From a virus (Duplodnaviria; Caudoviricetes): a stretch of DNA of 33,197 nucleotides. Location of the stretch: IMG/VR virus record IMGVR_UViG_3300043391_000060, positions 1-33,197 of that record; one strand, 5' to 3'. A program made the translations under genes and the position numbers. Below the pieces are notes generated by a model. It was given only the letters and a program-made list of their open reading frames with translations. It ran no database searches and had not been told where the DNA came from. Numbering within the stretch: position 1 is the first letter of the stretch; every line of letters starts with the position of its first letter. Of the stretch, positions 1-33,197 are shown in pieces.

Positions 1-450
1 GAAGAAGTTTTAAATCAATTAACTAATAAAAATGTTATAGATTTTTTAAATAAATCCGTAAGAGCTTTTCCTAAACAAATAAAAACATATATAGATTTTT
101 TAAAATTTTATGGATTTAATTTTCATTGGCATAAAGAAAAATATTTTCCTTTAGTGGAATTAGATTCTAAATATTTTCCTTGTTTTAATCACTTTTTTGA
201 TACATACGACTTTCAAAATTGGTCAATGTGGAATAAAGAATCTAATATAACACCAGGGATTTTAAAAAAACCACAAAGAGATTTATTGTACGAATTAACA
301 GGAGATAAATTATATAGTTATGGTAAAAATAAAGGAATGTCTGGTCCAGGTGTTTACACTAATAATGATTGGATGTTTTTGTTAGAAAATGGAAAAACCA
401 TAAAACAATACGACTTGACAAGTTCAAATAATTATGATACATTAATATAA
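1..450 (+). CDS. 5'-truncated hypothetical protein; frame is open from base 1, longer than the 154..450 ORF call
   Basis: Frame 1 reads EEVLNQLTNK...FHWHKEKYFPLVELDSK with no stop before TAA at 448-450. Confidence 0.75.
   Translation, partial: EEVLNQLTNKNVIDFLNKSVRAFPKQIKTYIDFLKFYGFNFHWHKEKYFPLVELDSKYFPCFNHFFDTYDFQNWSMWNKESNITPGILKKPQRDLLYELTGDKLYSYGKNKGMSGPGVYTNNDWMFLLENGKTIKQYDLTSSNNYDTLI
415..443 (+). promoter_or_regulatory. sigma70-like early promoter
   Basis: TTGACA (415-420), 17 bp spacer, TACATT (438-443) with extended -10 TG; ATG follows at 452. Confidence 0.55.
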
Positions 451-451
451 T

Positions 452-1186
452 ATGAAATATCCTTATTATGTCTATGACAATGTTGTAGATTTAGAATTAC
501 AAAAAGAAATTTGGTCATATCTATTAAATCAAACATATCACGCAAAGAGAAAAGCAACCAATCACAGAAATGAAGTAGGTACAATTATATCATATAAACC
601 TATAGATGGTAAAAAAGAATATTTAAATCCTGATTTACCAAGCGTTAATGAACAATATATGCACCGTACTGTATTTGGTGATAATGAGGAAGATATTAAA
701 TCTCATCCTCCAATTGAAAAATTATGGAATAAAATTAAAGAAACAATAGGATCAGAATGGTCTATTGCAGGAGATCCAGAAGGAATACCAAGCAATACTT
801 TATCTAAAGGCGACTGGAGAGTTTATGTAAATATACAACCAAATGAAGAAATAAAAAGATCACACACCATTCACAGAGATACAGTTAATATTAATGAAGA
901 AAAAAATTACACACTTTTGTATATTGCAAATTTAGAATGGCATCCATCTTGGTTTTCAGAAAATATTTTTTATGAATCAGATGATAACAGTTTAGATAAA
1001 CAACAATTTCAAAAAGGTCATGGCCAATCAAGAAATTTTGGTATAGGAGATCCTTATGCAATTATACCACCTAAACCAGGTAGAGTAATTTTGTATGATG
1101 GTAGAACATTACATACTACAAGACCAACAGCTATATGGGCTAATGAAATGAGATATGCTGTTGCATTTAGAATTAAAAAGAATTAA
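452..1186 (+). CDS. 2OG-Fe(II) oxygenase superfamily protein
   Basis: HxD (IHRD), distal His (LHTTRP) and terminal Arg strand (RYAVAFR). Confidence 0.75.
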   Translation: MKYPYYVYDNVVDLELQKEIWSYLLNQTYHAKRKATNHRNEVGTIISYKPIDGKKEYLNPDLPSVNEQYMHRTVFGDNEEDIKSHPPIEKLWNKIKETIGSEWSIAGDPEGIPSNTLSKGDWRVYVNIQPNEEIKRSHTIHRDTVNINEEKNYTLLYIANLEWHPSWFSENIFYESDDNSLDKQQFQKGHGQSRNFGIGDPYAIIPPKPGRVILYDGRTLHTTRPTAIWANEMRYAVAFRIKKN

Positions 1187-1201
1187 TAGTATATATAGAG
1201 T

Positions 1202-1411
1202 ATGAATAAAAAAAATAAAAACTGGTTACAAGAAACATCTTTAAGAATTACAGACAAAGTTACATCATGGCATCATAAACTTTTTACGTATTTAATTAAC
1301 AAATCAAAAAAGAGTGTTTGGTTTACATTTGTGTTATTGTTTATTTGTTTATATGAAATTGTGGAACACTTTGTTATACCAGGCATACTAATTTGGTGGG
1401 GTCTAAAATAG
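1202..1411 (+). CDS. small membrane protein
   Basis: ORF with hydrophobic C-terminal half. Confidence 0.6.
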   Translation: MNKKNKNWLQETSLRITDKVTSWHHKLFTYLINKSKKSVWFTFVLLFICLYEIVEHFVIPGILIWWGLK

Positions 1412-1412
1412 A

Positions 1413-1441
1413 TTGACTTTTAAATAAAGTTGTGATATATT
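1413..1441 (+). promoter_or_regulatory. sigma70-like promoter with extended -10
   Basis: TTGACT (1413-1418), 17 bp spacer, TGn-TATATT (1436-1441); ATG at 1448. Confidence 0.7.
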
Positions 1442-1447
1442 AATATT

Positions 1448-1714
1448 ATGAAATACAATGAAGATAAGATACTAAACGAAATCTTAACGTACATTAAAGG
1501 TACGTATGGCCAACATTACTCAACAGGTAAAGATGGCTTTCAAATACAAGATTTGTTTAAGACTTTAAACATTGGAAAAGATTTTTGTCATGCCAACGCA
1601 ATTAAGTACTTGTGTAGGTACGGTAAAAAAAACGGGTATAACCGAGCTGACTTGCTTAAAGCAGTACACTATGTTATACTATTATTAAACTATGATAAGG
1701 AGAACGTGAAATGA
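1448..1714 (+). CDS. DUF3310-like protein, commonly found before the sliding clamp in T4-like marine phages
   Basis: QHY, FCHANAIKYLCRYGKKNG and DLLKA motifs; synteny. Confidence 0.7.
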   Translation: MKYNEDKILNEILTYIKGTYGQHYSTGKDGFQIQDLFKTLNIGKDFCHANAIKYLCRYGKKNGYNRADLLKAVHYVILLLNYDKENVK

Positions 1715-2376
1715 ACCTAAGTACAGACACACTGGCCATTTTAAAGAATTTTAGTGAGATCAATAACAATATTCTTTTTAAACCAGGCAGTAAGTTAAAC
1801 ACAATATCTGCTATGAAAAACATTCTAGCAGAAGCAACAGTAACAGAAAAATTCGACACAGAATTTGGTATATATTCCCTTGATGAATTTTTAAGAGCAG
1901 TAGAACTATTTGATAAACCTGCTGTTAAAATCAATGGGGCAAATTATGCTGTGATCTCTGATGAAAAATCTAAACAGATAATCAGATACTTCTTTGCAGA
2001 CAAATCAACATTAGTATCTCCTCAAAAAGGTATTAGTATGCCAGATAAGACGGTGGCATTTACTTTAAAGAAAGATGACTTTGCTAAGATACAAAAAGCA
2101 GCTACAACATTAAATTTACCAGATATCGCAATTAAAGGTAATGGTAAAACAATATCGTTTGTCGCAACTGATAAGAAAAATAAATCATCAAACGATTATT
2201 CTTTAGTATTAGGTGAAACAGATAAAACGTTTACTGCATATTTTAAAGCAGAGAACTTTAAAATCATTCCTGATGATTATGATGTGGCAATATCTAAAGC
2301 CAAAGTTAGTAACTTCATTAACAGAAGCAAACCAGTACAGTATTGGATCGCATTAGAGCCAGATTCGGAGTTCTAA
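1711..2376 (+). CDS. gp45: sliding clamp, DNA polymerase accessory protein
   Basis: MNLSTDTLAILKNFSEIN start, FGIYSLDEFL, YWIALE end; upstream of clamp loader. Confidence 0.95.
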   Translation: MNLSTDTLAILKNFSEINNNILFKPGSKLNTISAMKNILAEATVTEKFDTEFGIYSLDEFLRAVELFDKPAVKINGANYAVISDEKSKQIIRYFFADKSTLVSPQKGISMPDKTVAFTLKKDDFAKIQKAATTLNLPDIAIKGNGKTISFVATDKKNKSSNDYSLVLGETDKTFTAYFKAENFKIIPDDYDVAISKAKVSNFINRSKPVQYWIALEPDSEF

Positions 2377-2377
2377 T

Positions 2378-2662
2378 ATGAAATTTTCCAGAACGGAATG
2401 GCATCAAGTTTCTTCTGAATTTCAATGTGATCTTCCTGATGAAGAAGTCATAAAGCAATTTGGTTCAGTACAACGCCTAAAAGAAATTATATCACACCAA
2501 GAGCAACAATGGGGTAGTGATATAGAACCTATGGGCGAACCTCCAACAGAAGAAGAAAACGAGTTGTTAGATGAGGCTTGTGCTAATTATTCTGAAAGAG
2601 TTGATGATTGGTGGACAGACCGTAAAGGTGGTTACGAAGTTAGTTATAGTTATGAAAAATAA
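2378..2662 (+). CDS. acidic hypothetical protein
   Basis: ORF fills the gp45-gp44 gap. Confidence 0.6.
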   Translation: MKFSRTEWHQVSSEFQCDLPDEEVIKQFGSVQRLKEIISHQEQQWGSDIEPMGEPPTEEENELLDEACANYSERVDDWWTDRKGGYEVSYSYEK

Positions 2663-2677
2663 ATTGAGGATTATATT

Positions 2678-3622
2678 ATGTCAGACTTTTTGTGGGTTGA
2701 AAAATACCGACCAAGAAAGATACAAGATTGTATCTTATCAGAAGATTTAAAACAAACTTTCTTAGAGTTCGTTAAGAAAAAAGAAATACCTAATCTATTA
2801 TTATCAGGTACAGCCGGCACAGGTAAGACTACTGTTGCTCGTGCTTTATGTGAAGAAATAGGTGTTGATTACATTATCATAAACGGTTCAGATGAAGGCC
2901 GTCAGATTGATACATTAAGAAATAAAATCAAAAACTTTGCATCTACAATGTCTCTTACTAGAGAGGCCAATCATAAAGTTGTAATTATAGATGAGGCCGA
3001 TTATATGAACGCCGAATCTGTACAACCAGCATTGAGAAACTTTATTGAAACGTTTTTTAATAACTGTAGATTTATTTTTACTTGCAATTACAAGAACAAA
3101 ATCATACCTGCTTTACACAGTCGTTGTACTGTAGTTGATTTTAGAATTGTGAATGGCCAAAAGGCAATCACTCAAAATGATTTTCTTAAAAGACTTGAAG
3201 TTATATTAAAAGAAGAAGAAGTAAAATATGATAAAAAGATTTTAGTTCAACTTCTTTTAAAACACTATCCAGATTTTAGAAGAACGATAAATGAATTACA
3301 AAGATATTCTGTTCGTGGTACTATAGACAGTGGTATTCTTTTTAATCTATCAGAAGAAAGTATTAAAGGATTAATTATTAATTTAAAAGAAAAAGATTTT
3401 AATGCTATGCGTAAATGGGTAGTACAAAATTTAGATAAAGAAACAAGTGCTGTGTTTAAAGAAGTCTATGACAGTCTTTATAAATCTTTAGACCCTAAAT
3501 CAATACCACAGGCAGTATTAATTATTGCTGGCTATCAATACAAGGCGGCCTTTGTTGCCGACCAAGAAATTAATATGGTGGCCTGCTTAACCGAAATAAT
3601 GGCTGGGTGTAAATTTAAATGA
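2678..3622 (+). CDS. gp44: clamp loader large subunit (AAA+ ATPase)
   Basis: LWVEKYRP, Walker A GTAGTGKT, Walker B IIDEAD, SRC motif. Confidence 0.97.
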   Translation: MSDFLWVEKYRPRKIQDCILSEDLKQTFLEFVKKKEIPNLLLSGTAGTGKTTVARALCEEIGVDYIIINGSDEGRQIDTLRNKIKNFASTMSLTREANHKVVIIDEADYMNAESVQPALRNFIETFFNNCRFIFTCNYKNKIIPALHSRCTVVDFRIVNGQKAITQNDFLKRLEVILKEEEVKYDKKILVQLLLKHYPDFRRTINELQRYSVRGTIDSGILFNLSEESIKGLIINLKEKDFNAMRKWVVQNLDKETSAVFKEVYDSLYKSLDPKSIPQAVLIIAGYQYKAAFVADQEINMVACLTEIMAGCKFK

Positions 3623-4188
3623 GTAATAGATATGATTATTGGGCACTTTCAAATGTTTTCAACAAAGAACAAATTTTGGAAATCAATAACTTTATTGATA
3701 ATAATTTTAACAAGTTTGAAGAAGATGATAAGGCTGCCAGAGATTTACAAGGAAATAAAAAGAAATCTGGCATAGTCAAGGTAATTAATTACGAAAAGGT
3801 TAAACATTTATTAACAGATATAGTAGATAGAGTTATTAATATATCTGAACTTGAATTTGGTTATTTAATATACGGTTTAAAGAATAGAAGTGAATTACAT
3901 TTAAACAGTTATTCATCAAATAATTTAGAAAAATATGATTGGCATACAGATCAAACAAAATCAGACTTGCATGATATTAAATTAACGGTATTAATCAATC
4001 TATCTACAGAACAATATGAAGGAGGACAATTTCAATTGTTCAATACAAATGAATATGAAGTAAAAGACTTAAATATACCAGGCAATGTTATTATGTTTAA
4101 ATCTTATATAAACCATAGAGTATTGCCAGTAACAAAAGGTCAAAGAAGAACATTGGCCATATTTTTGAAGGGACCTAAGTTTAGATAA
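3619..4188 (+). CDS. 2OG-Fe(II) oxygenase (PKHD/prolyl-hydroxylase-like)
   Basis: YDWHTD, YEGGQF, HRVLPVTKGQRRTL. Confidence 0.88.
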   Translation: MSNRYDYWALSNVFNKEQILEINNFIDNNFNKFEEDDKAARDLQGNKKKSGIVKVINYEKVKHLLTDIVDRVINISELEFGYLIYGLKNRSELHLNSYSSNNLEKYDWHTDQTKSDLHDIKLTVLINLSTEQYEGGQFQLFNTNEYEVKDLNIPGNVIMFKSYINHRVLPVTKGQRRTLAIFLKGPKFR

Positions 4189-4724
4189 TGTTTTACGTAG
4201 AAGATAATAATTTTTTAACACAACAACAAATAGAGTTTATTAATAATATTTTCGTTGATAAACAAATGCCTTTTTATTATCAACAAGATTCTGTCAAAGG
4301 AGATAACGTTTCTTTTTTAGCACACATAATAAAAGATAGACCAGAATTTTCTAAAGACAAAACAAATGTAAATTCTCATATATACTATCCACCATTCAGA
4401 GATATATTAATATCGTTTTGCAAAAAGAATAAGATAATGTTTAATGAGATATTGAGGATAGCAGTTAATATTACATACAACAATGGTGCAGAAACATGTC
4501 CTATACACAATGACCATGATTATCCACATAAACAATTATTATTATATTTGAATGATCCATTGGATAAACAATCCAAAACTGTTGTATTAGATGACGATAA
4601 AAAGACAATTTTAAAAGAAATTATACCTGAAAGATTTAAAGGTATATGTTTTGATAATAAACCACACTACCATCATTACCCCAAAATGGGAGAAAGGATT
4701 GTAGCAGTTTATACGTTTAGATAA
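4188..4724 (+). CDS. 2OG-Fe(II) oxygenase-like protein
   Basis: IHND, LLLYLND, distal His (PHYH), ERIVAVYTF. Confidence 0.7.
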   Translation: MFYVEDNNFLTQQQIEFINNIFVDKQMPFYYQQDSVKGDNVSFLAHIIKDRPEFSKDKTNVNSHIYYPPFRDILISFCKKNKIMFNEILRIAVNITYNNGAETCPIHNDHDYPHKQLLLYLNDPLDKQSKTVVLDDDKKTILKEIIPERFKGICFDNKPHYHHYPKMGERIVAVYTFR

Positions 4725-4799
4725 GCGGGCATAGTTCAGTGGTAGAACAATAGTTTACCAAACTATAGGTCGTGGGTTCGAGTCCCACTGTCCGCTCCA
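4725..4799 (+). tRNA. tRNA-Gly, anticodon ACC (4757-4759), CCA encoded
   Basis: Cloverleaf: GCGGGCA/TGTCCGC acceptor, GTTC/GAAC D stem, ATAGT-TTACCAA-ACTAT anticodon arm, GTGGG-TTCGAGT-CCCAC T arm, U73 then CCA. Confidence 0.93.
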
Positions 4800-4806
4800 A
4801 AATTAT

Positions 4807-5196
4807 ATGTACGAATTAAAAGATTATTTAAAAGCAATTAATGAAAGTAAAGAAAACCTATTAGACACAGATGACGCAACGTGGGAAAAGAAGTACCCAC
4901 CTTATGTTATAAATCGTTGTCTTTCTATGTTTTGGGATACGGTAATGCCAGCCAACGAAATGAATGGCCTTCACTTTCTACCTAAACAACTACAATTTCA
5001 CTTTTTAATAAATAGTATCAGAAAAAAGAAGCGATTTGGTGGTAAGTGGTTATCACAAACCAAGTTGAAAGATTTAGAGTATGTGAAAGAATACTATGGT
5101 TATAGCAATGAAAAGGCAAGAGAGGCCTTAACTTTATTGACCAAAGAACAACTTGAACATATAAAAACAAAGTTATTTAAAGGTGGGAGAGAGTAA
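4807..5196 (+). CDS. gp62: clamp loader small subunit
   Basis: YPPYVINRCLS, ANEMN, VKEYYGYSNEKAREAL; between gp44 and regA. Confidence 0.93.
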   Translation: MYELKDYLKAINESKENLLDTDDATWEKKYPPYVINRCLSMFWDTVMPANEMNGLHFLPKQLQFHFLINSIRKKKRFGGKWLSQTKLKDLEYVKEYYGYSNEKAREALTLLTKEQLEHIKTKLFKGGRE

Positions 5197-5198
5197 TA

Positions 5199-5630
5199 AT
5201 GGATAATATTAAGTGGTCTATAGAGGACATGTTAGAAGTAACAATCAAACAGCCTGATGACTTTTTAAAAGTAAGAGAAACACTTACAAGAATAGGTGTA
5301 GCGTCAAGAAAAGACAAGACTTTATTTCAGTCATGTCATATACTTCATAAACAAGGTAAATATTACATAGTACACTTTAAAGAGCTATTTGCTCTTGATG
5401 GTAAGACAGCTACATTATCAGAAAACGATATTCAAAGAAGAAACACAATTGCAGTATTATTAGCAGATTGGTCTTTAATTGATATAGTAAAAAAAGAGGC
5501 AGCTGAAAACAAAGCACCGTTAAGTCAAATTAAAGTATTACCTTTTAAAGAAAAGAAAGATTGGATACTATCCGCAAAATATAATATTGGTAAAAAAATA
5601 GTTAAAGATGATGAAACAAATGGTGAATAA
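5199..5630 (+). CDS. regA: translational repressor RegA
   Basis: DDFLKVRETLTRIGVASRK, QSCHILHKQGKYYIVHFKELFALDG. Confidence 0.97.
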   Translation: MDNIKWSIEDMLEVTIKQPDDFLKVRETLTRIGVASRKDKTLFQSCHILHKQGKYYIVHFKELFALDGKTATLSENDIQRRNTIAVLLADWSLIDIVKKEAAENKAPLSQIKVLPFKEKKDWILSAKYNIGKKIVKDDETNGE

Positions 5631-7118
5631 ATGCAAGTATCTAAGTTTAAAGAGTTTATAAAAGAAGCAAGACAGCAAGATGAAACCGATCCTATTACGG
5701 TCGTTGTCATTAGCAAATCTTCTCCTAAAGTAAGACGACAGAAAACTGGTAACAAGAAATCTAAAAAAGAAATTACAGTAAGTTTTGTACAGAAGTCTTG
5801 TGCTAAAAGAAAAATACCTTGTTACATAATCAATACAAAATTCTCAATTATCACAGATAAAGACGAAGGAAAAAATACATTAACTATCTATAACTATGAT
5901 GGTGAAGATGGTGAACAAACATTCATTGGTAAGAATACAGTAGTTATTACAAGAGCAGGTGCCATAGAAGATGAAGCAGGCCTTTCTTTAATATCAGCAT
6001 TTCAAAATTCTGGTTCATTTATGTTAAACACCAGATCAGCAATGTTAACATGTGATAACAAACTAACTTCGGCATTGTTATTTGAAAAGTTTAATATACC
6101 AACTCCAAAAACTGCCTTCATATCAAACGAAAAGAATTTAGATAACGCATTAAAACTTGTAGGTAATAAGTTTCCAGTTATCGTAAAGACATTAACAGGC
6201 ACACAAGGTATTGGTGTTGTTAAAGTTGATAGTTATGATTCATTAGTATCAGTAGTACAAGCATTATTTAAACATGACGCTGAATTATTATTACAAGAAT
6301 ATATGCCAACAGATTCAGATATAAGAACTTTTGTTGTAGATAATAAAATATTTGCATGTACAAAACGTGTTAAAAAATCTGGAGAGTTTAGATCAAACGT
6401 ACATAGAGGTGCTGTTGCTGAACCATATAAATTATCTGACGAAGAAATAGAAATTGTTTTAAGAACAGCAAGAGCATCAAAAGCATATCTTGTAGGTATA
6501 GATCACATTACATATAAAGGGAAAATTTATGTATTAGAAGCAAATGGTTCACCAGGAACCGGAGCTGATTATGAAGGATATCATTATGAAGATTATATAG
6601 ATACACCAAACACAATAGGACCGATTAAAGGAAGTCAGTTAATTGATAATGTTATAGAATATATTTCAAATAGAAAACACTGGGATAGACAATCAATTGT
6701 AGAAGTGGGTTACCTTGAAACAATAGAAATATCTACAGTAGGAAAAGTAAGAGCAAAATTAGATACAGGTAACGGGGCGGAAACTTGTGCTTTACATGCA
6801 GAAGAAGTAGAAGTAAAAGATGGTAAAGTTTCTTGGAAGTATGACGGCAAAAAACATTCAAGCAAGTTAGAAGGCTATCATAAAATTTTTAGAGCAAATA
6901 CAGATGATGGTCAAGGAGAAAAAAGACCAGTTGTTAAACTAGATTTAACATTTAATGGATTTACATACAAAGATATATCTTTTGGACTTGATGAAAGAAA
7001 AAGATCAGCGTCTGATGCACTATTGAATAGAGATATTATTAGAAAAATGAATGCTTCAGTTAATCCTAATAGAGAATTTGTATTAAGTAGAAGAATAAAA
7101 CCTATTGACAAAAAGTAA
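5631..7118 (+). CDS. rimK: RimK-family ATP-grasp glutamate ligase fused to a C-terminal retropepsin-like (RimB-type) protease domain
   Basis: DNKL, FPVIVKTLTGTQGIGV, LLQEY, DIRTFVV, FRSNVHRG, LEANGSPG; then AKLDTGNG...RPVV...LLNRD. Confidence 0.85.
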   Translation: MQVSKFKEFIKEARQQDETDPITVVVISKSSPKVRRQKTGNKKSKKEITVSFVQKSCAKRKIPCYIINTKFSIITDKDEGKNTLTIYNYDGEDGEQTFIGKNTVVITRAGAIEDEAGLSLISAFQNSGSFMLNTRSAMLTCDNKLTSALLFEKFNIPTPKTAFISNEKNLDNALKLVGNKFPVIVKTLTGTQGIGVVKVDSYDSLVSVVQALFKHDAELLLQEYMPTDSDIRTFVVDNKIFACTKRVKKSGEFRSNVHRGAVAEPYKLSDEEIEIVLRTARASKAYLVGIDHITYKGKIYVLEANGSPGTGADYEGYHYEDYIDTPNTIGPIKGSQLIDNVIEYISNRKHWDRQSIVEVGYLETIEISTVGKVRAKLDTGNGAETCALHAEEVEVKDGKVSWKYDGKKHSSKLEGYHKIFRANTDDGQGEKRPVVKLDLTFNGFTYKDISFGLDERKRSASDALLNRDIIRKMNASVNPNREFVLSRRIKPIDKK

Positions 7119-7773
7119 TTATGAATCCAGTTTTTTTATATGGAGAAATAGACTTACCACCAGTTCCACCAGAACTTATAATTGATACAAATAATTTTTC
7201 TTTGGAAAAATGGCATACAGTAGGCAATGGAAGACCTTTTACAAAAAATAATAAAGTAAAAAAATCTTGTGTTTATGCAAAGTGGACTGTAAATTACAAT
7301 CCTTTAATTAATTGGATAAAAAATAATGTTCCTGCTTGGCCTGAACATGAAAACTTAACAATACAAAAAAATTTACCAAATGAAAATGATAAAGATACTC
7401 TTTTTCCTATACATTATGATGTTAGAAGAATGTTTGCTTTAAATTATATTTTAAGTGTAGGAGGAGAATCTGTTATTACCAGTTGGTTTAAACATCTTAA
7501 TAAACCTATGCTTTACGGACTTCATAAAACTGTTGAACAACCACCCAGATATGAAGAAGTAAAATTATTAAATTCAATGCAAGCTCATAAAGGTAAATGG
7601 TATTTACTAAGAACAAATGTATTACATGATGTAGATCATATAGATTCTATTAGATCAGCTATTACTATACCATATTTTGACGAAAATATTATAACACAAT
7701 TTAAACAAAGAAATTTGTTTAAAAACATTAAAGAAATAGATCATATAGAATAAAATCTATTGACAAAAAGTAA
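7092..7773 (+). repeat. 27-bp direct repeat (7092-7118 and 7747-7773) flanking one gene
   Basis: AGAATAAAA(C/T)CTATTGACAAAAAGTAA, 26 of 27 bases identical. Confidence 0.9.
7121..7753 (+). CDS. putative cupin-fold/2OG-Fe(II) dioxygenase-like protein
   Basis: IHYD, ALNYIL, LHDV, RSAITI pattern. Confidence 0.5.
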   Translation: MNPVFLYGEIDLPPVPPELIIDTNNFSLEKWHTVGNGRPFTKNNKVKKSCVYAKWTVNYNPLINWIKNNVPAWPEHENLTIQKNLPNENDKDTLFPIHYDVRRMFALNYILSVGGESVITSWFKHLNKPMLYGLHKTVEQPPRYEEVKLLNSMQAHKGKWYLLRTNVLHDVDHIDSIRSAITIPYFDENIITQFKQRNLFKNIKEIDHIE

Positions 7774-7788
7774 ATAATAGTATATAAT
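7760..7788 (+). promoter_or_regulatory. consensus sigma70 promoter for the gp43 operon
   Basis: TTGACA (7760-7765), 17 bp spacer, TATAAT (7783-7788). Confidence 0.88.
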
Positions 7789-7797
7789 GATTATATT

Positions 7798-8109
7798 ATG
7801 TCAGAAGTAAAAATCTTTAGATTAAGTACAGGTGAAGATGTTATCGGTCAAAAATCAGAAGATAGCGATTCAAATTTAACTCATATAAAACAACCGTTCG
7901 TGATTGTACCAATGCAATCAAAACCAGGTGGGCCAGTATCTTTGGCGCTAACACCATACATGCCTTATTCTGAATCTGAAACTATCGTGCTAAAAACAAG
8001 TAACATTATAACAGAAGTACAACCAAAATTAGAAATCAAAAATTCTTATAATCAGCATTTAGGAACAGGAATAATTCAAGCAAAGAAACCTAAACTTATT
8101 ATAGATTGA
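7798..8109 (+). CDS. conserved T4-like hypothetical protein (possibly Sm-like fold)
   Basis: VKIFRLSTGEDVIG...PYMPYS family pattern; position upstream of gp43. Confidence 0.65.
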   Translation: MSEVKIFRLSTGEDVIGQKSEDSDSNLTHIKQPFVIVPMQSKPGGPVSLALTPYMPYSESETIVLKTSNIITEVQPKLEIKNSYNQHLGTGIIQAKKPKLIID

Positions 8110-8447
8110 TGATTAAAGTATATTTTGTTAGAAACGGCTCTAAGATTGGAGTTAATGTTCCAATTGGCATGACTCTAATGGAAGCTGCCAAGAAATATAG
8201 TGAAATAGATATAAGAGAAATAACTGCTGATTGTGGTGGAGCTTGTGCTTGTGGTACTTGTCATGTTATAATAGATGAAAGTTGGATTGATAAGATATCA
8301 CCAGTGAATACGCATTACGCAGAATTAGATATACTAGAATTTGATAAACAATATAAAAAAGGATTGAGTAGATTAGCCTGCCAAATACAATTAACAAAAG
8401 AACACGATGGCTTAATTGCTCACTTATTGGATGAAGATATTAGATAA
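8106..8447 (+). CDS. fdx: 2Fe-2S ferredoxin (ISC/adrenodoxin type)
   Basis: CGGACACGTCHV and SRLACQ. Confidence 0.93.
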   Translation: MMIKVYFVRNGSKIGVNVPIGMTLMEAAKKYSEIDIREITADCGGACACGTCHVIIDESWIDKISPVNTHYAELDILEFDKQYKKGLSRLACQIQLTKEHDGLIAHLLDEDIR

Positions 8448-10936
8448 TGAACTTTTACAAATCAGTTATAGAACATAGAGGTAAAATCCTTGTTAGAGGT
8501 ATACATGAGGGTAAAGAATATAAGGAAAGAATAGACTTTGGCCCAACTCTATATTCATTAACACAAGAAAAAACAGAATTTAAAACTCTACAAGGCCAGA
8601 ATTTAAAACCAATAACGTTTAAAACTATTGATGATGCTAGAAGATTTAGACGAGAAGTAGTTACAGAAAATTCACCTATCTACGGCCTAGAGAGATATCA
8701 CTATCAATATATTAATAAATTTCATACAGATAATATAGATTGGGATAAGAAGTTTATTAAAATCTTCACATTAGATATAGAAACTACCTGCGAAAACGGA
8801 TTCCCAGATGTAGAAAAACCAACAGAAGAAATACTTTGTATCACAGTTAAAAATCAATCCAATAAACAAATATTAACTTGGGGTGTTGGCGATTATAAAA
8901 CAGACAGAGCAGATATAACTTACGTTAAATGTAAAGATGAAAAACATTTGATGTTAGAATTTATGAAGTTTTGGATTAAAAATCATCCAGATGTTATTAC
9001 AGGCTGGAATACTAAATTCTTTGACTTACCTTATTTAATGAATAGAATTATATTAATTGCAGGCGAAAAAGTTGCACAGAAGATGTCGCCTTGGAATCTA
9101 TTTCAAAAAGAGGAAGTAATGGTAAGAGGCAGACCTAAAACTGTTTATTCAATACATGGTATTACTAATTTAGATTACTTAGATTTATATCAATGGTTTA
9201 TTCCTACTAGACAAGAGAGTTACAAGTTAGATTTTATTGGTGAGTTAGAACTTGGTCGTGGTAAAGATGAAATGAAACACGATACATTTAAAGATTGGTA
9301 CACAAATGACTTTCAATCATTTATAGATTATAATATTCAAGACGTTGAAATCGTTGACGCATTAGAAGATAAACTTGGTCTAATTGACTTATCATTAACT
9401 GTTGCTTATGAATCTAAAGTAAACTACGGTGATATCTTTTCACAAGTAAGAGTGTGGGACACTTTAATTGCAAATCATTTATTAAAGAAAAATATTTGTA
9501 TTCCACCACGTGAAGATAATACTAAGGATGAAAAGTATGAAGGCGCTTATGTAAAAGATCCAATACTTGGTATGCACAAGTGGGTTGTTTCTTTTGATAT
9601 CAATTCACTATACCCTCATATTATTATACAATATAATATTTCACCAGAAAAAATTATTGGTTTAAATTCAGAAGGCATATCTGTTAATAAGATGTTAGAT
9701 AAGTCATCATCATTAGATTATTTAAAAGATAAGAATGCTTGTATTACACCTAATGGTGCATTGTTTAAAAACGATAGTCAAGGTTTTCTACCAGAGATGA
9801 TGGAGACTATGTATAATGAACGTGTTGTTTTTAAAGACAGAATGTTAAAAGCAAAAAAAGAATACGAGAAAACAAAAGATCCAAGTTTGATTAGAGAGAT
9901 ATCACGTTGTCATAATATTCAATGGGCAAGAAAGATCGCCTTAAACTCAGCTTACGGTGCAGTAGGTAATGAATACTTTAGATATTATGATGTAAGACAG
10001 GCCAGTGCGATTACTACAGCAGGACAATTTATCATTAGATTTATAGAAGAAAAGGTTAATACGTATTTGAATGATATATTAAAACCAGAAAATAAGATAG
10101 ATTACATTGTGGCATCCGACACAGATTCTATTTACGTTACATTAGATAAACTTGTAGAACAAACTTGTAAGGATAAAACAGAAGATCAAGTATGTAATTT
10201 TTTAAATAAGGTTGTTGATAGTAGAATTGAACCATTCTTAAATAAATGTTTTGAAGAACTTGCTGATTACACAAACGCATTTAAGAACTGTATGGTAATG
10301 AAACGAGAAGTAATTGCCAATAAAGGTATTTGGGTTGCAAAGAAAAGATATATGTTGAATGTATTAGATGAAGAAGGAGTTAGACTTTCTCAACCTAAGT
10401 TAAAGATTATGGGTATTGAAGCAGTTAAATCTTCAACACCACAAGTTTGTAGAGGTAGAATTAAAGAGGCCATTAAAATTATAATGAGTAAAGATGAAGA
10501 TACTTTACAAAAGTTTATTGCTGATTTTAAAAAAGAGTTTTTTACTATGTCGGCCGAACAGATATCTTTCCCTAGATCATGTAATAATATGAAAAAATAT
10601 TATGACAGCAATAATATCTTTATTAAAGGTACGCCAATACATGTTAAAGGTTCTTTAATTTATAATCATCAGATAAAAGAATTTAAACTTAAAAGTAAAT
10701 ACCCACTAATACAAGAAGGAGATAAAATCAAATTTCTTAAACTAGTTGAAGCTAATCCATTTAAGTTTGATGTAATCAGTTACATTACTACACTACCAAA
10801 AGAGTTTAAATTACAACAGTATATAGATTATGAAACTCAATTTGAAAAAACATTTTTAGATCCAATGAGATTTATATTACAATCTATTGGTTGGTCGCAA
10901 GAAAAGAAAGCAAACTTAGAGGCATTTTTTCAATGA
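8447..10936 (+). CDS. gp43: family B DNA polymerase
   Basis: Exonuclease LDIET and GWN...FD, polymerase SFDINSLYP, KIALNSAYG, SDTDS. Confidence 0.98.
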   Translation: MNFYKSVIEHRGKILVRGIHEGKEYKERIDFGPTLYSLTQEKTEFKTLQGQNLKPITFKTIDDARRFRREVVTENSPIYGLERYHYQYINKFHTDNIDWDKKFIKIFTLDIETTCENGFPDVEKPTEEILCITVKNQSNKQILTWGVGDYKTDRADITYVKCKDEKHLMLEFMKFWIKNHPDVITGWNTKFFDLPYLMNRIILIAGEKVAQKMSPWNLFQKEEVMVRGRPKTVYSIHGITNLDYLDLYQWFIPTRQESYKLDFIGELELGRGKDEMKHDTFKDWYTNDFQSFIDYNIQDVEIVDALEDKLGLIDLSLTVAYESKVNYGDIFSQVRVWDTLIANHLLKKNICIPPREDNTKDEKYEGAYVKDPILGMHKWVVSFDINSLYPHIIIQYNISPEKIIGLNSEGISVNKMLDKSSSLDYLKDKNACITPNGALFKNDSQGFLPEMMETMYNERVVFKDRMLKAKKEYEKTKDPSLIREISRCHNIQWARKIALNSAYGAVGNEYFRYYDVRQASAITTAGQFIIRFIEEKVNTYLNDILKPENKIDYIVASDTDSIYVTLDKLVEQTCKDKTEDQVCNFLNKVVDSRIEPFLNKCFEELADYTNAFKNCMVMKREVIANKGIWVAKKRYMLNVLDEEGVRLSQPKLKIMGIEAVKSSTPQVCRGRIKEAIKIIMSKDEDTLQKFIADFKKEFFTMSAEQISFPRSCNNMKKYYDSNNIFIKGTPIHVKGSLIYNHQIKEFKLKSKYPLIQEGDKIKFLKLVEANPFKFDVISYITTLPKEFKLQQYIDYETQFEKTFLDPMRFILQSIGWSQEKKANLEAFFQ

Positions 10937-11124
10937 TGACTTGGCTATTTTATACTGTACCTGAAAACAGAAGATTACATTATTTAATATGTTTATGGGT
11001 AGCTCTTGTTATTATACCTCATTATGTATTAGGAATGACCTTTACTATACCAATGCAATTTATAAATTTTATATGTTATGATATATTATATTACTATCTT
11101 TTAGGAAAAGGTCTTTTTAATTAA
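10933..11124 (+). CDS. small membrane protein (start re-assigned to ATG 10933)
   Basis: ATGA overlap with the gp43 stop; hydrophobic segments. Confidence 0.6.
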   Translation: MMTWLFYTVPENRRLHYLICLWVALVIIPHYVLGMTFTIPMQFINFICYDILYYYLLGKGLFN

Positions 11125-11125
11125 T

Positions 11126-11662
11126 ATGATTAATTTTCCTAATAAAAAATATAAAGTAATTTATGCTGATCCGCCTTGGTACTTCAAATCATACAGTAAA
11201 AAAGGTGAAGGAAGAAATGCTACACAACATTATGACTGTATGAAGATTGAAGATATTAAAAATCTACCAGTTAAAGATATATCAGAAAATGATTCAACAC
11301 TATTAATGTGGGTAACAGATCCTTTTTTAAAAATATCACTTGAAGTTATTGAGTCTTGGGGATTCAAATATAAAACTGTGGCATTTACCTGGGTGAAAAC
11401 CAATAAAAAAAGTCCAGGATATTTTAAAGGTTTGGGTTATTGGACAAGAGCTAATCCTGAAATGTGTTTGTTAGCAACTAAAGGCAAACCAAAAAGAATA
11501 AACAATGGAGTAGATCAACTTGTTGTTTCTAAATTAAGAGAACATTCAAGAAAACCTGATGAAGTTTATGAACGTATTGAAAAATTATTAGAAGGACCTT
11601 ATATAGAATTGTTTGCTCGTAATAAAAAAGATAATTGGTCTAGTTGGGGAAATCAAGTATGA
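11126..11662 (+). CDS. MT-A70 family N6-adenine methyltransferase
   Basis: VIYADPPW, LLMWVT, WGFKYKT, HSRKP, IELFAR. Confidence 0.92.
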   Translation: MINFPNKKYKVIYADPPWYFKSYSKKGEGRNATQHYDCMKIEDIKNLPVKDISENDSTLLMWVTDPFLKISLEVIESWGFKYKTVAFTWVKTNKKSPGYFKGLGYWTRANPEMCLLATKGKPKRINNGVDQLVVSKLREHSRKPDEVYERIEKLLEGPYIELFARNKKDNWSSWGNQV

Positions 11663-12762
11663 AAACTTTAACTAAAGAACAAGCACTACATTGTGCTAAA
11701 ATATTTAAAGATTATTTTGGTGGGTTTAATCGTATAGATGATTATATGAGAGATCAAAAACTGGCCTCTATACAAAACATTCCTGCTGGATTACCAGGCA
11801 TGAGTTTAGAAGATGATTTGTTTTCTGATTTTACAATGTCTCCTAATGATATGAAATTAGAAGTATTAGAAATAGATAATGTAACTTGGGACACTTGTAT
11901 TAATATGATATCAAGCCATAGTAACATGGTAAATATTCCTGGTAAAAATTTAAAATTAGCAGTTAAAGAAATGACAACTAATAAATTTGTTGGCTTTATA
12001 AGATTATCTTCACCAGTTATTAATATGAAACCTAGAAACGAAATGTTAGGTAATGTTCCCGATCTAAGTCATTTTAATAAAACGGCCATTATGGGGTTTG
12101 TAATAGTACCATCTCAACCTTTTGGTTATAATTATCTTGGTGGTAAACTATTGGCAGCTATTTGTTGTAGTCATAAAGTAAGAGACATGATGAATAAGAA
12201 GTATGATATGAACTTATGTTTATTTGAAACTACAAGTTTGTATGGTAACAGTAAATCATCAAGTCAGTATGATGGTATGAAACCTTATGTTAGATATAAA
12301 GGTCTAACTGATAGTGATTTTATTCCTATGTTACATGGTAAACCTTATGAACAATTAAGAGACTACGTTGAGAACATAGTAGGTGATCTAGTAAAAGAGG
12401 ATGCGTCTAGTAAGAAGTTAAAGTTAACTAATGCAATTATAGGTTTAATTAAACGATCTTTAAAAGACGACAAGACAGAACTAGAACATTTTAATAAAGT
12501 TATCAACAACGCAAAAGACTTGACAGAACAGAAAAGATACTATATAAGCCATTATGGTATCAAAAATTATATTGATATAGTAAATGGTAAGACAGATACT
12601 ATAATTAAAGATGATACCTATGATAAATTTGAACTAGAAAGTATTATAGAATGGTGGAGAAAGAAAGCGGCCATTCGTTATGAGACTTTAAAGAAAGAAA
12701 ATAGAATAAGAAATGAACTTGAACTTTGGACCAAAAATTCTTCAATACAAATCATACGATAA
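11659..12762 (+). CDS. DUF4338/DruA-like protein (start re-assigned to ATG 11659)
   Basis: PFGYNYLGGKLLAAICCS, FETTSLYG...SQY motifs; ATGA overlap with the methyltransferase stop. Confidence 0.6.
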   Translation: MKTLTKEQALHCAKIFKDYFGGFNRIDDYMRDQKLASIQNIPAGLPGMSLEDDLFSDFTMSPNDMKLEVLEIDNVTWDTCINMISSHSNMVNIPGKNLKLAVKEMTTNKFVGFIRLSSPVINMKPRNEMLGNVPDLSHFNKTAIMGFVIVPSQPFGYNYLGGKLLAAICCSHKVRDMMNKKYDMNLCLFETTSLYGNSKSSSQYDGMKPYVRYKGLTDSDFIPMLHGKPYEQLRDYVENIVGDLVKEDASSKKLKLTNAIIGLIKRSLKDDKTELEHFNKVINNAKDLTEQKRYYISHYGIKNYIDIVNGKTDTIIKDDTYDKFELESIIEWWRKKAAIRYETLKKENRIRNELELWTKNSSIQIIR

Positions 12763-12774
12763 AGATTTATTTTA

Positions 12775-12782
12775 TATAAATA
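12775..12782 (+). promoter_or_regulatory. T4-type late promoter upstream of speD
   Basis: TATAAATA in intergenic DNA. Confidence 0.6.
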
Positions 12783-12836
12783 ACTTTATATATATTGATG
12801 TGAACGTGAGGAGTTAATTTTAAAATTTACAGAGAG

Positions 12837-13313
12837 ATGGAACAGAACAAACTTTTAATACACAAACATTTAATTATTAGAGCCGAAGTGAAAAACCCAC
12901 CAAAAAACGAAGAACAACTTACAAACTGGTTAAAAGATTTTATTACTTTCATAGACATGAAAGTTTTAATGGGACCTTATGTTAGATATTGTAATACAGT
13001 GGGTAACAGAGGCATTACAGGTGTGGCCGTTATTGAAACAAGTCATATAGCAATGCACGTTTGGGACGAAACAGATCCTGGCATTATGCAGTTTGATGTT
13101 TATAGCTGCTCAGAATTTGATCCATATAAGATTGCAGATAAATTACAAGCAGACTTTGAAGTAACTAAATTAGATTATAAGTTCCTTAATAGAGAAACTG
13201 AATTGAAACCTATAAGGTTAAAGAAAGATACAATGAAAAACGTGGAAACTCATAAATATGCAAATAGTAATAATCAACAGACTCAACAACCCACCCTATT
13301 TAATATCTCCTAA
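12837..13313 (+). CDS. speD: S-adenosylmethionine decarboxylase family proenzyme (pyruvoyl-dependent)
   Basis: HLI, GITGVAVIETSHIAMHVW, FDVYSC. Confidence 0.85.
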   Translation: MEQNKLLIHKHLIIRAEVKNPPKNEEQLTNWLKDFITFIDMKVLMGPYVRYCNTVGNRGITGVAVIETSHIAMHVWDETDPGIMQFDVYSCSEFDPYKIADKLQADFEVTKLDYKFLNRETELKPIRLKKDTMKNVETHKYANSNNQQTQQPTLFNIS

Positions 13314-13437
13314 CTTTCTTCCAAAAGAACTTGACAGTTTAAAGGAAATGTTATATAATGAGAATATCAAATACGTATTAATATCTAGTGAAAAGGAGAA
13401 TTTAGAATATGAGCAATTTTTTAAAAGACATAATTAA
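13258..13437 (+). CDS. possible 59-aa protein missing from the ORF track
   Basis: [59 protein letters not shown]; spans the speD-uvsX gap. Confidence 0.45.
13331..13359 (+). promoter_or_regulatory. consensus sigma70 promoter for uvsX-gp41
   Basis: TTGACA (13331-13336), 17 bp spacer, TATAAT (13354-13359); AAGGAG ribosome site before ATG 13409. Confidence 0.88.
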
Positions 13438-14431
13438 AGATGTAGGCAACGAGTATGCAACATTAGTATCAGATGGCATTGATAGTGCTGATGTAACAAA
13501 TTTTATAGACACAGGTTCATATTCATTTAACGCATTATTATCAGGCAGTATCTTTGGTGGTCTTGCAGATAATAAAATTACAGCTATTGCAGGTGAAGCC
13601 GCAACAGGTAAAACATTTTTTGCTTTAGGTATTTGTAAAAATTTCTTAGATAAAAATAAAGAAGCAGGCGTAATTTATTTTGAATCTGAAAGTGCAATCT
13701 CAAAAGAAATGATTGTTAGTAGAGGTGTAGATGCAACACGAATGGTAATTATTCCTGTGGCAACTGTACAAGAATTTAGAAATCAATCAATAAAAGTATT
13801 AGACAAATATTTAGAACAGCCAGAAGATAAAAGAAAACCATTAATGTTAGTGTTAGATAGTTTAGGTATGTTATCTACTACAAAAGAAATGGAAGATACG
13901 GCTGAAGGAAAAGAAACAAGAGATATGACAAGATCACAAATTGTCAAATCAACATTTAGAGTTTTAACATTGAAACTTGGCAGGGCAAAAGTTCCAATGA
14001 TAATGACCAACCACACATATGACGTAATAGGTTCTATGTATCCACAAAAAGAAATGGGTGGTGGTTCAGGTCTTAAATACGCTGCCTCATCAATCATCTA
14101 TCTCGGCAAAAGAAAAGAAAAAGATGCCGACAACGAAGTGATTGGTAATATTATCCACTGTAAAAACTACAAGTCAAGGTTAACAAAAGAAAATGCTCAA
14201 ATAGATGTGAGACTAACATACAAGTCTGGATTAGACAGATACTATGGTTTGTTAGAGATCGCAGAAGAAGCAGGCATTTTCAAAAAAGTATCAACAAGAT
14301 ATGAAATGCCAGATGGTACAAAAGTATTTGGTAAGTCTATCAATGATGAACCTGAAAAGTATTTTACAAAGGAAATATTAAAACAGATAGATGAAACAAC
14401 AAAGAAAAAATTCCTATACGGAGCAGAGTAA
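13409..14431 (+). CDS. uvsX: RecA-like recombinase UvsX
   Basis: [32 protein letters not shown]. Confidence 0.96.
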
Positions 14432-14708
14432 TATAAAATATCTCTTTGTCCAAAAAGAAGGCGAAGATTATACTTGTATTAAACTTATAGAAGAAAAATA
14501 CTTAGGTATTGTTTACAAATACGGTAATGTACAATTTGCTAGTGAACCTAAAGAAGATGGTACACTACCAATGAGATTTACTTATGAAATTATTAAGAAT
14601 CCTGATGAAATTAAATTTGATGAACAAGAGTTTATTAATTACATTGGCGATATATTAGTAGAACTATTAGAAAAACAATTGACGGATGGAAAAGTTGAAT
14701 TTAAATAA
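14391..14708 (+). CDS. conserved hypothetical protein between uvsX and gp41
   Basis: ORF with GIVYKYGNV...[12 protein letters not shown]; exact start uncertain. Confidence 0.65.
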
Positions 14709-16068
14709 TGAACGAATAGAGATTACGATACTACGTAATTTCATATTTAACGAAGCATTTACTAGAAAGGCCTTACCTTTTTGTAAAGAGGATTACTTTA
14801 CAACACGTTCAGAAAGAATATTGTTTAGAGAAATAGATACCTTTGTAAACAAATATAAAAACATTCCAACAAAAGAAGCATTACTTATAGAACTAGGTCA
14901 AAGAAAAGATATTAACGAAGATGAGTTTAAATCTATAAAAGAATTACTATTATCTATCAGTGAAGAAAAAGTAGATTTACAATGGTTGTTTGATACAACT
15001 GAAAAGTTTTGTAAAGATAGAGCAATACATAACGCAGTATTAACTGGTATTAAAATATTAGATAAGAAAGATCCTAGATTAACGCCAGAGGCAATACCTG
15101 GTATTCTTGCAGACGCATTGGCCGTTTCTTTTGATAACCATATAGGGCATGATTACATAGAAGATGCAACTAGAAGATTTGATTTCTATCATACTAAAGA
15201 AAAGAAATATGAATTTGATTTATCTTATATGAATCGTATTACAAAAGGTGGCGTACCACCTAAAACTTTAAACATTGCATTGGCAGGTACTGGTGTTGGT
15301 AAATCTTTATTCATGTGTCATTGTGCATCCAGTTTCTTAACACAAGGTTTAAATGTATTATACATTACAATGGAGATGTCAGAAGAAAGAATTGCTGAAC
15401 GTATTGATGCCAATCTACTAGATGTAAATATGGACGACCTACACAGCATGCCTAGACAAATCTATGATGATAAGATTACTAAGATCAGAAACAAGACTGC
15501 TGGTAAATTAATTATAAAAGAATATCCAACAGCATCAGCACACGCTGGCCATTTTAGAGCACTATTAAATGAACTTGCATTAAAGAAATCTTTTAGACCA
15601 AACGTTATCTTTATTGATTATTTAAATATATGTTCTAGTAGTAGATTTAAAGGTGGTAATATATCTTCGTACTTCTTCATTAAGGCAATTGCCGAAGAAC
15701 TACGAGGTCTTGCAGTAGAGTTTAATGTACCTATCTTTAGTGCAACACAAACAACAAGAACAGGATTTATAAGTACAGATATTGGATTAGAAGATACTTC
15801 AGAATCGTTTGGTCTTCCAGCAACGGCCGATTTTATGTTTGCATTAATATCAAACGAAGAATTAGAAGCATTAGGTCAAATGAAGATTAAACAATTAAAG
15901 AATAGATATAATGATCCATCTATTAACCGTTCTTTTATAGTAGGTGTGGACAGAGCAAAAATGAAATTATATGATGTGTCTGTTAATGCACAGAATATAG
16001 TAGATAGCAACCAAAAGGAACCGACAGTTAAAACAAGTTATGATAAATTTTCGGATTTTAAAATATGA
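14686..16068 (+). CDS. gp41: replicative DnaB-like helicase
   Basis: AGTGVGKS, IKEYPT, FIDYL, SATQTTR, SESFGLPATAD, KQLKNRY. Confidence 0.97.
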   Translation: MEKLNLNNERIEITILRNFIFNEAFTRKALPFCKEDYFTTRSERILFREIDTFVNKYKNIPTKEALLIELGQRKDINEDEFKSIKELLLSISEEKVDLQWLFDTTEKFCKDRAIHNAVLTGIKILDKKDPRLTPEAIPGILADALAVSFDNHIGHDYIEDATRRFDFYHTKEKKYEFDLSYMNRITKGGVPPKTLNIALAGTGVGKSLFMCHCASSFLTQGLNVLYITMEMSEERIAERIDANLLDVNMDDLHSMPRQIYDDKITKIRNKTAGKLIIKEYPTASAHAGHFRALLNELALKKSFRPNVIFIDYLNICSSSRFKGGNISSYFFIKAIAEELRGLAVEFNVPIFSATQTTRTGFISTDIGLEDTSESFGLPATADFMFALISNEELEALGQMKIKQLKNRYNDPSINRSFIVGVDRAKMKLYDVSVNAQNIVDSNQKEPTVKTSYDKFSDFKI

Positions 16069-16322
16069 AAAGACAAAAGGTAAGATTTCACAAAAGCGAT
16101 AAAAGACCTGGCCATTTAGACAGACAATTATCATATGAAAAGAAGATGATTAAAAAAGAAAAAAGTATTTTATGGCAGGCCATTGAGAAACCAACAGGCA
16201 CTATAATAAGACAATCTTTCTTTGAAGAAGATATAGAAGATTTAGTTAAGTTTCAAAATGAACACCGTCAATGGCAACGCAATGGTGGTATACCTAAATT
16301 TCTTTGTGATACTATAAGATAG
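16065..16322 (+). CDS. basic hypothetical protein
   Basis: ATGA-coupled to gp41. Confidence 0.65.
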   Translation: MKRQKVRFHKSDKRPGHLDRQLSYEKKMIKKEKSILWQAIEKPTGTIIRQSFFEEDIEDLVKFQNEHRQWQRNGGIPKFLCDTIR

Positions 16323-16327
16323 TCATT

Positions 16328-16335
16328 TATAAATA
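16328..16335 (+). promoter_or_regulatory. T4-type late promoter
   Basis: TATAAATA 5 nt before ATG 16341. Confidence 0.7.
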
Positions 16336-16340
16336 TATGA

Positions 16341-17624
16341 ATGGCAGACGAAACAGCGATTCAAGAATCAGCACAAGCATTATTTATTTCCATAGCAGAT
16401 GGTTTAGGGGTATCTAAAGCTAAACAAGAATTTGATTGGAGAAAAAAATATCCAACCTACGAAGAATTTAAAAATAAAAATAATACAGCAATAGTACAAG
16501 CTTTTAAACACGTAGATTCAGTTGGTATAACGTTAGATATAATAGATAAGTATTTACTACAGAAAAAAAATTTAGATTGGTATAAATCTTGTATTAATAC
16601 AGGATTAAGAATCATTACCGATATTACTACAATAGATCCAGATTTTTCAAAAGTACAACCAATAGGTTGGAAAGACATTTGGTATTATCGTGCAGGTGCA
16701 TCAGGCGATAATGTTATGAATAATATTGCAAAACTTTTTAGTATTGTTAACAAAAATCAACCTGTATTTGGTCAAATTAATAAATGGAGTTCCGCAGATA
16801 TTTATTTTTCTACAGATAAAGGTAAAAAAAAAATTAAAGAACAATTAGAAATAGCTTCTTCGGTAAAATATAATTTTACAAATTTAAATGAACTTATTTC
16901 TAAGTTGATAGATTCAGGAGATTTATTAGGCATATCTTTAAAAAAATCACCAGTAGAAAGTCATCTTTATAAAGTAAATTTTTCTCCAACAGAGAATGAA
17001 AAACTTTTAATGGCTATTAAGTTTCACCATATTAAATCCGACAACCCTAGAGATATGCAAGTATTCTTTGGTCAAAATGGAGAAAATCATTTTAAGATAA
17101 GACATGATCCTTATAGTGAAAATTTAGGAGTGAACTTAGCAATAAAGGTTGAAATTGTAGGTAAATATAGTAGATTAGGTTCACTTGCATCTTTTGGTTC
17201 AGCAAATCCTTCAGGCAAAGGTCTTACAGATCATTGGCTTAAAGTAGATCCAATTACAGCTAGAACTATAGCTACCTCATTCAAATTAGGAGTAAAAAAT
17301 TATGAAACAGGTATAAGTAAATTAAATATTGAATATTCAAAAATGATTAAAAAACCTAATTTAAGAGGTAAAGAATTAAAAGCAGAACTTAAAAAACATA
17401 AATCTACTAAGAATAAATCAAAAACTCTATACGATCAGTATCAAGATGATAGAGTTATATTAAGTCAAAAACATATAGTAGATAGTTATAAAAAACAAGT
17501 TGTAAATTTTTTCAATGCTAAGGGTCCTAAAAATGATATACAAAAAGATAATCTAATAAGAGAGTGGTTTAGATATGCTTCCGCTATGAATCCTGGTTCA
17601 GGAAAATTCATTATTGCCAAATAA
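16341..17624 (+). CDS. hypothetical protein, possible PD-(D/E)xK nuclease-like fold
   Basis: N-terminal QES, KWSSADIYF and LLGISLKK resemble an E...D...SxK catalytic pattern. Confidence 0.5.
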   Translation: MADETAIQESAQALFISIADGLGVSKAKQEFDWRKKYPTYEEFKNKNNTAIVQAFKHVDSVGITLDIIDKYLLQKKNLDWYKSCINTGLRIITDITTIDPDFSKVQPIGWKDIWYYRAGASGDNVMNNIAKLFSIVNKNQPVFGQINKWSSADIYFSTDKGKKKIKEQLEIASSVKYNFTNLNELISKLIDSGDLLGISLKKSPVESHLYKVNFSPTENEKLLMAIKFHHIKSDNPRDMQVFFGQNGENHFKIRHDPYSENLGVNLAIKVEIVGKYSRLGSLASFGSANPSGKGLTDHWLKVDPITARTIATSFKLGVKNYETGISKLNIEYSKMIKKPNLRGKELKAELKKHKSTKNKSKTLYDQYQDDRVILSQKHIVDSYKKQVVNFFNAKGPKNDIQKDNLIREWFRYASAMNPGSGKFIIAK

Positions 17625-17625
17625 A

Positions 17626-17661
17626 TTGACATTTATACAGAAGTGTGATATAGTATAAATA
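17626..17661 (+). promoter_or_regulatory. overlapping sigma70-like and late promoters
   Basis: TTGACA (17626-17631), 17 bp spacer, TGn-TATAGT (17649-17654), then TATAAATA (17654-17661). Confidence 0.75.
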
Positions 17662-17720
17662 GTATTGTTGATATAGTCTATGGTTAGTTTGATTTTGTTT
17701 ATGGAAACAATGAGAGAGAA

Positions 17721-18941
17721 ATGTTTAGTTTTAAAGGATTTGTAACAAAGGGTACCAATACCCACCTAGAACACTTAGAAGATAGTATTATAGACCAAGG
17801 CTCAAAAGGTGGTCGTAATGCGGTCAATTTTCTAAAGTCAATCAAAAAAATGCTTGCAGGTAATGTAGGCGGCCGACTTAACGTAACTGTTAAATGGGAC
17901 GGTGCACCAGCAGTTATCTGTGGAATTAATCCTGAGAACGGCAAATTCTTTGTAGCAACTAAATCTTTATTCAACGTAAATCCAAAAATCAATTATTCTA
18001 CAGGCGACATTATGAAAAACCATGATGGAGTTTTATCACAGAAACTTATTGTTTGTTTAAGAGAATTAGCTAAATTAGGCATTACAGGAATTTTACAAGG
18101 TGATCTTTTATTTACAAAAGGTGATGTTAAGACTACAACAATAGATGATAAAGAATATTATACATTTACACCAAATACAATTACATATGCAGTACCAGTT
18201 AATAGTGCAATAGGTCAAAGAGTTGCACGTGCAAGATTAGGTATTGTATTTCATACACTATATTCAGGTAAAGATATTAAACATCTTTCAGCAAGTTTTG
18301 GAAGTGTTGCTGGTTTGCCTAAATCATCTTCTATTTTTATTACAGATGCAACATATAGAGATACATCAGGTGCAGCCACATTTAATAAATCAGAAATGTC
18401 CCAATTTGATAATATTATTTCCATGGCAGAAGGCTCATTACAAAAAGCGGCACCAATGCTAGATATACTTAACGTTGCAGATTCTTTAGCAGTAGGTTAT
18501 AAACTTAAATCATTCTTCAATCATTACATTAGAAATTCGCAAGGCGATATGGCTAAAGTAAAAGATTTAGTAGATATGTTTAGAGTGTATTATAATAATA
18601 TGTTACAACAAGAAGTTGAAGCAGTAAGTAAAGAAGAAACCAAAAACAAATATAGAAAAATTAGAGATGGTGGTTTAAACTTTATTGATAGAAATCAACA
18701 AGCATTATACTTTGCAATTGCAAGTTGGATATCATTACAACGTGCAAAGAATTTTCTAATAAGAAAAATGAATCAAATACAAAGCATTGGCCAGTTCATA
18801 AGAACACCAGATGGATTTAAAGTAACTAATCCAGAAGGATATGTGGCCGTTGATAGAGTTAAAGGTGCAGTTAAACTTGTAGATAGATTAGAATTTAGCA
18901 GAGCAAACTTTACAATAGCTAAAGACTGGTTAAAAGGATAA
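17721..18941 (+). CDS. conserved T4-like protein (DUF6267-like) with ligase-type nucleotidyltransferase motifs
   Basis: NTHLEHLED, TVKWDGAP, ILQGDL, EGYVAV, VKLVDR. Confidence 0.65.
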   Translation: MFSFKGFVTKGTNTHLEHLEDSIIDQGSKGGRNAVNFLKSIKKMLAGNVGGRLNVTVKWDGAPAVICGINPENGKFFVATKSLFNVNPKINYSTGDIMKNHDGVLSQKLIVCLRELAKLGITGILQGDLLFTKGDVKTTTIDDKEYYTFTPNTITYAVPVNSAIGQRVARARLGIVFHTLYSGKDIKHLSASFGSVAGLPKSSSIFITDATYRDTSGAATFNKSEMSQFDNIISMAEGSLQKAAPMLDILNVADSLAVGYKLKSFFNHYIRNSQGDMAKVKDLVDMFRVYYNNMLQQEVEAVSKEETKNKYRKIRDGGLNFIDRNQQALYFAIASWISLQRAKNFLIRKMNQIQSIGQFIRTPDGFKVTNPEGYVAVDRVKGAVKLVDRLEFSRANFTIAKDWLKG

Positions 18942-18942
18942 T

Positions 18943-19152
18943 ATGATTAAACAATTAAATCCAACCTTACCGGTAATAACTCCTAAAGGAGAGGCCTATG
19001 CTTATTTAATAATTGATTATGGTATGGAAGAACATTTACTATGGGTATGTTTTATTAATGAAACTGGCGAATGTTGGACATTTAGAAATCCACAAATAAG
19101 ATTAAAACCTAACGAGACTTTTAATAGATCAAAAACATCGGAGATAATATGA
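18943..19152 (+). CDS. hypothetical protein
   Basis: ORF after AAGGA; ATGA overlap with the next gene. Confidence 0.65.
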   Translation: MIKQLNPTLPVITPKGEAYAYLIIDYGMEEHLLWVCFINETGECWTFRNPQIRLKPNETFNRSKTSEII

Positions 19153-19436
19153 AAACATTTAAACAATTTATAAACGAAGCTGCTGTAGATTCAAAAGGAC
19201 TTAAAAGTTCTACAGGAGGATTAACAAAAAAAGGTAGAGATTATTATAATCGTAAAGATGGTAGTAATCTAAAAGCACCTGTAACAAAAAAACCATCTGA
19301 ATTAAAAAAAGGCAGTAAGGCATACAATAGACGTAAGTCATTCTGTGCTCGTATGTCTGGTAATCCAGGCCCAATGAAAGACGATAAAGGAAGACCAACT
19401 CGTAAAGCATTGGCATTAAAAAAGTGGAATTGTTAA
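19149..19436 (+). CDS. small basic phage protein (DUF6321-like) with capsid-targeting-like N-terminus
   Basis: MKTFKQFINE; GGLTKKGR...RRKSFCARM...KWNC. Confidence 0.65.
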   Translation: MKTFKQFINEAAVDSKGLKSSTGGLTKKGRDYYNRKDGSNLKAPVTKKPSELKKGSKAYNRRKSFCARMSGNPGPMKDDKGRPTRKALALKKWNC

Positions 19437-20122
19437 TGAAATCATTTGAACAAATACTTTCAGAAGGTTTATATGATCCAGCTATCTTTAAGGCTTTCTT
19501 TTTAGCAGGTGGGCCAGGTTCCGGCAAATCATTTGTCGCAAGAAACGTATTTACAGGTACAGGATTAAAGTTTGTAAACTCAGATACATTCTTTGAAAGA
19601 AGTTTAAGAGATGCTGGAATGTCATTGACATTACCAGACGAAGAACAATATTTTAGAGATATGTTAAGAACAAGAGCAAAAGCAAAAGCAGAAAATCAAG
19701 CTACTCTTTATGTTAAAGGTAGATTAGGTTTAGTAATAGATGCAACAGGCAGAGATTTTAATATAATACAAAGTCAAGCAAGTCAACTAAAGCAATTAGG
19801 ATATGATTGTTATATGGTATTTGTAAATACAAGTTTAGAAGTTGCATTAGAAAGAAATGCTAAAAGAGAAAGAACAGTGCCAGAATATATTACAAGAACA
19901 TCTTGGCAAGGTGTACAAAACAACATTGGTAAATTCCAAAACTTTTTTGGCATGGAAAATTTTATAGTAGTAGATAATAATAAATCAGAACAAGAATTAG
20001 TTACAATGACTATGAACAAAGTAAACACCGTAGTAAGAAGATATTTAAATACACCTATTAAAAGTTATATTGCAAAAAGATGGATGGCAAAAGAAAGAAT
20101 AGCGAGAAGAAAAGATGTTTAA
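19436..20122 (+). CDS. P-loop kinase (zeta-toxin/AAA_33-like; start re-assigned to ATG 19436)
   Basis: FLAGGPGSGKS, VNSD, LVIDATG, ALERNAKRERTVP lid. Confidence 0.8.
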   Translation: MKSFEQILSEGLYDPAIFKAFFLAGGPGSGKSFVARNVFTGTGLKFVNSDTFFERSLRDAGMSLTLPDEEQYFRDMLRTRAKAKAENQATLYVKGRLGLVIDATGRDFNIIQSQASQLKQLGYDCYMVFVNTSLEVALERNAKRERTVPEYITRTSWQGVQNNIGKFQNFFGMENFIVVDNNKSEQELVTMTMNKVNTVVRRYLNTPIKSYIAKRWMAKERIARRKDV

Positions 20123-22211
20123 ATTAATTAATGAAGCAGTAATAGATATACCTAGACGCACATACGCCAAAGATATATTTGATAATGCAGATACAGAAAA
20201 TCCAAAATTAAAACAATCTGTATTAGATATTATTAATACACAAATAAAAGAATTTGAAAAATTTTATCCCATTAAAAAATATAGTTTAGTTGGTTCCAGC
20301 ATTACAAAAAACTATAGAGATGATGCAGACTTAGATATAAATGTTTTATTTGATGTTGCACCGGAAGATAGAGAAGCTATTAGACTTAAACTATCACACG
20401 AGTTAAGAGGCATCAATGGTAAAGTAATACCAGGAACTAAACATCCAATTAATTATTACATCATAACAGATCCAAATGTAAAAGAAACAAATGATAAGAT
20501 GGCAGATGGTGTATTTGATATTAAGAATAATACTTGGTTAAGAAAACCAAAAGAATTTAAATTTGATGCTAATAGATATGCAGATGAATTTCAAAAGAAA
20601 GTAAAAGAAATAGACGTTGTAGAAGGAGAATTGAAAAGAGACATTATTGATTATAAAGAATTGACAGAATTAAATCCTGATGATGCTTTAAATTTACAAG
20701 AAATTATAAACGACAAGATATCTCAGATTGAAGATGATATTAAACAATTGGTTAATATTGGCAATACAGTATTGAAAGATAGACAAAATGCTTTTGCTAC
20801 TGATATGACACCAGAAGAAATTAAAACCTTTGGTAAAAAGAATTTAGTACCTAAGAATGTTATCTATAAGATGTTAGAGAAATATCATTATTTAAGATTG
20901 TATCATCAATTAAAAGATATATTAGATGATGGTAAAATAACAGATGCAGAAATACGTTCTATAAAAACAGAAGGAGTTAATAAATCTTTTGCATTTACTT
21001 TTGGCAGATTTAATCCACCAACAATAGGACATGAAAAACTATTACAAAAGGTTGCAAGTTTAGGATCAGAGTATAAAATATTTTTAAGTAGATCACAAGA
21101 CGCAGTTAAAAATCCATTAACACCATCAGACAAATTAAAATGGATGACAACTATATTTAAATCTTATGCTAGTCATATATTAATAATGCCTACAAATATG
21201 GTATTAGAATTAGCAGCAAAAATTTACAGCATGGGTTACACAAACGTAACTATGGTTGTTGGTAGTGATAGAGTAAGAGAATTTGATACTATACTAAACA
21301 AATATAATGGTGAAAGAAACAGACATGGTTTCTATAACTTTGAAAAGATAAATGTAGTATCAGCAGGCGAAAGAGATCCTGATGAAGAAGGCGTAACAGG
21401 AATGAGTGCAAGTAAATTAAGAAACTATGCTTCAAGAGGAGATTTAAAGAATTTCAAAAGAGGAATACCAGGCAATTTAACAGAGAAACAAAAGAACGAG
21501 TTATTCTTTGATGTTAGAAAAGGTATGGGACTATCAGTTAGTTTGGCCGCAGAATTTGAACCAACAGAAATGCCTAAAACTTTACAACAATTTGAAACAC
21601 AACAAGTAAGAGACTTATACATTAGAGAAATGATATTCAATATTGGCGAACAAGCACACAACGTCAATTTAGATGTAAAAGGAAAAGTAGTAAGACGAGG
21701 AACAAATTATATTGTATTAGAAGATACAAATAACAACCTCCACAAATCATGGATTTGGGATTGTATTCCAATAGCCGCAGATAAAGAAGTAATGGTACGA
21801 GAATACAATTTAGATATTGATTACGGATTTAAAGCCGTATCAGAAATTAAACAAGAAGATAAACAAGATAAACATAAGAAGATGTTTAATGAATTAAAAA
21901 AGGATTTGATTAAGATGACAGATATTAAAAAAGAAGCGTATGATATTGGCCACGATTATGCACAACATACGTCTAAAACAACACCAGGCGAGCCAGGTTA
22001 CGACCCTAATTATAAAGGTACTACATATGAACCAAGTAAAACTGAAGATAATTTAAAGAAAATAACGACTCAGGATATAGAGGAATGGTCTGGTTCAAAT
22101 GATACAATAGATAAATATAGACAAAGATATGGTAATAACTATCAATCTAAGATTGACGAAGTTAAACAAAAAATGATGTCTTTCAAAGAATATAATAAGG
22201 ATAAGAAATAA
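20115..22211 (+). CDS. fusion of a Pol-beta-type nucleotidyltransferase and a HIGH-family cytidylyltransferase-like domain
   Basis: LVGSS...DADLDINV; FTFGRFNPPTIGHEKL, VVGSDR, SAGERDPD, MSASKLR. Confidence 0.8.
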   Translation: MFKLINEAVIDIPRRTYAKDIFDNADTENPKLKQSVLDIINTQIKEFEKFYPIKKYSLVGSSITKNYRDDADLDINVLFDVAPEDREAIRLKLSHELRGINGKVIPGTKHPINYYIITDPNVKETNDKMADGVFDIKNNTWLRKPKEFKFDANRYADEFQKKVKEIDVVEGELKRDIIDYKELTELNPDDALNLQEIINDKISQIEDDIKQLVNIGNTVLKDRQNAFATDMTPEEIKTFGKKNLVPKNVIYKMLEKYHYLRLYHQLKDILDDGKITDAEIRSIKTEGVNKSFAFTFGRFNPPTIGHEKLLQKVASLGSEYKIFLSRSQDAVKNPLTPSDKLKWMTTIFKSYASHILIMPTNMVLELAAKIYSMGYTNVTMVVGSDRVREFDTILNKYNGERNRHGFYNFEKINVVSAGERDPDEEGVTGMSASKLRNYASRGDLKNFKRGIPGNLTEKQKNELFFDVRKGMGLSVSLAAEFEPTEMPKTLQQFETQQVRDLYIREMIFNIGEQAHNVNLDVKGKVVRRGTNYIVLEDTNNNLHKSWIWDCIPIAADKEVMVREYNLDIDYGFKAVSEIKQEDKQDKHKKMFNELKKDLIKMTDIKKEAYDIGHDYAQHTSKTTPGEPGYDPNYKGTTYEPSKTEDNLKKITTQDIEEWSGSNDTIDKYRQRYGNNYQSKIDEVKQKMMSFKEYNKDKK

Positions 22212-23818
22212 TGAGTTTCATTAAAGAATCAAAAAACGCTTATAAACAAGTACAAGAAAATCATATTGCAATTGCTATGGGTAAAATGCTAGATGACGAA
22301 GGCAGCATGATATTAAATCAATTAGAGGAATTAGAACGTGCTATTGAAATGATCCGTACTTACATTGGTGCTGATTATGAAAAACAATTACCAGCATGGG
22401 TTCAATCTAAAGTTACATTAGGAAGTGATTATATATCTACAGTAGGTAATTATCTTTCTAGTAAAAATGAAAAAGTAACAGAACAAGCTATTAAAGAAGA
22501 ATTTGATTTAGAGGAAACATCATTAGCAGCTATTCACAAAATGAAAGAAGATGGAAAAACAACAGAAGAAATAGCAAAAGAATTAAAACTAAACGCAGGT
22601 CTAGTTAAAAAGATTTTAGGAGAAGAAGTAGAATTAAAAGAATTTACAGATGCTATGCTTGCTGCTCTTAAAAAAGAATATGATCCATTAAAAGGTAAAA
22701 CAATTACTACTTCACAGTATCAACAATTAAAAAATATATTACTTAAACTACAAGATGGTGATTTAGAAAAATTACAAAAACAAAATATACCATTTGCTTC
22801 AACTGGAGCTGGTTCAATATTAAGAGTAAGAAAAGCACCAGTTAAAATAACAAGTGTTAAAGTACCAGGTTTAGAAAGTATGGCCGAAGAAAAAGTAGAA
22901 TTACAAGAAAAACCTAGTATAAAACAATATGTAGTGTTTCATAGTGATAATTCTCCTACTAAACATCAAGAGTTTAAAGCTTATGATGAAACAGAATTAA
23001 ATAAACAAATAGGCGAATTTTTAAAACAAAATCCTGGTTATAAAGTTTATGGAAAAAGTCCACCACAATCTATAAAAGAATCACCAATTCAAAGTGTTAC
23101 AGAAGAACCTAAAAATCCATATGCTATTGGTATGGCCGAAGAAACTTTACCTGTGATGTCAGGTTCAGATTTTTTAGGGTATAACGTAAAATACAAAGTA
23201 AAAAAATCCGACCAAATGATTAGTGTTTTCTGGTCTAAAGAAAAGAATTTAGCACAGAAGTTTTTAGATGATATAAAAAAAACAGGTGGTAATGGTATCA
23301 TTACAACAAAAGAAGAAATAGAATTACAAGAAAAACCAAAAGTTAAAAAACAAAAAGATCAAACAAATAACATACCTCAAAACATAGAACCTGCAGCTGC
23401 AGGTGGAGCTAATACACAAATTGGCCTTTCTATGGGAGAAGAAACTTTTAAAGATAACATAGTTAACAAGTTAGTTAAACCTGTACAAGATTATAATAAG
23501 AAAGCCGCTGAAAAAAGAACTATAGATATGACAGATGGTTCAGCTCACGTAAGATTTCCTAAAGATGATACTAAGGCTATGGAATTTTATAAATCAAAAG
23601 GTTATAAAGTAACAACAAAGTATGAAGAAGTAGAAGTAACAGAAGTAAAAGAACCTACAGGAAATTTAAAAGATGCTTGTTGGACAGGTTATGTAGCCGT
23701 TGGAACTAAAATGAAAAATGGAAAACGTGTACCAAATTGTGTACCTAAATCAGAAGCATATAAAGGTGCTAAAGCAATAGTAGAAAATGCTTTCAAAAAA
23801 TTAAAGGAGAAAAAGTAA
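22211..23818 (+). CDS. Glu/Lys-rich mosaic protein, probable internal head protein
   Basis: Short modules (LPAWVQSKVT, KNPYAIGMA, CWTGYVAVGTKMKNGKRVPNCVP) separated by Glu-rich linkers. Confidence 0.55.
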   Translation: MSFIKESKNAYKQVQENHIAIAMGKMLDDEGSMILNQLEELERAIEMIRTYIGADYEKQLPAWVQSKVTLGSDYISTVGNYLSSKNEKVTEQAIKEEFDLEETSLAAIHKMKEDGKTTEEIAKELKLNAGLVKKILGEEVELKEFTDAMLAALKKEYDPLKGKTITTSQYQQLKNILLKLQDGDLEKLQKQNIPFASTGAGSILRVRKAPVKITSVKVPGLESMAEEKVELQEKPSIKQYVVFHSDNSPTKHQEFKAYDETELNKQIGEFLKQNPGYKVYGKSPPQSIKESPIQSVTEEPKNPYAIGMAEETLPVMSGSDFLGYNVKYKVKKSDQMISVFWSKEKNLAQKFLDDIKKTGGNGIITTKEEIELQEKPKVKKQKDQTNNIPQNIEPAAAGGANTQIGLSMGEETFKDNIVNKLVKPVQDYNKKAAEKRTIDMTDGSAHVRFPKDDTKAMEFYKSKGYKVTTKYEEVEVTEVKEPTGNLKDACWTGYVAVGTKMKNGKRVPNCVPKSEAYKGAKAIVENAFKKLKEKK

Positions 23819-24717
23819 TGACAAGATATTTAGAAATTAAATCAGGAAGTATATCAGAAGTAGCAAAGAAATTAAGAGAAGATTATGATGCTTACTTTAA
23901 AAAAGAATTAGAAAAAGAAGGCAAACCAATAGCATCAATGACTGATGCTGAAAAGAAGGCCTTTTTTAATAGAGTTGATAAAGGATATAATGCTAAAGAT
24001 GAAGCAAATGAACCTGTTAAACCAGATGATTCAAAAACAACTTTAGTAGCTGCACCAGGTAATAAAGAAAAAGTAATCAGAATACCAAAAGAAAAATTAG
24101 CAGATTATAAAGCAAAAGGTTATGTTGAAGCTGAAAGTTTTGTACCAGAAGAAAAAAAAGTTAAAGAAGAAGAATTAACAGCTGGCCAAAAAAAACTACC
24201 ACCAGCACTTCAAAAAGCTATAGAGAAAAAAGAAAAGAATGAAGAATTAACAGCTGCACAAAAAAAATTACCACCAGCACTTCAGAAAGCTATAGAGAAA
24301 AAAGAAAAGAATGAAGAAGTAGAATTAGATGAAGCTGGCATGAAAGCAATTGCTACAGATCAAGCAGAATTAAAAAGACTTAGAGTGAGATTACAACAAT
24401 TAAGAGATACGGAAAACGCATCTGCTGGTGGAGATACTACAGACATTGAAAGACAAATTCACCAAACACGTTTATCAATATTAGATTTACAAAAAAAAGA
24501 ACTAGAAAAAGAAGATGTTGACGCTGATGTAATTAATAAAAAACAAAAAGAAGTTAAAGGTGAAAAAGAAGTAGTTAATGAAGCCAAAAAAAATTACAAG
24601 TCATATAAAAAATCTTTAAAAAAAGAAGAAGAAGATCCTAAAAAAACAAAATCTACTTTGACTGGTAAACCATTAACTAAGATTGATGTTGAACCTAAAT
24701 TATCAGGCCATAATTAA
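23818..24717 (+). CDS. Glu/Lys-rich probable internal head protein with a tandem repeat
   Basis: Composition; EELTA(G/A)QKKLPPALQKAIEKKEKN twice. Confidence 0.55.
   Translation: MTRYLEIKSGSISEVAKKLREDYDAYFKKELEKEGKPIASMTDAEKKAFFNRVDKGYNAKDEANEPVKPDDSKTTLVAAPGNKEKVIRIPKEKLADYKAKGYVEAESFVPEEKKVKEEELTAGQKKLPPALQKAIEKKEKNEELTAAQKKLPPALQKAIEKKEKNEEVELDEAGMKAIATDQAELKRLRVRLQQLRDTENASAGGDTTDIERQIHQTRLSILDLQKKELEKEDVDADVINKKQKEVKGEKEVVNEAKKNYKSYKKSLKKEEEDPKKTKSTLTGKPLTKIDVEPKLSGHN
24169..24318 (+). repeat. 72-bp in-frame tandem duplication
   Basis: Units 24169-24240 and 24241-24312 differ by a few substitutions, followed by GAAGAA. Confidence 0.92.
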
Positions 24718-24718
24718 A

Positions 24719-25123
24719 ATGAAAAAAATTATATTATCTTTATTTTTGGCATTCTCATTATCAGGTTGCATAGCATTAGCTGGCATATCAGCATTATTAC
24801 CTAGTGCTTGGGACGTTAATCAATCAGCCGCTATAACAGATATACAACAAAAATCAAAAAGAATTAATTGTAAAAACGAAGTAACTGTATTAAAGAAACA
24901 TTTAGATTCTTTAGATGAAAGAGTTGAATGGTTAATCATATACAGTGAAAGTAAAAAAACAGATGACATCTTTAATATGGCCAATGTTTATAATCAAACT
25001 TTGAAAGATATGATTGACAGAACAAATAAAAAATCTATAAGTAATAGTTATTGCGAAAACAAGAGAACTATATTAATAGAACAATCATACATAATATCAA
25101 AAGCATTACAAGGTAGAAACTAA
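24719..25123 (+). CDS. lipoprotein (start re-assigned to ATG 24719)
   Basis: MKKIILSLFLAFSLSG-C lipobox. Confidence 0.75.
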   Translation: MKKIILSLFLAFSLSGCIALAGISALLPSAWDVNQSAAITDIQQKSKRINCKNEVTVLKKHLDSLDERVEWLIIYSESKKTDDIFNMANVYNQTLKDMIDRTNKKSISNSYCENKRTILIEQSYIISKALQGRN

Positions 25124-25350
25124 TGGAACAATTAAAAGAATTATTAACAGCAAGTACTTGGGCAGCAAAGAGAGCTCAATATGCAATTAAATTTACAGAA
25201 GAATATAATTCTGGACAATTAAGTGCAGATGAATATACCGAATTATTAAACGATTTAAAAAATACAGATAAACTGAATTTACAAGCAGAAGAATTAGAAA
25301 TCAAAGTTAAATTAGAATCAGCAATCAATCTATTATTAAAACTTATTTAA
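25123..25350 (+). CDS. hypothetical protein
   Basis: TAATG-coupled to the lipoprotein gene. Confidence 0.65.
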   Translation: MEQLKELLTASTWAAKRAQYAIKFTEEYNSGQLSADEYTELLNDLKNTDKLNLQAEELEIKVKLESAINLLLKLI

Positions 25351-25356
25351 GTACCA

Positions 25357-25854
25357 ATGGATAATCTACCTCGTATATATTGCGACATGGATGGAGTGTT
25401 GTGTGATTTTATAGAAGCAGCCGAAAAATTATCAGGCATTTCCATCAATAAATGGATGTATTCTACTAAAGAAGAAAAATGGGGTCTTATAAAAGCACAA
25501 CCTAATTTTTGGCATACATTACCTTGGACTGTGGATGGCCATTTACTTTGGAATTTTATAAAGAAATATAACGCACATATATTATCAGCATACGTAGAAG
25601 AAAGTTTTGATCCAAATTGTATTGCCGGCAAATCACAGTGGGCAAGAACAAATCTAGGCATTGGTAATAATAGAATAAATTTAGTTAAAAGAGTTCAAAA
25701 ACAAAACTTCGCTAAAGTTGCAGGTCAACCAGCAATTCTTATAGATGATTATATTAAAAATGTTAGTCAATTTAAAGCTAATGGTGGCATAGGTATACAC
25801 CATATTAGTGCTTCAAACACAATAAATCAATTAAAAAAACTAGGTTTCAAATAG
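25357..25854 (+). CDS. HAD-family 5'(3')-deoxyribonucleotidase-like phosphatase
   Basis: IYCDMDGVLCDF, ILS, K, ILIDD...N, GGIGIHH. Confidence 0.88.
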   Translation: MDNLPRIYCDMDGVLCDFIEAAEKLSGISINKWMYSTKEEKWGLIKAQPNFWHTLPWTVDGHLLWNFIKKYNAHILSAYVEESFDPNCIAGKSQWARTNLGIGNNRINLVKRVQKQNFAKVAGQPAILIDDYIKNVSQFKANGGIGIHHISASNTINQLKKLGFK

Positions 25855-25862
25855 TGGTTTCT

Positions 25863-25870
25863 TATAAATA
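25863..25870 (+). promoter_or_regulatory. T4-type late promoter
   Basis: TATAAATA followed by TAAGGAG ribosome site. Confidence 0.8.
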
Positions 25871-25910
25871 GTATCGTTATAACAAATTACTTATTAATAA
25901 GGAGAGAAAA

Positions 25911-26405
25911 ATGAGTTTATGGGGAAATAAAGACCTAAAATCTTCATCAGGAACAGTAGCATTAGCTACGTCTGGTGTAGTTACAGGCACATCAACAGCA
26001 TTTACAACTGAATTAAAAGTTGGTAATGCTATAAAAATAGGTGGAACATGGTTCACGGTTGTTACAATTACTTCTGACACAAGTCTTAAAGTAAAATCAG
26101 CAATACCGGGAGATTCTATTTCATCACAAGGTGCAGGACAAACAATAGTATTTTCGGAAAAACCATCTTTCGTATCTACTTCAGAATCAGTAAATTCTAG
26201 TGGAACACAAGGTGATCCAACTAAAGTTTATGGTGTTGATACAACTGAAACAGCAGTTCAAGAAAGTAAAATTGCTCACGCTGGTTGGGTTAGACGTATT
26301 GCAGGTTCTGGTGGAAGAACAGGAAGAGTACAAACTGAAGTATTAGTAGCAAGTTCATCTATATCAGGTGATCAGTCTGACGATTCTCAGTTCCCTGACG
26401 CATAA
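25911..26405 (+). CDS. probable virion structural protein
   Basis: Ser/Thr/Gly-rich; MSLWG...HAGWV...GRVQTEVLVA; late promoter and strong ribosome site. Confidence 0.65.
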   Translation: MSLWGNKDLKSSSGTVALATSGVVTGTSTAFTTELKVGNAIKIGGTWFTVVTITSDTSLKVKSAIPGDSISSQGAGQTIVFSEKPSFVSTSESVNSSGTQGDPTKVYGVDTTETAVQESKIAHAGWVRRIAGSGGRTGRVQTEVLVASSSISGDQSDDSQFPDA

Positions 26406-26415
26406 TATATAAGAT

Positions 26416-26443
26416 TTATGGTGGGCTTAATCGCCCACTATAA
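26416..26443 (+). terminator. stem-loop after a structural gene (terminator or processing/stability hairpin)
   Basis: TTATGGTGGGC-TTAATC-GCCCACTATAA; no strong U tract on the + strand. Confidence 0.5.
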
Positions 26444-26445
26444 CG

Positions 26446-26453
26446 TATAAATA
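26446..26453 (+). promoter_or_regulatory. T4-type late promoter
   Basis: TATAAATA upstream of a structured leader and TAAGGAG. Confidence 0.8.
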
Positions 26454-26520
26454 TATAAACAAAGTGATCTAGGTATTACCTAGAGTAGCATTCCCGAAAG
26501 GGTTAATATAAGGAGTTAAA

Positions 26521-26970
26521 ATGGCAGATAAGAAAATCACGGCGCTTACCGATTTAGGTACAGCATTAGCAAACGCAGATTTGTTCCACGTAGTACAAGA
26601 TCCATCTGGAACACCAATTAATAAAAAAGTATCAACTTCAAACGTATTTAACAATATACCAACATATATTGGTTTAAAACAAACAGCACAATCTTTAAGT
26701 GCTAATGGAGCTGCAAACGTTACAACAGCAGTTACATTGGTTGATGCAACATCAAGTACAATAGCAGTTACACTTGCTGATGGTACTGATGGTCAAATTA
26801 AAACAATTATAGATACTGCATCATCTGGTACAAATGCAATTACTATTACACCTACTAATTTAAGAGGGTTTACTAGTGTTGTGTTAAATGCACAAGGTGA
26901 AACTGTTACACTAATGTTCAAAAGTTCTAAATGGAATATCATTGGTGGCCACGGTTATTCAGCATCTTAA
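26521..26970 (+). CDS. probable virion structural or fibre-like protein
   Basis: MADKKITALT start; Thr-rich beta-type C-terminus (VTLADGTDGQIKTI...KWNIIG). Confidence 0.65.
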   Translation: MADKKITALTDLGTALANADLFHVVQDPSGTPINKKVSTSNVFNNIPTYIGLKQTAQSLSANGAANVTTAVTLVDATSSTIAVTLADGTDGQIKTIIDTASSGTNAITITPTNLRGFTSVVLNAQGETVTLMFKSSKWNIIGGHGYSAS

Positions 26971-26986
26971 TAATTGGGAATATAAT

Positions 26987-27211
26987 ATGAATATTGATGA
27001 AAAAACATTGTTATCTGAAAAAGAATTATTGACAAAAGATTTTAATTCTATTTCGGAAAAAATTAAACAAGTTGAGATCGAATTAGGAAGCATGAGAAGT
27101 AATTTAAATGCTATCTATGGTGCTCTTCAACAAACAGACAAACTTTTAAAGATGAGTGAGACAAGAATTACTTACTCAAATGAAATAAAGGATTCAAATG
27201 AAAAGATTTAA
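26987..27211 (+). CDS. small coiled-coil protein (start re-assigned to ATG 26987)
   Basis: Heptad-like pattern; non-overlapping ATG. Confidence 0.6.
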   Translation: MNIDEKTLLSEKELLTKDFNSISEKIKQVEIELGSMRSNLNAIYGALQQTDKLLKMSETRITYSNEIKDSNEKI

Positions 27212-27746
27212 ATCTTATATTATTGAAAAAGATTTAAATGAATTTGAAGAAGATTGTTTATTAAATGAAACTAAAAAGGAAAAAGAAATGAAAAGTTTTA
27301 AACAACATATAAAAGAAGCTAGCTATGAAGGTGATGCACAAGGTGTAGGCACAACAGATAATAATAATTCTGTTGAAGATAGCCGTATGGGTGCTCATAA
27401 CATAGAAAATGCAGAAGTGTTAAAACAAGTTAACGCTTTTGTTGGTTCAATAGCTGCACGTGAATATTTGGTTCCACTTCATGCTGTAAGTGAATTAAGA
27501 GAAAAACTAGGTAGACTAGGTTTATCTTTTGATAACAACGTAACGTTACCAGAAAATGGTAATGGTTCAGTTGTTGTTACACTTAAACAATTTGGTGGTA
27601 GATACGGTAAAGACACTGATTCTAAACCAGATGAAGTAATTAATGATGACGGCATTAGCCACAGAAAAGAAGGCGGATTGAAGCTTGAGTTTAACTTTGA
27701 AAAATTAAATAATAATAGTTCAAAGGTTTACGCTAAGCTAATCTAA
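27198..27746 (+). CDS. hypothetical protein with two capsid-targeting-like motifs; alternative start at 27288
   Basis: MKRFKSYIIE, then internal MKSFKQHIKE preceded by AAGGA. Confidence 0.65.
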   Translation: MKRFKSYIIEKDLNEFEEDCLLNETKKEKEMKSFKQHIKEASYEGDAQGVGTTDNNNSVEDSRMGAHNIENAEVLKQVNAFVGSIAAREYLVPLHAVSELREKLGRLGLSFDNNVTLPENGNGSVVVTLKQFGGRYGKDTDSKPDEVINDDGISHRKEGGLKLEFNFEKLNNNSSKVYAKLI

Positions 27747-27754
27747 GATTAGCA

Positions 27755-28117
27755 ATGTTTAAACAGATTACCAAAGAAAATTGGTTATTGTTTGCACAAC
27801 ATAATTATGATAACCCTACTCTGGAACAAGAGAAGGAATTTTACGAAGATTTAAAAAGATTTAAATATCTTAAAAGATTGTTTCGTAAATACGTGTTTAC
27901 TGGCGATTTAAATATTAGATTGGTAGTAAATCATATTATAGTGTTGCAAAATGTCTTTGGTGTAGAAGCTGCAGTTACATTATTGTTATATAAATTAGAT
28001 GCTCGATTTTGGCCTTCTTTAAAATCTGTTTTAGATTACTTAAATTATTTGTATCCACATGAGTTACAAGAAGTAGATGCTGATAAAAAAGTTTTAGAAA
28101 TACTAAAAGGATTATAA
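27755..28117 (+). CDS. conserved T4-like hypothetical protein
   Basis: YDNP...EFYEDLKRFKYLKRLF...NHIIVLQNVFG family pattern. Confidence 0.75.
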   Translation: MFKQITKENWLLFAQHNYDNPTLEQEKEFYEDLKRFKYLKRLFRKYVFTGDLNIRLVVNHIIVLQNVFGVEAAVTLLLYKLDARFWPSLKSVLDYLNYLYPHELQEVDADKKVLEILKGL

Positions 28118-28587
28118 TGGCAAATAGACTAGTAGATTTATTAATTACTTATAGAATAGTAAAATTAATATCAACACCATGGGAACAACAAGAGGCCTAT
28201 AAGTTTGGCATCATTGATCGTAATGGTAAAGTTTTAAGAAAAGCAAATAAGTTAAATACAGAAGCTGAAAAAGATTCTTATACGGTATTACATAGATTTT
28301 GTTTTAACTTAAAACGAATACTACAAAAAATGGGGTTAGGATCTTCATTATCTTCCTTTGCAGTGGCATTAGCTTTCATTCTAAAAGAAGATAAAGAACT
28401 TCAAAAGCATAAATCCTTAATAGAAAGTACAGTAGTATCTTATCTTAAACAGATTAATGTATATGATAAGTTGTTAAATGAAGTTAGAGTTATAAAAGAA
28501 AGTAATGAAGAACCTTTTATGACTTGTTTTGGAATAGACGTATATGAAAAAGATGGAGAATTAATATCAGAATATGAAAAAATTTAA
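28117..28587 (+). CDS. conserved T4-like hypothetical protein
   Basis: YRIVKLISTPW...AYKFGIID.NGK...NLKRIL. Confidence 0.72.
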   Translation: MANRLVDLLITYRIVKLISTPWEQQEAYKFGIIDRNGKVLRKANKLNTEAEKDSYTVLHRFCFNLKRILQKMGLGSSLSSFAVALAFILKEDKELQKHKSLIESTVVSYLKQINVYDKLLNEVRVIKESNEEPFMTCFGIDVYEKDGELISEYEKI

Positions 28588-28999
28588 AAATTTTAGAGAA
28601 ATTAATCAAACTTGTAAAACTGGTGAGTATTATTGTAATACAGATCAAAAATGTAAACCAATACCTTCAGGTTATAAAGTAGATGACAAGGGAATATTAG
28701 TACAAGAAGATGCACCTGCAAATAATGTAGGTGGTGGTAACATTGCAGGTGTAGGAGTAGGGCCTGCTGGTGAGCCTGGCATTAAAAAGAAAAAGAAAAA
28801 ATCTATAGTAATGGGTATGCTGAAAAGAAAAGTACAAGAAAATACTGATAACAATAACGTTATGTTAAAACAAGTATTAGATGGTTTAGATAAGACAGAT
28901 TTATTTATAGATAATATGAACCAACCAAAACAAACAGAAATCAAAGTCATCAAAGAACAACCTAAAAAATCATTTAAAGAAAAATATAACATAAAATAA
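28574..28999 (+). CDS. low-complexity probable head-associated protein
   Basis: MKKFKNFRE; CKTGEYYCNTDQKCKPIP; EDAPANNVGGGNIAG. Confidence 0.6.
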   Translation: MKKFKNFREINQTCKTGEYYCNTDQKCKPIPSGYKVDDKGILVQEDAPANNVGGGNIAGVGVGPAGEPGIKKKKKKSIVMGMLKRKVQENTDNNNVMLKQVLDGLDKTDLFIDNMNQPKQTEIKVIKEQPKKSFKEKYNIK

Positions 29000-29562
29000 T
29001 GACTAAAAAAACATTTAAATCTTTTAAAGAATTTGCAAAAGATTACCTTAAAGAATATGATGATGCTAATTTTGCTGGTATCGGAGGATTTTCTATTGGT
29101 AGTATGGACTCTATGAAACCTACGGCAGATTTAGGAGACACAGCTCCAAGAAATCAAGGTACAGGTGATAGTAGAGGAACTATGGCCGTTATGCCTTCTA
29201 AAAATATTCAACATAAATTACATAAAAAAGATCATAAGAAAAAAGACGATAAAGGTAAAACAATGACAGGTCATTCTTTAACTAGAGTTGATACTACGCC
29301 AACAATGACTGATACACAAGATATTAAAGATGTTGTAGATCATGTAATACCAAATTTACAGTTTGTAAACGAGAACGTTGCTAGAGAAAGCGTAACAAGA
29401 ATAGAAACATCTAGTCATTCTATCGTTCATAAGATTCAGGCCGCTACTAATATGGCAGAGAGAGCCAAAGTAGCATCTGAAAGAAGCAGCGACCTTATAG
29501 TTAAACAACAACTGAATGCTGCTTATAACGTCTATAAGACTTACATAGACAAAAACAAATAA
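28999..29562 (+). CDS. hypothetical protein with capsid-targeting-like N-terminus
   Basis: KTFKSFKEFAKDYLKE. Confidence 0.6.
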   Translation: MTKKTFKSFKEFAKDYLKEYDDANFAGIGGFSIGSMDSMKPTADLGDTAPRNQGTGDSRGTMAVMPSKNIQHKLHKKDHKKKDDKGKTMTGHSLTRVDTTPTMTDTQDIKDVVDHVIPNLQFVNENVARESVTRIETSSHSIVHKIQAATNMAERAKVASERSSDLIVKQQLNAAYNVYKTYIDKNK

Positions 29563-29576
29563 AAAGGAGTCAAGAA

Positions 29577-29702
29577 ATGATTAAGATACTAGTATTAATC
29601 GTAATAGGTATAGTTATTGGTTGGTACGTTCCAAGACCAGCTATAGTTGATACCGTAGTAAACAAAGCTAAGGATATTATAAATAATATCAAAGTTTATT
29701 AA
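29577..29702 (+). CDS. 41-aa single-pass membrane peptide, not in the ORF track
   Basis: AAGGAG ribosome site; MIKILVLIVIGIVIGWYVPRPAIVDTVVNKAKDIINNIKVY. Confidence 0.7.
   Translation: MIKILVLIVIGIVIGWYVPRPAIVDTVVNKAKDIINNIKVY
29678..29685 (+). promoter_or_regulatory. T4-type late promoter upstream of the holin-like gene
   Basis: TATAAATA about 30 nt before ATG 29715. Confidence 0.55.
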
Positions 29703-29714
29703 ATAGGTAATTAT

Positions 29715-30182
29715 ATGTTAAGTTTATTAGGTACACTATTAGGTTTTGGTACTTCCATTATACCATCTATCTTTGATTTCTTTAAAGAAAAATCAAAAAG
29801 GGCAGCTGACTTAGAAGAATTAAAACTTCGAGCAGATATGCAGGCTAGAGGTATTGAACTTAACATTAAACAAGTACAAGCACAGGTCGAAGTAGAAAAT
29901 TCAAAAGCTGAAACTGCCCAAATGGCAGGGCTATATGCACAAGATGCTGCATTAAAAGGTGGGGCATTTATTGATGGCATGAGATCTTCTGTTCGACCTG
30001 TTGTTACTTATATATTCTTTATTTTATTTGTTACAATTAAAATATCAGCTCTGATCGTTTATATGAGATCAGGTGCCAATTTCGTAGATTCAATACCTAA
30101 ACTGTGGGACGAAGAAACAGCTGGATTATTCTCAGCTATCGTTGCTTTCTGGTTTGGTAACAGAGCATTCTCTAAAAAATAA
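29715..30182 (+). CDS. holin-like membrane protein (3TM holin family)
   Basis: RSSVRPVVTY, transmembrane segments, terminal FWFGNR. Confidence 0.65.
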   Translation: MLSLLGTLLGFGTSIIPSIFDFFKEKSKRAADLEELKLRADMQARGIELNIKQVQAQVEVENSKAETAQMAGLYAQDAALKGGAFIDGMRSSVRPVVTYIFFILFVTIKISALIVYMRSGANFVDSIPKLWDEETAGLFSAIVAFWFGNRAFSKK

Positions 30183-30217
30183 TCAATAATATCAATCAAC
30201 ATTAAAGGAAACTTTAT

Positions 30218-30283
30218 ATGGAAATACTTCTCGGAGTTTTTGTAATTATCGTTGCAGGTTACATAATAGTTGGAGATAATTAA
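30218..30283 (+). CDS. possible 21-aa hydrophobic peptide
   Basis: AAGGA ribosome site; MEILLGVFVIIVAGYIIVGDN. Confidence 0.45.
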   Translation: MEILLGVFVIIVAGYIIVGDN

Positions 30284-30412
30284 ATGACTAAAAGATTTAA
30301 AATAATACTTTCAGTTATGTTTATATTAGCATTATTAGCAGGTGCTCGTTATGCCTATTCAAATAATGAGTTAGAAAAAAACGTTATAAATAGTATTACA
30401 AAGAAGAAATAA
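30284..30412 (+). CDS. possible 42-aa membrane or signal-like peptide
   Basis: GGAG ribosome site; MTKRFKIILSVMFILALLAGARYAYS... Confidence 0.5.
   Translation: MTKRFKIILSVMFILALLAGARYAYSNNELEKNVINSITKKK
30385..30392 (+). promoter_or_regulatory. T4-type late promoter
   Basis: TATAAATA 22 nt before ATG 30415. Confidence 0.6.
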
Positions 30413-30414
30413 TT

Positions 30415-30693
30415 ATGGACTTTTTAAAATTAGCAATGGATGTGGGGTTTCCAATAGCAGCTGCCTGTGCTGGTGGTTTCTTTGTATTTTTAACTTTAAA
30501 ATTCATTCTAGCTTCAGTTACAGGTGATGTAAAGAAACTTAGTGGTATTATTGAAGCATTAGATAACAGAGTTAAAACTATGAACGCTGATGTAATTAGA
30601 ATAGATACTTTAGTTAGTTCTACATTAAGAATTAGACCTGATGTAGAAAGAATTGGTCGTGCAAACGGTAAAGAGGATGCCAGAAAAGATTAA
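30415..30693 (+). CDS. membrane protein with coiled coil, paralog A
   Basis: GFPIAAA transmembrane segment; LDNRVKTMNADVIRID. Confidence 0.7.
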   Translation: MDFLKLAMDVGFPIAAACAGGFFVFLTLKFILASVTGDVKKLSGIIEALDNRVKTMNADVIRIDTLVSSTLRIRPDVERIGRANGKEDARKD

Positions 30694-30695
30694 TC

Positions 30696-30956
30696 ATGGG
30701 TAAAGATTTAGCAACACTTATCAATCAGTATGGGTTTCCAATCATAGCGGCCTTTGGTATGGGGTATTTTATATACTTCGTATGGAAATGGGTTACTACA
30801 GAGATTAAACCAGTAATGAGTGAGACCAGTAAGACACTAATAGCATTGGTAGATAGAATAAGAATGTTAGATAATGATCTTATAAGACTTAATACTAAGT
30901 TAAATTTAATATTAGAGTATCAAGAAGAGCAAGAAAAAAATAAAAAAGACAAGTAA
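30696..30956 (+). CDS. membrane protein with coiled coil, paralog B
   Basis: GFPIIAA transmembrane segment; LVDRIRMLDNDLIRLN. Confidence 0.7.
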   Translation: MGKDLATLINQYGFPIIAAFGMGYFIYFVWKWVTTEIKPVMSETSKTLIALVDRIRMLDNDLIRLNTKLNLILEYQEEQEKNKKDK

Positions 30957-30969
30957 ATCAATCAATTTA

Positions 30970-30977
30970 TATAAATA
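30970..30977 (+). promoter_or_regulatory. T4-type late promoter of the curli-like operon
   Basis: TATAAATA 6 nt before ATG 30984. Confidence 0.7.
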
Positions 30978-30983
30978 TAGCGT

Positions 30984-31451
30984 ATGAAAGCACTATTAAA
31001 AATAGTGCTAGTAGCCACTTTTAGTTATTGTTTTTTGATAACTACTGGCACCGCAGGTCCCTTACCTGATTATAATTTCAAAAGTCCCGCTTTTAATGGC
31101 AATGGATACAGTACGCATGAGTTAACTAAGTACAACTTAGAACAAACTCGAGCAAAAGAAATCCAACAATCCATTGAAGCAAAGGCTGCAGCATTAAAAG
31201 CTGAAGCTAAAAATACACCTATTAATCAATTTATGGTTAATTTAGAGTCTAGGATTTATGCTCAGATTAGTCAGAACTTAGCGACAGCAATGTTTGCTGA
31301 TGGAGCATCTTCATCAGGTTCAATGAACTTTCAAGGCAATACTATATTCTGGCAAAAGAATGGAACGACAAGTATTACATTAATGGTAACTGATACACTT
31401 GGTAATCAAACAACAATTGAAGTGCCACTAGGACAGTTTACTTTTAATTAA
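30984..31451 (+). CDS. csgF: curli assembly protein CsgF-like
   Basis: Signal peptide; YNFKSPAFNG; LESRIYAQISQNL; C-terminal TTIEVP; adjacent to csgG. Confidence 0.8.
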   Translation: MKALLKIVLVATFSYCFLITTGTAGPLPDYNFKSPAFNGNGYSTHELTKYNLEQTRAKEIQQSIEAKAAALKAEAKNTPINQFMVNLESRIYAQISQNLATAMFADGASSSGSMNFQGNTIFWQKNGTTSITLMVTDTLGNQTTIEVPLGQFTFN

Positions 31452-31452
31452 T

Positions 31453-32322
31453 ATGATAAAAATATTTTTAATATTAGGATTATTATTCCTATCAAATTGT
31501 GCAATATCACAAAAGGCAGGTTTAGAAACTAAACCTGAAGTTACTGAAATGAAATTGCAAAAAGAGTTCGATAGTATACCAGCACCAGCACAAAAAAAAA
31601 TTACTGTGGCTGTGTATAGTTTCCAAGATAAAACTGGCCAAAGAAGAAATACTCCTAATGTAGCAAGTTTCTCGACAGCTGTAACACAAGGTGCAGAACC
31701 ATTCCTTATTAAGGCATTACAAGATGTTGGTCAAGGATTATGGTTTGATGTTGTAGAAAGAGTTAATATAGATAACTTAATTAAAGAAAGAACTATCATT
31801 AAGCAAATGAGAGATATGTATGAAGGAACAAATTCTAAGAATCTACAACCATTACAGTTTGCAGGTATAGTAGTTGAAGGTGGTATTATAGGTTACGATA
31901 GTGGTATGGAATCAGGTGGTATAGCATATAAGTGGTTAGGTATAGGACCACAATCACAATATTCAAAAGATATTGTAACAGTTAGTTTAAGAGCAATATC
32001 AGTAAGCAGTGGTAAAGTTTTAACCACTATAACAGTAAGTAAAACAATATACAGTACAGGAGATAGTATTGCTATATTAAAAGCCTTTAAAGGTGGTACA
32101 GCATTTTTTGAAGCTGAAACAGGATTGACAATCAACGAACCTACTACTTTAGCAGTAAAAGCAACAGTAGAAGCGGCAGTAGTTGAATTAATAAAAGAAG
32201 GTGAACGTAAAGGTATTTGGTCTTTTAAACCAGAAAAAGAAAATTTGAAAGATTGGTATGAAAATAATAACAATAATATAAAAACAACAAACAACAACGA
32301 GGGAAAAAATGAACAAAAATAA
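31453..32322 (+). CDS. csgG: curli secretion channel CsgG (outer-membrane lipoprotein)
   Basis: Lipobox LSNC; VAVYSFQDKTGQR, FSTAVTQG, WFDVVER, EGGIIGYD, NEP. Confidence 0.92.
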   Translation: MIKIFLILGLLFLSNCAISQKAGLETKPEVTEMKLQKEFDSIPAPAQKKITVAVYSFQDKTGQRRNTPNVASFSTAVTQGAEPFLIKALQDVGQGLWFDVVERVNIDNLIKERTIIKQMRDMYEGTNSKNLQPLQFAGIVVEGGIIGYDSGMESGGIAYKWLGIGPQSQYSKDIVTVSLRAISVSSGKVLTTITVSKTIYSTGDSIAILKAFKGGTAFFEAETGLTINEPTTLAVKATVEAAVVELIKEGERKGIWSFKPEKENLKDWYENNNNNIKTTNNNEGKNEQK

Positions 32323-33197
32323 AATAGTACCTTGCTTGGTAGCGATTCTCATATCTACAGCAGCTTTTGCAGCTGATGACTTAATTTATATAGACCAAGT
32401 AGGTTCTTCATCAGATATAACAGTAACACAAACAGGTGTAGGTAACACGGTAGGTGGTACTAGTGGTGCGGCAGGAACAGGCAATAGAGCATCTATTACA
32501 GGAACAGATCAAACTGTGACCATAACACAAACAGGTGACAGCAACGTATTAAAATTAAAAACACAAGACGTAACAACAACTACAGGTTCAACTACATACA
32601 CAGCCGTTGGAGATAGCAACACTTCTATTATAGACACAGTTAGCACAGGAGCTGGTAATACCATTAGTCAAACAATATATGGTGACAGTAATACTACTAA
32701 CTTAAATATAAGAGGCAACAGTGGTGCTAATACAGTATCAACAACTGTAGGAACAAATAGTGTAGATAGTAATAGTAATACAGTAAATCAAACCATTTAT
32801 GGAACACTTAACACACAAACATTAAGTATTACAGGTGGCAACAGCAATACTGTAACAGTGATGCAAGGCAAAGGTTCTTCATTGACTAATGATGTAGCAG
32901 TGCCAGGCAATTCTACTTCTAATGGTACAGGAACATTATTAGGATTAAATTCTACAACATATGGTTCAGGTTCAATGAGCGACAAGGCCACATCAACAGT
33001 GACTATAGTTGGGGGTAGTAATGATGTAAGAATAGGACAAGTAGGTGGAGATGCTACAGGCAATTCAGCGACAGTAGGAATCACCGGTAGTTCAAATGGT
33101 GTAAGTGTTGCTCAATCAGGACTAGGACATAGTACATCTAGTTTAACTGTAACTGGCGGAAGTAATACGTTAAATTTACAACAATATTCTACATCAG
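32309..33197 (+). CDS. 3'-truncated secreted curlin-like repeat protein, not in the ORF track
   Basis: Open to the window end; signal MNKNKIVPCLVAILISTAAFA; IYIDQVG, QTGVGN, QTGDSN, GDSN, GGSN repeats. Confidence 0.78.
   Translation, partial: MNKNKIVPCLVAILISTAAFAADDLIYIDQVGSSSDITVTQTGVGNTVGGTSGAAGTGNRASITGTDQTVTITQTGDSNVLKLKTQDVTTTTGSTTYTAVGDSNTSIIDTVSTGAGNTISQTIYGDSNTTNLNIRGNSGANTVSTTVGTNSVDSNSNTVNQTIYGTLNTQTLSITGGNSNTVTVMQGKGSSLTNDVAVPGNSTSNGTGTLLGLNSTTYGSGSMSDKATSTVTIVGGSNDVRIGQVGGDATGNSATVGITGSSNGVSVAQSGLGHSTSSLTVTGGSNTLNLQQYSTS

Follow-up and report, generated by a model that had tools for sequence, protein, structure and literature searches.

Elongator tRNA-Gly of the bacterial type combines a cloverleaf having invariant D- and T-loop bases and a glycine identity set with the anticodon GCC, UCC or CCC. 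In published work Gly(ACC) stands on a list of universally missing tRNAs, and phages are said to lack the same genes as bacteria (PMC8007984). Its absence has been ascribed to loop structure, the Gly loop being held unable to carry A34, and in simulations A34 was found to distort this loop (PMC4928997). A GtRNAdb survey records all ANN types at low numbers (bioRxiv 10.64898/2026.05.15.725136), and fungal mitochondria already provide exceptions to the 'universally missing' label. In E. coli, glyU-ACC is reported to mature unedited, and a chromosomal copy is without growth-rate cost; when overexpressed, Gly(ACC) was the sole four-box A34 tRNA to impair both lag phase and growth rate (bioRxiv 10.64898/2026.05.15.725136). 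An orthogonal ACC tRNA, also without inosine, read GGU at 1.3%, GGC at 0.40% and GGG at 0.33%, with GGA below detection and a GGU:GGC ratio of 76:24 (PMC11066159). The earlier work of Boren 1993, as cited there, describes strong reading of GGU, weak reading of GGC and competition at GGA and GGG in vitro. We found no published report of a phage Gly(ACC) in a search that had supplements and subscription journals outside its scope (tRNA tables may list one), and the accessible parts of PMC6409571, PMC13015707 and PMC13715818 contain none.

The gene and its setting

ARAGORN finds one tRNA in the 33,197-nt stretch of viral DNA analysed here (the window), a tRNA-Gly(acc) at 4725-4799 on the + strand, to which Rfam RF00005 gives 72.7 bits (cut-off 29; E 2.9e-14). 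Base 4757 is an A, corresponding to A34, and the anticodon is ACC. All 21 of the 21 cloverleaf pairs form, with a single G-U at 5-68; the elbow bases G18, G19, T54, T55, C56 and A58 are present, as are the pairs G49-C65 and G51-C63, and the anticodon loop has U32/U33 before ACC and A37/A38 after it. The glycine set (G1-C72, C2-G71, G3-C70, U73, C35 and C36) is complete. None of 200 shuffles equals the fold (z -3.25), with the caveat that the MFE structure has another helix in place of the D arm. The sequence-only reading had described an intact cloverleaf with encoded CCA and glycine identity, and ARAGORN, Rfam, the pairing and the identity set agree on this. The gene thus has the cloverleaf, invariant loop bases and identity set of a bacterial-type elongator, and departs from that type in its anticodon; the altered D and T loops that characterise non-proteogenic tRNA-Gly of the Staphylococcus type (PMC8007984) are absent from it. 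We confirm it as an intact, conserved, accessory phage tRNA-Gly with an anticodon that cells avoid.

Table 1. Positions in the window of the tRNA-Gly(ACC) gene and of the features around it.
Feature	Position	Strand	Remarks
sigma-70-like promoter candidate	1413..1441	+	10/12 matches, extended -10; upstream of the gp45-gp44-...-gp62 run
gp45 sliding clamp	1711..2376	+	phrog_223, E 9e-73
gp44 clamp-loader large subunit	2678..3622	+	phrog_168, E 1.5e-121; left border of the variable slot
2OG-Fe(II) oxygenase, accessory in slot	3619..4188	+	phrog_61; NF003974 match below cut-off
second accessory ORF in slot	4188..4724	+	phrog_274; no NCBIfam match
tRNA-Gly(ACC) gene	4725..4799	+	75 nt, encoded CCA, standard elbow, U32-A38, 5-nt variable loop
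anticodon A34-C35-C36	4757..4759	+	same in 8/8 haplotypes
gp62 clamp-loader small subunit	4807..5196	+	phrog_225
regA translation repressor	5199..5630	+	phrog_242

The source contig, a linear virus record with a completeness of about 18%, has T4-like genes (gp45, gp44, gp62, regA, DNA polymerase, UvsX and helicase). Mosig, a Pelagibacter phage, has the most similar polymerase (77.5% identity), the next best match among 2683 records being at 50.9%, and we therefore infer a SAR11 host. The window is a T4-like, pelagimyophage-like fragment with relatives among the viruses of SAR11 bacteria. Some uncertainty about the host remains, because a close methylophage relative has OM43 as its host (PMC9004378). 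An S-adenosylmethionine decarboxylase gene (12837-13313) and a DNA methyltransferase region (11126-12762) lie between polymerase and UvsX, and the decarboxylase gene matches the freshwater group of PMC7029224. A RimK-family ATP-grasp ligase (5631-7118) scores above the TIGR00768 cut-off; its C-terminal part is weakly like retropepsin RloA peptidases.

The 5' end of the tRNA directly abuts the stop codon of the second accessory ORF, and the gp62 start codon lies 7 nt 3' of its CCA. The promoter scan as a whole was at chance level (47 sites vs 43.5), and a site similar to the candidate at 1413-1441 is equally placed in a related locus (L131). The tRNA is thus likely cut from a longer transcript, of which this candidate may be the source.

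Conservation of the tRNA body

When position 34 was left free in the search pattern, five of five viral matches to the window tRNA body read ACC. A wider pattern returned 93 metagenome stretches, of which 11 read ACC, 18 GCC and 64 CCC; 10 of the 11 ACC stretches adjoin gp62, as do 2 of the 18 with GCC, and none of the 64 with CCC lies beside gp44 or gp62. The metagenome stretches that have the window tRNA body carry A34 in 11 cases out of 11. This body occurs as 8 haplotypes at 49 loci, a figure that includes many repeat fetches of one contig and reduces to 26 distinct flanking contexts, and ACC is found in all of them. It had been foreseen that relatives at the same locus might all have GCC or TCC; every copy of this tRNA body proved to be ACC. 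That base 4757 is a sequencing error or a private mutation is ruled out by these independent assemblies, and an explanation of the gene as an artefact or a decaying pseudogene is vanishingly improbable, given that A34 recurs in every viral and metagenome match to this body with the base unconstrained and that none of the 8 haplotypes has a disruptive change.

The seven variable sites of the body all (7/7) preserve pairing or sit at tolerant positions. Under our own rule set, 26-37% of random changes would be compatible with the structure, which gives about 1e-3 for seven. Compared with the window copy, the tRNA differs at 0-6 of 72 sites, whereas fourfold sites of gp44 differ by 15-48%. Selection on the tRNA is evident from this, but not selection on A34 specifically.

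An accessory gene in a variable slot

The gp62 comparison covered the best 80 of about 1600 loci (an estimate). This tRNA lies between gp44 and gp62 in 9 of these 80, all nine with gp62 at least 90% identical, and 11 of the 20 loci with gp62 at least 84% identical have no such tRNA in the slot, some of them being 97-99% identical in gp62. A quick gp44+gp62 tree (no bootstrap, 64 of 82 rows) places the 7 carriers in one 14-row group (SH-aLRT 90), interspersed with 7 non-carriers; the sister row of this group has Gly(GCC) in the slot, and more distant phages have Gly(GCC) or Thr(TGT) there. The window tRNA is thus accessory, its presence in the gp44-gp62 slot changing from phage to phage. The Gly(GCC) of the sister row (L144), just before gp62, has an altered elbow and is missed by ARAGORN. 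Six loci (L163, L165, L173, L198, L202 and L203) have tRNA-Thr(TGT) in the slot, 8-11 nt before the gp62 start.

The short distance to gp62, 7-17 nt from the end of a Gly(ACC), Gly(GCC) or Thr(TGT) gene while the upstream genes vary, could point to a role outside decoding: the cloverleaf might be a processing signal, giving a gp62 message with a 7-nt leader and tuning gp44:gp62 output, or a recombination anchor for cassette exchange, the anticodon being incidental. We regard this as decidedly unlikely, since in many close relatives gp44 directly adjoins gp62 or the slot is filled by other genes, three carrier contexts have an ORF-sized stretch of 435-502 nt between tRNA and gp62, and the GlyRS determinants and C35-C36 are fully kept.

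A search that tolerates an odd elbow recovered further Gly tRNAs that escape ARAGORN, most of them located upstream of gp45. With these included, the best 80 gp62 loci comprise 24 with ACC (9 standard, 15 odd), 13 with TCC, 5 with GCC and 42 with none; four loci, all of them near carriers (4/9), have both ACC and TCC. In these (L131 at ~200-275, L134, L135 and L141) an odd-elbow Gly(TCC) stands upstream of gp45 besides the standard Gly(ACC); an odd-elbow Gly(TCC) was not found in the window, which has an accessory ORF at the matching place. Six other loci (L157, L162, L172, L180, L183 and L184) have an odd-elbow ACC or TCC tRNA-Gly upstream of gp45. The cultured phage Mosig EXVC030M (MT647606.1) has an odd-elbow Gly(ACC) as well (L833:7779-7852, minus strand, anticodon at 7820), which lies under the annotated hypothetical protein Mosig_000011 and was missed by an Rfam search of the record. 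Since standard tRNA finders miss many such genes, phage tRNA catalogues undercount them.

Among related phages position 34 is thus A, U or G while C35-C36 stay fixed, and two loci with identical gp44+gp62 proteins differ in having TCC (L178) or ACC (L180). Such a pattern would suit an escape from a host defence nuclease that cuts tRNA-Gly(GCC) or (UCC) at the anticodon, the A34 copy surviving and keeping glycine decoding going. The patchy presence of the gene would fit a counter-defence function, and precedents exist for other tRNAs (PMC10264068, PMC11464382, PMC11555353). Switching at position 34 also fits drift or cassette exchange, however, and we consider nuclease escape unlikely.

Predicted charging and decoding

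We favour, with a probability of roughly two in three, the view that the gene encodes a working elongator tRNA whose unedited A34 reads GGU and, weakly, GGC, and which supplements the host pool. Host enzymes would probably cut it out of the replication-gene transcript, and the host glycyl-tRNA synthetase would probably charge it. GlyRS recognises U73, C35 and the first pairs; in the E. coli GlyRS-tRNA structure U73 and C35 are the key contacts, and base 34 contributes a single hydrogen bond (PMC9908026), so charging of Gly(ACC) is expected. A34, likely to remain free of inosine, would pair with U in the usual way to read GGU and would read GGC less well; the phage tRNA would in this way take the role normally filled by the GCC tRNA and enlarge the host supply for the codon that the phage group prefers. 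Points against this view are that the hosts have Gly(GCC), which reads GGU by wobble, that codon use shows no response to the tRNA, that many close relatives do without it, that overexpressed Gly(ACC) harmed E. coli, and that A34 distorted the Gly loop in simulations. The sequence-only reading had proposed that the tRNA may read GGU directly, and such reading by an unedited A34 fits the published work on engineered tRNA-Gly(ACC).

The alternative that host TadA edits A34 to inosine, allowing the tRNA to read GGU, GGC and GGA, draws on short TadA-like ORFs in 35 of 101 Pelagibacteraceae genomes; for the two ORFs tested the best NCBIfam match is TadA, below the cut-off, with none above it. TadA needs G36, as found in the loop of its ACG substrate, and the window tRNA has C36. 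No deaminase was found in the contig, which holds about 18% of the genome. ACC tRNAs were unedited in two E. coli studies (bioRxiv 10.64898/2026.05.15.725136; PMC11066159) and are described as poor ADAT substrates (PMC4928997), and we hold editing to be highly unlikely here. One Pelagibacter genome (G001; L568, L574) has both Arg(ACG) and Arg(TCG), and with TadA-like ORFs in 35/101 genomes the handling of A34 in SAR11 may vary. An unedited GGU reader thus remains our preferred reading because of the GlyRS contacts, the unedited, GGU-reading behaviour of engineered ACC tRNAs and the patchy occurrence of TadA-like ORFs.

Glycine codon use

GGT had been judged by eye to be the dominant glycine codon, and the counts agree: the 48 ORFs of the window have 579 glycine codons, of which 314 (54%) are GGT, 139 GGA, 103 GGC and 23 GGG. 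As codon compensation would predict, GGT is commoner here than in Pelagibacteraceae loci (40% of 2003 glycine codons); its share reaches 61-71% across the whole phage group in the loci compared. Contrary to the same prediction, carriers do not use GGT more than non-carriers do. In orthologous core genes of near phages the median GGT share is 0.72 in 8 carriers vs 0.71 in 7 non-carriers (p 0.49), and in orthologous genes of distant phages it is 0.68 (n=15 carriers) vs 0.67 (n=34 non-carriers; p 0.96). The expectation that the tRNA tracks codon use is not borne out by these equal shares, and selection on A34 itself is for the same reason not demonstrated. The anticodon matches the favoured codon, yet no codon response to the tRNA was seen. 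An excess of GGA in carriers (0.23 vs 0.14, p 0.015), obtained with all ORFs and ARAGORN-only labels, was gone on orthologous genes (0.04 vs 0.04). Distant carriers have more GGC (p 0.012) and less GGA (p 0.042), these p values being uncorrected and the rows not independent.

Among unrelated phages (29 ACC clusters from 73 of 80 loci; 56 GCC clusters from 70 of 80), median GC is 0.35 with ACC vs 0.44 with GCC (p 1.6e-4), and 23 of the 29 ACC clusters lie below 40% GC, vs 18 of the 56 GCC clusters. The GGT:GGC ratio is 0.80 in ACC phages vs 0.64 in GCC phages (p 0.01), a difference that is gone below 40% GC (0.84 vs 0.81, p 0.51).

Occurrence and origins of Gly(ACC)

With one pattern that requires a standard T loop, viral stretches hold about 120 ACC, 2400 GCC and 8000 TCC matches, as estimated from 62, 4 and 1 of 64 parts, respectively, in a scan that covered these three anticodons. 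Gly(ACC) is thus about 1% of the glycine matches scanned in viruses, mostly in AT-rich phages, and ARAGORN confirms the anticodon in 109 of 120 loci. At 85%, the 63 distinct ACC sequences from viruses and metagenomes fall into 33 clusters, which argues for repeated origins. Among cells Gly(ACC) is much scarcer: 185,579 GTDB genomes have about 180 ACC-pattern stretches, with whole tRNAs in only 33 of the 120 seen. Pelagibacteraceae Gly tRNAs are GCC and TCC (at least 131 of 151 genomes matched), and a search of 401 Pelagibacterales genomes yielded no intact Gly(ACC). The unpublished genome G051 enters the tallies of TadA-like ORFs, of Pelagibacteraceae Gly tRNAs and of the 401 genomes, and no claim depends on it alone. 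The rarity claimed for Gly(ACC) therefore stands for cells; in phages it is less exotic than had been implied, with its 33 clusters, and it is annotated in fungal mitochondria.

Some ACC phages carry more than one such gene: one locus type (L018; also L020, L033, L057 and L111) has a pair of dissimilar Gly(ACC) genes, of which one has a changed T loop, and two ACC genes lie on one contig in L086 and L087. tRNA arrays with ACC contain GCC in 1 of 10 cases and TCC in 7 of 10; this is weak evidence for replacement of GCC by ACC because GCC is about 3 times rarer than TCC in phages anyway. Glycine is also not the sole A34 type in phages, since 120 viral non-Arg A34 matches comprise Thr(AGT) (55), an ATT family (25), ACC (18), AAT (12) and AGC (5). 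Phage Thr(AGT) is common and diverse (L713-L832), and one family of near-identical tRNA-like genes has ATT, AAT or AGT on one body.

The U32-A38 pair is found in 98 of 106 viral GCC vs 19 of 113 viral TCC tRNAs; for a 5-nt variable loop the counts are 86 of 106 vs 40 of 113. Having both, the window tRNA body belongs with the GCC or CCC tRNAs. In the phage collection it is most similar to tRNA-Gly genes that share 74-80% identity with it. Among non-ACC bodies, likeness is highest at 86% (CCC), followed by 82% (CCC, TCC) and 81% (GCC); host Gly tRNAs reach 69-74%, so the change to ACC is old. We rejected recent capture from the host on the low likeness of the host tRNAs, and for a recent one-base origin of the window gene no twin was found, the closest non-ACC body being the CCC one at 86%. 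Another ACC cluster does have a GCC twin, identical except at position 34. A host origin of ACC also failed: the Pelagibacter match L238 (~3001-3041, minus strand) consists of a 3' half with no 5' half, and a T loop is lacking in the remaining 18 of 19 pattern matches from the 401 genomes. The L238 half copies a host tRNA-Gly(GCC) but reads ACC; it lies some 1.6 kb away from the intact gene and resembles a scar left by integration.

These data bear on why A34 is there. It is possible, though clearly less probable than the view we favour, that A34 is tolerated drift: the tRNA would work, and AT-biased mutation would have produced an A34 equivalent to G34 for a phage in which GGC is uncommon and whose host supplies GCC. 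This explanation agrees with ours on decoding and differs on the reason for A34. It is favoured by the link between ACC and low GC, by the lack of a codon shift in carriers, by the occurrence of ACC on 33 unlike bodies, with one GCC twin that differs only at position 34, and by the chromosomal glyU-ACC without growth-rate cost in E. coli (bioRxiv 10.64898/2026.05.15.725136). Against it, no reversion is seen in 8 haplotypes and 26 contexts, a weak argument because just 7 sites vary, and none of the 401 AT-rich host genomes has an intact copy, which sets phages apart from cells under similar mutation pressure.

Going beyond a supplementary GGU reader, phages might positively select precisely that four-box A34 tRNA which is rejected by cells, as a modification-free GGU reader or as an escape from a nuclease aimed at Gly(GCC). 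We offer this tentatively and think it doubtful. If it were true, Gly(ACC) would bias the ribosomes of infected cells in favour of phage messages rich in GGU, a price that falls on the host and that a lytic phage can avoid, and the 33 natural bodies, most of them with U32-A38, would show how a Gly loop can carry A34.

Comparison with known systems

Given that a conserved gene occurs naturally, that independent bodies number in the dozens, and that G34 twins and the cultured pair Mosig/HTCC1062 exist, the question of why cells avoid Gly(ACC) is now directly testable. Its significance is tempered by the mitochondrial precedent, by the working engineered versions and by the fact that selection on A34 itself is not demonstrated.

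The tRNA-Gly genes (UCC, GCC) of T4-like phages resemble the window gene in their standard cloverleaf, glycine identity set, encoded CCA and accessory nature; the window gene differs in having ACC as its anticodon. The odd-elbow Gly(ACC/UCC) of Mosig and other pelagimyophages shares its anticodon, phage group and operon, but has another body and slot, upstream of gp45, and altered D and T loops. The engineered E. coli tRNA-Gly(ACC) (glyU-ACC; Boren 1993 via PMC11066159, PMC4928997) is likewise a bacterial Gly body with A34 and is reported to be unedited and active, reading GGU best; it harmed growth when overexpressed, whereas the window gene is natural and kept by selection on its fold. Natural A34 tRNAs that replace a G34 isoacceptor in the four-codon boxes of AT-rich genomes include Thr(AGU) in Mycoplasma and, in lactic acid bacteria, Leu(AAG) and Thr(AGU); the window tRNA differs in belonging to the Gly box and in being phage-borne and accessory, with the host GCC still present. 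Fungal mitochondrial trnG-ACC, reported for Fusarium equiseti (PMC7706831) and Penicillium (PMC5109282), has the same anticodon and stands beside a UCC gene, as in four of the nine near carriers. Those are organelle genes known, in the accessible parts of these reports, by annotation, whereas the window tRNA must serve the ribosome of a free-living bacterium.
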